A stretch of DNA of 64,000 nt from an uncultured Nitrososphaerales archaeon (GTDB lineage: Archaea > Thermoproteota > Nitrososphaeria > Nitrososphaerales > Nitrososphaeraceae), in the NCBI GenBank assembly GCA_963841565.1, contig CAWJCY010000009.1, positions 1 to 64,000 of the forward strand, read 5' to 3'. Shown one piece after another: positions 1-64,000 of this stretch; the first letter of the stretch is position 1; each line of letters begins with the position of its first letter. The notes under the pieces were generated by a model. That model was given only the letters and a program-made list of their open reading frames with translations. It made no database searches and was not told the origin of the DNA. The position numbers and the translations under genes are program-made.

Positions 1-1330
1 CTATTCTATATATATGTCCATCTGAATAGGTTAAGACGTATACGTAGCCATCGAAGCCTGTCTCAACGTCGGTGATCCTACCGCTAAATCCGCTGGCAAA
101 AAGCGCAGGAGATAGATCATCTTGAGGATCAGCAATTAAATCGGTTAAATCGGTGTGACCAGACGTAGACGAATCAATTCTAATCCCAGTCCTATTGTCG
201 TCTATTTTGAAGAAATACAGATCGCCAGCATTGATATCGCCTATGAAAATATTGTTTGAGAATTTATCCCCAAGTTTAGATGAATTATAGAACTCTAGAT
301 CAGTAACGCCAATTGGTTTGACCCAACTAAATTTTGGATCAGAATAGTATGAATTATTTATCATTACTAGATCATTTTCGCTGAAATTTTTGTTCCTATA
401 TAATGGTCCCATAATCTTGTACCAGCCGCTATTAAATCCGGGTTTCACTAAGTTAATTTCATCAAATTTATCTTCTCCATTTTCAGTATCCCAAAGGCTT
501 CCAGTGATAGGATCAAACGATATGCCAAAGCTATTCCTGATCCCGTATGCATAGTAATAATCCAGATTGGAATTATCAATGAGATCGTTCTGGCTCTGGT
601 TTTTGAACGGGTTACTTGATGATGGATTTCCATTTAAAGGATTAATGCGTATTATGACTGATGCATTATTTGGAGTAGCATCACTGTCAGGTACATGATT
701 TTGTAGTATAGTAGAAGGGCTAGTAAGATCACCAATTACTACATACAGCTGTTCGTCTGGACCAACCTTAATCTTGCCACCATTATGGTATGGACCAGGC
801 TCTCCGGGCAAATCTAACAGAAGTACTGGGTTAATAAGGTCTGTTCCGTTCCAATTGTATCTATAGACTCTATTCCTGACACTGTCTCCTTCGCTATTCT
901 TGTTTGTTTCCTCTGTTAGGTAAATAAAGACATAATCGTCAATTTTTGTTTGTCCAATTCCTCTCTTAAGTATATCGATTCCAAGTAAGCCACGTTCTGC
1001 TTTTGGGTCAACTCTGACGCTCAATGCTGGATTTTTTTCAAGAGTTCCGTTATTTACTACTCTAACCAATCCAGTATCCTTTTCCAGGACCAGAATAGTA
1101 TCTTCATCCACAAATGTCATACTGGTAGGTTGGGATAAGCCATCGGCATAGAGTTCAATTCTTAAGTCATTGTCATCACTTTGATAAAGATAAGGGGCCT
1201 GAGATATTTCACTGTAAATTCGACTGGAAGTGGGAAAATAATTAATAACCAATAGAGAACTGGGAATAATTATTATGATAATGATAACCAGAATCCTTGC
1301 AACTCTATTATTTTCAAGAGGATTGAACAA
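1..1330 (-). CDS. PQQ-dependent sugar (glucose/sorbosone) dehydrogenase family protein, 3' end runs off window
   Basis: Manual translation from TTG 1330: N-terminal TM, then GLSQPTSMTF, AERGLLGI, PGPYHNGGKIKVGPD, YAYGIRNSFGISFDP, DTENGEDKFDEINLV, GHIYRI; absent from ORF track because no stop lies in the window. Confidence 0.9.
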   Translation of the reverse strand, partial: MFNPLENNRVARILVIIIIIIIPSSLLVINYFPTSSRIYSEISQAPYLYQSDDNDLRIELYADGLSQPTSMTFVDEDTILVLEKDTGLVRVVNNGTLEKNPALSVRVDPKAERGLLGIDILKRGIGQTKIDDYVFIYLTEETNKNSEGDSVRNRVYRYNWNGTDLINPVLLLDLPGEPGPYHNGGKIKVGPDEQLYVVIGDLTSPSTILQNHVPDSDATPNNASVIIRINPLNGNPSSSNPFKNQSQNDLIDNSNLDYYYAYGIRNSFGISFDPITGSLWDTENGEDKFDEINLVKPGFNSGWYKIMGPLYRNKNFSENDLVMINNSYYSDPKFSWVKPIGVTDLEFYNSSKLGDKFSNNIFIGDINAGDLYFFKIDDNRTGIRIDSSTSGHTDLTDLIADPQDDLSPALFASGFSGRITDVETGFDGYVYVLTYSDGHIYRI

Positions 1331-1712
1331 TGTTTAGTTTCGGTTTAGGACAGTGTCTAATTTAAGAATTTACTCAGAGAGATTTCCTATTCAATATTAG
1401 TTTCCAAATAAAGAGATTATTCGCATTTAGACCTCCTGAATGGATCAGATGTAAGGAATGTGTGACATAAACGCTTTCAATTTGCATGATTGAAATCAGA
1501 ATTGTATTTGCGTATGTATTAGGATGTTTGTTACTTTCGTTCTCTTCTGTTAGAGCTCAGCTTATCTAATTCGAATCTTATCATCGACGAAGTGTTAGAG
1601 AACATGATGATAAATCATCATGAAAGGAAGCTTAAAGTACTTACTCCCACTTCCACCCTTCCTACCATATGAGTCATTTGGACATATATGAATTAACTAT
1701 AGACAGTGAACA

Positions 1713-1839
1713 GTTCCAATTCTGACTCCTCCCAGGTCGATTCCTTGTCAGGGCAAGGGTTAGGTTCGTCTATCGATAGAACTATGATCAATCTGTCCCC
1801 GGCATCGTTATCGGACGGGTCAGTTTGTTGGATTGGAAT
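1713..1839 (+). ncRNA. candidate structured RNA element
   Basis: GC-rich intergenic island with nested stems: GTTCCAAT/ATTGGAAT, CTGACTC/GGGTCAG, AGGTCGAT/ATCAATCT, TCCTTG/CAAGGG. Confidence 0.3.
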
Positions 1840-2251
1840 TCCTTTCTAATTGCTTCTGAGGCTGTGTTATAGTATCATAATTAACGAGCAATGTTTATTG
1901 AATCAATTAATCGGTCCTTAATCAGGACCTAAGTAAAATAGCTTTAGAGCAGAGATTTTGTTTTATGCTATAGATCGTGTAATGTTACTCTGATTGGATT
2001 TATCAGCGGCTGTCATCAGGGTATTCACATTGTCCAAAGAAAATGGATTTAAGATAGTTCATATAACGTGTTATAAGAGTGGACTTAGTAGTTCATAGTT
2101 CATAGTTAGTCGAAACTGGTGATGATACTAGGCTCTGGCTCGCCTTAAGAGCGCTATCAACTTAAGAAGATCGTTGGTTTTTTCTAAATAAAAATGAGGG
2201 CGATAGCTTTAAACCTAATGCAACTTCCAATGATAGAGATTATATCACTAT

Positions 2252-2518
2252 TCATGCGATTTGATCAGCCATTAAGGTGTGTGTGAAGGAAATTTCCCTA
2301 ATCTTCACCATGTCTTTCCCGATGACTTCTCTCAATAGATCCAAATCGCTTCCAGATAGCTTTACCACTATGTCATAGACGCCTGTGACGCGTTCCACCT
2401 CTTCCACGCATGGTAGTTTCGCTATTTGTTCCATGGCTTTGTCTTCAAAGCCGATTTCACACGTGACCAACACATATGCTACTGGCATAATCTCTACACT
2501 TAGTGTATATGCAATCAC
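2252..2518 (-). CDS. Lrp/AsnC ligand-binding domain protein
   Basis: AYVLVTCEIG...VEEVERVTGVYDIVVKL is typical of a stand-alone RAM domain; real start probably MPVAYV (ATG 2488). Confidence 0.85.
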   Translation of the reverse strand: MIAYTLSVEIMPVAYVLVTCEIGFEDKAMEQIAKLPCVEEVERVTGVYDIVVKLSGSDLDLLREVIGKDMVKIREISFTHTLMADQIA

Positions 2519-3134
2519 TAGTTAATTAATTGACGGGGAATAATTGACATATCACTAGTGATAAATGGAAGGGTTTGAGCGTGGGACTTTCTTACTCTAA
2601 TTAGTAACAGAGAGTTTATTGACCGGGTCTACCCGCTTTTAGCGCCTCTAATACCTCTTCAACTACTCCTATCTATATTATCTACACTCATTGTCCACAG
2701 CATTTCCTATTAAGTAATCGTTTCCTAAGAATTTAGATGACGTTGCTCACCTTGGTTCTCGAATACTGGAAATAGGGCGCTCATAGTGAACACAGCTGGA
2801 TCAAGAGTATTTTTCTCTATCTTGGTATCTGTATATATAGAAACATAATAACTTATGATGAGTGCGGTTGACATTCTGACAATTCCTCTTATTGTTCCAC
2901 CTTGGCAGAAGATTGATCAACTAATTTGACAATAATTTTATTCGTACTCCGATAGGCGTCAGATACTTAGTCATCCTAAAATGCATGATGATCTCAGAAT
3001 ATGGGTGAAGTCAGTTGACAGCTAGTTCATAGAATTATTCCCTAGTTTCATTATTTCTAAGGTTGTTCTAATTTCTTCAAATCGTTCGTGATCCGGAGGA
3101 AATTAATAACACTTCTTGTATCATCCGTTCTTGG

Positions 3135-3347
3135 ATGGAATTGATAAAGATAATTTTCTCCTTAGTTTTACTAACTGTAGTCATTAGCTACTTAGGTTCG
3201 AATATGGTGCTTGCGAGCACTATCCGTATTACACAACAGCAAGCTGAACTTATAGAATGGTGCACTAAAGAGATGGTGAGAGTAACTGATGCTAGTATGG
3301 TTCAAGCTTTGAATGTCTGTGCAGAGTATTATCTAAAGACAGAATGA
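3135..3347 (+). CDS. small secreted/membrane hypothetical protein
   Basis: 70 aa ORF with signal-peptide-like N-terminus and two Cys. Confidence 0.55.
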   Translation: MELIKIIFSLVLLTVVISYLGSNMVLASTIRITQQQAELIEWCTKEMVRVTDASMVQALNVCAEYYLKTE

Positions 3348-3641
3348 CAAGTGTTACCTGCCGTGTAACGTTTTGTTATTCGAAAAGACCTACGTCCATA
3401 TAATTTATCGGAATTTTGCCCTTGCGTAGCTCAACCATTTGCAAGCAGAATTCAAATACTAAACGGTTATTGATGTCAGTGGATTAAACTTGCATATGCC
3501 TCTAGGTGGCCGACCCCTGAAGGACTGCTTTCCAGAGGAAGAATCACCTAATTCACTACTTGCCACTGCGTACGTTGTTTTTCTAGCTCATTTGGTATGC
3601 TCACTTTGCTCGTTAACAATCATGATTGCAACGATCATCAA

Positions 3642-4116
3642 TTAAAATGCTAAGGTCATAAAGTCTTGTTCAACCATAATCTTTTTCAGAATATCCATAG
3701 TTGACTTAAGCATATCTTTTGCAGTAACAATTCCTACTAGTTTGCCTTTGCTATCCAGTACTGGAAGTCTCCTAATATTATTCTGTTGCATCAGATCAGC
3801 GGCTTCTTTTAATGAGGAACTCGTAGTTATTGTCAACAATGGTTTGCTCATTACTTCAGATATTGGCATCGTTGGAGAAAATGTTGATGCGAATCCTACT
3901 ATTCTGGCAATATCCCTTTCTGTTACAATACCTATAGGAACGCTTTCGTTCTCAGCTTCGTCATTGTCCTTGAGAATTATTATGCTTCCAATATTGTTCT
4001 GGTACATCAATTTGGATGTCCTCTTGTAAAGGTTGGTTTTCTGACACAGTTATGACTCGTTTAGTCATTAGATTTGTGATATCTATATTTTTCACTTTTT
4101 CTGCTATGTCTATCAT
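3642..4116 (-). pseudogene. CBS-domain pair protein, frameshifted near 4020
   Basis: MIDIAEKVKNIDITNLMTKRVITVSENQPLQE is in one frame; TSKLMYQNNIGSIII...GIVTERDI...IRRLPV is in another (one extra base). Confidence 0.8.
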
Positions 4117-4553
4117 TGAGATTGTCTCTTTGTTTTACCATACAACGCTTAAAAAGATTAACTATGATAAGTTACATTACGTATGAGAATTGAACGTATT
4201 CAAACATTGCATGAATCGCACTCCGGTTTCGAGACTCCGCTAGAAAGACTCTTAAGTTACTAAATCTGTCTTGTACCTCAATCAGCATTAGATTACTACT
4301 TAGAGATTTTGATATCATAGGATTAGCATGCAAAAAGTAAGGCATGCTTTAGCGTTGTGTTTCTAGCCTGACATATTTTGGATATCGTAATGATGTAGGT
4401 CTCCTAATCATGTAAAATTGGCCATTCATCATGACATGAATTTTCTGATTCGATATGCACACAATAGTTTTTGAATTACAAGTTAGATACTTGCAAGGAT
4501 CATTTCTTCATAGTTCTTAAATAAGCATTAGGATATCCATCTATAAGCTGAAG

Positions 4554-5234
4554 TTGTTTGGTTTAGGAAAGCGGCTAGACAATAGTAAAGAACTAGCTAT
4601 GAGAACAAGTGAAAAATTTTCAATACAACCACTCAGCAGTGACGATATGGGCGAGATTAGAAAAATTCAGGACGTACTAAATCCTGATGAGAACGTGATA
4701 ATTGTTGCTCGTCAATCAAGAATCTTGCCTGGAGGTTCCTACGTTACTCCTAATACTATTTACGCGACTGAAAAGCGGTTAATTATTAGAGACCCGTATA
4801 TGTTAGGCATAAAAGAAAACCTAATCGATATCCCTTATGATGTTGTTACAAGCATTAAGCTTGAAAAAGGATTGTTCTCGTCTACTATAAGATTCGAAGC
4901 TCCTGCCTTAGTTGGTTCCAAAAGGTTAGGTATGATACATGGCATAATTCACGGTAACAATGATCATGAAGGAGTGATACAAGCGATTCCGAAAGCGAAG
5001 GCAGAAGATCTAATAGAAGTAATACGGTTTGGAATGCATCAAAAAGGAATTGAAGGATCTCACAATACTGAAAAAGAGAATTTCTCCGCGTTAGCCCTCA
5101 AGTCTAATCAAATAGGCAGTTATTCAATTGCGGATGAATTGACCAAACTTATTAAACTGAAAGAACAAGGAGTATTGACTGGGGAAGAATTTGACCGCAT
5201 CAAAAAAGATCTTCTAGACAAGAAAGTGAAGTGA
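4554..5234 (+). CDS. bacterial PH-domain protein with C-terminal SHOCT domain
   Basis: TIYATEKRLII...IPYDVVTSIKLEKGLFSSTI (bPH-like); SIADELTKLIKLKEQGVLTGEEFDRIKKDLL (SHOCT). Confidence 0.85.
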   Translation: MFGLGKRLDNSKELAMRTSEKFSIQPLSSDDMGEIRKIQDVLNPDENVIIVARQSRILPGGSYVTPNTIYATEKRLIIRDPYMLGIKENLIDIPYDVVTSIKLEKGLFSSTIRFEAPALVGSKRLGMIHGIIHGNNDHEGVIQAIPKAKAEDLIEVIRFGMHQKGIEGSHNTEKENFSALALKSNQIGSYSIADELTKLIKLKEQGVLTGEEFDRIKKDLLDKKVK

Positions 5235-5385
5235 ACGGGAGGTGTCAGAATTCCCGACGTGGGGGATGGACTGTAAAAACCTTCAATCGACAATAGTAAT
5301 ACCTTTTTCGGAATTTCGACTTGGCTCTAATTTTTATAGGCGTAATAATCACCACCATTATCATCATCATCACCATTATAGTCTC

Positions 5386-5848
5386 TTAGACTAGCTTTTC
5401 AGAATCGGCGATGATTTTTCCCCTCTTTATTCCTAATATGATGTTACCTGTGAGTACGCTGCCGCTGTATACTTTAGCATATTCTTTACCAAGTCCAAGA
5501 AACGATTCCAGAATATTGGATTTAGAATGATATCCAGCTTCAACTATTTTCATATTCAACTTGCTGCTCACTTTAACTATTATATGGCGGGCGAGCAGAC
5601 CACTCTCCTTCCCATGAAATTACTTCAAAAGTTCCAAAGTTTACAGTTGATAGGGTATAGCCGATAAGCCTAGCGTTAAATTTCTTGTTTCTCGTGGCGG
5701 CATAAGTATTCATCCAATTTATTGCTTTTTCTGCCTTGCCCTTCTCTAAAGCAAAATTATCAGATCGTGCCAACCTAGTATGGATACACCAGAACATATA
5801 TACACTATTGGTCCCCTCTAATGTGAACCTGCTTGAGAATGGTGACAA
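5386..5848 (-). pseudogene. hypothetical protein split by a frameshift
   Basis: Two abutting minus ORFs (5573-5848 and 5386-5571) read as one protein with a shift near 5590. Confidence 0.55.
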
Positions 5849-6061
5849 GTATCTGTTAGAAAAGACGAGTGGCGTATCATCATCGCCATATACCCACTTT
5901 CATGATTGATTTTGGTCAAAGATATAGGAGGCCCTTGCGAGAGGGTGTTTTGAAAAGGTGAGGACCAAGTCCACGAACGGCATTCACTTTGAGTTCCTTT
6001 TATCAAATTAATAATATCATCAATATACTTAAAAGTTGAAGACGTTTATCATTTCAAATAG

Positions 6062-6523
6062 ATGGCCACAACTTTAAGAGACATGATGAGGAAAAGGCTT
6101 GAGACTATTGACGATTCAGCTTCCGTCCAAGACACAGCAAAAAAAATGAAGGATAAGGATGTCAGCTCGTTGATAGTAGTCGATAGAGATGGTAAACCTC
6201 AAGGTCTGGTCACTGAACGGGACCTAGTCACCAAAGTATGTGTTAATGATACCTTTACAAGTACTATCACAAATAAGGAGATAATGTCAGTGCCTCTTAT
6301 CACGATTGATTCTACTTCTACCCCTGCAATAGCTGCTGATACGATGTTACGGTACAATGTAAGACATCTGCTTGTCACTGATGACAAAAATAATAGTGAT
6401 AAATCCGATCCAAAACACTTTATTGGGATAATTACTCCTCTCGATTTTGCAAGATTTGAAGAATTTCCAAATGATGAAGTAGGTAAGGATGAAATCGAAA
6501 GAATGCTAGAGTACTATATTTGA
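6062..6523 (+). CDS. CBS domain-containing protein
   Basis: DVSSLIVVDRDGKPQGLVTERDLV, VRHLLV...GIITPLD. Confidence 0.9.
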   Translation: MATTLRDMMRKRLETIDDSASVQDTAKKMKDKDVSSLIVVDRDGKPQGLVTERDLVTKVCVNDTFTSTITNKEIMSVPLITIDSTSTPAIAADTMLRYNVRHLLVTDDKNNSDKSDPKHFIGIITPLDFARFEEFPNDEVGKDEIERMLEYYI

Positions 6524-6588
6524 AGATATTTACACTCGAATTTGCGCAGAGCTAATTAATCAGATATATTGTATTACCTTCAGAGCTC

Positions 6589-7083
6589 ATGATATCCAAT
6601 AGAGGAATCAAGAATATCAGGAAAATATTGCTCCCAATAGACGGGTCGGTGCCTTCAATGAAAGCCGCTCGCTATGGAATCAGTCTTGCTACGAAATTTA
6701 AATCAGATCTAATTGGTTTAACGGTAATTGATCTAATGTCTCTGCCTTACGGATATCTTCTAATTCAACCTGGAACTCGCTCTCAGGTGGATGTATTGGA
6801 AGAAAAAAGAAGAGAAGCTAAAAAATGGTTGGAAGAGGTCGAGAGATCAATGTTAGACATTTTGAAAGAAATGGAGGACACAAAAACAAAATTTAGAGCA
6901 GAAATTCTCGAAGATCCCTTCTCTAAAGTGGAAAATGCAATTATTAAGTTTGCAGAGAATGAAAATGTAGATCTTATAGTAATGGGAAGTAGAGGGAGAT
7001 CAGGCTTTAGAAGAACTCTCTTAGGAAGTGTAGCATCGGCTGTGTTATCGCATGCACGATGTCCTATACTGATTGTACGGTGA
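6589..7083 (+). CDS. universal stress protein (UspA family)
   Basis: KILLPIDGS, DLIVMGSRGRSGFRRTLLGSVA. Confidence 0.95.
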   Translation: MISNRGIKNIRKILLPIDGSVPSMKAARYGISLATKFKSDLIGLTVIDLMSLPYGYLLIQPGTRSQVDVLEEKRREAKKWLEEVERSMLDILKEMEDTKTKFRAEILEDPFSKVENAIIKFAENENVDLIVMGSRGRSGFRRTLLGSVASAVLSHARCPILIVR

Positions 7084-8968
7084 TCCTTTTTTGAGCTCAA
7101 ATGCTAAGATTCAGTAGTGCTTTGAGGTTTAATCCCCTCAGATAATATGCTTAGATTATTGTAAATTCATAAATTGAAGTGGCGCTATTAAAAAGCAATT
7201 CGGTCAGGTAGCAGACAATCCTGAGTTGATGGCAGGTACTAGCAGATCATCTAATCAGGTAATTTAGAAACCACGGTATTTCTGAAATTTAAGTGACTAG
7301 AAAATATGTTACCCAAATGATCGCCTGCATTAGAAATTTGGGTTCTATACCTATGAATTACTTCTGACAAATTGGATATTGCTAGGCAGATACTACAAAT
7401 AATTCTACATTTGACCCGAAGTGCATATTGGAAGCCAGCGCATTATAACGAACTCCTTAAGGGCAAGGTCACTAAATTGTGCTTGATGGGAAAACAAGTT
7501 GTAGTGTAAGGCATCTTTTTATTTTCGAATTCGTCAAACCATGAGTTTTAGGAGCTCCTTCACCCCTGACTTGTTATTCTAGTTCATTCGTCGATGAGTC
7601 AAATAAGTATGAATCCGTACTTTTACTATCTGCTTTAAGGATTCTAGATCTAAATTCAAAATGTGTAATTCATAGATTTACTATCATGTTAAATTTTTAG
7701 TGTAAAAGTCTTGGCGCGTTAATTGAGCTGTAATAAGCCCTTGAATGACATTGACATAGGTGGGATTCAACCTTGAATCTGGATATGCCAGATCATCAAC
7801 GACGGAAAAATCTTCAAGTTTAGGACAGTTTTTAACATCGACATCAATCACAACCCTGAAAGTTTCGTTAAATCCTGCATTTAGATTTCGACTACTGACA
7901 TCAAAGACATGGGATGACGGAAGTGCGCGAGTTATAGTGATGTTTCTTTCGGGGCGCGGGCTATGGTTTTAACCGCAGTCTGAGCTCCGCTAACAGCAAA
8001 GATAGGAGATTGAGTTGACGAAAGGGAACTGACTGCCCTTTTCTCATAGCGGTGTTTCCTGTACCCCCTGTTAAATTCTGCAGGCAAGACCTCATGTATC
8101 CATCGAACGGTTATCAACCTTTTATTGATTTCATCACCTAGCATCTTCTTAATGACGCTGCTACTCTGCCATTTTTCACAAATGTGTAACGTTTGGAGTT
8201 CCTTTGCTATGTCCAATACTAGATTAGAGGCAAAGTTCTACTATGTATGGAGTCTCTCAGTTCCATCACCATTCACTCCAAGGATCTCCTGTTTGGTTTG
8301 GATGGTGCAGGTTCTTCACTCATCTTTATATATCTTCTATCACTATTTTATAACATATTTATTACGTATTGTTCTATTGTAATATATCTAATATAAGTAC
8401 TGAAAGAATGTTAAATGGACAGTTCTTCCCTAGGTGAGCCGCTGAGATAAGGTATAGCAAAAAAACGAGACCCTAACTGTAGTGTAAGGAGTTATATTTT
8501 TTGGTATTATTTTGATACGCTATACATGAATTCAACAACCCCTCATGCCTGATGCTTGATACAATTTATGAGCATATTCTAGAAGCATGCCCTGAAGGAT
8601 ATTTTAAGAAGCTGTATTCATCCTAATAGGATAAAATGTCTCAGTTAAGGCGGATTTCTGGCTGTGACAATAAGTATATCAATCTTTAATAACCGAGGCG
8701 ACGTGTAAATCGATATCAAAATTTAAACTTCATTGACGACTAACCCTCAATGCCAGGCAAGTAAACCGGATAGATTGGGAAGATTGGACATGGACTGAGA
8801 CGAAGAGATCTCAGAGTGACTTAAAGCAAGGCAAAGCGTTAGTTATTAAACCTTATCGTTTCGACTTTCATCTAGATAAGATGATTGTGATTCATCATGA
8901 TTCCTTACAGATGATGGCTACGAAAAGGCATTAAGCATCTAGTTTGTTGCTAATTTCAGCTTTAATCC

Positions 8969-9226
8969 CTAGGGATGGATTACTAACTCCGCCTTTGCAA
9001 ATCTTTCGCCTATAGCAATTATTTTTACTCTAACTTTGTCACCGACTTTTCCATCCTTGACAAATATTACTAATCCTTGAATTTTGGCGATTCCATCGTT
9101 AGTACCACTTTTTCCTCGATCAGTTATTTCTACATCGTACTCATTCCCTACTTCGACAGGCTTTGAAAGTCTGCCATGGGTTCCTAGACTGCTGACACGA
9201 TGCGTGTCATTATTTTGTATCTTCAT
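8969..9226 (-). CDS. single TRAM-domain RNA-binding protein
   Basis: KPVEVGNEYDVEI...DGIAKIQGLVIFVKDGKVGDKVRVKI...FAKAEL. Confidence 0.9.
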   Translation of the reverse strand: MKIQNNDTHRVSSLGTHGRLSKPVEVGNEYDVEITDRGKSGTNDGIAKIQGLVIFVKDGKVGDKVRVKIIAIGERFAKAELVIHP

Positions 9227-9342
9227 TAGAATGCTCTAATTTGAAATTCATTGTTTCACACAAAATATATTGACTTGAAGATAAAGCAGAGGGCAGGAAG
9301 TTTCAGTTTTATGTCTTGGGTTCAGAAGGACAACACTACCAT

Positions 9343-10014
9343 TCAAACTTCGTAAACCGTGATAGGTTTTTCCATAATATCATCATATTTTTCGAAGAAT
9401 GCATAATCTGATTTCTCATTCATGAATAACGAGTGTAATCCTTCTCCCATAAGGGTTTCCACGGTGACACTAATCTCTTCTTTCGTAATAACAGACAAGT
9501 ACGATAAAGAATCAGTTACAAGAATTAGGTTTGTGTTTTCACAACTGTCTACGATATCATATAGGATTGATTCTATATGCCCAAAGAAGCCCAGATCGTA
9601 GTCTTGAATTTTTGGATTAATAATGCATACTGTAGTGGTGATATTGCTAGTATCCTCCCCAAATACCACAGATGATTTTCGCTCACCTTCCATCGGTTCG
9701 GCCTCTTGATTCTGCACTAGTGTGTAATCTTTGTCTTGTCCTTGAGATACAATTTCGTTCAGGTGGTCCTGGGATGAATTTCTAAATCCTACTATAGGAG
9801 AAGTGAACTGATATCCGCCCTGGTTGAAAGTCTGGTTAAATTCAATTTTTTGGTACCCACTCAACTTGAGGAATTTCTCTGCACCTACCATTAATTGACC
9901 TTCAGTAAGCCAGAGATCATTTCTTCCAAGGTTGTCACTAGCTTTTCTCGAAGTTCTATCATAATTCAACCGAAGAAAAAGTGACCGTACACTCATCATT
10001 CTATTCGTTGACAT
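9343..10014 (-). CDS. hypothetical protein
   Basis: 223 aa open frame, no recognised motif. Confidence 0.65.
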   Translation of the reverse strand: MSTNRMMSVRSLFLRLNYDRTSRKASDNLGRNDLWLTEGQLMVGAEKFLKLSGYQKIEFNQTFNQGGYQFTSPIVGFRNSSQDHLNEIVSQGQDKDYTLVQNQEAEPMEGERKSSVVFGEDTSNITTTVCIINPKIQDYDLGFFGHIESILYDIVDSCENTNLILVTDSLSYLSVITKEEISVTVETLMGEGLHSLFMNEKSDYAFFEKYDDIMEKPITVYEV

Positions 10015-10460
10015 CTACATTTCATTGGTGGCTCCGTGTCAATAAAAGGCTATTCATGGGCTGCTATATGACAAAAGCAAGACATGAGTTGGCATAGTGA
10101 AGTGGGGCAAAAGAACTGCGTGAGCTTACACCTATCAAGTTGAAAATCTCATGTCTAGTTATCGATGGTCTTCTTTATATTCACAGGAGGAAGAATGCCT
10201 TAGACAATACGTGAAAATGGATTCTAATTCGAAATTTTTAGATGGCGGAGATTTGTTGGACATGATCAAGGTTTAGTCCTAGTGGAATCAGGCCAGCTGT
10301 TGGATTGCTAGTGAATGGAATCCCTTTTGATACTTTTTAGATGCCGCGTTTAACGCAGATATCTTGTTTTCGAATATGCGATCTCGTCTTCATCTTCTTG
10401 AATGCTTGTGGTACACCATGAATTGATACAAGTGATCTTCACAAAGGAGGGGTTTATCAA

Positions 10461-11066
10461 TTAATTGTTCCCCACACTAACCTCAAGGGCGTCTTTGACA
10501 TTCTTTGTAAATTCTAAGGTAGTTTCAGTGGATTGACTCTTGTATCTCCCTGAAGCCCTAACATAGTGAAGGTAGTCTTGCATTTCATTCTCGTATAGCA
10601 GAACATTGTCTGCAACTATCACCACTCTATCACTTAACAGATTGTTCTTCTCTGCTAGATTTAGATACTTTAAATAATCAGATTTTATAGCATCCAAAAA
10701 CATTAGGTCAAACTTTTGTTTTTGAAGTAGTGGAATCCCCTTTAGCCCATCTACATTAATGACCTCAATAATGTGGGACAGTCCAGCATCTTCAACATTC
10801 TTCATCGCTATACTAGATAGATCTGTATCTTTCTCCATAGTAATCAACTTTCCGTCGTCGGGTAACATATCAGCCATTAAAATTGCAGAATATCCATGTA
10901 ACGTTCCAATTTCGAGTATCGTTTCAGGTTTATGTTTAGAGATAATATCTGCTAATATCTTTCTCTTTACTGGACCTATAGATGGTAAACTCTGCTTCTT
11001 TGCTATTTGCTCCAGGTCCCTTAACACCCGAACAACTTTCGAATTATAAGTCAAGATCTGTATCAA
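10461..11066 (-). CDS. O-methyltransferase (caffeoyl-CoA OMT/YrrM-like)
   Basis: ILEIGTLHGYSA, FDLMFLDA.K..Y, VIVADNV. Confidence 0.9.
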   Translation of the reverse strand: MIQILTYNSKVVRVLRDLEQIAKKQSLPSIGPVKRKILADIISKHKPETILEIGTLHGYSAILMADMLPDDGKLITMEKDTDLSSIAMKNVEDAGLSHIIEVINVDGLKGIPLLQKQKFDLMFLDAIKSDYLKYLNLAEKNNLLSDRVVIVADNVLLYENEMQDYLHYVRASGRYKSQSTETTLEFTKNVKDALEVSVGNN

Positions 11067-11143
11067 ATATGGCCATCATGATTATTCAAAGGTTTCTTAT
11101 TGTTTAGGGATGATCTACGCTTCTTCATTCGATGCTCACTCCA

Positions 11144-11740
11144 TTAACGATCACTATTATCGCTCAATTCATTCTTTGATACCCTAAATTGCGATTTAAA
11201 CTCCTTCAATGTGTCACTATCTATTATACAGAATTCTATAATTTCTAGAGTAGATCCCCCTTTGTCATCGCCTCTATAATGGAGAAAATTCAAAGATTCA
11301 CTCATCAATATAGCGGCACATTTATCCTTAGGAAAACCAAATATCCCTGAGCTTACCGCAGGAATCGCAATGTCTCGAAACTTTCTCTCAGAAGCCAGCA
11401 AAAGACTAGCCCGAATTGCACTTCTAAGCTTTACTTCTTCATCCCCTTCACCCATTCTTGGTCCTACTGCATGTATAACTGCTTTACATGGCAATTTACC
11501 AGAGGTCGTAATTGCAGCAGAACCAACTGGAACAAATCCTATTTTATTACTCTCTTCTTGGATTATCTGCCCTCCTTTCCTCACAATGGCTGCTGCAACT
11601 CCTCCACCGTGTTTAAGATTTGAGTTTGAAGCATTTACGACCGCATCAACGTCTCTAGAAGTAATATCTCCACTAACTAGCCTTATGATTTTGCCATTTT
11701 GTAGTTCAATTTGTTCTACTATTTCTGGACGCTCGATCAA
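11144..11740 (-). CDS. macro domain protein (ADP-ribose binding/hydrolase)
   Basis: GDIT, DAVVNASNSNLKHGGGVAAAI, VIHAVGP, IAIPAVSSGIFGFP. Confidence 0.95.
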   Translation of the reverse strand: MIERPEIVEQIELQNGKIIRLVSGDITSRDVDAVVNASNSNLKHGGGVAAAIVRKGGQIIQEESNKIGFVPVGSAAITTSGKLPCKAVIHAVGPRMGEGDEEVKLRSAIRASLLLASERKFRDIAIPAVSSGIFGFPKDKCAAILMSESLNFLHYRGDDKGGSTLEIIEFCIIDSDTLKEFKSQFRVSKNELSDNSDR

Positions 11741-12118
11741 GCTATTTCATAATATGATATTTATTCAAATTAATAGATTGTTAATGTTTAAACCATGCGA
11801 ATTCCGGCTCCTGAATCAAAGCAAGGCTACCTTACTTGCTTATATCTTTTATCCTATCAAAGTTGACTAAACTATCGTTATCAATAATTCCATTGAATAT
11901 ATTGATTATGACTTGGTCATAATCATAATTAGTAGGGGCTAGACGTAATTATTTAGAGAATTTGTTTACGGTTCCTGTCGTTAGGATTACGAAATACATA
12001 TGCATATGTATATAAGTATCAAACGTGAACTTTTGTTATAAGTATTTGCAATGGGTAATTCAATCTGCTTTGCACATATCGATGTCTGACATGGTTTTTT
12101 TCGAGAGTTATTATCAAT

Positions 12119-13174
12119 ATGAACCTAAAACCAGGTAAAAATAGGAGGACAACTCCAGAAGGGGAGCCTCTTGAAGACGCAGGCGGAGGTGGTGGATTTC
12201 CAGGTGGTGGCAGAGGTAGTTTTTTTCGAAGATCAGGAGGATCTGGAATCGGAAAGGGATCAAACTCACTTATAAAAATAGTCATTCCCGCTGTAATTGG
12301 CATAATTATAGTCGCATTCCTAATCACAAATAGTGTAAAGATCGTCGATGCTGGGAATAGAGGAGTATTGTTAAATTTTGGTGCCGTTGACGTTAGTAGA
12401 TCATTAGAGGAAGGGATCCATTTCGTAGTTCCGGTAAGAGACAACGTAGTACAGATGGAAGTAAGAACACAGAGGATAACAGAAGATGCAGCGTCTGCAT
12501 CCAGGGATCTTCAAGACGTAAGAACACAGGTAGCACTGAATTACCATCTAGATCCTGATAATTCACAGAATGTTTACAAAAATCTAGGACTTGATTACGC
12601 AAATAGAGTGATTGTACCGGCAATTCAAGAGTCAGTTAAACAAGTAACTGCTAGATTTAACGCAGAGGAGCTCATTACTCAAAGAGAGAGTGTCAAAACG
12701 GAGATTGAGCAGCAAATAAGAGCTAGACTTGCCCAGTACAATATCATTGTTGACGCAATATCTATCACCGAGTTCGAATTTTCAGCCGAATTTGTGAGAG
12801 CAGTAGAGGCAAAAGTAGCAGCTCAACAGAGGGCACTACAGGCACAGAATGAGCTACGTAGAATAGAGATTGAAGCACAACAGGCAGAGGCCAGAGCAGT
12901 CGGAGAGCAGCAGGCTAATATTGCAAGAGCGGAAGGAGTTAGACAATCTAACGTACTGCAGGCACAGGGTGAAGCACAAGCTATAACTACAATTGATGAG
13001 CAGCTACGGCAGAGTCCAAGTTATCTGGAATGGCTCAAGTCCCAGAAATGGGATGGACAGTTGCCTCTAGTGGTTGGTGGAGGAGCAGGAGGCGAAGAGA
13101 CTCCTTTCATTAGTATTCCCACCTCAGGAAATGGTAGTACCACTGGTGGTACTAATGTTACTACAGGAGAATAA
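12119..13174 (+). CDS. SPFH/band 7 (prohibitin-like) membrane protein
   Basis: TM segment, then VDAGNRGV..FG, EEGIHF..P, SRDLQ.V, coiled coil AQQRA..A, KWDGQLP. Confidence 0.95.
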   Translation: MNLKPGKNRRTTPEGEPLEDAGGGGGFPGGGRGSFFRRSGGSGIGKGSNSLIKIVIPAVIGIIIVAFLITNSVKIVDAGNRGVLLNFGAVDVSRSLEEGIHFVVPVRDNVVQMEVRTQRITEDAASASRDLQDVRTQVALNYHLDPDNSQNVYKNLGLDYANRVIVPAIQESVKQVTARFNAEELITQRESVKTEIEQQIRARLAQYNIIVDAISITEFEFSAEFVRAVEAKVAAQQRALQAQNELRRIEIEAQQAEARAVGEQQANIARAEGVRQSNVLQAQGEAQAITTIDEQLRQSPSYLEWLKSQKWDGQLPLVVGGGAGGEETPFISIPTSGNGSTTGGTNVTTGE

Positions 13175-13681
13175 ACCCACTAATGAGACTATGAGATTGC
13201 GAGTTCATGAAGAGTTATAGCTTGCACCAAAAAATGTACAAGCTATACATTTTGCCAGTAGAAGTAGCTGCTTCTACCACGTATTCTTGCCATCCCACAC
13301 GGATAATCTTATTGTTTACACTGCGTCACTTTGTTAGGCTCTGTGGGTCAGTAGTAGCCGAGAGATAGGTAGTTGCTGTACTGACGTTGGTAATCCAGGT
13401 ACGGTAACAATGGATGACATTGAACCAGGCGGCTGCAGAATCAAGAAACCAGGTTTCACAAGCGTTCCCGTGGTCTAAATCTTAAACTTTTAAACTGCAA
13501 TTCGACCTCCAAATTCTTATTTTTTCCTAGTTAATTGACTTAAGCTAAGGTAGCAAAAAAATGAAAATATGTGAATATTGATTAGAGGCTGTTGTTTTTT
13601 TGTTTATTCTCTATTCTGTGGGATAAATAGAGATATAGTAGTAATGAAATCTTCCATGGTAGGAACATTCGATCATCCGAT

Positions 13682-14266
13682 ATGAAATGTCTTAATTGCT
13701 ACTCGGAATATATTCCCACACTTTTATACCCTATCTGTGAACAGTGTGGATTTTGCTACTATTGTAGAAGATTTCTGTCATGTATTCATTACAAAGAAGA
13801 TCTGCCTAGTACGATGAAAAAATATCCGCAGGGACAATCGCTGCGATTGGCAGGTCAAGGATATAAGGATTTGAAATACGGCGAAAGGAAATGGGATTCA
13901 TATAAAGAGCTTTCGCTCTCCTTGATAAATAGAACTCCTTATGATTGCTTTGCCGCCGTATTAGTCATTGATGAATCAACTAGACGTGGTCTAGGAAAAT
14001 CAAACATGTTAGTGTTACTACGCAAATTGCAAGCGATGCAATACCCTCTAAACTGCTATATAGATATTGTACCTACAGGCAGCTATGATATTGACATAAT
14101 ACGAATAGTGGGTTCCTACAAAGCTTTACCTGTGTTTTTACTGACATCTGACAAAGAACTCTATGATAAGCTATTACCCAAGGCAATATTAGTTAAATCG
14201 AAAGGAACCAATAATGCAGTAAGAATAATCTATAATGCGATAAGGTATAGAATCAAGAGACTATAA
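13682..14266 (+). CDS. Cys-rich Zn-finger plus putative PIN-like (Mut7-C/DUF5615-like) domain protein
   Basis: N-terminal CxxC, CxxC, CxxC, CxH; C-terminal VLVIDES...GSYDIDII...FLLTSDKELY. Confidence 0.55.
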   Translation: MKCLNCYSEYIPTLLYPICEQCGFCYYCRRFLSCIHYKEDLPSTMKKYPQGQSLRLAGQGYKDLKYGERKWDSYKELSLSLINRTPYDCFAAVLVIDESTRRGLGKSNMLVLLRKLQAMQYPLNCYIDIVPTGSYDIDIIRIVGSYKALPVFLLTSDKELYDKLLPKAILVKSKGTNNAVRIIYNAIRYRIKRL

Positions 14267-14378
14267 TAATCTGGTTCCTGATATATTTCATCTTGTTAGA
14301 ACTAGTACAAAAGATATAACCAAGAACTTTGATAGATGAGTATGTCATTTAGCATAATATCGCTCATATGCAGGTCTT

Positions 14379-14585
14379 GTGGAAATAATATTGGACAAGA
14401 ATAATAAATCAAATCCTGACGGGCGGGACAAACGTAGGTACTCGGATTTTCTAGTAGGTCTTGGGTTAGGTGCAGTCGGTGTTGTCATTCTTTCGTCTAT
14501 ATTGAAACCACGATGTCCGAAATGTCGGAAAAAGGTATTACGTGGGATTCACGAATGTCCATTCTGCGGGGCTAACTTGCAGTAA
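14379..14585 (+). CDS. small TM plus zinc-ribbon protein
   Basis: Hydrophobic helix FLVGLGLGAVGVVILSSIL followed by CPKC...CPFCG. Confidence 0.7.
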   Translation: MEIILDKNNKSNPDGRDKRRYSDFLVGLGLGAVGVVILSSILKPRCPKCRKKVLRGIHECPFCGANLQ

Positions 14586-15253
14586 GAAATTGCATTTGAT
14601 GATTTCACGCGTACACAAGTACCCGTAACTGCATTTTTATACCCTAATGACTGACATTTTAATTATCCAGTAACAACTTTACGCTAGTAGATCTGTTTGT
14701 ATGTTTCAATAGCCACAACTATCTTACGACACCGACATAATTTAGTTCCAATAGATGCTATTTCTTGATGATAGGTTCAGTTGTCTCTCTTCTTCAAATA
14801 GTTCCTCCGATGTCACAGTTCTTGCATAAGGTAATGATATTAGGTACTCAATTATCTTTAGATTCTGGAGTATTTGCTGATTGGGGAAAGTGGTCGCAAA
14901 TAAAATGCCTATTAAGGCTTGCAAAAATTGAGTCGTTCTTGACCAGAGCAATCAACTTTAATTTATAAGTAATAGTTTTTTATCATGATACTCTCCTCTG
15001 GATTGATCAAGTCAAATTTCGACTTAGGTTTGCGAACCCGGACATATGATAAGGTAAAAAACTAGACTCAACGAACCTCAAGTATCGGCAAATTGATTTC
15101 GTGTCATTGAATAAGTAATCAGCAAGGAGCAGAAACAATTAGAAAAATGGAATGATATTCTGGGTAAACAAAATGTTTAATCAGATACTTTCTTCAGAGT
15201 TATAGAAATAGTAACAGTGTTGGCTCCATGTTGTCTACTGTTGGCTCGGCAGT

Positions 15254-16424
15254 TTAGTACTTTTTGCCATTGTTATTGCCCGAATGTGTTGATGAGGGTT
15301 GTTTAGTCCTATTTGGATTTAAGGTTTTTGATTCGGCTGTTTGAATTATCTGAGGTATCTGAGCTTTCTCTGATAGGATCTTGAAGTAGTTGATAAATTG
15401 TTGAGCTGAAGTATGCGTCATCGTAACATGCTAATGCGCTTGTGAACTGCTGCGGATTCGTATGATTAACAGTCTCATAGACTACTTGAAGCTCATCAAC
15501 TACGATAAAGCTCACAGGAAGGTCTGAGAGTCTAAGAAGCTCAAATTTATTTGACGGAGCACGAATCATGTTATCGATCATTTTAAATGTATCCCGATTA
15601 GGTGCTTTTCTAACTATTGCGTTAATCCTCTTTTCTAAACTAATTTGTTCAGGAGTACTATCAATGATATGCAGTTCAATTCCTTTTGAAAATGTCTCAA
15701 ATAACTTCCTAGATACGTGGGAGTCATAATATCGAGATGCGAAATAAACATTCTTTTGTGCATTATCGAGAACACGCATCACCTCAATGATGAGGCGATT
15801 AAAATCCTTTATAACAGAAAAGCTAGACAAATATGTCGAATTCAACATTCTGTTTAAGCTATCATTTGATTGCACCAATTGGTTGATAATTGCATCTTTC
15901 TGAATAGGTGGAAAATTTGGGTTTGTTTTTAAGATGTCTATCGCTTTCAGCTCCCAATAATTAGAGAGGGCTTGTTCCATTGTTTCAATATGCCCATTAT
16001 AAATTATAGAACCTAATGAAGTTGTTCTATACATTGATTTACCTCTGCCTGGTGCTCCCACATCTCGCTTTTCTACTAAGCCAAGGTCACAAAGACGCCT
16101 CAATCTCGTATAAAACTGTCTCTTACTCAAGTTTCCAACAAAATTCGAGGAATTACTCTTAAGACCAGTATATGCTGCTTTTAAGAGATTAACTGATCCT
16201 CTATCAGACAATAGAGAAAACAATTCAAACGAGTCAGGGACAGTCCCTAACCTTATTTCGGCTGCCCCCGATAAAGCCTTCTCAGTTTCTCCTATTTCTC
16301 GTTTTTGTCTTCCTACTTTTCGTCCTCCTGGAAAGGCATTACTTTTGATATTATTACCTATCTTATCACCGCCGTTGTAAAATTTCTTATTTTTGTCTAG
16401 ATCCATCTTATCACTCATCTCCAT
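15254..16424 (-). CDS. wHTH transcriptional regulator with C-terminal PLD/TrmB-like domain; probable frameshift near 15410
   Basis: LSKRQFYTRLRRLCDLGLVEKR...YRTTSLG (wHTH); VLDNAQKNVYFASRY, SFIVVDELQVVYE; alternate frame continues AQQFINYFKIL to a stop at 15254 (track ORF ends 15309). Confidence 0.7.
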
Positions 16425-16866
16425 TGCTAAGCCGAGTTAGCCAGTCACTTTTATGTCTCTCGCAGTATATATTAATTCCCCTTTTTAGGTGATTAGAAGA
16501 GGCTAGATACGAAGCATTGTAAGAATTGAAAATATTGAAATTCCATCATACCCCTTAGACACTCCGAAGCGACTAATGAGAGTAAATTTGGACGTTCAGG
16601 ATCATAATATGGTTCGGGACCATTGCGCATTTGTTCATCTACCAAACACTTCATGTGGCATGGTGCCTTTGACGGAAGACATCATCTACCTCCCTTCATG
16701 ACTAGCAGATATTCCGTACTGGGAGATTGGTTCCTTCTCATCAATTGTTCGAATTCTCAAACCTCTGTAAGCTTCTTTAGAATGAAGCTTATGTAATGGG
16801 TTCAGACAAGAATTGCCAAAACACACAATAGTCAAATCCTTTATTCAATGAGGAGATAAGAAAAAA

Positions 16867-18171
16867 ATGAGCAATTACAATAATAATACTGAAAGTAATA
16901 GAGAAACTGGCAAAATGACTTTTGGTGAGATCGATAACGGATTTACCGTGCGTAAGTCAACAATTTTCTTGTTTGCAACTTCAATGTCGTTGGCTTTCTT
17001 ACTAGCTCATCTATCACCAGAATTAATTGATTCAATCGCCTATGCTCAACTACCTCATCCACTACAAGGGTCAGATAATGATTATGATTCGGATTTAGGG
17101 CAAAAAAATTCTTCTTCACCGATCATTTCCATATCAAAACCTAACAGCAGCCTTTTTAATGATGTATTCAAACAGACACAAGGATCCGTTGTGCAAATAA
17201 CTAGAACGGTACCCCAAACAGGTATCGCTGTAGATCCTTCACAAGAAAATAGAACAGCATTGGGTTCTGGTTTTGTATTCGATCAAGAGGGACACATCAT
17301 TACCAATAACCATGTGGTTGCGAATGCCAAGGTAGTAGATGTGACATTTACTAATGGAGATAGATCTAGGGCTAACATCACAGCGGTGGATCCGTATGTA
17401 GACTTAGCAGTTCTTAAAATTATTGAAACAGAAAATAATACCTTGGAGCAAGAACAACACCTAAATGCGCTCCGACTTGCCAACTCGTCAGCTTTACAAA
17501 TAGGTGACCCTGTGATCGCTATCGGAAATCCTTATGGCCTTGCGGGAACTATGACAACTGGCATAGTGAGTCAAGTAGGCAGACTAGTCCCAGCTCCTGG
17601 TATTGGCTTCTCGATTCCTGACGTAATTCAAACTGACGCTGCTGTGAACCCCGGTAACTCCGGCGGGCCGCTATTGGACACACAGGGTAGGGTAGTGGGA
17701 GTTACTTTTGGAGGCTTTCCGGGAGGGGTGAATTTCGCAATACCATCCAACCTTGTACAAAAAATAGTTCCAACTCTGATCGCTGAAGGAAACTATACTC
17801 ATCCATACCTAGGATTTACAGGAGCCACCCTTACTTCGGATCTGGCAGCTAGTATTGCAAATATAACCCAAAATCTGAAGGGAGTATCTGTAAATACGAT
17901 AGTACAGGAGGGTCCTGCAGACAAGGCCGGGTTGAATGGGACTACAATCGATCAGTATGGTAGAAAGCACGGAGGAGATGTAATCGTAGCAGTTGATGGA
18001 GATAAGATAAGAGAGTTTGAACAGGTAGTATCATATATGGAGGGGAATAAGTCTCCTGGCGATAATGTAGTTCTAAGCGTGTTCAGGAATGGAAGTGTGA
18101 TAGATTTGGACGTAGTACTGGAAAAGAGGCCCGTAAGTTCACCTCTACACAATAGTACGGAACAATCATAA
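16867..18171 (+). CDS. HtrA/DegP-like trypsin serine protease with PDZ domain
   Basis: GSGFV, TNNHVV, DLAVLK, IQTDAAVNPGNSGGPL, GPADKAGL...GDVIVAVDG. Confidence 0.95.
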   Translation: MSNYNNNTESNRETGKMTFGEIDNGFTVRKSTIFLFATSMSLAFLLAHLSPELIDSIAYAQLPHPLQGSDNDYDSDLGQKNSSSPIISISKPNSSLFNDVFKQTQGSVVQITRTVPQTGIAVDPSQENRTALGSGFVFDQEGHIITNNHVVANAKVVDVTFTNGDRSRANITAVDPYVDLAVLKIIETENNTLEQEQHLNALRLANSSALQIGDPVIAIGNPYGLAGTMTTGIVSQVGRLVPAPGIGFSIPDVIQTDAAVNPGNSGGPLLDTQGRVVGVTFGGFPGGVNFAIPSNLVQKIVPTLIAEGNYTHPYLGFTGATLTSDLAASIANITQNLKGVSVNTIVQEGPADKAGLNGTTIDQYGRKHGGDVIVAVDGDKIREFEQVVSYMEGNKSPGDNVVLSVFRNGSVIDLDVVLEKRPVSSPLHNSTEQS

Positions 18172-18891
18172 CGGTATTGACAACATTATTTTATACAACC
18201 ATGCTAGGAAGGTGACGTCACCTCTCTTAGTATCTTTTTTACTCCAATCATCAACAAATTTGAAAAGGAACGCCTATTGTCGCAATTATACTGCAGCAAG
18301 AAACATTAGTAAATTTGATAGTGTATTAATGGAACGTGTCGATAATAGAAAAATAGTATAATTTTTGAAACATTGAAGAACTATTGAGATTAATCTTCTT
18401 TAGTTGCTGAATGTACTTCATATATCATATTCTGTGTGATATGGATTCCATTCCTTGGGTGGTGTGAGAGCTAGATCTATACTTACCTACATTACCTACA
18501 TTGAATTGTAAATCTAAATGCTCTAGCTAATGCAATTTTAATGCTCAAAACACTGCTAAAATTCTAAAAATGAAATGGTACCTTCCTCGATATAAGATGA
18601 AAACATCACCAGTTAATTCAACCGGTGGTCCTAGCCACAAAATATGGTTTCTAGTATCCGTTTGAAATATGGTTTCTGTACAATTCCATCTACAATATAT
18701 TTGTTCATATTACCGATCTGCTTACTATCATATATCGATATCATATTTGGAACTAAATTCCCTAATTGAGTCTTCTGTTCCACTATAGCTAATTGGTATC
18801 AGGGCGTTAGTTGGTTCTATAGCATCCACCTGAAGCTGTAAACTCTTTTCGATCATTGACTCGTTCCAACACCATATCTAGGAGTATCATG

Positions 18892-20013
18892 TTATTGCCT
18901 TAACAGGACTGGCTGAGCATCAACATGGACGCGGAAGAGGGTGTAAGGCTTCTGGCGCAGGTCACGTCCTTTGTGGAAACGAGCTTGGCGGTGTAATTGA
19001 TTCGCCGTAACGTAAAGATAGCCATCAGATGCAAGCGAGAGCGTATCTGGCCATAATAATCGGGGGTCGTGTGTCACCGTCTCCCAATGCATATCCGGGC
19101 TTCTGCGCAAAATAGCGTTATGTTCATAGTTAGTGCAATAGATATTCCCTACTGCGTCCGATTCAAGCCCATCGGAGGCACCCCCTCTATCTCCCTCATT
19201 AGTCACGGCAGCCGCAACCTCGCCCTCATCGAGGGCACGATCAGCAAGTACGTCCGTGTCTACGCTGTATAACTTGCGACTGCTCAGCGGACAGTAATAG
19301 AGACGCGAGCCGTCTGAGCTGATTGCGATACCATCGGAGCCCATGCCTGCACCCTGCTTAACCGATCCATCCGGCTGATACTCCAGGAACGGTTGACCTT
19401 CGACAATCGGGAGAAAAGTTTGCACATTCTCTGCCTTTGTAGAAGGATGGTCATGTAGGCGTCTCCAACTATTGCCAGATGCCAAGTCTACAACGATGAT
19501 ACCGTTCGGTCCCATCTGCGCTGAGTCGGTGATGAACGCCATGCCTCCGCTGCCGCTGCTGCTTCCGCGACGCAGATCAAAGCGCACATCATTAAGGTAA
19601 GTAGTTGGAAGAACCACGTTCTCTGGAAATAGAATCTTCTTGACAACTTCATCCGTACTCAGATCGACGCAGACCAGCTTTGGGCCACCAAACTGGGTTG
19701 GCCTGAATAGCGGACTACCTGTGTCAAGAATCCACAAGCGGTCTGCTGGATCGACTACCACAGATTGTACTGACACGAACGCAGCCGCAAGATCATTTTC
19801 GTTAGTTTGATTTAAAGCCTTGTTAGGATATGCCATCGTTTTGCCATCGCGGATTTCCGCTACTGTGAATGGGACATCATCTCCCCACTTTGGAAAGTTG
19901 ACAAAGATACGTCCTTGCAGCGACACAGTTACACCAGTTGGCATGGCCTCGTTAAAATAAGCGACAGGCTCCAACGAACCTATGTGCTCTTCAGACGGTA
20001 ACTCTGATGTCAT
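18892..20013 (-). CDS. major royal jelly/yellow (L-dopachrome tautomerase-related) beta-propeller protein
   Basis: PTGVTVS..GRIFVNFP, LWILDTG, GGPKLV, YLNDVRFD, SDGIAIS, WPDTLSL. Confidence 0.9.
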   Translation of the reverse strand: MTSELPSEEHIGSLEPVAYFNEAMPTGVTVSLQGRIFVNFPKWGDDVPFTVAEIRDGKTMAYPNKALNQTNENDLAAAFVSVQSVVVDPADRLWILDTGSPLFRPTQFGGPKLVCVDLSTDEVVKKILFPENVVLPTTYLNDVRFDLRRGSSSGSGGMAFITDSAQMGPNGIIVVDLASGNSWRRLHDHPSTKAENVQTFLPIVEGQPFLEYQPDGSVKQGAGMGSDGIAISSDGSRLYYCPLSSRKLYSVDTDVLADRALDEGEVAAAVTNEGDRGGASDGLESDAVGNIYCTNYEHNAILRRSPDMHWETVTHDPRLLWPDTLSLASDGYLYVTANQLHRQARFHKGRDLRQKPYTLFRVHVDAQPVLLRQ

Positions 20014-20099
20014 GTTCGTGCTTTATATTGGGTCTCTTTTCGATGATCGATTGACATGGCTTGGGTTCCTTCTCCTCCTCCTTCTTACATTGTGTGAAA

Positions 20100-20510
20100 C
20101 TAATGATCTTCGTTTAGAAAGGCCGCCGAACCTGCTTCCGCGACAGCCTGATCCTGCTCACCAGAACCGCCGCTAACGCCGATCGCGCCAACCACCTTAC
20201 CGTTTCGTTTTAGTGGGATCCCTCCAGCAAAGATCATGATTCGGCCATCATTTGATGCATGGATTCCATAGAACTGGCCCCCAGGCTGAGAATGTTTCGC
20301 CAGATCCTTTGTGGCAATATCGAAAGCACGTGAGGTAAAGGCCTTATTTATAGAAACATTGATGCTTCCGATCCATGCTCCGTCCATGCGAATATGTGAA
20401 ATAAGATTTCCTCCATCATCGACGACTGCAATGTTCATGGGCTGACTAATTTCACTTGCCTTTTTCTCGGCAGCTGCAATGACGTTTCTTGCTTCGTTCA
20501 GTGTGATCAT
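20100..20510 (-). CDS. GlcG/HbpS heme-binding protein
   Basis: NIAVVDDGGNL...RMDGA...KAFTS...FAGGIPL...VGAIGVSGG..EQD. Confidence 0.95.
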   Translation of the reverse strand: MITLNEARNVIAAAEKKASEISQPMNIAVVDDGGNLISHIRMDGAWIGSINVSINKAFTSRAFDIATKDLAKHSQPGGQFYGIHASNDGRIMIFAGGIPLKRNGKVVGAIGVSGGSGEQDQAVAEAGSAAFLNEDH

Positions 20511-20528
20511 AAGAATCTCACTCCATCT

Positions 20529-20831
20529 CTATTTAGGCAGCTTGGCTGCAAGAATATCTACCTTTTCAATGCTGGGCGGCTGCGCGAAGAGCTCAGATGC
20601 TTTTTCCATCAATGCCGCTGCAACTTGGCCCGAGAGATGTGCTTGACGACCAGACTCATCCGGGAAGGCATCAAAAATGCCGAAAGTAGATGGTCCCAAG
20701 CGGATTGCAAACCACGCGATCGTTGCTGGTTCTTCTTCGACAACAGATAAGCCTCCACGCAGGAACTTCTCGACGTCTGCCCCTTTTCCAGGCTTTGCTT
20801 CCAATCGAACAAATAATGCCACCTTAACCAT
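20529..20831 (-). CDS. antibiotic biosynthesis monooxygenase (ABM) family protein
   Basis: LFVRLEAKPGKG...EEPATIAWFA...FGIFDAFPDESGRQAHLSG; strong SD (AAAGGAG) before ATG 20831. Confidence 0.9.
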   Translation of the reverse strand: MVKVALFVRLEAKPGKGADVEKFLRGGLSVVEEEPATIAWFAIRLGPSTFGIFDAFPDESGRQAHLSGQVAAALMEKASELFAQPPSIEKVDILAAKLPK

Positions 20832-20921
20832 AGGGTTTCTCTCCTTTCGACATTGTTGTGGGCTCGCAATGTAAACCATACCATGCGACTTTTAAAATTT
20901 CTTTTGACATATCTTCTCTAA

Positions 20922-22086
20922 TCACCATTTGGGATGGATAAGGACTTTTATATAGCCTTCAACTCTTTTGTCAAACTTTTCATATGCATTGGGTGCATCG
21001 TCGATCTTGATCTCGTGTGACACGACAAAGCTTGGTTTAGCTACACCTGATATTATCAAATCTCTGAGATACCTATTGTAACGTTTGACATTGCACTGTC
21101 CTGCTCCCATCGTGAGTCCTTTTTCAAAGAACATTCCAACTGGAAATGGCAATATACCCTGTTTTGCGTACTCATCTGACGCTCCAGGATCTTCTGTAAC
21201 ATACAATCCAGGAGCTCCAATACCACCAGTTGCTCTTACGGCCCTCACAAGAGACATGAGAACGGAATTCGGTACATAATTTCCACCTGCTGAGGCCGAC
21301 CGTGGCTTGGTAACCAACAGCATCAACACCTCTATCTACACCACCTTCTCCTTCTGTTTCCCCAAGTATTTGTTCGACCGGATCGCCCTCATCTAGGTTT
21401 ATCGGTATGGCTCCTATAGATTTAGCTTTGTCAAGTCTCTCCTTATGTCTGTCCACAGAGAAGATTTTAGATGCACCCCGCAATTTAGCACTGTAATCAG
21501 CCATCAGTCCAACCGGTCCTGCACCAAAGATCGCTATTGTCTCTCCAGGTTTGAAGCCTGAGCGTGTAACACCATCCCATCCTGTTGGAAATATATCTGT
21601 AAGCAAAGCAAAGTCTTTCTCATGAGAATCATCATTAGGAAGCTTTAGTGCGTTGAAATCAGCGTAAGGTACTCGCAGATACTCGGCTTGTCCTCCCATA
21701 AAAGGTCCCATCCCAACTTAGCCGTATGCTGCTCCGGCAGATCCCGGATTTAGATTAGTGCAGAATCCTGTGTATCCTTCCTCACAGTTACGACAGTGAC
21801 CGCAACCAATATTGAAAGGCATTACTACTCTATCGCCTATTTTTAGGTCGGTGACACCAGAGCCTACTTCTTCAATTATTCCAAGGTTTTCATGTCCAAA
21901 CACAATTCCTGGTTTCGCTGAGGTCCTACCTTCGTACATATGGAGATCTGACCCACAGATCGCAGTAGTAGAGATTCTCACGATTGCATCATTAACATGC
22001 TGTACCGTTGGTCTAGAAACTTCTTCGACTGAAACTTTGAAGGGCTCCTTGTATACTACAGCTTTCATAGTTGAGCTGTGTTGCAA
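20922..22086 (-). pseudogene. Zn-dependent glutathione-independent formaldehyde dehydrogenase-like ADH, disrupted
   Basis: ICGSDLHMY, GHENLG, CGHCRNC..C, DIFPTG, GAGPVG; in-frame TAA at 21718-21720 (AYG*VGMG) and a frameshift near 21300. Confidence 0.85.
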
Positions 22087-22221
22087 TACATATTATATAT
22101 AGGTAGTAACTTTCGGAAAACTAACATCCCATTATCTTTACTAATTGATGGGAACAATCATTCTTTATAGTGTAAAGACGAACGAGCGTTCACATTAAAG
22201 ACCTTTTTATCTTAATATCTG

Positions 22222-22509
22222 TCAGAGATCGCTAACCATAATATGTTCTATTGAATGTGTAGGAATTAATTCCCTATTAATTATTACATTCGCAGCCTCA
22301 TCCTTATAATAAGTGATTGTTACATATTCTGCAACTATCTGTATGTTAATTGTTTCAATAGACTGATTTCGTTCATATTTTGTCGTAGATATATCCAATT
22401 TTTCTACCGTAATTGAGCCCGACGTACGCCTCAAATGAGTAATGATCACATTTTTGACCCGTACCCCATGAAATTTTATGGACGTTTCTTGTATTGAGTC
22501 ATCCATCAA
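22222..22509 (-). CDS. hypothetical protein
   Basis: 95 aa ORF, beta-rich, ELIPTHSIEHI end. Confidence 0.6.
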   Translation of the reverse strand: MMDDSIQETSIKFHGVRVKNVIITHLRRTSGSITVEKLDISTTKYERNQSIETINIQIVAEYVTITYYKDEAANVIINRELIPTHSIEHIMVSDL

Positions 22510-23389
22510 CTCAACTCTAATTGTGCAAGTACTTTAACATATCTAAAGGTTGAAAAGAAAGAAACTATTGTAAAAAGAAGATGAGGATCAGCTTAATAGG
22601 GTTCATTAGATTACGAGGCTGGGCAATTTGAATGAGCTAAAGTCATATTGAAAGGAAAACTGCAAAATGATTCAACATGACACTTGAGCGTAATGCTCAA
22701 TAAGAAGGGCGGAGGAAAGATCGATAAAAATTCTTGACCAAAACAGCATACGTTTATGCATTCTTCAAAAATGAATGGATAACATGAGCAGTCCTATAAC
22801 TCTTATACAACGGTGTAAATAACAAGTTCATCAAATCAATCTTTCTTTGGACATGCAGCATCTACTCTAGAACGCGTTAATATTATAGAGTAGTTTCAAA
22901 CTTCAAAGAATTTGAATTGGTCTACCTAATCTTTTCCCCTGTTCCACATACAAACATACTGAAATACACTTTTATTCGATTAAATCTTCCATCGCTGATT
23001 ACGGTCATTATTTATACTTATTATATTCATTGTCAATCAATTGGTTACACCAATACAAACCTTAACTAGCTCCTAAGTCAATCTTTAGTATGAGTATCAT
23101 AATTCTAGAACTTTCAAGGAAGGAGTTAGAGATTCTGTACGCTTGTTTCAAGAGATATTTAGATCCTTCAACCACTGGTACTTGTACCAGAGGACGCCAC
23201 ATTAGATGAGATGAACAAACTCTCCGAGAAACTTAAAACACAATTAGATAAACAGGTAGATAAGACCTGACATGAGCCCTATAGAAATCAATAGGTTCTG
23301 ATGATTTTTGCATACTTGGATATCGTGAGAACTTATAGAAAATGATTAAGAATTATGCCGCGCACTAGCTACCAAGTTGTGAACTGAAG

Positions 23390-24921
23390 CTAGAGTTGGG
23401 ATGCTGCTCTAGCAACAACTTCTGACAGGGCGGGATGTACATGAACTGTTCTGTTAATATTATCAATAGTTCCGATGTTGCCCATAGAATCAGAAACTTT
23501 CATGGCCACTGACACTTCATGAATAAGAACAGACGCATCTTTTCCAATGTTGTGACAGCCAAGTATTCATCTGCTTTGCTTGTCGATTAGGAACTTTACG
23601 AATCCTTCATGATCCTCTATTGCAAGGCCCATCCCAATGTTGATGAATCGATAAATTGATTTTAAGCAATCTTCATTCTCCTTCTTTCCTTGTCGTTTCA
23701 ATGATTGCTCTGTTACACCAACCGCTGCAATCTGTGGAGAAGTGAATATTGCATGAGGAATTGCACCATAGTCAACCGGAAGCTTGTCTTCGTGAACTAT
23801 ATTATGTATTGCATAACGTGCTTCCAAATTCGCGCTGTGTTTAAATGGATATCTTCCGACCACATCTCCAAGTGAATAGATATCTTTAATATTCGTCTGC
23901 AAGAATTCGTCGGTCATAACATAACCTCTCTCATCCAATTTCACACCAGTCTTTCCGAGATCAAGTGTATCTGAATTAGGAATCCTGCCAATTGCTATTA
24001 GTAACTGATCAGCCTCGACCTTTATAATACTCCCAGATTCCTTATTCCTTGCAGTAACTCTATAAATTTTAGATTTATTACTTCCAGTATTTTCTTTATT
24101 GTTCTGAAACATGTCCACGCTGTAACTTTTAACCTTTGAACCCGACTCTGTGGAATGGCCCAAATACACATTATATTTTTTAGAAAATATCTCAGTCAAT
24201 TTTTCAGAAACATCTTCATCCTCAGTTGGTATCAATTTGTTTTGAATCTGTATGATATTAATTTTCGTCCCAAGGCTTCCGAAGAAATGAGCTGAATTCA
24301 CAGCATATGTATCCGCCTCCTATTATGGTAAGATTAACTGGTTGCTTTTTTAGCCTTAGAGCCTGATCGCTAGTTATAAAACCAGACGCATTTAACCCCC
24401 TTATTTTTGGAATTCTTGGCCTAGAGCCTGATGCGATTAGGATCTTGCGGCCTGTAATTCTTCGATTTTCTGAGCTGCGACTATAGGATTGTTGTTTGAT
24501 GCCATTTCTAATTATCCCACTGCTGGGCTGAAATGTATCTATTTCTTTGAGCAATAATTCTTTCTTTAGCGCCAATGAATTTGCACTCACTTGGATTATC
24601 CACCTTGTTATATGCTTCTTTAATTCCCTCGGATTCTGAATCAACTATTCTATTTACGTGACTAACTATTTTTTCGAAATCTATCGATATCTTTCCGTGA
24701 ATACTTATCCCAAAAGTTTCGCATTGCCTAATTAACTCTAATACATCCGAGCCATGAATAAGTAATTTAGAGGGAATACAACCTCTATTAAGACAAGTTC
24801 CTCCCATCCTATTTTTTTCTATTAGGGCAACACTGAGTCCATTTTGAGCGGCTGCATAAGCAACATCCAAGCCAGAGCCGGATCCTATGACTATTAAATC
24901 GAAAATACTCGAATCTCTCAT
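23390..24921 (-). pseudogene. dihydrolipoamide dehydrogenase / pyridine nucleotide-disulfide oxidoreductase, multiply frameshifted
   Basis: GSGSG, GGTCLNRGCIPSK, IIGGGYI, IYSLGDV, C-terminal VHPALSEVVARA; four fragments in different frames. Confidence 0.85.
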
Positions 24922-25185
24922 CTAATTTGGATGGGAACTACATAAGAGAGATAAAAGGATATTTGGAAGGAGCTGCTAGAATCACTAATCGATTCATGAA
25001 AAATTAGTGTTATTAATCCTCTCGAGCTGGACAAATTAGATAAGCCCATGCATTCAATTCTATAATGAATCTCGAAAGTTTGGAAGGGCGTGCACGTGTC
25101 TCACAAATTCTTTCAAACGAGGACAGAATTTTATGTTCTTTAAAGTCCTTATATAGTTTAAGTCATGATCATTTATGTAATCAAT

Positions 25186-25375
25186 ATGCCTGTCAAGTTA
25201 GGCAAGAAAATACAAGAATTTCACGAGTGCGAGGGAAGCAGTAAAGAAGACCAAGGGCTTGTCGGAAAAGCGAGCCTCCGCCTATGTTGCGTCGGTCGAA
25301 AGGGCGCAAGGTAAGGATCCAAGGACGGGGAAGAAGATCATTAAGAGAAATACTAGTGCTCAACGTAGAAAATGA
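25186..25375 (+). CDS. small basic protein (apparent frameshift in an A run near 25207-25211)
   Basis: MPVKLGKK / YKNFTSAREAVKKTKGLSEKRASAYVASVERAQGKDPRTGKKIIKRNTSAQRRK*; TATA-like CTTATATA upstream. Confidence 0.5.
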
Positions 25376-25683
25376 AATTGCCCATTTAAATTAATTAACA
25401 GCATTTAAGTCAATAACGATCTCATAGTTGAATCTGTCTTTCCATTCAGCTTTTTATAATACTCACTGAATTAATTACCCACGTTCTCTTATAGGCTTTA
25501 TAGTCATACACTTATTCTGGTATCAAATTCTTTTTCACTAATTATGCATCCTGTCTATTATTCATAGAAAGATCTTCGTCGTTGTCACACGTGCAGTGAC
25601 TATTGTAATTACTTCTGGGCATCTTGATTTACCGATTTAATCGAATTTGATAATATTAAATTGTATAATGCACAAGATCTTTT

Positions 25684-25809
25684 GTGAGAGGAAAATGCGA
25701 TTCCTGTGGCATGGAAGATGTAAAAATACAACCATATAAGGTAAAGAATGACGTACTACGGAATGTTTGTAACCTGTGTAGGCCAGCGGATGGAGCATAT
25801 GCGTATTAA
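25684..25809 (+). CDS. 41-aa C4 zinc-finger microprotein
   Basis: GTG start: RGKCDSCGMEDVKIQPYKVKNDVLRNVCNLCRPADGAYAY*. Confidence 0.6.
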   Translation: MRGKCDSCGMEDVKIQPYKVKNDVLRNVCNLCRPADGAYAY

Positions 25810-25851
25810 TCGGGATTTGTTGGAAGACACAATTATAGCGCGAGGATTGAA

Positions 25852-25977
25852 ATGAATACTGACGTAGAGACATACCATTGCCCAAAATGTAATAAGGAAT
25901 TTCTTGATAAGGAGTTAGCTAGTGACCACCAAAAAACAACAGGTCACAACATCAGAGAAAGATCTTTAGAAAAGTGA
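25852..25977 (+). CDS. 41-aa C2H2 zinc-finger microprotein
   Basis: MNTDVETYHCPKCNKEFLDKELASDHQKTTGHNIRERSLEK*. Confidence 0.75.
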   Translation: MNTDVETYHCPKCNKEFLDKELASDHQKTTGHNIRERSLEK

Positions 25978-26052
25978 AAATTTCTGTTCATTGCTATCAG
26001 TATAAGGTATTGTAATTTTTCGTACTGCGGTAGAAATTAGCAATCTCCTATG

Positions 26053-26172
26053 TTAGGGACCTTTCATTTCGTGCTCGGTCTTCCTGTGTCCTTGCAATTC
26101 CGCATCGCTCTTAAACCCCTTCCCACAAAGTGGGCATTTGAATTTCTTTCGAGAGAAAAAATCAAATCGCAT
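26053..26172 (-). CDS. 39-aa C2H2 zinc-finger microprotein
   Basis: MRFDFFSRKKFKCPLCGKGFKSDAELQGHRKTEHEMKGP*, a canonical F-x-C-x2-C-x3-F-x5-L-x2-H-x4-H. Confidence 0.85.
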   Translation of the reverse strand: MRFDFFSRKKFKCPLCGKGFKSDAELQGHRKTEHEMKGP

Positions 26173-26456
26173 AATATACTGTAGGAATCATACTATTTAT
26201 AGATGAAGCAAATTACTGAAATTTTCCTTCAATCATTCTCTTTAATTCAAAATTTTATTCCAATTTATCGTTTCAAAACATGAAGAAATCGATTTCATTA
26301 TCGGGATAGCCCGAAATTTGAGCGAGATTGTAGATCTTATTTTCTATTCATCGGCTAGCCGCGTCGCCGATTTACTCTGCTACCCAATTATTCGAGCTCA
26401 AACCATGTAACCTGGGAATCTGGTTTAAGTGAGTGTGGGCACAGCTTTCTTGAAGT

Positions 26457-26840
26457 TCAGTCTGCTCTTTTGATGACTCGTACAAAAGGTAACTTATCTG
26501 AAAGTTTTTTATCTTTTTCTATAGCCTCGCTTCCGTAGCCTTGATCCTTTGTAAAGTACTGAGATTTATCAGGTTTGGCCTTTTTTTCAAATTGCTTTGC
26601 TTCATCATCAGTAATAGTGAGACACACTACATGTCCATCCCACCCTTCCACCCTATCTATCGGAATGTAATAGTACTTTCCACCTCTCTTACCCTTTTTT
26701 ACCACGATCGTCTCTTTGTTTACAGCTTCAACCTCTCCGAGCTCTTTCCCCTTTCTTTTTCTTACATACGCGGACTGTTTAGTCAAATCCATTACACTTT
26801 TTGTAGACTGATTATCCCGATCTAGCTTATTATCTGTCAT
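26457..26840 (-). CDS. hypothetical protein (PRC-barrel/DUF2171-like)
   Basis: GKELGEVEAV...IVVKKG...YYYIPIDRVEGWDGHVVCL. Confidence 0.7.
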   Translation of the reverse strand: MTDNKLDRDNQSTKSVMDLTKQSAYVRKRKGKELGEVEAVNKETIVVKKGKRGGKYYYIPIDRVEGWDGHVVCLTITDDEAKQFEKKAKPDKSQYFTKDQGYGSEAIEKDKKLSDKLPFVRVIKRAD

Positions 26841-27137
26841 GTGGTTCGTAATTTTGTTGACTATAATAGTATTTAACGGTATATTGCTTAATTTATCTCA
26901 ACGAAGAGGTAGTACAAAATATCAGCCGATCGTGTAAAGTGCTTTTCGATAGGCAGACGAGTCGGTAACAGATGCCTCAAGATATTATGGAGATACAACG
27001 GCTGTAGTATTTTTACATATAGTGCAAGTTAATTTTATTAACAATACTATTAAAATGAAATAATGTCGAGGACTGGATTACAAATCTTAGGGAAGAAAGT
27101 TCCCAATAAAATATGCAATTATCAGGCCGTGTGAGGT

Positions 27138-27338
27138 TCAAAGCCCATTGGTTTCAAGGCTCCCCACATTAGGGGTTTCAACAGTGGGCATGACATTAGG
27201 GTGTCCTCTAAACGCTTTGCAGAATGGCTCACCACCGTCATCTTCCAAACTCCATAAAACATCCTCATCATCCTTCAACCTAAGGTGCTCCTTAACGAAA
27301 GAAGGAACTCCTTCTAATACCTTTGAAGTTTTTTTCAA
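27138..27338 (-). CDS. small AbrB/SpoVT-like protein
   Basis: TSKV...VPSFVKEHLRLKDDEDVLWSL resembles the swapped-hairpin pattern. Confidence 0.45.
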   Translation of the reverse strand: MKKTSKVLEGVPSFVKEHLRLKDDEDVLWSLEDDGGEPFCKAFRGHPNVMPTVETPNVGSLETNGL

Positions 27339-28429
27339 GTCATTATATCTTCATGATCTAACTATATAAATATAAGTTACTGGAAGAGGGATTAACGTAT
27401 TTGATTTAGAAAAACAAGGAATGTCTTGGGGACGTGAAATGAATTCAGATAGAATGGAAATAAAGCAAATGTCATATTAGTCCAATTGGACCGCTTTTTC
27501 TACTCAATATAGCCGTTTAGTGAGGTCTGTATTCTTTTACTCGGTTAGTGGATCTAAATATTCATGGTGGATTCCGAGATCCCAACGGAATTTCTGTTTA
27601 AGCTCAGAAGTATAAATTAGGAGGCAGGATTAGAAGAGTTGGTGTTGGAACTTAATCTATTATCAGTGACCCTATGTTCCTCATAACAAAAACGTATGAG
27701 AAGTCATAAGAAGAAGAGTCGTAATTAGGTCTAGGACTAAAAAGGATGGATTCTTCATATGGAGAAAGTAAGTAGAACGACATTTATTAAGTCTAGGTTC
27801 TTCACTCACTCTTACCTAGTATTTTGATATATACGTCTACGTTTATCCGCAAATCCTAAATATAGAATCTGCTAGCTGCGAATTTGATTTAAGTGGACGC
27901 AGGTAAACAAGAACAAAAAACCATTTGCAGTTATAATGTATGAGATGCTGGTTCCTATATATACGCCGAATTACCTACAGTTGATAAATTATAGGTATCA
28001 ATTGGTACCGGTTCGCCATAAGTCTAATTGGTTCATAGTCATTTGGTTATCGATGGGTAGCATGCGAGGATGGCGGTAGCATAGAAGACCAACTGCATAC
28101 GTCAGTTGCAGTCAACACCTAATAGCATATAGATTTTGATAAAGGGTTACAATCATGAATATTATTACACTGGCTTGGTGTGCAGTTGCGTATGCATCTT
28201 GCATGGAATGATAGATGTACTAGATGGTTTGCCTAAAATAACGAAAGTATGATCAGAAGCACTTGTCCTGTTCGCTCTTCAACACTTCATCCACCTTAGG
28301 TTAAAGAATGAATAATTTTGACTGTCTTAAGTATTATGATATATTCAATGAGTTATCGGTGTCTCGTATACCTTCTACCAAATAGATTTAAGAGTTTAAT
28401 TTGTGTAGTTTAATATTGAAAGGAGATAA

Positions 28430-28792
28430 GTGCGTACAGATATGAGTTGGCTATCCAAAGATGACAAACATTTTCTGTCATATTCTTTGAAGTGGATGAG
28501 TATATACATAGTTATAGGTTTAATTGCAGCATTGATATTTCCATTTCCTATATCTCTAGTAGCTGCTATAGGTGGATTTATGGTAGTTAACTTCCTGAGA
28601 ACATGCATAATGTTAAAGAAGATGGGTATCAGTATGAAGGGGTTGTTTGATTCAATGCGTGCATCGAATGCAAATCCTTCGCCTTCTATGTACGGATATA
28701 ATCCAATAAAATACTATTGTATGGTATGTAGTAATCAACATAAGGAGATCGCATGTCCTAAATGTGGTTCAAAGATGAAAAGAGTAGGGTAA
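28430..28792 (+). CDS. membrane protein with C-terminal zinc ribbon
   Basis: Two TM helices; YYCMVC...ACPKCGSKM. Confidence 0.8.
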   Translation: MRTDMSWLSKDDKHFLSYSLKWMSIYIVIGLIAALIFPFPISLVAAIGGFMVVNFLRTCIMLKKMGISMKGLFDSMRASNANPSPSMYGYNPIKYYCMVCSNQHKEIACPKCGSKMKRVG

Positions 28793-28799
28793 CAAACAG

Positions 28800-28965
28800 C
28801 AACCTGGATTTATTTCTGCCCAGCTATACAGGGGAATTGCTGGCAGCGGTGTATTCGTTAACTATGCCATTTGGGAGTCCACGACGGCCTATAGGAAGGC
28901 TTTCAGCAATATGTATATCCAAGCCGGATTATCAGAGTAGGAATGTTCAAAATGTCCTGCGGTTG
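28800..28965 (+). ncRNA. candidate multi-branched structured RNA
   Basis: Closing stem CAACC/GGTTG encloses five further stems with several G-U pairs. Confidence 0.3.
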
Positions 28966-29338
28966 AGGCTATGAAACAACTCCAGAGCATTATAGGAGTT
29001 ATGTGGAGGGAGCGAAAATTATTAGAAACAGTAAAGTTATGGGTCAGACCTGAAACTCGAGATTCGTCACTTCTGTAATACAATATTGTGATAAGAAAAG
29101 ATAGGACAACCCGATATGTTGAGTTCTGCTCTATCGCCTACCTAAGTCATTTATGGTTTTTATGTCGCTTGCGTCATAGTTGCGGTGCTATAACACATAC
29201 ATATCTACGTTAATGTACTATTAAAGGAATCACGACGATTCTTTTTATTTGCAATTTGGACCTTATGTTTTGGTTGGTCTGGCAAGGGCACGGCGAAGCC
29301 ATAGTAGAACGACTAGGCATAGTTAACCTAATCTCTTC

Positions 29339-29575
29339 CTAGCCGTCTGCATACAGTTTGTTATTGGCTGGATTGAATTCGAGAGAAATTGGATGATCGC
29401 TTGGTCCATTAATGTGTATATTCTCTATGATATTATTATTAACGTCTATTACAGAGAGACCACTCGAATCCTCATTTGATACATATATGTTGCTGTTAGC
29501 CGAATTAAATTCGGTTCCTCTTGGATTATTTCCAACCTGTATAGTCCCAATTACATTATTATTTTCGTCTATCAC
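29339..29575 (-). pseudogene. YVTN/YncE beta-propeller fragment
   Basis: VIGTIQVGNNPRGTEFNSANSNIYVSN; only about two blades. Confidence 0.65.
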
Positions 29576-29622
29576 AGGTACAAGTATTTTTAGCTAACAG
29601 GGTCATTTTGCTGCTACTAGAA

Positions 29623-30414
29623 TTATACATTGACAGTATTTTGCAAGTGTAATCTTCCATGCTTAATGGCTTCTCTAATGATCGTAAATTCTACTTGTTC
29701 GGCCATCTTGCTCAATTTTGAAATATCTTCTTTATAGTCTTCAAAAGACGTGTGATCCTTGGTACCCATGAAAACCTCTCTGATATTACATCCTAACATA
29801 GTAATCTCTATTAGAAACCATACATCTATGCCCCAACCGTTAGGAGAATCAGGTATTTCTAGCATTCTCTGCCACAGCTGGCTCCTTGCACAAACCTCAC
29901 CACTTAAAGGTTGCTCAAAATGAGACAGCTCTGGAAAGAATATATTTAACATGGGCCTTGCAATAAGTTTTGTTACTGCCGCGTCTCTTGCATGTCTTTC
30001 ATAAAAACCTCTCGCCATATCACAATTGTCTACTAGCAACGTACTTACCAAGTTGTTAATCCATTGCGGAGATAGATTCTTTATGTCTGCATCAAGGAAT
30101 AGAATGATGTTAGCCGATCGGGCTATTGCCTCTCTTATACCGGCTTTCATGGCTATTCCTTTTCCAGGGAAAACCTGCTCTGGTTGTTGGATTACAGTTG
30201 CACCTGCTCTGGCCGCTAGTTCCGCTGTCTTATCATTGGAATATGCATCAACAACTATTATCTCTGGATCAAAACTACTTCTTGATGCTGTCGAAACTGT
30301 ATTTTCGATCGTACCCTCTTCGTTCTTAGCAGGAAAGATTACTATGACTTTTAGATCGTTTTTTGCAACATTAGTGTCGTTGTATTCAATGTGATGGAAA
30401 GTAGTAGTATCCAT
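29623..30414 (-). CDS. GT2/GT81 glycosyltransferase, glucosyl-3-phosphoglycerate synthase-like
   Basis: PAKNEE.TI, VVDAYSND.T, GKG.AM, FLDAD, VTKLIARPML..FPEL..FEQPLSGE, GWGIDV. Confidence 0.85.
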   Translation of the reverse strand: MDTTTFHHIEYNDTNVAKNDLKVIVIFPAKNEEGTIENTVSTASRSSFDPEIIVVDAYSNDKTAELAARAGATVIQQPEQVFPGKGIAMKAGIREAIARSANIILFLDADIKNLSPQWINNLVSTLLVDNCDMARGFYERHARDAAVTKLIARPMLNIFFPELSHFEQPLSGEVCARSQLWQRMLEIPDSPNGWGIDVWFLIEITMLGCNIREVFMGTKDHTSFEDYKEDISKLSKMAEQVEFTIIREAIKHGRLHLQNTVNV

Positions 30415-30813
30415 ATCGATTCATATTAATAAATGACTTGATACTTACAAACGTATCCCTAAATTATCGGACTATTATTCAGAGGTATTAAACGCAAGTC
30501 ATGGGGGCTGGCGTACTATCAGTATTGCGATAAAAATGACAGCGATTGCGCAACCAAATCAAATGGTAATTGGTCAGAAGTTATGAGTTGGAAGATAGAC
30601 AAAAGAATACTTTTAGGCGAATGTCATGCATTTCTAACGTCTGGAATAATACAATTGAAATTACTGATGGAAGATTTACTCTATAATGGAGTTTATAGGT
30701 GCCTCTCTAACCACAGAGGTGGTAACGTATCGTGCTCAAATACCCTCTACTAACTTAGAATTTAAAGGCAGAAGAATAACTAGAAGTACAAGAATGAAGA
30801 ATATAGAGTTGAA

Positions 30814-32061
30814 TTGGGTCATTCCAATGCCATACAAACAAAAGCGCTAAAGAACAGAATACATCATGATGCGGAAAGGTTCGATGAAGCTTTTAGAGTT
30901 GGAGTAGAGATTGAAGCCTGCCTGATTGACAAGAATGGAATGCCAGTTAATGCAGAACCATTGATCAAAGAACATCAAGGAACTAGTCATCCTCTTGATT
31001 ATGAGTATGGCGTATGTCAATTTGAATACAAGACGTCTCCAGTAGCAATGAGTGACCTTCTATATCTTAATTGTATTTTTGAGGATTTTATAGAACATCT
31101 TGGAAAATCCATCGAGAAACTATACAGGAATAATGACGTAATTCCAGTCTTCCTTGGAGGTAATCCATCACCTGAGATTATAAAAAGTGTGGATCTAATC
31201 ACAAATAAACCGCGATACAATAAATTATCAAAATGGCACAACAAGATGCCAGACGTGGAAATAGAAGGGCAAATATTTAAAGCGATGCATATTCCGGCTG
31301 CGATTCAAGCTTTTCATTTCCACTTACAGGGAAAGAACCCAAATTATACCGCCATGATGTTCAATCACATACTAAATATGATTCCATCAGCAATAACACT
31401 TGGGGCTAATAGCAGACTTTTTGCTGGTAGAGTATATTCATTCCATGAACCAAGAATTTACTTGTATGATCAGTCAGAACAACAGAATTCAGGCTTTCCA
31501 GCTATTTCAAAATACCTTGGCAGAATTGAAGATTATGTTGACTATATTAGTTCCAGAAAACCAAATATCGCAAAAGACTATTTTGAACTCGAAAAGGAAA
31601 GACATGAGGATGCACGTATTCGTTTGAACTCAGATTTTTATCGAGTTGAAACTAGAGTAGTATCGGTACAGCCAACTATTAAAGAACTAATGGCGATGAT
31701 AGAGTTCTTTATTGGTTATCTGAGCAGAGCAATATACGAAGAAAGACAGCTGAGACCACTGTCTTCATTAAGAGAAGAAAGATTAGCTGCGGTGCGATCA
31801 GGATATCAAGCTGAAACCCATTTTGACATCATTGAGACAATAAGAGGCCAATTTGATTATGCACGTAAAGGTCTGTCTGATTTAGGTATTAGCGCAGAAT
31901 TTTTCAATATTTTAGATAGACGGTTACAGAATAAAAGTACTCCTGGTGATGATGTTGTTAAACTATGGGATGAAAAGTTTAATGGTTCTATTAGGCAGAC
32001 AATTTTCGAGGTTATTAGCGATATTTGGCAAAGGACAAGAAACAACCAACCTATCATGTAA
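30814..32061 (+). CDS. glutamate-cysteine ligase family 2 (GCS2) carboxylate-amine ligase
   Basis: RVGVEIE, EYGVCQFEYKT, AFHFHLQ, GANS, RIRL...RVETRV. Confidence 0.8.
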   Translation: MGHSNAIQTKALKNRIHHDAERFDEAFRVGVEIEACLIDKNGMPVNAEPLIKEHQGTSHPLDYEYGVCQFEYKTSPVAMSDLLYLNCIFEDFIEHLGKSIEKLYRNNDVIPVFLGGNPSPEIIKSVDLITNKPRYNKLSKWHNKMPDVEIEGQIFKAMHIPAAIQAFHFHLQGKNPNYTAMMFNHILNMIPSAITLGANSRLFAGRVYSFHEPRIYLYDQSEQQNSGFPAISKYLGRIEDYVDYISSRKPNIAKDYFELEKERHEDARIRLNSDFYRVETRVVSVQPTIKELMAMIEFFIGYLSRAIYEERQLRPLSSLREERLAAVRSGYQAETHFDIIETIRGQFDYARKGLSDLGISAEFFNILDRRLQNKSTPGDDVVKLWDEKFNGSIRQTIFEVISDIWQRTRNNQPIM

Positions 32062-32921
32062 TAGATTGCGATTGACACATTTTTTGTTATAGGAATTCAC
32101 TGTTTTCTATCTTAATCCTACTATGCGGCTGCTGTATCTTATGGGAACCAATATTCAAGATAACTCATTTAAGTTTGTTGAAGACGATTCGATGGATTTC
32201 TGTATTCTGTTTAACAGTGAGAATAAACATTGACACCTTCTCTAACCGCTCTGGATACAGTGAGTAAGTATAACTTGTTTCAGAGCATTAGGATTATTGT
32301 TTGTCACCTATATGTAGGGGTTATTGATTTGAATATCGTCAGATCATGACGAAGACTTGATATCGACTTAATGCGACTTAATGCAAAAGTTATCTGCTGT
32401 TTTCACATTTTCGTGATGTTGAAACATCATTGAGATGGGCGGTGCCACCCTTGGCGAAGATCCTTACCAGTCAGACCTCGTCGATCCAGATGCAGAGACG
32501 GCAAAGAATTTCCGGCGTGATGGAAAATCAGGATTATCATCCAACTTTCAGCGGATATCATTTTGAATTGACTGAATCGTATTACTGTAGTAAATGACTC
32601 AGTCCAAGCGCGTCCTTTAATCTGTCTTGTTCATGTAGAACGGACGCAGACGGTTATCGACGATCCAAGCTAGCTTAATGCTGACCTTAGAGAAGGAGAT
32701 AAATGAAAAGCTTGGAGACCTCGCTAGAGGGGTATATAGAGCAGTAGACTCTTCATTTATATCTACAAAAAAAATATTACATTCGATTATTTTTCCTAGC
32801 TCCGTTTTCTTCATTCCATTTCGTTAGCGTAAATAATTCGGTCGATCCAGATTTCTTTTTTCCTTGACGAAAGATCTGATGCTAGTTCGTAAACTTAATT
32901 TACTCCGTAAAATGCTTTGAA

Positions 32922-33605
32922 ATGATGGGATACAATTCTGTTCTTAAAAACTCCTTTGAAGTATATCACGCCATGAAATGCCTTCGTTCTCTTGGTCTAT
33001 TTCCACATCATGATAGAGTAAAGTCATGGGATACACTTAAAATGATTGATATAATAAAGCAAGCAAACATAAGTGCGTTTGTACTAGATGTGGGATGTAA
33101 CGGTTCTCCGATTTTGCCTCTGCTGAGGAGACTTGGCTTTATGAACCTATATGGATGTGATTTGTTCCTAAAAGAAGAAATATCTGCTGCAATCGAATTG
33201 TATAACACATTTGATATTTCGGTTCAAGATCTAGAAAAAACTGAATTTCAAAACAATACATTTGATTTCGTTACGTCATTATCAGTCATCGAACATGGTA
33301 TTAATATTCAGAACTATTTCAAAGAAATGAATAGAATAATAAAAAAAGGTGGATTACTTTTGACATCGACAGACTACTGGCCTGATAAGATAGTCAATCT
33401 AGTTAATACGGACGTAAACCCTAAGAATTCGCCTGATAATATTTTCAGCAGAAAAGAAATAGAGGAAGACGTAATTAGAATTGCAGAACGGAACGGTTTC
33501 CTTCTTACCGAACCAATAGATTTTACACACGAAGAAAAAGTTATTCATTGGAATGATACATGCCTTGACTACACTTTCATATTCTTTGCACTAAGAAAGA
33601 ACTAA
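32922..33605 (+). CDS. class I SAM-dependent methyltransferase
   Basis: VLDVGCNG, YGCDL, FDFVTSLSVIEH, EMNRIIKKGGLL. Confidence 0.9.
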   Translation: MMGYNSVLKNSFEVYHAMKCLRSLGLFPHHDRVKSWDTLKMIDIIKQANISAFVLDVGCNGSPILPLLRRLGFMNLYGCDLFLKEEISAAIELYNTFDISVQDLEKTEFQNNTFDFVTSLSVIEHGINIQNYFKEMNRIIKKGGLLLTSTDYWPDKIVNLVNTDVNPKNSPDNIFSRKEIEEDVIRIAERNGFLLTEPIDFTHEEKVIHWNDTCLDYTFIFFALRKN

Positions 33606-34485
33606 CTGGTACGTATAAAGCCTGTTACAATTTCTTGGCAGTGGAACAAGGCAGTCGTTTAAAAGAATCGTGCGGACAGAGCACCGCAGACAGATACAAT
33701 AACAATATTGTCATGACTAATAAGGGGAGTACGTTAAAAAAGGTATTCTGGAGATTCGCTGTAAAGTCGTTCTAGAACTTTGTGAGAACTAAATTTATTA
33801 TTCTTTCCTTGTTCTCCTTTTCCACCTCCAGATCAATAAGAGTAAAGACTATTATTGATGGTGTTGCGACTTCACACGTTCAATCCTTCCAGCAGGTCAA
33901 TAATTGCGAAACAGTAAAGGATAGCAGGAAGCATTACATGGTTTCTATTTTATCTTAAGCTCTCAGTAAACAACGAAGCTTATAATTTTCAAGTGAAGGC
34001 TCACTTGTGATCGGAAGAATATGTGTAGAAAAGTGTTGTCACCCAACTATAGGCATATTTCTCAATTGACACCAATCAACGGCTTTAGTGACGAAAGGAA
34101 GCATGAACCACAACTAGCAAACGGTTTGAACGTTCGGCATGACTACTCAAACAATAATATGAGAAATGGAAAGCCATCTCTAATTAGATAAATTAGCGAT
34201 TCAATAGCCTTGACACATTATGAGAGCATCAAAAGAAATATCATAATATGTGAAAAGAGAGATTTCTCAAATTTACTTTATCTCGACCTACCGTTTGATC
34301 TTTATAATAACGGTATTCTGTAATGTGCATTGTCTGTTCTGTATTTCACAAAGTGTCTCAATTTGCATTTCTGAAACTTTCAAGCCTTATGAACAAAATT
34401 TACGACCACGCTGCGTTAGTTTATAAGAGGTTGTTTACTGACTAATTTCAGGTTATTATTATTGAAACGAAGAAATAATTTTTCG

Positions 34486-34614
34486 ATGGGCAGTAAATGT
34501 GAATGCATGTGTCATACCAAGGGCAATATTCAAGATTTTTGTGGTTATTGTGCATCATCCCATACACTTAGGACTTCCAAAAGATCAGCTGCAACGACCG
34601 TGACTAAGACGTAG
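34486..34614 (+). CDS. 42-aa Cys/His-rich (metallothionein-like) microprotein
   Basis: MGSKCECMCHTKGNIQDFCGYCASSHTLRTSKRSAATTVTKT*; T-rich tract after the stop. Confidence 0.6.
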   Translation: MGSKCECMCHTKGNIQDFCGYCASSHTLRTSKRSAATTVTKT

Positions 34615-34835
34615 TTTCTGCTCTTTTCAATTCAATCTCATCTAACCTTCCTTATCCTTTTTCTACTAAAATATATAAAGAGACCAAATTGAAATGATCT
34701 CCTTTTTGTAATACACTACGATTGAATCTACAATACAATAAGTTTGGAAGATTATCCACACCTTTAAACCTGTGACGACCAGTCAAATAACTCTCTGAAT
34801 TAAACTATTATATACTTTTTTGAGCAACTTTTGCT

Positions 34836-35129
34836 ATGTTAGATCATAAGGACATTGCTTTTACCGCTCATGATTGCAAGGGTCAAGGGCAAAATATCAA
34901 GAATGCCTTTGATTCTAGTTATTATGCCTCTCATCGGATTCCAGTTATACTAGAATCGAGAGAAATTGGCAAAGTGTTTGCCGATGTTAATGATAATCTA
35001 GTTGTGATTGCAGGTGAAAACAAAAAGGAACACGAATATTTAATCCCCAAGTCCAAAGTGAGTCACTACGATGAGAAACAGGTTTGTGTTAGTATTACAG
35101 ATAACTCTTTGAAGGAATTTGAGATTTAG
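34836..35129 (+). CDS. hypothetical protein (PRC-barrel/DUF2171-like)
   Basis: EIGKV...LVVIAG...EYLIPKSKVSHYDEKQV, same pattern as 26457-26840. Confidence 0.65.
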   Translation: MLDHKDIAFTAHDCKGQGQNIKNAFDSSYYASHRIPVILESREIGKVFADVNDNLVVIAGENKKEHEYLIPKSKVSHYDEKQVCVSITDNSLKEFEI

Positions 35130-35896
35130 ATGGGAATTATACTAGTGAACATGCGCAAAATTATCTGAAGGGCAACCAATGGGCCTACATTGGCTGGCCT
35201 TACCACAGATTCAAAAATTAGACACTATCCTCTTCTTACATCAGTGTACTCAACGAGATTCTTCCTATCGCCTACATGCTAAATCTTGCTCAACATAGTA
35301 TATAAATTGAGGCAAACAATGGTATTTGCCCCCATTCAAAACCAGTCAGCGAAAGCCACTGAATAATTCACCGCGATATACAGCAGCTTGCAACGTTATC
35401 AAGACAAAAAAATATTCACCATACATGATCAATCCTTATGTGGAGGGTTCGCAAAGCTCTGTACTAGTTTAAGAAACTTCTCCATTATTACCTCGTCATT
35501 TCTCATGTATTCAACAAATACGGGAGCGGATTAGATAGTTTTACAGCAATGGGATTGCCTGGGCATAAAGAGACTATCACTAAAGTTAATTTCAATTGGT
35601 ATTAAAATAAGAGTTGAAAAAGGAACTTTAGTAAGGATATTATAATAATAATAGCAATTATAATCAGTATTACGTAAATGAAGGATCCCAGCAATTCTAT
35701 CTTCAACTTAATTGCTAGGAACCTATTTCACCATTATACGAAGCCAAAGATAAAATCATTAGGCTAACTAGACACTAGGAAAACCAAAGGGTGCAGTAGG
35801 AAATTGTATACTGCAATACACTTATTTCCTTATCACGGCTGAGCGTCTCATACATGCTGAATATAATTATATAGTTTGCTACATATAATAAATTAT

Positions 35897-36034
35897 ATGA
35901 GTGATAGATCAGACGAGGGTCAGAATACTGAAGAGAGCGACACTAACTTAGATGCATACTACTCTTGTGAAGATTGTGGTCAGGAATTTAAGTCGAGTCA
36001 AGAATTAAAAGAACACGAGAGTAACCAACATTGA
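35897..36034 (+). CDS. 45-aa acidic C2H2 zinc-finger microprotein
   Basis: MSDRSDEGQNTEESDTNLDAYYSCEDCGQEFKSSQELKEHESNQH*. Confidence 0.8.
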   Translation: MSDRSDEGQNTEESDTNLDAYYSCEDCGQEFKSSQELKEHESNQH

Positions 36035-36195
36035 TTTTGATGTTTGGAGAATGTTGGATAACCTTACAATAGGTAGCGCAGTTCGCAAGTGTGATTCTAT
36101 CGGTTGGACTCACAAATTCAGATAGCTATACCATCTTCTGCCCATCAATGAAGTGTGAATTGCATGGTATTACTTATGACCGTAATTTTATGTAG

Positions 36196-37161
36196 TTGAT
36201 AAGACAATTTAATCAAGTCGGTCTTTATACGATAATTCAAAAATTGAAATTTAACGTAATAAAACCCATTAGCTCTGGATCATTTGGTACAATATATGAA
36301 GTATTGGTAGAGCATGAGGAAGATGGCGTTACTACTAGCACTACTAAATGTGTACTGAAAGAACTCACCCGAATTGACAACCTTAGTAGGGAGCGTTTTG
36401 AGAGAGAGATTAAGATATTGCCAGAGCTTAACCATCCTAATATAGTAAATATTCTTTACTGGAATATAGGCGGCAATCCTCCTAAATTTCTACCATACTA
36501 CATTATGGAATATTTGAAAGGAGGATCACTACGAAAATATATGGATGAGAAATTCAACGCAAACAAGAATTTTGTCTTCGAACCAACTTGGGCAATAAGC
36601 AAGATTATACTCCCCATCAGTAGTGCATTGGCACAGGCACATAGCTTTAATGTATACCATAGGGACCTCAAGCCTGACAACATTATTTTTACTGACGATA
36701 CCAAGTCAAGTATAAAAGTAGCAGACTGGGGTCTTGTAAAAGGCGATTCAATTGACAAAGAATCCTTACAACTTACCACCGTTACATCAGAAGGACAGAT
36801 TGGCGGGACACCCGGTTACTGTTCGCCTGAACAGTGGTTTGCATATAATAAAGATGAGATAGATGGGCGAACTGACATCTATTCTTTAGGAATACTATTT
36901 TACGAAGTTTTAACTAGAAAGCGGCCGTCTCCGTATGATTCAAATGACCCCTCTACCTTAGAAAAGAACCAGAGGCAGTCACCACTTCCCACGTCTAGGC
37001 GTCTTATATCAAAACGAACAAGAGTTGATCCACCATCCAACTTCAATTCGAATGTAACAGCGCAGTTGGATGCTTGCATTCTTAAGATGATTGAAGTAGA
37101 TCCTGAAAAGAGACAAAATTCAGTATGGGACTTAATAACAGACCTCGACCTATTGAGATAA
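36196..37161 (+). CDS. Hanks-type Ser/Thr protein kinase
   Basis: SGSFGTIY, VLKEL, RFEREI, HPNIV, YHRDLKPDNI, ADWG, GTPGYCSPEQ, TDIYSLG. Confidence 0.95.
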   Translation: MIRQFNQVGLYTIIQKLKFNVIKPISSGSFGTIYEVLVEHEEDGVTTSTTKCVLKELTRIDNLSRERFEREIKILPELNHPNIVNILYWNIGGNPPKFLPYYIMEYLKGGSLRKYMDEKFNANKNFVFEPTWAISKIILPISSALAQAHSFNVYHRDLKPDNIIFTDDTKSSIKVADWGLVKGDSIDKESLQLTTVTSEGQIGGTPGYCSPEQWFAYNKDEIDGRTDIYSLGILFYEVLTRKRPSPYDSNDPSTLEKNQRQSPLPTSRRLISKRTRVDPPSNFNSNVTAQLDACILKMIEVDPEKRQNSVWDLITDLDLLR

Positions 37162-37345
37162 TCATCATACATCAACTCTTCACTGATAATTAATTGGTTC
37201 CGATGGACCAACAAGCAAAATAAAAGAGAAAATCAATCCCAACAAGATTACTGCATCAATAAGGATCAAAGCTCTAAGGATGACAATTAGCCCAACTTGA
37301 AAGAACTTTGTACCTGTCTTTACACAATGGAGCTTATAAGATAGT

Positions 37346-37852
37346 TTATTTCCTGAGTCTATAGAAGATGTAAACAGACGCAAACGGCACCACCGAAAGA
37401 ATGTATGCCCAGTATTCAATTGCTGGAGAATCAAATGCTAAATGTAGTCCAAACTTGAGTCCTAACAGTAATCCTAAGTATAATGTAATAAAGAGCGGTG
37501 CGGTTCCAAAAACAATGAATCTGTGGCTTCTGAGTTTGAATTTTTCAATGTTACGATAGGGATATTGGAGATGATGGTAAAAAACTGGCATAGATAGAAA
37601 AGAAATGGCAAATGTAATCGTAAACAGAGCAATCATAAGAATTATACCATCTTCGAACGAGAAATCACTTGGCCTATTTATCGAAATATTAAGCAGGAAT
37701 GCGAACAAAAACCCGGACACAGTTGTAAGAAGTGCGCTTTCTTTTAAGATAGTATCATAGTCTTTGGAAATGTCTCCATTGACTCCATATTTTTCTTGAG
37801 GATCTGAATTGTTTTTTCCCTCGCTATTGCTATTAGTACTATGATCACCCAT
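37346..37852 (-). CDS. DUF6328-like membrane protein
   Basis: ILKE..LL..VSGFLFAFLL, MPVFYHH, four TM helices. Confidence 0.7.
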   Translation of the reverse strand: MGDHSTNSNSEGKNNSDPQEKYGVNGDISKDYDTILKESALLTTVSGFLFAFLLNISINRPSDFSFEDGIILMIALFTITFAISFLSMPVFYHHLQYPYRNIEKFKLRSHRFIVFGTAPLFITLYLGLLLGLKFGLHLAFDSPAIEYWAYILSVVPFASVYIFYRLRK

Positions 37853-38160
37853 GTGATTAATTAGGTGCTCGAACAGTATAAGAAGGTTATATCTTCGTGC
37901 GTATTCGTATTTAGATAAAAATATTGCCTAACTATCAGGAATGACGCATCAAATATTTCAGTTAGATTGATCTTGAAAATGCTTGGCAAATTTATTTTGT
38001 GCTACACTATGAAATATCGCAAAATACTACCCGTAGTATACCTGTCCTACTCTCACAACAGATTATCATGAATTTCAAATTAGGATCAAAGTCCATTAGT
38101 AAGGTCCTGGGAACCCGTACTTTATTGAACTAGTCCAAAGTTATTTGCATATCCAAGAAT

Positions 38161-39020
38161 ATGAAATACTTAAAGGTAGTTTCAAACCAAACCAAATCCA
38201 CAAAAACAATGGATGAAAAATGTAAGAGCAAAATCATAAGAGTCATTTCACAATTTATCAACTCGGAAGTGAGTACAAGAAAATCAAAAGGTGTCGTAAT
38301 CGGTTTGAGTGGAGGGGTTGATTCTTCAGTAGCTGCTCGCTTGGCAGTCAACGCTCTTGGAGCGAAGAAAGTATTCGGCCTTATTCTCCCGGATTCCTCA
38401 GTAACGCCTCAGAATGATATCACAGACGCGGAGAAGCTTGCAAAGAAACTAGGAATCAAATATAAAATTATAGAAGTTGGAAAGACAAAGGATCAGTTTC
38501 TTAGAAACTTTCCAAGAAATAAGTTAGCAAGGGCTAATTTTTTAGTTAGACTAAGAATGTCTATTTTGTACTATTACGCAGCTGTAATGAATAGGCTTGT
38601 TCTAGGTACTGGCGACAAGAGTGAGCTTAGACTAGGTTATTTTACTAAGTATGGTGACGCCGCTGTCGATCTAATGCCGATTGGTGACCTTTATAAGACT
38701 GAAGTGCGAGAGCTCGCAGAATTCTTGCAAATTCCTTTAACGATTGCAACGAAGAAGAGTAGCGCAAGGCTGTGGAGAGGCCAGACGACAGAAGGTGAAA
38801 TTGGATTGGCATATGAGAAAATTGATTCTATACTTAAGCAGCTCGACAATTCTGGTCGAGGAAAAAAAATACAAGTAATCAGATCTTTTCAGATGTTCAT
38901 TCCATTACTAATATAAAATACAAACTAGGGAACAGGCAGAGAGATGTACGACGAGTATTAAATCTAATTGACAAAAGTGAGCATAAACTTACCCTTCCTC
39001 CCATTTGTCGAATCAGGTGA
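38161..39020 (+). CDS. nadE: NH3-dependent NAD+ synthetase, frameshift in the A run near 38862-38869
   Basis: GLSGGVDSS, RLRM, GTGDKSE..LGYFTKYGD, DLYKTEV; C-terminal KSEHKLTLPP lies in another frame ending 39020. Confidence 0.9.
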
Positions 39021-39064
39021 ACAACCAGTTAATATATATCAAATCCATACTAAGCGTACCCTAA

Positions 39065-39661
39065 ATGCGTATATTGATAGCTGAAGATGATCTTGATATT
39101 GCAAAGCTGTACAAGAAAGCCTTAGAGAAAAATAAACATGAAGTAGTCCTTACATCAAATGGTTCAGATTGTTTTAAGAACTATCTTACTACTCTGAAAA
39201 ATATGGCATCAGAATCAAAACACCAAAGTAAGGCAGATGCAGCTAAAACAAATATTGACTCGCTTCGAAATTCAAAAACTAAATTTAGAGAAGTTGCCAA
39301 TTCGAATACTTCTCCTTATGACGTCGTTATCTTAGACTATAGAATGCCAGGCGTGAATGGTATGGAAGTAGCCAAAGAAATACTGAATGCAGATCCTAAC
39401 CAACGAATAATCTTTGCGTCTGCGTACGTAAAGGAAACACTAGAAAACTCTGTAAAAGAACTTAAGCAGGTGGTCGAGTTGTTGCAAAAGCCCTTCGCAT
39501 TGAAACAACTCACCGACACAGTAGAGGATACTCTAGCTTTTGAAGAATTAAAAGAACTTAATGTGGATGTTGACAGAATCAAGGGGGCGGATTTAACACA
39601 CACGCAGATTTTCGACCTCCTGTCTAAGTTAAGGAGAATACAGAAGAATAGAACATTTTAA
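39065..39661 (+). CDS. response regulator receiver protein
   Basis: RILIAEDD, VILDYRMPGVNG, IIFASAY, LLQKPF. Confidence 0.9.
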   Translation: MRILIAEDDLDIAKLYKKALEKNKHEVVLTSNGSDCFKNYLTTLKNMASESKHQSKADAAKTNIDSLRNSKTKFREVANSNTSPYDVVILDYRMPGVNGMEVAKEILNADPNQRIIFASAYVKETLENSVKELKQVVELLQKPFALKQLTDTVEDTLAFEELKELNVDVDRIKGADLTHTQIFDLLSKLRRIQKNRTF

Positions 39662-40083
39662 TTCTCTAACTACGTGGGAAAAAAAGTACACATGATGTAA
39701 GCAATTTTCATAAGGGGCGGTTAGATCTGGGATTAAAGATTTCAGAAACAAATCATAGAATGGCAAGGGAGCGCTTCAGTCTTAGGGAATCGTCAGTGTG
39801 CTGCATTCAACGAGTTTGTTAATTTCCCCTGATGGCGCACGATCAAAAGAAGCACTATTATAACGACACTCAATCCGTTTTTTATTGGAAATGTTGCTGA
39901 ACCTAAATTTTTAAACAAAGAATGCCGACCGACATGGAAATAAGATGTAATTCTCTGTCCGGTTACCTATATTTTTGTTGTAAATCGACTAAAACCTAAA
40001 ATACTCTTAATGCACAAAATTAACACCGTGATAATTTTGATGGCATTCAATACCAGATTTGTTAGCTGTTCACCCAAGATCGA

Positions 40084-40662
40084 TTGTCGAAGTGGAAAAG
40101 TGACTGTATAACTATGAACTACAATTCTCTGTCCTGTTATCTGTCTTCAATTTTACCAAATCGAGATCCATATTCATATCGATTTCCCCTCACAAATGAT
40201 GACTTCAAGAAGAACATTAGTGCGCAGGCTACCCCCAATGGTAGAGCTTATACTCCATCCACGCCGACCATCCCGACTTCTAATATTAATAATAAAAGAA
40301 TTCTAATCGTAGACGATGATCACGACATCGCCACGTTCTTTAAGTTGGCTTTGGATCGTGTTGGATTTATTACCGAGATTTCCAATAATCCGCTATCAGC
40401 TTTGACCAACTTCAAGAAAGGGGCCTACGATTTGTTATTATTGGATATTAATATGCCACAGATGACCGGTTTTGAACTGTATAAAAAGATAAGCCAAATA
40501 GATAGTGAAGTCAAGGTATGTTTCATTACCGCATTTGAAGAATATTATAGTGAATTCAAAAGCGAATTTCCCAATCTAGACGAATTGAAATGCTACATTA
40601 AGAAGCCGGTAGGTATGGACCATTTGATTAACGCTGTAAAATCACGACTAGATTGCAACTAA
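40084..40662 (+). CDS. response regulator receiver protein
   Basis: ILIVDDD, LLLDINMPQMTG, VCFITA, YIKKP; true start uncertain. Confidence 0.9.
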   Translation: MSKWKSDCITMNYNSLSCYLSSILPNRDPYSYRFPLTNDDFKKNISAQATPNGRAYTPSTPTIPTSNINNKRILIVDDDHDIATFFKLALDRVGFITEISNNPLSALTNFKKGAYDLLLLDINMPQMTGFELYKKISQIDSEVKVCFITAFEEYYSEFKSEFPNLDELKCYIKKPVGMDHLINAVKSRLDCN

Positions 40663-41946
40663 ATCAAAAGTGAGTTTTCTTCTTTTGGATAGTTGGAACA
40701 ATTTCGTGATAACAGTACAGTGTACTGTTCAGCAATTTGTTTCCAAGTCGGAAAGGTTCTTCCAAAACGTAACGCCTCCTGTTCTTGCAGATAACGTTCA
40801 TGAGGATTTATGAGTAATCTGATTACATTATTTGCAAAATCAGATACCTTGTCACAAATACATAATGCTTGGTTATTGAAATTGAGACCCTGTGCCCCAA
40901 TCGAAGTGCTAACTATAGCTTTTCCAGCTTTTAACGCTTCCAAAATCTTCACTTTAATTCCTCCTCCTATTCTAAGGGGACACACCACAACTTCAGCGGC
41001 ATTATAGAACGGAGTAAGTGATTCTACGTAACCGGTAACTTTGATATGTGGGGATATATTCTTATTACTATTCATTAAGGCGAAGACTTGGGGTGGTGGG
41101 GAATTGCCAACTAGAAATAGTACCTGAATTAGGAACCCTGTTGAGAATCAGAGGGAAGATGGAATTGGAAAAGTATAGTGCGGCGTCAACGTTTGGTTCG
41201 TACGCAAAATTGCATACAAAGAGAACAGATGGATATTTGCCATCTCGGGTATCCAAGTATTTTCTACTTACAGGTGTATCCCATCTTCCGGCCGAATGTA
41301 GCTTAAATATATTTGGTTCATGGTCGATCCCGTTTGGGATCATCTGGACGTCAACTTTGGGTTCTACGCGCATTATCGTTATTTTGTCTTCGGCGCTAAG
41401 AGTAACTACTTTTGTAGCTCGTCTCCAATAAGTACGCTCCCACAGGAAAGTAAAATAATATTCGCGCCAGCTAGAAAGAAACTCCTCAGAGGATCTCGAC
41501 AAAAACATTCTTTGCAAATCAAGTGAGTATTCAATATTATGTTCGACAAGCACAATGGGGAGAGCAATATCCATTGGCAGTAGCTGCATAACATAATAAC
41601 CTTCAAGGTGCACTACATCAAAGTGTCGATCCCTGAGGAGTTGAGAGATTCTGTGCACACCCTCCTCTGAATAGTATCTATTCATCAACCATGGACGTCC
41701 TCGAGTATGCCCATTTAGCCGCGTCGAGTTAGATATCCTAAATAGGCTAATGCTCGCACAATACGGCTCTAAATACCTTGAGTTTAACTTTTCTATTTCT
41801 GGTTCAAAAGTCAAAGAGCATAAATGTATTCTGAAATATTTTCCAAGCCTCGAAATTAACTCAAATTCTCTTCTACGACCCCCACTGGCAGGTGGATACG
41901 GCAAATGAGCAGTTAGAAATAGTACTTCCATTTGGGGCAAGCCCAT
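40659..41946 (-). pseudogene. glycosyltransferase family 4, frameshifted near 41110
   Basis: PYPPASGGRRR, VEHNIE, IPNGID, YEPNVDA; second frame has PLRIGGGIKVKILEAL..GKAIVSTSIGAQG. Confidence 0.85.
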
Positions 41947-42144
41947 TTTATTGGCTATATAAAATTAGAAAACATATCTATTAATACTTTCAAAATGACT
42001 TCTAATCTGAATTGTGAGAGCAAACACGAAGGGCCTAGACAGATGCCACAATTGTCAACATGAGCTGAGATATTCCCGGAGGAAGGGCTATTTTTAATTA
42101 TCAATTTAACATCAGAGTTTGGCAATCACGTACGGCCCCCATCG

Positions 42145-42165
42145 TCCATCCATCCATCCATCCAT
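42145..42165. repeat. (TCCA)5 microsatellite
   Basis: tccatccatccatccatccat. Confidence 0.7.
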
Positions 42166-42657
42166 TTATGTTTCGCATATCTTTAAAATCTTTTTTATAC
42201 TAATACCAGCTAAACTCTTCAGATGAGTAATACCGACAGAAAAAAGGATACTATCGGTACTTACAATGAATATAAGGAATTGAGGAAATGGAAATATGGG
42301 CTTGTATGTAGTTTATATCGCTAGCGATACTAGCTACGCCTAGTCCAATTTATACTTGGGAGCTCGTTTCTTAGACTAGTAACATACTACCTACTAATAA
42401 GGCTAATACCTAAAATCCGTGCATAATGCATACATTTGATTACTTGCCAAAAAGTATCTTCTGAATGCTGACAACTACCATTGGTTAGCCCACATTGGTT
42501 GGGAGATTTACTTTGAACTGCTGTCAAAATAATAACTTAATCAATAACGTACTTGGGATTTTTGGTTGAAGAAATGAAATCATCATAAGCATTTGTGAAG
42601 CAAAATTAGAAAAGATTTAAGTTCTGCCATGTCCTTAAAGAGATGGTATAGCGGCAC

Positions 42658-42900
42658 GTGAGTAAGCTTATACAAAATAAACGAAACGACCTTAATACTA
42701 CCAGAATCACTGGAAAGTGTATATGTATGCCAAATAATATTACGATCACTCCAGTGTATCGTATCCGTGATAGCATGTCTTATCACGTAGTTAGGTGTAA
42801 TTATTGTGGAGAGGAGTGGGCAGAATATTGGATTAGTTATAGATATATGCTCTTTTCTCTGATAGATCAAAGCCAAAACCAAAAATGGGTTGGGTCATGA
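42658..42900 (+). CDS. small Cys-containing hypothetical protein
   Basis: CIC...RCNYCGEEW, zinc-ribbon-like. Confidence 0.5.
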   Translation: MSKLIQNKRNDLNTTRITGKCICMPNNITITPVYRIRDSMSYHVVRCNYCGEEWAEYWISYRYMLFSLIDQSQNQKWVGS

Positions 42901-43321
42901 TCCTGTCGAGTCCACTCTCATAGCTTTGCGGTCATGATTAGGTCTGAGCTGCTTTATATTCTTTGGATATCGAACGTGATTCCAACTAACCGTAATTTCA
43001 CAATGTCCCATCCTCCATGCTGTCTATATCGCCTTCCCAAATCAGTGCATTTAATTTCCAAATGGGACCATTAATCCTAACGTCACCAAGCCGCTGTATT
43101 CAAAGGTCTGTAACAACATGCCCTAAAATAAAAGTCGGAGTTCAGAAACATATGAAATTCTAGTCTTACATCAATTTTTTCATGATCGGAAGATGTGGAT
43201 AGCTATCCATAACTTCCAGCGTTAAATGAAAATGTCTAGATTCTCTTGACTACGTATATAGCACTATATTAAATAAAACCGTTTATTGGCCTACAAGTCT
43301 TATTAATCATAAAGAGCAATA

Positions 43322-43975
43322 TTGCACATTATGTCCAGCTATCCAGTCAATGAAATGAAAAATAACTATTATGCTTTTAATTATGCGTCTACTTTGAACC
43401 TTCGGTATAAGAGCCGCTCAAAAAATGGTACGATGATTGGTAATGAAGATCATGGATCGGAATATCTGGGAATACCCATGACAATCATAATCCCTCCTGA
43501 AAATATTAGTCAATTGCAGTTTGAATCTGAAATTAAACAAGTCAGCCTAAACACAAAAATCAACCAAATAATCAAAGATCACCTGGATTGGCATGCAGAC
43601 GCCCATGAAGCAAAGATGTATTATGTTCCCAGATCATTGATAACTAATACAGTAAATCACCTTACAGAACAACAACTTTCTGTGGTAGCACAATCTGTAG
43701 TAAATGATTTCCGAGATATGAGTTTGCTTTTACGTGGGGAGTATACCTTTTCATCATTTTTTGATATTCTTAATATTTGGTTGAAGATTACAGAAACACC
43801 TAATCGATTCGAAGAAAGCGAACACGAATACAAAGTTGTAATCAGACATGGCATGGGATACAAATATTCGTACTTTATCAAGGAAGTGTATAGACAAGTC
43901 ATAGAACTAAGATACCACAAATCAATTCACTACAATATTACTGACAACTCTGTAGTGATTAGAGGCGCGAAATAA
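43322..43975 (+). CDS. hypothetical protein (RHH-like N-terminus, thaumarchaeal type)
   Basis: LQFESEIKQVSLNTKINQIIKDHLDW...VIRHGMGYKYSYF. Confidence 0.7.
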   Translation: MHIMSSYPVNEMKNNYYAFNYASTLNLRYKSRSKNGTMIGNEDHGSEYLGIPMTIIIPPENISQLQFESEIKQVSLNTKINQIIKDHLDWHADAHEAKMYYVPRSLITNTVNHLTEQQLSVVAQSVVNDFRDMSLLLRGEYTFSSFFDILNIWLKITETPNRFEESEHEYKVVIRHGMGYKYSYFIKEVYRQVIELRYHKSIHYNITDNSVVIRGAK

Positions 43976-44409
43976 CTATTCCAGTACATACTACATCTTC
44001 ACCACCCATAAAAGTTTGATTTTAGAATTTGAAATGTCAGGGCAACATATTGTAATTTAGTAAGGTACAGGATTCGGTGCAATCAAGGTTATAATAAATG
44101 CTTTATAATTAGCTTATTCCAGAATAAGATTTAAAGGTTATATCTATGGTATTTTAGACTGTAGGTCTTAATGTTAGTAGGTAGTTTCAGTCTGTCAAAC
44201 TGTATTAGAGATCGAATATCATGTGGCGAGAATGGGACTAATCCGAGTAATCATTTTTATCCGATTTATTGTAAAACATCATACATGATAGAAAATAAAC
44301 CGGCTATATCATGTTCAAACAAAACAATCATTAACACCACCAAAGTAAGAGGTTTGCATTTTCCCCAGCAAAGATACTAATAGTATGCACGCATTAATTG
44401 TACTAGAAA

Positions 44410-44820
44410 ATGAGTGATCCTGAGAAATTGAAAAATAATAATGAAGAACACCATAATTTTGATTCTACTGATACTGATACTAGTAAGAAATCTGAGTCAT
44501 CAAGCATTACGGGTTTCAAGCAAAAAATTGTAGGTAAAATAACTGGAACATCGGATAGTAAAATGGATGAAAATGATGTCTCTCTTTCTGAGTCTATTAG
44601 GATCTCTAACAATATTAGGATGATACTTCTGGGCTTATTTGCATTAATAGGATTTATTATTCTAGTTTTCGCTATTTTCACAGCTAGCGTTAGTGTTGAA
44701 TTAGCCCAGATCGCCACCAGTGTATTTATGGCAGCCTTTATTGCGGCTATCGTTGGAGCATTTACGTTATTTGGGGTTGTAGTGTATCAAATCCGTGGTG
44801 AGTATAGAACGAGGCAATAA
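44410..44820 (+). CDS. membrane protein (2 TM)
   Basis: Polar N-terminus and two long hydrophobic helices. Confidence 0.7.
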   Translation: MSDPEKLKNNNEEHHNFDSTDTDTSKKSESSSITGFKQKIVGKITGTSDSKMDENDVSLSESIRISNNIRMILLGLFALIGFIILVFAIFTASVSVELAQIATSVFMAAFIAAIVGAFTLFGVVVYQIRGEYRTRQ

Positions 44821-45197
44821 TCATAATCACCTCTAAATTGAGAGCCTAGGTAATGCTACGAATGCAGGACGCATGATTTTAGTAGTAAACTTGGGAGCCG
44901 CGACAGCACATATTTGTAACATTTAGATCTATCTACTTTAGGTGATTAGTCGATGCAAGAAGATGGGAGCAGTGCCCCTTGACAAAACTCGACGCTGATG
45001 CAAAGCAATTTCCAATTATTATATTATTAATGTCAGCAATTTCAAATAGATGCTCAATGGGTTTCTCTGCTAATCAATAATTGTACGTTTGCTTTTTACT
45101 ACAGACAGAGTTAGAATCGAAGAACCTCAATTCCATCGATCAGATTTTGGAATAAGATAAAAATTGATTTGTTCTGGAATCTGGTCAACGAAGAATC

Positions 45198-45314
45198 TTA
45201 TTTGTGATTTTTGTCGTAATGCATGATAAATTCCGTATCACTCTCGAATACGACGTTGCATTTGCTACACATTACAGGTTCCTCGTTATTTTCTCTATCT
45301 CTATTATCCAACAT
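45198..45314 (-). CDS. 38-aa C2H2 zinc-finger microprotein
   Basis: MLDNRDRENNEEPVMCSKCNVVFESDTEFIMHYDKNHK*; TTTATAAA upstream at about 45351-45358. Confidence 0.75.
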   Translation of the reverse strand: MLDNRDRENNEEPVMCSKCNVVFESDTEFIMHYDKNHK

Positions 45315-45679
45315 GACTCGAATCCCTCTTCTACAAAATAGAAAAAATCGTTTATAAATATTTCACTGCTTGAAACAAAATAGGGTGAAACCCATAGTTG
45401 ATGTACGCATAAATCATTCAATGAAGGACATAGTTAAAACACTTCCGCTCATTGTAGTCATCGGGGCGATTCTTATTCGGGCCAGAGTGGTATTACCTCT
45501 CATATAGCATTGTAAAAGATTATTACCCCAGCTCAATAACATAGTTGTCTTGACTGACAACGTTGACAATCCTGACACACGCCATCTAGGGAAACATTTT
45601 GTAAATGCATTATACCACTTCATCTGTTCAGAATCAGTCAAATGCTGAGCGTGAATTTGCAAAAGTGTTCAAAATATAT

Positions 45680-45748
45680 TGTTAACATTTACAAATTATG
45701 TAAACATTTTTTCGTCGTGTTAACAAAATCTGTTAACGGTTGTAAACG
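45680..45748. promoter_or_regulatory. array of five TGTWAAC boxes
   Basis: TGTTAACA 45680, TGTAAACA 45699, TGTTAACA 45718, TGTTAACG 45731, TGTAAACG 45741. Confidence 0.5.
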
Positions 45749-45916
45749 GGCTTATTTTGTCAAAAGAGGTTCAAATTGGCGTTTTTTATTACAGTAGACT
45801 AATGTCGTAGAAATTGCTGCCAATAACTAACGATTGCTAAACTATTAAGATCGACTATAAGATTTTGCTTGAAATAGCGAAAATACCCTTCATCCATCAG
45901 TGGGGTCTGAAGTCTT

Positions 45917-46032
45917 ATCTCCTGCATGTAAGAGGCTCTTTTTGGCCAGTCCCGTATTTGGCCTTTCCTCTCTACCTCAATTGTGCTTCGGGGAACGGGA
46001 CCGAAACCCGCTGCACCATTTATGCAGGAGAC
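45917..46032 (-). ncRNA. candidate novel structured ncRNA: three-way junction with kissing loops
   Basis: 11-bp closing stem, two hairpins with complementary loops GUCCCGU/ACGGGAC; G-U pairs favour the minus strand. Confidence 0.6.
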
Positions 46033-46053
46033 TAAAATTATAAGCAAACTTTG

Positions 46054-46061
46054 TTTAATAA
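46054..46061 (-). promoter_or_regulatory. TATA box for the candidate ncRNA
   Basis: TTATTAAA on the minus strand, ending 21 nt before the 5' end of the stem; fits archaeal promoter spacing. Confidence 0.45.
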
Positions 46062-46237
46062 TGCTTACCCTGTCTGGATTTCTCCTATAATAATACGATA
46101 CCTTTGTGTCAGAAAATATATGAAACTGTTCTAATCCATTTTTTCTCGACATACTCTGAACTGTATGTACGAACAAATCTCAGACGAATTTGTTAAGCAT
46201 ATATAGCATAAATTCATAACTAACTACAGGAATTCCT

Positions 46238-46690
46238 ATGGTATTTCTTGGCAAAAGACATCTTCATCTCCCTGAAAGCGATCACATTGTAGACGGACTA
46301 ATTGGGCTATTGAGCTCAGCAAATTCAGGGTCTATAAAACTGGATTTTGCCAGCAAACCAGCTGCAGAAATCGGCATCTATGGTAAAGATAATCACGACA
46401 ATAGCAGCAAGAAGTGGATCAAAGTAGATCTGTTGGAACCAGGTCTTTTTAAGCTCCAAGATGACGATCTCAGTTTATTCGACAAATTGAGAAGTGCTAC
46501 AGAATTCGCTCAAAAATTGTCTGATAATATGCTAACCTTATCGTTATTAAGAAAGGGTAAAGAAGCAATCACATTGGGGGAAGGGGCTCATCCATCGTTT
46601 TCGAGACTAATCACGAGAAGCGATGATATTCAGGTAAATAGTTTGAAGGAATCAACCAAATTAAGGGAGGATTTCAAAGACGAAGATTAG
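46238..46690 (+). CDS. hypothetical protein
   Basis: 150 aa ORF with ATG start and AT-rich upstream sequence. Confidence 0.7.
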   Translation: MVFLGKRHLHLPESDHIVDGLIGLLSSANSGSIKLDFASKPAAEIGIYGKDNHDNSSKKWIKVDLLEPGLFKLQDDDLSLFDKLRSATEFAQKLSDNMLTLSLLRKGKEAITLGEGAHPSFSRLITRSDDIQVNSLKESTKLREDFKDED

Positions 46691-47354
46691 AGGATTCGAT
46701 CTCCTCTTGTTAGAAATTTAGAAATTTAGTGAAGTTTTGAATCCCACTACTATCGAATATGCTACTTTCTCTTTGATGAATACTTTATCGATGGAATGTT
46801 AAACAGACAATGCATATTCGGAGGCTGTGTGATGAAGTATAATCCTTCATAGAAAAAAATTAGATAGGTCATTTCTTGAACCTATGGCTAAGAGCTTTAG
46901 TTAATGAAATTATATCGATAATATTAAATGACTCATTTACAATAATAATAGTGAGATCGATAAATAGCCCGCTAAGGTTTCTCGTTGTTACCGATTGCTG
47001 ACCAATAACCATTGCAAGAAGTTAGAGTCCCAGCTGATTGTGATATTAGTTATACCAATTGAATATCCCATGGTCAATACTCTCTCATCTAGTGCAACAT
47101 CAATAATTTGTAACTACTTGCGATCGATTACTTGAATTGTATTGTAGAATAGTAAATGTCTCATGCTGGCCTTTGATCGATAACATCGTTGATATTGATC
47201 AGATAACGCAAAATTACTGCATTTAAAGACGCAAATGGATCAAATAGAATAGTTTTGTCAGATAGTGATGGTTGTCCATTATAGTTGCATTAATGTTCAA
47301 CTTCTAAAGTTAGAAAGGAGCCCAACATGGAGATTTATTTGTTCTTCACCAATA

Positions 47355-49277
47355 TTAATTTCCGCCGCCAAACATGTTTGCTATTGCTTGACCTAATTGT
47401 TCAAATGGATTTTGCCCTGGTGTTGGGCCTGATGTTGCTGCTGTTTGATTTTGTTGCGACTGCGGCTGTTCTGTTAGGTTGTTGCTAGACTGTACTGGTG
47501 CTGGCGCTGCTATTTCTGCTGTTTGATTTTGTTGCGACTGCGGCTGTTCTGTTAGGTTGTTGGTATTGTTCGACTGTACTGGTGTTGGGCCTGATGTTGC
47601 TGCTGTTTGATTTTGTTGCGACTGCGGCTGTTCTGTTAGGTTGTTGCTAGACTGTACTGGTGCTGGTGCAGCTATTGCTGTTTCATTGGTTTGCTCTGAC
47701 ACAACTACAGTGCCCCTTGCAATACCATTTCTAGTACGATCAACAGGAGGAGGCGTCTCTGATTTCTGATCAGGCTGAGACTGAAGGCCTGTAATGGTTA
47801 AAACTAATTGGTGCGTACCAGGGGCTGGGAACTTAATTGTCTGCGTATCCTCAGAATTCTTTGCAGTCAAGCCCTTCTTTTCAAAGACTTGTGTGCCATT
47901 ACTATCAAGTACTGAGAGGTCGTACAATACGTCTGCATTAAGAGGTCCTCCAGAAAACGCGTCAGTAAAATTGAACTTGGCAATTGATTCTGTATTTGCC
48001 CGAATAGGAGTTGGTGACCATAATACATTGGCATGAATTCCACCCGTGTCAGAGAGGAGATCGGTAGAGGTTGCACTCGTGGAGGAAGTAGGGGGCGCAG
48101 CTGCTGCCTGGCCCTGGGAGCTTGTGCCATTGGTCATACCGCTCGCAACAGTCGTCGGGGCTCCTGGCTGAGTGGTCCTAAGTGTAAATTCCATTATGCC
48201 ACTTACGTTCTGTTTGTTGGAAGCATCTCCCCCTCCAAGTGATACCGGCTGCATATTTGCGGTAGTGGTAGTAGAATTACTCTGACCCGTTGCAGTCGCA
48301 TTCCCGCCTCGTTGCTCCTGTTGCTGCCATTCGTTAGCAATTTTGATGACGTCGTTCTTATTGATTAGATAATGCAAAATTACAGCATCTGGAGATGTAA
48401 ATGGATCAATTGCAAGAGTTCTGCCAGATATTGGTTGTCCATTTACAGTTGCGTTAAATATGCTACTCCCAAACAGAGCCTTTGGCAACTTGATCTCTTC
48501 GTGGACAAAAATTGGATTCTTCTCCAGTCTTTGAACATCATAATAGAATGGCATAGACCAAGAGAACTCACCAGTGGTCGAATTAAAGTTGAAATCATCT
48601 ATCTTGTCGTAATAAGATATAAGGGTTGTATTAAATGGCTTTTCTTCGTAGGTCAAATTGTCAAAATTGAAGACATCACCTACGCTCAGGAAGGTTTCAA
48701 ATTTGGGAGCCTTGTCTGGAACAAAGATGTTTCTATCATTGTCAACTCCGAATATTTGAACATCAATTCTATACAATCCGCCCTCCTGCAAAATAGGTCC
48801 TCTCAAGTTTATGGTCCCGCCTGGATCCGCTACATATGCGGCTTGAAATGGGTCCCTATCCCCGAAAATGGTTAAGGAACCATTTGATGGCTCAACTTTG
48901 AGAGTCAATAATCCATTATGTGCGTGGAAAAAATCACGTACGAGTGGTTTCTCGCCTTCAACTGGGTTTGCACCTTTGCTAACGCTAATATCGTATGTTA
49001 CATGCTGGACTGTTTCATTAGTTTTGGCATCGAACAACCTAAATTGCAGATATGCATCTCCCCCTGTTGCGGTTGTATAAATTGGGGGACTAATCTTTAC
49101 GAACAGACTTCCTTCTCTATTTCCAAGACTTGCTGGGGGAAGGTTTTCTTGCGTCAGGCCATCACCATGAGCTTGCTGCGTAATTATATTTTCAAAGGCG
49201 AAAAGGATGATAGCAAATGTTAGAATATAGACGATTCCGAATTGTAAATTAGAAACTTTCATTCTGGGTAAATTCAA
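47355..49277 (-). CDS. large secreted/cell-surface protein with low-complexity repeat tail
   Basis: Signal peptide ending QAHGDG, RDFFHAHNG, many N-x-S/T sequons, Q/T/P-rich C-terminus. Confidence 0.85.
   Translation of the reverse strand: MNLPRMKVSNLQFGIVYILTFAIILFAFENIITQQAHGDGLTQENLPPASLGNREGSLFVKISPPIYTTATGGDAYLQFRLFDAKTNETVQHVTYDISVSKGANPVEGEKPLVRDFFHAHNGLLTLKVEPSNGSLTIFGDRDPFQAAYVADPGGTINLRGPILQEGGLYRIDVQIFGVDNDRNIFVPDKAPKFETFLSVGDVFNFDNLTYEEKPFNTTLISYYDKIDDFNFNSTTGEFSWSMPFYYDVQRLEKNPIFVHEEIKLPKALFGSSIFNATVNGQPISGRTLAIDPFTSPDAVILHYLINKNDVIKIANEWQQQEQRGGNATATGQSNSTTTTANMQPVSLGGGDASNKQNVSGIMEFTLRTTQPGAPTTVASGMTNGTSSQGQAAAAPPTSSTSATSTDLLSDTGGIHANVLWSPTPIRANTESIAKFNFTDAFSGGPLNADVLYDLSVLDSNGTQVFEKKGLTAKNSEDTQTIKFPAPGTHQLVLTITGLQSQPDQKSETPPPVDRTRNGIARGTVVVSEQTNETAIAAPAPVQSSNNLTEQPQSQQNQTAATSGPTPVQSNNTNNLTEQPQSQQNQTAEIAAPAPVQSSNNLTEQPQSQQNQTAATSGPTPGQNPFEQLGQAIANMFGGGN
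47417..47666. repeat. intragenic tandem repeat (3 x NNLTEQPQSQQNQTA; 162-nt higher-order period)
   Basis: gctgtttgattttgttgcgactgcggctgttctgttaggttgttg occurs three times, at about 47440, 47518 and 47602. Confidence 0.9.
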
Positions 49278-49611
49278 TTGTGCTGCATAAACCTTCCCAA
49301 ATTCCCTATTTAATTATTACATTTTGGAGATTATTCCTCCAATTTTTTGCCACTAATTTGTGAACATTGTGTTCATGCTCGCGCTATGTATCAGTTTACG
49401 ACTTTCAAATATTCAAGCATGTTACCTTACTTAGTGATCTGTCGTTGCTTTTTAGAACTCATACCGAATAAGATGCTATTTTCGTCATATAATAATCAAG
49501 TAAGAAAAAAGCAATTATCGTATCGCTCAATTAATAAAATAATCGTTGATTATGGAACAAAATTATTAAGGATATCCTATATCATAATCTCCTAGTAATT
49601 GCATTTGCTCG

Positions 49612-50130
49612 TTACTTAATTTGACTACAATTACGCAGAAGTATGTCCTTGATCTCCTCGTCATCCCCGAGCAGGGCATTGACATATCTGTTTCTGTCAT
49701 CAAATGGTATTCCCTCCTCGATAAAGGCAGATTCTAAAGAATCGAGCGCCAAAAGTTTCCATCTATTCTGAATTGCAATATCTATTGTATTGAATTTCAT
49801 AAAAGTATTCTTCTAAGCGAGAAGAGAATAAATCTTGCATTTCCTATAAATGAGGCCTGATGAGCGTAAACGAGTGATACGGCTGTAATATTGGCACGGT
49901 GTTTGATTTATTTTTGACATAAGAATCAGATTCTCATCAATAGATATGTCTCTTTTTAGATGGAATTTGGAGATGTGGCCAGGTTAGTTAAAAGACAGGG
50001 ACTTCTCGTCTGAAATGGCACAAAGAATCTTCGCAACTGATAGACAATCTGACCCCGATTGATGGCATTCTTCATCGATGTTACTTTTCTCAGATTTCAG
50101 ATAAGGTGTTTGTTATTCTCTTACTTTCAT
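49612..50130 (-). pseudogene. degraded wHTH regulator, paralogue of the N-terminal part of 15254-16424
   Basis: Fragments SVAKILCAISDEKSL, QYYSRITRLRSSGLIYRK and IAIQNRWKLLALDSL are separated by stops and shifts. Confidence 0.6.
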
Positions 50131-50520
50131 GAGTCATATAGCTTTGCCTATACGGGTAACCATCCACATGTAAGATAACTATGGCATACATATACTCTGT
50201 GAGACAGTTGGAGAAATTCGTTCATTAAGGCGGATTGACACCAAATATTTCAGTCATTCTACTTAACAAGGCGATTTATATGTTAAAGCCTCAAAATAAC
50301 CTGTCCTAGTTCAATCCAATACCGTACCTTGTTTCGGGATTGGGTTCATCTGAAGTCTGAGACATCACTTTCATAATTGTTGCTGGACTTACTAATTGCA
50401 ATTAACCCTTTCAGGTCCAAGGTTGTATTACGAACAGCTATTCACCATGAATATGGTATCCCCCCATTCCCGTCAGCGGACTTCAGTTCTTAAATCATTT
50501 GGTTATGAAATACCCTTGTC

Positions 50521-51486
50521 ATGAATACTTGGTACTCCAATATGGCACCAAAGCTCGAGACTAAGAGTTCAAAATCATTAATTCATCCGTTTATAGTTAA
50601 GGAGCATAAGGGTCTGACAATAAACCCATATCAAGGATGCCAGCATCGATGCGGATATTGTTACGCAACTTATGAATGGTCACCTGATTTTTATGACAAA
50701 ATATATGCAAAAAGCAATGCCCCTGAAATTCTAGAACGCCAGCTCAAGTCATCTAAATTCAAGAGTATTGAACCTATCATGGTATCGTCCGCAACTGACC
50801 CATATCAGCCGGCAGAAGTAAGGTACGGACTTACGCGTAGATGTATCCAAGTGCTGCAGAAATACAAAGCACCATACTATGTGTTCACTAAATCAACTAA
50901 CATACTTAGGGATTTGGATCTGCACAAGGGATACAGAGACAAATGTTTTTTGGTGTGGTCCATTACTACTTGTGACGAGAAAATAAGACGCCTAATTGAA
51001 CCTGGAACGCCTCCATCAGATGCCATTTTTAGCGCAATTAGAAAATTCATTGAAGCTGGGGTATGCTGCGTAGTAAATATCGATCCAATACTGCCTCTAA
51101 TCACCGATTCTGAAGTTCATTTAGATGAGATACTAGACGCGTGTAGTGACAATAGAGTTAGACACGTTTTTGGAGCAGTACTGAGACTCAGAGCGGATAT
51201 TTGGGAAAGGATGAAGACAGTATTAGTATCACTAGATATCCCTGAGGGAATTCGCAATTACCAGAAATCCATTTTTCAATTTTTAGAGCCTATTCGACCC
51301 GGAGTTAATATTGGATCATCTAAATCATATGAGAATAGGATAATTGATATACTAAAATATAGAATCAAGTGCAAAGGCATGATAGCCGAATTTCCCACAT
51401 TCCTTTGGAATATGCATAATACACCTGATCAACGTCCAAGTATGACAAATAGTGGGCACCAACTTACATTAATGAAATATGTATAA
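50521..51486 (+). CDS. radical SAM protein, spore photoproduct lyase/Rv2578c-like
   Basis: INPYQGCQHRCGYCYA, SSATDPYQPAE, TKS, IEPGTP, PILPLITD. Confidence 0.9.
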   Translation: MNTWYSNMAPKLETKSSKSLIHPFIVKEHKGLTINPYQGCQHRCGYCYATYEWSPDFYDKIYAKSNAPEILERQLKSSKFKSIEPIMVSSATDPYQPAEVRYGLTRRCIQVLQKYKAPYYVFTKSTNILRDLDLHKGYRDKCFLVWSITTCDEKIRRLIEPGTPPSDAIFSAIRKFIEAGVCCVVNIDPILPLITDSEVHLDEILDACSDNRVRHVFGAVLRLRADIWERMKTVLVSLDIPEGIRNYQKSIFQFLEPIRPGVNIGSSKSYENRIIDILKYRIKCKGMIAEFPTFLWNMHNTPDQRPSMTNSGHQLTLMKYV

Positions 51487-51765
51487 TGTCAATTCGGCAA
51501 GTATTGGAACTACTATACATTAATAAAACATGTAGTAGATCTCAGTTCAAGCTAACAACAATCAACAGGCAGTTCCATTAGAACCAGTTCTAGTTTACCG
51601 TAGTATACTATTTTATGCAATAGTAGAAGAGGATCATGGTTAGCTAGATACTACGCTTAGCAAAACAATTTGGGCCATTAACTCAAATTATAGTTCGGTT
51701 ACCAAAAGAACGTGAATTCCGTTATTGGTTGCATATCCTTGATAGTATAACCATTATATAATATA

Positions 51766-52032
51766 GTGCTCTATGCGGTTATGATGAAGAGTGAGTATTT
51801 TGCAGCAGTAACCGTTGCAGTAATTGCAACAATTTTGACAATGGGATTTACGTCAACTATCTATGGCCAAGCAAACATGACAGGAGGAAGCATGGCAGGA
51901 GGGAACATGACAGGAGGAAACATGACGGCTGGTAACGCAACCACTGCCAGTGGAGGAGACGGTGGAGACAACGGAGATGATGATAATGGAGACGATAACG
52001 GAGATGACGGTGAAGGCGGAGGATCCAACTAG
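51766..52032 (+). CDS. small secreted Gly/Asp-rich protein with GGNMT repeats
   Basis: Signal peptide, ANMTGGSMAGGNMTGGNMTAGNAT, acidic GDD tail. Confidence 0.75.
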   Translation: MLYAVMMKSEYFAAVTVAVIATILTMGFTSTIYGQANMTGGSMAGGNMTGGNMTAGNATTASGGDGGDNGDDDNGDDNGDDGEGGGSN

Positions 52033-52271
52033 CCTATCTGAATAGTTTTTTGTCCTCAGATTTTGAGGAATATAATTTCAGACTCAGAAAACCATATTAT
52101 TTATTTATTGTTTTACACTTATTTCAATCATGCATGGTTTTTTCTCGCCAGATAAAGACTAATGAAAGTATGCTGAATTCTCCTTGACTTTAATTACGAT
52201 ACAAAATAACAACCACCAATCCTTGTAAAAAAAGGCGGTTCTTGAATGTGGATCTTGAATATAGTAAATGA

Positions 52272-52436
52272 TCATCCATCCCTAGAAATCTTCCGGGCAG
52301 CCTTCTGCCTAGAATTTTCCATTTCCCTAATCGAATCAGGTATGTCGTCGCTTCTTGGTTCTTCTCCCAATTGACCACTCGTTGCATCGTTTAATGCTTG
52401 ATCTCGTTTGAATGGGTTCTTTTTTTCGGTACTCAT
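52272..52436 (-). CDS. small hydrophilic hypothetical protein
   Basis: MSTEKKNPFKRDQALNDATSGQLGEEPRSDDIP..., 54 aa. Confidence 0.55.
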   Translation of the reverse strand: MSTEKKNPFKRDQALNDATSGQLGEEPRSDDIPDSIREMENSRQKAARKISRDG

Positions 52437-53182
52437 TTCTCTAAAAGCATTATAGATAGCATGACTAATAGGTATTTGCAAGCTAGTGCAGGAATCTAAC
52501 TAAAACCATAATAAAATCCTTAGATGACCTTGGATTTCCAAAGAGTAAAATATTCCTAAATAAGGCTATACGGGATTGTCAATCTATCTATTAGCACTAT
52601 CTACTTTAGCACTCCTATTTTTTTCCTTCGATCTTCAATGAGGTATGTATAGTAATGATGGTGAAGTTAGAATAGCATATCGCAAACAGCAAATATGGCA
52701 CCATAGCAATTCAAATGTATAAGCGCACATCCTATGTACCTATACACGATGAGGTGAGATCTGGTTGGCTACAGATAGAATAGAAAGAACTTATGAGGCT
52801 ACAACTATCTTATTGGTGTTACTCGTTACCTGTACCATAGGTTGTATGATAGAGTACTTTAGATACCTACCAATTCCAATATATCTTGCGCTTTTTGTGA
52901 TTGCCAGTTTTACCCTCATAAGCTGGCACTATAAATGGTAGAGTCCAAGAGCAGGTAAAGTGGATATCAGTATTTAACGGCCTATCTCATTCATGATTTA
53001 ACTCTCTTAATTCGTAAAACTGTTGGAGTTAGGCTATAATATTAGTGAGTCAAGTTAAACATTGGTGTTATCTATGTATTATGAGACACATGCAGATCTC
53101 CTTCATTGTCAAATCCTTGTTGTCATACATGGTAAGCATAATTATCACTAGTAGCTTGAGAATTTAAGAAAGTCTTTTAAGA

Positions 53183-53563
53183 GTGAGTTACTTATCCTCA
53201 AATATGATAACCGATTATGGACACATACACAATCAAATAATGAAGCTTGATCCCAGTATCCGATTAGTTACCATATGCACCAACGATGGACAGATAATGT
53301 ATTCTGATCATCGTGAAGGTGTAAAGAACTTACTGACTCAGGACGAAAGCAAGAGATCCCTAGAGTTAGCGGTAAATGCTTGGAAGGTACGTAGTGAACT
53401 GGGTCATAAAATCGGAAAAGGAAAGTACGTATTGGCAGAGTACGAACGAATAAAACGGATTACAATGCCGTTGAATGATGACAAACATTTAGTGTACATT
53501 ACAACTGAGATACCCTCTGAGCATGAAAAAATCATCGAAGGTGTCAGACAATTAAAATTGTAA
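53183..53563 (+). CDS. DUF6659-like (profilin/roadblock-fold) thaumarchaeal protein
   Basis: IMKLDPSIRLVTI...REGVKNLL...KIGKGKYVLAEYERIKRITMPL. Confidence 0.75.
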   Translation: MSYLSSNMITDYGHIHNQIMKLDPSIRLVTICTNDGQIMYSDHREGVKNLLTQDESKRSLELAVNAWKVRSELGHKIGKGKYVLAEYERIKRITMPLNDDKHLVYITTEIPSEHEKIIEGVRQLKL

Positions 53564-53775
53564 AAGACTAACGTCTATTAAGTGGATCGGAGAAATTTCA
53601 ATGTTTTGCATAATGTAGCACGAAAGATGATTATTATTAGAGTATTATAATGATCAAAATGCACTGTGCAGTTGAAATGATCAGACAATTTAAGATGCCT
53701 CTTTTAGCCCACAATAGATTTGTCTTAATATGCTAAATTTTTGTACTAGCCGGTGATTATAGAACCCAATTTATA

Positions 53776-54253
53776 CTATACTACTGAAACAAAATTAACC
53801 TTCAAACTTTTTATTCCACGATTTTCAGAAATATGCTTTGCTAAATCCCTTATTCTCTTGATACTTCCCTTAACCATGATCGTCTCAAGACAGTTATCAT
53901 TTGCAAGATGAAGGTGAATTGACGCACTTATGATATCAGCATACTTGTGTTGAATGTGTACTGATTTCTTATCCTGATTGTATATGTGATTATTGTATAA
54001 CATTACAATAGCCCCCGCACCGTCTGCCTTATCATCGCTTTTCCATGTGTATTCGTCCACCAAATAGTGCATGGCTCGCTTGCAATGCCTTTGATCTATC
54101 GGTATAACCTGTCTTAACCATACTCTCGTCAAATTTTGATAGTAGGTCTGACGGTAACGATATACTAACTCTACTTAATGATGCATTTTTCCTTCGGTAA
54201 GGATTGGTAGAAGAACGGTGTTCCGTATGATGACGAAGACTACTAGGAGTCAA
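53776..54253 (-). pseudogene. nikR: nickel-responsive regulator NikR, frameshifted near 54080
   Basis: RVSISLPSDLLSKFD...GYTDRSKA (RHH) in one frame; IQHKY...SIHLHL...CLE (Ni site) in another. Confidence 0.85.
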
Positions 54254-55015
54254 ATAATGATGAAATATGGATTATCTATCTTAATAATATTTCTTCAAAG
54301 ACCTGCCCGTTATATCTTTGAGTGAGGTCTATTTTGAATAATAAATCCACCAGAAATGAATCGCTTTGGTGAGCTTTGCTAGTCCTTAGCAGGCTCTCAT
54401 AGAATTCATTGGACGGGTTAGAATTATTGAAAACTGCATTCGTTAATTCTCATTTGTTGGCCTGTTGATGTAGTACCCATATTTACTTTATTTTTCCAAA
54501 GTAGAGGATGAGAAGATTCATTTTTCATTTCTTTCTTTTTATTGTAACAAGAATCATTCCTTACACTCTGTAAAATTGGTAATAGCAATATTGTATCGAT
54601 CCAATTTCAATAAGTCTATCAGTCCTAAGGCAGGTTTTCAAACTTCGACTAATTACTTCAATTTTTTACTAGTGCTGCATTCAAACTATAAGATTAGTGC
54701 ATGACATTAAAATTCCAAATTAAAGAGGTGAACTATTTTGAGATTGTACTATTATATAATGAGTCTATGCGATTCCTTGTCTAAACTGTTCATTTATGAT
54801 AACTTTGCTCATGTCTTACTTCCATCCAAGAAAGACGGTCATCAGTAGAAGTTATATAATTGGGTATTGTTCCTCAAATAGGAAAGTGAATGGTATGTTT
54901 GAGGCTTTATCACTCAGGGGAGGAACGTCTAATCACCTGATGGCCTTTCATGAATGGAGTACGTTCCTTTTGCTAGGATCAGGAGTTACTTTGCTCTGTT
55001 CTGCTTCGACAGATA

Positions 55016-55309
55016 TCAGTTATTGACGATATTGTCTAAATCATAATATGCTGTCAAATATTGAATGCCTTTTTCAGTAACCATATATTTTTTTGTACCC
55101 ACATCATGTTCTACCATCCGACCCTGAAGTAATTCTATCAAATAGTGCCGGGCTTGGTCATATGAAAGATACACCTCATACATCACATTCAAAGTGGTAG
55201 CACCACCTCTTGCACCCAGCGTTCCATAGGCTCGAATTGCTTCTAGTATCAATGCCTTGTTTTCAATGTGTTTTCTCGCTATCTTCGGGCTCCGGTTAAG
55301 CAACACCAA
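55016..55309 (-). CDS. winged helix-turn-helix protein
   Basis: VMYEVYLSYDQARHYLIELL...YMVTEKGIQYL. Confidence 0.85.
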   Translation of the reverse strand: MVLLNRSPKIARKHIENKALILEAIRAYGTLGARGGATTLNVMYEVYLSYDQARHYLIELLQGRMVEHDVGTKKYMVTEKGIQYLTAYYDLDNIVNN

Positions 55310-55910
55310 ACAAATGGGACAATGGTATTTATGAGGACCTTCAGTTATTGTAGAAACTTAATTGAATCGCTATTTGTGATTAGTAAATGACCCAAATAAG
55401 GATCAGAGTATTTAGTTTAAACAATCTGCAGAGAATCAGTTACGTGAGGTTAGACTAGGAGATTTTGTATAGCTTGATGCTAGTAAAAATGCTCATAAAA
55501 CGAAAGTATAATTGCACACATTCACTGAGCTCTAAGCCAGTGGACCAGTGTCTACTTGTCACTCATGATATTGAAGAGACTCAAATACTCTTGCACCTAA
55601 ATTACAAAAATTGCTTGGACCTGGTCATTCATTGATCCCGTGGAATTCGGTCCCATTTTGGAAATTCTTCTCAAATCTAGATCTGCAAAATATCTTTAAA
55701 AGCATTTGTTAAAGTCAATTTTGCCCAGGTGAAATATACACCTCAATCGCAGAATCGTATCCTTTTATGATAATTTGAGTAATGAATGAGAGTCACAGGT
55801 CCAGTCAGTTCAATTAAGTTGATTAATATTTTGTTGAATGATCTATTACGCAAGGTAAAAAATCTTACACTAATTACTTTTAGAGAAATGTTCTATAATT
55901 CCAATAGCTT

Positions 55911-56222
55911 ATGCCAAAAAGTATTCAGATCAAGCGCTCCAGTGTAAATTCTGAAATAAGTGCGTGGCACATACTAACGCTTGATGATTTCGCCAGATAT
56001 AACCAGAGTGTAAAAAACGCCAACCGAGAGCTTATTAAATCTGTCTACTCAGTCATCGAGAAGCAAAGCGGACAAGTTACCACTAGGCATATTGAAAAAG
56101 AAGTAGGGCTAGATATAGGAACTGTGCGTTATGCTATTAAATACCTTACAAAGGAAGGGAAGATCCAGCGAGTTAAGGGATTAGGAACTCATAAGGTAGA
56201 ATTCTATTACAAAGTCTGCTAG
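55911..56222 (+). CDS. winged helix-turn-helix protein
   Basis: VTTRHIEKEVGLDIGTVRYAIKYLTKEGKIQR. Confidence 0.8.
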   Translation: MPKSIQIKRSSVNSEISAWHILTLDDFARYNQSVKNANRELIKSVYSVIEKQSGQVTTRHIEKEVGLDIGTVRYAIKYLTKEGKIQRVKGLGTHKVEFYYKVC

Positions 56223-56823
56223 TCTGTAGGTCGCTAAGAATGCGGAAGCATATACATCTTCGGAACGACTAATTGATATCTTTGGGAGTTCGTAGGTTTT
56301 GCTCTGACATAGCGAGCTTTGGCAGTAGAGATGATGCCAATAAAAAGCGGAGCAGTGATTTCGCTCGCCTATCCCAGTACAAATCGTTCTACTAAAATTC
56401 TTGACATTAATAATTTAGCAATACTGCCCGGAAAATTCATTTTTCAAAACCTCAAACAGATTGCATATAGTGATATCCTGAGGCTAGTCCTAGCAGATTA
56501 TCTTTGTTTTCAGCCTTTTAGATCAACCAGTATTAAACCATACTGAATTGCTGCCCCTTCATCGTTCCATTGGTCACCTATTTGAATTGTAGAATGATCC
56601 GTAGAATATGATGCAATAATGATCATCAGGCAAAAAAGTATTCCAAGCGCTAACACTATCATTGCTTCCTTGTCTTGACTCATTCAAATCAATTTCCCTG
56701 TTTGTGAAGTGTAATATCTAGGAGGTTAATATAAAACGATCCTTCAATTATGCACAAATCATTTCCAATTTACCATTAAATGTATCTTAGAACGCTTTTA
56801 TCTTAGAAAAGTAATTCTCTTGT

Positions 56824-56964
56824 ATGATCGAGGATTCAAAGAATAATGAAACTGAAGATGATGAGGAAGGAGCGAGAGAAGAGATCAAGGAAGAGGTTCA
56901 TGAACTACAAGACTCTGAAAGTGAGGAAATCGAAGAAGATGACCTTGATCCAGAAGAAGAATAG
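56824..56964 (+). CDS. 46-aa highly acidic microprotein
   Basis: MIEDSKNNETEDDEEGAREEIKEEVHELQDSESEEIEEDDLDPEEE*. Confidence 0.6.
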   Translation: MIEDSKNNETEDDEEGAREEIKEEVHELQDSESEEIEEDDLDPEEE

Positions 56965-57203
56965 CGTTGTTATTCATTTAGAATGCAAGTATTTTGACTA
57001 AAGTAATTGATAGAATGATTGAAAGGTCAAATTCTTAGGCCGCCTGTCTAGGCTTCATCGTACCAAAGGTCCCCTTTTAACCCATATCGATTTTGAAAGA
57101 TTTAGCAGCTATGGAGTAAGTTGTACATCTGCTGGTCAGCGGCGAGGACAGTCCAATAGCCTGACCTTTTCTTTGGATTTCCTTATAAGAGAAAAGGTAA
57201 AAG

Positions 57204-57839
57204 GTGGCCTGTCCTAGTGAAGTCCTAATGTCAAAGAAGAAGGCTGGGAAGATTATAACGCTGGAAGGAATAGAAAATTCGGGCAAGACTACCCAGGCAC
57301 AGATGCTAAGTCATTATTTGAGCAAAGAGAAGCATCTGAATACGGCTCATTTTGATCTCCCCGACTATCAGACGGATCTAGGTAAGATAATAGACAAATA
57401 CCTAAATTATGCAGAGATGCCCTCTAATCCGGAAGTATTGCATCTTCTTTACGCTGCAAATAGATATGAAATTAGAGATGTGATCAATTTCCATCTCAAT
57501 GATGGGTATGTAGTGATAATGAATCGTTACTACCAAAGTAGCATAGTATACGGGTATGTTAACGGCTTAGAAACTGGATGGCTTTCTACGTTAGATGAAA
57601 ATATGCCCCGTTCTGACTTGACATTGATCCTTGATGTGCCAGTACAAATCACCGAAAAACGAGGTACTCTCATGAAAAAGAATCGATTCGTATATGACAA
57701 GGAATTCATTGAAAGGGTGAGAGAAGCCTTTTTGACCTTGGCGGAAAAAGAGAAGTGGGAGGTTATTGATGGGGCTCAAAGTAGAGAAGATATCCACAAA
57801 GATATCATAAAGATTGTCGAGAGCCATTTTGGAAGTTAG
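57204..57839 (+). CDS. tmk: thymidylate kinase
   Basis: ITLEGIENSGKTTQ, LLYAANRYE, MNRYYQSSIVYG, DLTLILDV. Confidence 0.92.
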   Translation: MACPSEVLMSKKKAGKIITLEGIENSGKTTQAQMLSHYLSKEKHLNTAHFDLPDYQTDLGKIIDKYLNYAEMPSNPEVLHLLYAANRYEIRDVINFHLNDGYVVIMNRYYQSSIVYGYVNGLETGWLSTLDENMPRSDLTLILDVPVQITEKRGTLMKKNRFVYDKEFIERVREAFLTLAEKEKWEVIDGAQSREDIHKDIIKIVESHFGS

Positions 57840-58083
57840 TTAAAGGACGCCTTGACTTGGGCATCATTTATTCACGAAACATTGAACCGTATCGGATCAA
57901 GCCTACAGAGGGAAGGCGACTGAGATTTAGTACATTCCGCATTAAATTGACTCGAAAATGAAAGACAAAATTCCTGCAATCATTCTGGATAATGTTGAGA
58001 GGTCATAATGCTGTCGCCCATTGTCTGCATAGACTCTTCTCCCGAAACCCAGAATTACATTCTCTCTGATTCATGAGTTTGGG

Positions 58084-58128
58084 TTTGAATTTGAATTAGA
58101 ATTTGAATTAGAATTAGAATTGAATTAA
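58084..58128. repeat. imperfect hexamer microsatellite (GAATTW)n
   Basis: tttgaatttgaattagaatttgaattagaattagaattgaatta. Confidence 0.7.
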
Positions 58129-58192
58129 GGTCGAAATCCAAAGATTCTAGAACATCTTTTTCAGACAACAACATATTGTTGAATGGCTGACC

Positions 58193-58489
58193 TTACACTC
58201 TTAGATATTTTTCCACTTCGTCGCCGATAAGAGTAGGAGTAACGGTATTGTAGTTGTTCGTATTCGCTCCGTCTTCGTTAGTGGATGTCGAACTCGTCTC
58301 CTGACTTATTTCCTCATTGTATTCCGAGCGTTCCCCCCCCTCGCTAATGAGTTCCTTTAGGAGTTGAACTTGACCTAGTATTTTTCCCTTTCCCAGATCT
58401 GAAAATCCATTGTTCTGTAAGAAGGACAGATATCTAATGAGAACATTTAGCTCGTTTAATTTTGTTTTAGCTAGTTCTAACGTTATCAT
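58193..58489 (-). CDS. hypothetical protein
   Basis: 98 aa, helical N-terminus and polar tail. Confidence 0.6.
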   Translation of the reverse strand: MITLELAKTKLNELNVLIRYLSFLQNNGFSDLGKGKILGQVQLLKELISEGGERSEYNEEISQETSSTSTNEDGANTNNYNTVTPTLIGDEVEKYLRV

Positions 58490-58682
58490 GAGCGTTTGAC
58501 GATAGTAGTGATAGTGCTTACTTTGCCTTAATTACATGAAGGTTGAATATGTTAGATAACATTCTGCAGAATAATTAAGCCACCACTAGTATATCGACCC
58601 AAAAACTTCTGGATTCAGTTGTAAAGATATTTGAACTGGCGCAAGTAAATACCTTCTGGGCATACAGATGAAATAATACACT

Positions 58683-59345
58683 TTGCAAAAGTCTATGATC
58701 ATAAAATCCCTGAGAACCACATCGCATGCGATAACAACAACAATAGCCTCATCCCACAAATCTTCTGTTGCTATCGCTATGACTATCGTTGCTCTGATGA
58801 TAGTGGGTCCTACAGCTCCCAACATGATCCAGCAGAAGGTAGCTGGACAAGTAGATCCAACACAACCAGAACAAGAACGAGAATACGTGTCGTCTTCGCA
58901 ACGGGAAGCTGCACGAGAAGCCGAAAGGGCTGCTGCCACTGCTTCAGAACCAGACCACAATAGTAATAGCGTATCACAGAGCTTAGATTACGCACACTTT
59001 GTTCCCTTGACGAACAGTCCAGGAAACCAGGTAAAGATGCTATTGAAATACTCATCTCTAGATCCATCAATGACCAATGCTCCTATTAACGCAGTAATGG
59101 AAGTATATGCAGCCAATCAGACTCTATTAAAGACTACTTCATTCCCTCAACCTCTCTTACTTAATCAATCAGGAGAAATACAACTTGCCACTACATTCGA
59201 GGATGTGTCACTGAACAACATAACAGCAAGGACGATGTTAACAGATGGGGAGAAGGCGATCCCGATCTCGAACACCCTTGAAACCAGACTCGCTTTAGGA
59301 CAGAACATTTCTGACATCGTAGAAAATATTACTGGCACAAATTAA
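58683..59345 (+). CDS. secreted/membrane-anchored hypothetical protein
   Basis: TM segment followed by beta-rich domain; T-rich tract after the stop. Confidence 0.75.
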   Translation: MQKSMIIKSLRTTSHAITTTIASSHKSSVAIAMTIVALMIVGPTAPNMIQQKVAGQVDPTQPEQEREYVSSSQREAAREAERAAATASEPDHNSNSVSQSLDYAHFVPLTNSPGNQVKMLLKYSSLDPSMTNAPINAVMEVYAANQTLLKTTSFPQPLLLNQSGEIQLATTFEDVSLNNITARTMLTDGEKAIPISNTLETRLALGQNISDIVENITGTN

Positions 59346-59592
59346 CCATTCACTTTTATTTTGTTTTTATTTCATTATCTTAATTCTAGAGTCGTTGAAA
59401 CCAAGAAATTCACTCGATTCATATTTTGAAGAGCAATTGAACATCTGATCAAGGATACTATTTGCTGCAGCCAGGTACTAACAAAAATACAGAATCAATA
59501 AACTACGAATTAATTATATTGAATGTTTCAATAAAAGTAATAAGTGAATAAGAATCTTACTCATTATATCCATAATTGACACAAAACTACTG

Positions 59593-59805
59593 TTGAGTGT
59601 CGATTATACCAAGAAAAAAACGAAGATAAATCCTCAGAATAAAAAATTCTTAGGATGCCCATTATGCCACTCATCAAAGTATGTGGTCTTTACATCTAGT
59701 ATACCAAATACCAAGTATCAGGTTCACGAATTATACTGCCATGGCTGTAACGTAATATTTTCCCCATCAAATGCAACTCTGCCAATAGAAATTATTGATT
59801 CTTAG
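59593..59805 (+). CDS. small zinc-ribbon protein
   Basis: GCPLCHS...LYCHGCN. Confidence 0.6.
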   Translation: MSVDYTKKKTKINPQNKKFLGCPLCHSSKYVVFTSSIPNTKYQVHELYCHGCNVIFSPSNATLPIEIIDS

Positions 59806-60012
59806 AATCCAATTTTCAATTTTACGCCCCGACATTCTTGGGAACTTCCGCAAGAGGTATGAAGAAGACGTTAGCGTCAAAGTCAGAGGGCATACAGGCT
59901 TGAACACAATTACTTTGGTTCATCATCACAAATCATATCTGGTTTAAAAAATGGTTTGCCTAATACCTCTTAGTTGACCGGACAATCTACCGATTCTATC
60001 CTAGCATCCCAA

Positions 60013-60535
60013 TTAAATTACGTCGGTATCTCTTATCTCGTTTCCTAAATCTGTGTGACTGCTGCCCACGCCCGTGAGTATTTGTCGTGTTCCATTGTCA
60101 CGGGTCGATGAATTGTTCTGCGTTATTCTGTTAACCTCTTCTCCTGTACGAAACACAGATGCAATTGTTTTCTCCAAGGCTTCATCTGCCATCTCGACAT
60201 GGAGATATGGCTTCAGAGGTGTTACCTGCAAATGCGAACTGATATCCAAGTGATAGCTGAGATTGTATTTCATTAAAACCGAAGGTACTGGCTAACTGAT
60301 TATTCAGCTTATCTCTTTGACTTGACAACTCGTTCTGAATATCTTCACTTGCTTGAGTCACCATGGCAATGATTTCTCCAGGATCTTGAATAGTAGCATC
60401 ATTTGTCGACGTTGACGCTACTGCAACTCCAGTCGTACCTATTGATGTCAACAATAGTCCTGTTGCCTCCAGCAAGAAGAAAAATATCCAACTTGTTCCT
60501 TCTAATTTTCGTGAAGTTCTCGTACTCAGGATCAA
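60013..60535 (-). pseudogene. secreted hypothetical protein split by a frameshift near 60205
   Basis: ...FAGNTSEAIS continues as HVEMADEALEKTI in the overlapping ORF. Confidence 0.55.
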
Positions 60536-60636
60536 TTATGGTCCAATAATGTTTGAATTTGAAGTATAAACACTTGATAAAGAAAAACAAGAGTCAAAAT
60601 AAAGTGGAATTTCGGATACAGGAATTTGCCAAATAT

Positions 60637-62109
60637 CTATGTGGAGCCTGAAAATTGCCCTCTAGATGAATGTCGTAACTCTAGGTCTTTGCCTAAAGTG
60701 TCCCTTAAAGCCAATTCCAAATAAGGAAAGCGAAACTGATAACCCGATTCAATTAATCGCGAAGGCATAACGCGAGTGCTAGACAGCAACAACGCATCGG
60801 TAAGCTCTTGACCTACTATCACTCTTAAGAGAAATTTAGGAACGGCAAGGAATGTTGCTCGTGACAAGATCTTTCCCAAGGAATCTGTAAATTCGGTGTT
60901 CGTGACAGGATTAGGAGAAACGGCGTTTACCGGTCCGCTAAAGGTCTCATCTGCAATCATTGATAATATAATGGTGATCAGATCCTCCAATGCAATCCAA
61001 CTAACATACTGATTCCCTTTACCTATCCGCCCACCTAAACCTAACTTAAAAACAGGCAGTATCTTCGCAAGAAGGCCTCCTGATGAGGATAACACTATCC
61101 CAAGTCGTAGATTGACGACGCGAATTCCAGCCTCTTTCGCAATATGAGTTGCGTATTCCCATTCTCTACACAAATCCGACAAGAAGTCAATAGATGGAAC
61201 CTTGCTCGGAACAGATGATGCTCTAGTACCTGCTTGACTATCTTCTGATAATATCTCATCACCTCTATTCCCATAGAATGCGATAGCGGACACAGATACC
61301 AATACCGAAGGCGGTTTATCGAGAGAGGCTAGTCGCTCACATAAAGCGGTGGTAGCATTTATTCTACTTTCTGATAACTTTTTTTTCTTTTCCTTTGTCC
61401 ACTTTCCAAATATGTTTTCTCCGGCAAGGTTAACTACAGCATCTACATGATTGTCGTTTAAAGGATCTAAATTGAAATGACTCGGAGTTTGACCTTGATT
61501 TGTACGCAAAGAGGGAGCAACAAGCCGATTCCTGGAAAGAGGAACTACTCTATGGCCACCGGTCGTGAGGAAAGGCATTAGTGCGCTTCCCACAAAACCA
61601 CCCGAACCAGTAATTGCAATAGTTAGAGGTCTCTCACTTTTTCTTATTCTATTTATGACGGAATGCGTACGAAGGTCCTGACTAATAGTCCGATGACGAT
61701 ATTCAAAGATCTTCCTTAGGTTCTTATCCACAAATCGGTGGGCTGCTAATCTACCTATTCGACCCGCGGGAAGTGAATATTCTATGCGATCCTCTAATAT
61801 ACAAGATGTACCGAATCGCTCAAACAAGTGTAAATGAACAAATGATGGAAAAAACCCTTTTATCTGGATATCTTTGAATTGTTTTTCCGGGATATATTCA
61901 GCGTGCCTAACTGCCCATTTCATAGAGAGAGGCCCAATTTTTGTTCGAAGCTTTACAACACCATTATTTTGAATGGTGCCGCTACGCCCGATTACCTTAA
62001 ATTGTTCCCATGGCGGTTTTAGACGTTCGAATGCGCCTTCTTTTATGTGCCAGGCAAATATCTTCTCTAAAGGTTGATCAATTCTGCTTGAGTGTACAAA
62101 GGTTTCCAC
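60637..62109 (-). CDS. SRPBCC domain fused to TIGR01777 NAD-dependent epimerase
   Basis: FAWH...AFERL.PPW...F.DIQIKG.F (SRPBCC); ITGSGGFVG, VVNLAGENI, GFYG-like AFYG, GPVNAVSP, GYQFRFP. Confidence 0.92.
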   Translation of the reverse strand: METFVHSSRIDQPLEKIFAWHIKEGAFERLKPPWEQFKVIGRSGTIQNNGVVKLRTKIGPLSMKWAVRHAEYIPEKQFKDIQIKGFFPSFVHLHLFERFGTSCILEDRIEYSLPAGRIGRLAAHRFVDKNLRKIFEYRHRTISQDLRTHSVINRIRKSERPLTIAITGSGGFVGSALMPFLTTGGHRVVPLSRNRLVAPSLRTNQGQTPSHFNLDPLNDNHVDAVVNLAGENIFGKWTKEKKKKLSESRINATTALCERLASLDKPPSVLVSVSAIAFYGNRGDEILSEDSQAGTRASSVPSKVPSIDFLSDLCREWEYATHIAKEAGIRVVNLRLGIVLSSSGGLLAKILPVFKLGLGGRIGKGNQYVSWIALEDLITIILSMIADETFSGPVNAVSPNPVTNTEFTDSLGKILSRATFLAVPKFLLRVIVGQELTDALLLSSTRVMPSRLIESGYQFRFPYLELALRDTLGKDLELRHSSRGQFSGST

Positions 62110-62382
62110 CCGATAGCTATATTCTTATCCTACATAAATTGATAGGATTCATGACTTGTTGATCACTCGATGGGAACGATAGGTCAAAATTGTTTAATCT
62201 CATAAGAATTGAAAACCTCGGGTCTTAAGAGAGAACATAGCTATGTGTGAGCGCATTGACAATGAACAGCATGAGGAATTGACTACTGTGAATTTCTTAA
62301 CGGCTTCAACAAAATTTAACCTCTTAGTACTACTGCTAGAACTGCCCAAATGAAATCTCCTCACGATGAATCGATTCACCAT

Positions 62383-62553
62383 TCAGGCATATCTGTTCAT
62401 TCTTTTGTATTTTGTATACCATCTGTAAACAAAATAAGCAATGGCAATAATTACCACTGCGATTATCAGAGGACTGAGAAGGTAAATGACAATGGCTGCG
62501 ACTATGATGAGAACTGCTATTATTACTATATCTGATATCTTTAGGTTGCTCAT
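62383..62553 (-). CDS. 56-aa two-TM membrane microprotein
   Basis: MSNLKISDIVIIAVLIIVAAIVIYLLSPLIIAVVIIAIAYFVYRWYTKYKRMNRYA*. Confidence 0.7.
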   Translation of the reverse strand: MSNLKISDIVIIAVLIIVAAIVIYLLSPLIIAVVIIAIAYFVYRWYTKYKRMNRYA

Positions 62554-63474
62554 TCAGATCTATTTCACATCACCATCACTTAAGCTGTACGTGTACTATG
62601 TCTGGCACTGAAGTTAATTAATTGCAATAGATGTTATTTGAAGACCAGAATAGTGAGGTTCAGAACCCATCTTGGATAGCAAATGAGACAAGAATAACTA
62701 TGGGTATTGAAAAAAATATGATCAAGATTGCAAATCCAATCTACTCAATAGTTATGGCATTAAATCTCATTTTCTTTAAGACTTAATTATCACAGCTTAG
62801 TTTTGGTAGACAATTGAATCAAGTTGTCGACAAAAGGAATTAGTAACGAACCATCCAGTGTAATTAACAAAAAATGGAGCTGTATCATATGTGGAAAGAA
62901 CATGGAGAGCGAGTACATTCTTAATTTTCATCTCTTGTTGGAACACAGCGAATCAAGGCGATCTCCGGTAGGAGTGGCTTGACTAAGGAAGCATATCGAA
63001 CTAAAAAAAATTTATTTGCCGCATATTTAGAACCATAAAGTTGTCAACATTTATTATAATGAGGATGAGTTTGATGCTGCCACCAATAGTCATGACCCTA
63101 GTAATTCTGAACCCATTGTAGCATTCACGTGACAACGGCATCAACAACGCTCCTATCTTGGATCTGGATCAGACCATGACATTGTTATAGATGGACTAGA
63201 GGTTAAGATAGGTCATACAGAAACTGTTCATCCAAATGGTACTGTTAGCGTTGAGAGCATGAGCGCAAGTGATATTGATGCAAGTACGGCCCATTCATAA
63301 CGGGTGCCATTACTGATTTCAGACAATTTGATAGCAGTGGGCAATAATCCATTTGGACAAGACAGAAGAGCCTTGAGAATATAGTTATTTTGAAGATATT
63401 TCGAAATTACTAACCCAACACTTTAGCCTGACTCATTTCAATCAGGCTATATATACTATATAGAATAACCTTTA

Positions 63475-64000
63475 ATGCGTTTACCTGTCCTAGTAATGGA
63501 AGATAGAATGGTTAATGCGAAATCCAGGATCCCTGACTTATTGCGAGTTTCTGTCCCCGTCTTTGCTGTTGCTATCTTTGCTTTATTTGAATCTTCACCG
63601 TCATTCTCTCAAACCCAAGCTGATAATGAAGTGGCAAATACTTCATCGAAGAATATAAGTAATGCTCGAGATGAAGAAGGAGGGTAAATCTGTTACCTAC
63701 TATGACAATGTCTCAGGTTACCTAGCAACTCCTCAAAGCAATATTTCTACATCAGACAAGGTACTCCCTGCAGTAGTGATGATTCATGAATGGTGGGGGT
63801 TGAATGACAATATGAAAGAAATGGCCGATCAATTAGCAAATGAGGGTTATGTAGTATTGGCAGCCGATCTGTTCAATGGCACTGTTGCAGCAAATCCTGA
63901 GGAAGCTGGAGAGTTAGCAGGCAAAGTGAGAGATAATCCTTCTAATGCTATCGCGAATCTGCAATCTGCGGTCAGATACCTGGCCTCATTGGAAAACGTG
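63475..64000 (+). CDS. secreted dienelactone hydrolase family protein, frameshift near 63680, truncated by window end
   Basis: Signal-peptide ORF, then shifted frame GYLATP...PAVVMIHEWWGLNDNMKEMADQLANEGYVVLAADLF. Confidence 0.85.

Follow-up and report, generated by a model that had tools for sequence, protein, structure and literature searches.

A conserved, covarying structured element, probably a new RNA, in the archaeal family Nitrososphaeraceae

The minus strand of a 64,000-nt stretch of DNA from an uncultured Nitrososphaerales archaeon (contig CAWJCY010000009.1, hereafter the window) carries a conserved and covarying structured element that is restricted to one archaeal family, has a promoter box at a fixed distance and is absent from Rfam 15. 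The element (45917..46032, about 116 nt) is a three-way junction with a loop-loop helix, as indicated by its fold, by a covariance model score of 140 bits and by covariation. It is probably a new functional RNA; in our judgement its family is new, with an architecture that follows a known theme. On balance, sequence comparisons incline us toward a free-standing RNA made from its own promoter rather than the leader of a downstream gene. The original prediction, made from the sequence of the window, had spoken of an undescribed thaumarchaeal non-coding RNA, riboswitch or ribozyme. The uncatalogued conserved RNA has stood up; the riboswitch does not suit the gene context at most loci, and the ribozyme is at odds with a promoter at fixed distance and with a sequence that has no known catalytic core.

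To our knowledge, very few structured non-coding RNAs have been described from archaea beyond the universal RNAs and the guide RNAs, and our literature searches turned up no such structured RNA for the soil ammonia oxidisers that drive nitrification. Covarying folds, invariant unpaired bases and a narrow but consistent range preceded the discoveries of bacterial riboswitches and of the RNAs of ribonucleoproteins. The RNA family described here shows the same hallmarks in its intricate covarying fold, its large share of invariant unpaired bases and its narrow but consistent range. Its recurrent neighbour, a Rieske [2Fe-2S]-FMN reductase, provides a testable lead to function, and carriers in named enrichment or culture records allow expression, binding and structure to be tested directly.

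Structure of the element

The minimum free energy of the element is -43.5 kcal/mol, compared with -31.4 +/- 3.3 kcal/mol for 200 dinucleotide shuffles, none of which is as good (z -3.7). Energy alone cannot tell the strands apart, as the fold of the plus strand is just as good (z -3.85). When homologues are read on the minus strand, G-U cells (191) far outnumber A-C cells (58), and this excess together with the TATA box upstream places the RNA on the minus strand, as had been predicted from the G-U pairs of the window itself. The predicted GC-rich island is there as well, with a GC content of 0.48-0.52 across the element and about 0.28-0.36 on either side of it. No tRNA was detected in the window by ARAGORN.

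Read 5' to 3' on the minus strand, the RNA begins and ends with P1, a helix of 10-11 bp made by its two ends. The 5' strand GUCUCCUGCA (46023..46032) pairs with the 3' strand UGCAGGAGAU (45917..45926), and both sides of the helix change together at 10/10 pairs, with 83.7% of cells paired. An extra pair, GUCUCCUGCA(U) at 46032-46022 with (A)UGCAGGAGAU at 45927-45917, gives the 11 bp of the original prediction. An A-rich junction strand, AAAnG (J1/2), leads from P1 into P2, and YuAUU plus two bases (J2/3) leads from P2 into P3.

In the window, the 5' strand of P2 (46007..46016) consists of GUG (46016-46014), three nucleotides of internal loop and CGGG (46010-46007), and its 3' strand (45983..45992) of CCCG (45992-45989), three nucleotides and CAC (45985-45983). 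The family-wide layout is the same: GUG/CAC, a 3x3 internal loop that is paired in one clade, probably CGGG/CCCG, and a loop of 14 nt. P2 had been proposed as GUUUCG/CGAAGC with GUGC/GCAC as an alternative. It is the alternative that survives, in the form of GUG/CAC, whereas GUUUCG/CGAAGC is paired in 84% of cells, does not covary and is rivalled by CGGG/CCCG, paired in 96%. Because CGGG/CCCG hardly varies, the inner pairing of P2 is ambiguous between these two.

P3 is the longer arm. The 5' strand of its lower helix P3a, GGUAGAGAGG (45967..45976), abuts the junction, and the 3' strand, CCUCUUACA (45927..45935), continues directly into P1, so that J3/1 is 0-1 nt. Double changes are seen at 9/9 modelled pairs of P3a, and its two halves are paired in 90.8% and 96.3% of cells (83 distinct sequences). 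Next come an invariant AAA bulge (45966-45964) that precedes the upper helix P3b, GGCC (45960..45963) with GGCC (45944..45947), a loop of 12 nt and, opposite the AAA, an 8-nt A-rich strand 3' of P3b (45943-45936) with the conserved pattern nAnAanAG. P3b is paired in 99.4% of cells with double changes at two pairs, so the GGCC/GGCC core predicted for the upper part of P3 holds. The lower part, which had been given as GAGGU/GCCUC, does not: this register is paired in 78% of cells, shows no covariation and has one pair broken in 20/30 homologues. It is replaced by the covarying register GGUAGAGAGG/CCUCUUAC.

The two arms are joined by a kissing helix of seven pairs between GUCCCGU in the P2 loop (45995..46001, read 46001-45995) and ACGGGAC in the P3 loop (45949..45955, read 45955-45949), and the perfect complementarity first noticed between these loops is evident. 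Because P3 is much longer than P2, we infer that the internal loop bends the P3 arm back and lets the loops meet. A kink-turn in this internal loop was considered and dropped as unsupported, since on visual comparison the loop departs from the kink-turn consensus and its 3' strand varies (AAAAAGAG, GAAAAAAG, GAUAAUAG).

Covariation and conserved positions

Two alignments were used. The first (A2) is a plain MAFFT alignment of 30 of 31 loci, a copy that lacks P3 (L026) being omitted. The structure including the pseudoknot is paired in 92.7% of its cells, and 15 pairs are changed on both sides. Not one of 500 column shuffles is as good, and sliding the partners by 1-3 columns lowers pairing to 40-50%. 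The second alignment (A3) comprises 101 model-aligned matches, 83 of them distinct, from a search that took 100 of 136 loci; it was fitted to the nested helices and therefore favours them. Here 92.2% of cells are paired and double changes occur at 30/37 pairs (330 such cells), again with 0/500 shuffles as good. Eight weak matches below 60 bits (L026, L047-L051, L054, L055) are part of the A3 covariation and were left out of the counts of unpaired positions, TATA boxes and oligo-T tracts given below.

The kissing helix, which lies outside the search and alignment model, is paired in 96.5% of cells and has compensatory changes at 3/7 pairs: G-C to A-U in 4 rows, U-A to C-G in 4 and C-G to U-A in 32. 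The predicted minus-strand three-way junction with its 7-bp kissing loop is confirmed: it folds better than chance, and the covariation extends to the kissing helix. Within P2, GUG/CAC is paired in 97.1% of cells with double changes at 3/3 pairs, and CGGG/CCCG, nearly invariant, in 89.5-95.8%. An extension of P2 by AA/UU pairs drawn from the junction strands was rejected because positions between these strands do not covary. Among 75 distinct strong sequences, 23/50 unpaired consensus positions are conserved at 97% or above. The homologues called for by the original prediction do exist, with compensatory changes in P1-P3 and in the loop-loop helix, and on the strength of these changes the structure is kept by selection.

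Distribution and copies

A covariance model built from the element (R1), in which the kissing helix is absent, matches 107/151 genomes of the window's family, including 77/103 high-quality genomes and 16/18 genera. Outside this family, 127 genomes from the 19 remaining families of the order and a sample of 150 further genomes from the phylum gave no match. The number of matches per genome ranges from 1 to 8, with one or two copies in most genomes. In a BLAST search, matches were found in 54/101 family genomes, and beyond the genus only the promoter box and the RNA are alike: similarity across genera starts at the TATA box and stops at the last P1 base. An exact degenerate pattern searched over 185,579 species, each represented by one genome, matched 101 stretches. 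Among the matches listed (80 of 101), the titles all read Nitrososphaeraceae, Nitrososphaera, Nitrosocosmicus, Nitrososphaerales or 'Thermoproteota archaeon' MAG, and the carriers include Candidatus Nitrosocosmicus agrestis, a named enrichment or culture record. A similar pattern has no match in 2.9 million viral contigs. The RNA occurs in a single thaumarchaeal family only, and the titles of named records identify this family as Nitrososphaeraceae. Two unpublished genomes (G035 and G077) contribute alignment rows L006 and L028, some of the BLAST, R1 and Rieske counts and one of the 13 adjacency cases described below; nothing hinges on them.

BLAST also identified another copy of the RNA elsewhere in this genome, on contig C12. 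Positions 45538-46025 of the window align with it over 489 columns at 84.9% identity, a similarity long enough to indicate that the duplication took in not only the RNA but also about 380 nt of the DNA downstream (45538..45916, minus strand), which lies outside the unit conserved across the family. In the C12 copy, 2/7 kissing pairs and part of P1 are altered, and its score is 96.7 bits, compared with 140 bits for the copy in the window. A small ORF (MDEGYFRY...) 3' of the RNA is common to the genome's two copies only; a 1-nt indel breaks its frame, and it is not conserved in other genomes.

Promoter and RNA libraries

The TATA-like box TTATTAAA (46054..46061, minus strand) ends 21 nt upstream of the first P1 base, G46032. 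That the RNA has its own TATA box at this distance was part of the original prediction, and in homologous loci a similar hexamer stands at a set distance. Across 77 distinct loci there is a T/A-rich information peak at -28 to -22 from the first P1 base; the first base of a TATA-like hexamer falls at -28 to -26 in 47/77 loci, and such a hexamer lies within -40 to -20 in 64/77. Judging from this regularity, the box is a putative promoter. The usual spacing of archaeal promoters would place the transcript start at or beside P1.

The 3' end is less sharply marked. Oligo-T tracts are not enriched 3' of P1: T5+ occurs in 13/73 loci in the first 50 nt, compared with 4-16/73 in later 50-nt windows. 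Consequently, transcription might read through into downstream DNA, and a discrete 3' end is a prediction only. This counts against a free-standing RNA and for a leader.

A search of sequencing runs with positions 45890-46060 returned 12 runs, of which three (X4, X5 and X6, from three studies) are recorded as RNA; each of these contains 0.17-0.33 of 12 sampled words. Their contigs were placed on 45300-46700 at 85% likeness with a depth of about 3, and such contigs give no strand, start or end, while DNA can occur in such libraries. The copies are 90-95% alike to the element. The X4 contig covers 45916-46065 with 11 differences and the X6 contig 45939-46065 with 9, and both run on upstream past the TATA box; the X5 contig covers 45913-45986 with 4 differences, followed by 132 nt of unlike sequence downstream. 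These contigs are compatible with transcription and with its absence alike; as they extend upstream across the promoter box (X4 and X6) or downstream of the RNA (X5), they mark out no discrete transcript, which is a reservation about the free-standing reading.

Gene neighbourhood

The principal competitor of the free-standing RNA is a cis-acting, ligand-sensing leader, in which binding of a metabolite or ion at the junction would stabilise P1 and control the downstream gene. Its ancestral target might have been the operon of the Rieske-FMN reductase, and elsewhere it might control read-through, including antisense read-through into convergent genes. We consider this unlikely, yet it deserves the most serious attention among the alternatives. 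Its appeal is in part architectural, as several riboswitch aptamers have a P1-closed junction with arms tied by their loops. The RNA described here likewise has a three-way junction closed by P1, a loop-loop tie and a large share of invariant unpaired bases, and it offers two mutually exclusive pairings within P2.

Gene order at most loci points the other way. We sorted 87 distinct loci by the first ORF of 90 aa or more that follows downstream of the RNA. Where this ORF is on the same strand, it is within 300 nt in only 14 loci and further away in 25; where it is convergent, it is within 300 nt in 21 and beyond 300 nt in 12. The remaining 15 loci have no such ORF. In the window itself, no ORF of at least 90 aa is found for about 1.1 kb downstream of the element, and in G079, a one-contig genome, a convergent ORF ends 22 nt past the RNA. 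The neighbouring proteins, including those encoded downstream, are heterogeneous. It is this variable gene context, along with the small number of same-strand ORFs within 300 nt, that leads us to prefer a free-standing RNA to a leader.

The largest cluster of neighbours consists of Rieske proteins (17 ORFs), most of which, according to Pfam, are fusions of about 380 aa that join a Rieske [2Fe-2S] domain to an NADPH-dependent FMN reductase domain. Searched at E<=1e-40, the gene for this fusion is present in 77/151 family genomes. In 13 genomes from five genera, an RNA copy lies within 1.3 kb of it, although these genomes are related rather than independent so that the counts overstate the support, the gaps are approximate because they were taken from match coordinates, and same-contig cases are biased to neighbours. 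The RNA is upstream of the gene on the same strand in six genomes (G014 and G273, 3-4 nt before the gene match; G076, 57 nt; G035, 63 nt; G049, 268 nt; G038, 279 nt), downstream on the same strand in three (G056, 153 nt; G255, 183 nt; G232, 281 nt), convergent with it in three (G054, 12 nt; G089, 263 nt; G082, 312 nt) and divergent from it in one (G008, 1293 nt). In five further genomes the two are on the same contig at distances of 12-464 kb (G048, G079, G090, G001 and G234), and in the rest they are on different contigs, where distance cannot be judged. The fusion gene of the own genome contains an in-frame TAG and lies on contig C8, near neither of the RNA copies, and a filter-free search for an RNA remnant beside it gave nothing above 8.8 bits.

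The adjacency in four orientations hints at a redox link. The changing orientations fit two separately transcribed but functionally linked genes better than a leader. Such a link has its own weak points: neither RNA copy of the own genome is near the gene, and the association concerns a minority of loci. Moreover, the arrangement in 6/13 Rieske-linked genomes, with the RNA directly upstream on the same strand, is that of a leader.

Leader-like arrangements, with a co-oriented gene just downstream, are indeed seen in a subset of cases (G014, G273, L094, L103 and L031). An ORF begins 5-7 nt past the RNA in L094 and L103, and at five further loci a 75-aa ORF, with no match in Pfam or NCBIfam, follows within about 20-100 nt. 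One clade has a recognisable order: an alanine dehydrogenase-like gene and an ORF of about 100 aa (divergent from the RNA), the RNA, optionally the Rieske-FMN reductase gene, the 75-aa ORF, and convergent uvrC and uvrA. Given this leader-like order and the lack of an enriched terminator 3' of P1, a read-through or riboswitch mechanism is still a live rival. Nonetheless, in the leader-like loci the Shine-Dalgarno-like GAGUGA 3' of P1 is not sequestered by P1, the context points to no ligand and no riboswitch model of Rfam matches.

Possible function

If the free-standing reading is right, the window carries one of two copies in its genome of a gene for an RNA of about 116-126 nt that belongs to an uncatalogued family, and transcription would proceed from its own promoter, starting at or beside P1. 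In the fold itself, P1 stacks directly on the long, probably bent arm formed by P3a, the A-rich internal loop and P3b, P2 branches from the junction as a second arm, and the 7-bp pairing of its loop with the P3 loop locks the structure. Such a rigid scaffold might present the invariant nucleotides of the junction and the internal loop to a partner molecule, be it a protein or a small ligand. The recurrent adjacency in changing orientations suggests that this partner or process may be connected with the Rieske [2Fe-2S]/NADPH-FMN-reductase fusion protein.

As a tentative proposal, the element could be a sensor or cofactor RNA of ammonia-oxidising archaea, that is, either the first native riboswitch-type ligand-binding class of this lineage or a partner or regulator of the Rieske-flavin reductase. 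In the riboswitch-type case, the competing pairings in P2 might serve as the switch, and the output might be read-through from the RNA's own promoter. An antisense role was tried and abandoned: blastn-short against the whole own genome gave no complement longer than 14 nt (E 0.66).

Other explanations

The other alternatives, namely a ribozyme, a repeat or coding stretch, and a known family in disguise, are improbable even when taken together. Hammerhead ribozymes have three-way junctions with loop-loop contacts, and the up to eight matches in some genomes might recall a self-cleaving or otherwise catalytic RNA. This is nevertheless very improbable, as a threshold of E<=10 still brings up no ribozyme model of Rfam, the hammerhead core motifs are missing from the junction strands (AAAnG, YuAUU and a J3/1 of 0-1 nt), and a fixed-distance promoter with mostly one or two copies per genome is unlike dispersed self-cleaving ribozymes.

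It is even harder to regard the element as a fragment of some repeat or mobile element, or as a coding stretch, with no function as RNA. The joint duplication with downstream DNA in the own genome and the variable copy number would agree with a repeat, and a 125-aa ORF (45799..46176, minus strand) reads through the whole element. However, only the promoter and the RNA are conserved across genera, no viral contig matches, and neither transposase genes nor terminal repeats are found among the clustered neighbours; the ORF has no match in a Pfam search, and the changes among homologues are compensatory rather than codon-like and include 1-nt indels. Length, three arms and loop-loop pairing might point to a diverged form of an established RNA (SRP Alu domain, 5S rRNA, purine riboswitch, tRNA-like RNA or Y RNA). 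This is the least probable reading of all, because no Rfam family reaches its gathering score, chance matches at E<=10 are devoid of structure, and the genome has its own 5S rRNA and two SRP RNAs elsewhere, no tRNA call at the element and no TROVE/Ro gene.

Comparison with known RNA families

No Rfam 15 family matches the RNA. This was the first check set by the original prediction, which had seen the consensus of neither the purine riboswitch nor the SRP RNA, and both models are among those that fail to match. The whole window gives no match at the gathering score, and at E<=10 the region 45600-46400 gives six chance matches only. The best of these, HOTAIR_2, is a model with no pairs and scores 21.7 bits, where its gathering score is 60. 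Where the RNA is compared with the purine riboswitch, SRP Alu domain, hammerhead core, K-turn or 5S rRNA, the comparison draws both on these negative scans and on the general architecture of those RNAs. Full-text literature searches returned no description of the RNA, although supplementary RNA lists, which lie outside the scope of such searches, could hold it. The accessible part of one source (10.64898/2025.12.03.692013) names only the SRP and RNase P RNAs for Nitrososphaera viennensis, and the accessible part of another (10.64898/2026.10.21.760802) has none of the looked-up terms for the RNA.

Several known RNAs share individual architectural features with the element. The purine riboswitch (RF00167) is also a P1-closed three-way junction with side-by-side arms tied by loop-loop pairing and with conserved junction nucleotides. 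In contrast to it, the RNA described here has much longer and unequal arms, an asymmetric A-rich internal loop in P3 and a J3/1 of only 0-1 nt; it is archaeal and mostly has no downstream gene. The loop-loop contact of the purine riboswitch comprises few pairs, compared with seven Watson-Crick pairs here. RF00167 has no match at the gathering score in the window or at E<=10 in 45600-46400, and no purine-metabolism family occurs among 18 neighbour proteins scanned with Pfam, which include three ORFs of the window. The lysine and cobalamin riboswitches resemble the element in a long arm with an internal loop that, to judge from the unequal arm lengths, probably bends back for the kissing loops. 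However, their junctions are five- or four-way rather than three-way, they have no conserved motifs in common with the RNA and Rfam gives no match.

Among housekeeping RNAs, the SRP Alu domain (RF01857) is likewise a three-way junction with two hairpin loops paired together. The element, however, is not part of any 300-nt SRP RNA and has no match to the SRP model, and the genome's own SRP RNAs are at C4:7750-8060 and C12:343044-343355 (104.6 and 99.4 bits). 5S rRNA (RF00001) is similar in its length of about 120 nt, its ends paired in a terminal helix, its three arms and one purine-rich internal loop, but it has no loop-loop helix, whereas the RNA described here has one and is absent from all other families searched. 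The own 5S gene is at C7:118961-119079 (66.6 bits).

A further parallel is with free-standing structured RNAs whose function is protein-linked or has yet to be assigned and which have a recurrent neighbour gene, such as Y RNA with Ro, the raiA motif RNA and OLE RNA. The own genome, at 88% completeness, yielded no Ro gene (TROVE, PF05731), and these RNAs are not similar to the element in sequence or by model; here the RNA is archaeal and confined to one family, and its neighbour is the Rieske-FMN-reductase fusion. What they have in common with it is a transcription unit of their own, which for the element is a prediction, strong covariation, invariant unpaired bases and a recurrent but non-obligatory neighbour.

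Sequences flanking the RNA

We found that a 150-aa ORF on the plus strand (window 46238-46690), divergent from the RNA, is kept next to it at five loci of the genus; searched against Pfam, this ORF gave no match. In one clade, a family of 75-aa ORFs lies 3' of the RNA and is co-oriented with it (L100:5099-5326, minus strand; also loci L041, L046, L082 and L106, and L030 near position 2826). The core motif of this family is APFVLGTAALEM...SLARVAQI, and neither Pfam nor NCBIfam contains a match to it.

In the window's own genome (G000), which carries one RNA copy in the window and another on contig C12, the ~380 nt located 3' of the RNA are common to both copies, with ~85% identity between window positions 45538-45916 (minus strand) and the C12 locus (L002:1614-1986). 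Inverted repeats centred on GTTAAC are present within this stretch and within its C12 counterpart, and no ORF is conserved between the two. Part of the same stretch is also similar in two further genomes of the genus (L005 and L006).

Unusual RNA copies

One RNA copy from another genome of the same genus (G023, L026:1474-1558; 85 nt, 58.9 bits) is without the entire P3 arm. It occupies the syntenic position of the window copy, adjoining the 150-aa ORF. At locus L081, two RNA copies (4941-5062 and 7548-7673) enclose a gene pair on the opposite strand; one gene encodes an FAD-oxidoreductase-Rieske fusion and the other a small Rieske protein.

Other loci of the G000 genome

With the archaeal SRP RNA model, we identified two full-length matches in G000, C4:7750-8060 and C12:343044-343355, scoring 104.6 and 99.4 bits, respectively. 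G000 is a single genome bin (completeness 88%, contamination 4.4%); the two matches reflect either a genuine duplication or the presence of two strains in the bin. The G000 orthologue of the Rieske-FMN reductase fusion, a recurrent neighbour of the RNA in other genomes, is located on contig C8 (53658-54641; L158) and contains an in-frame TAG; a single in-frame stop is also present in the fusion gene of several relatives.
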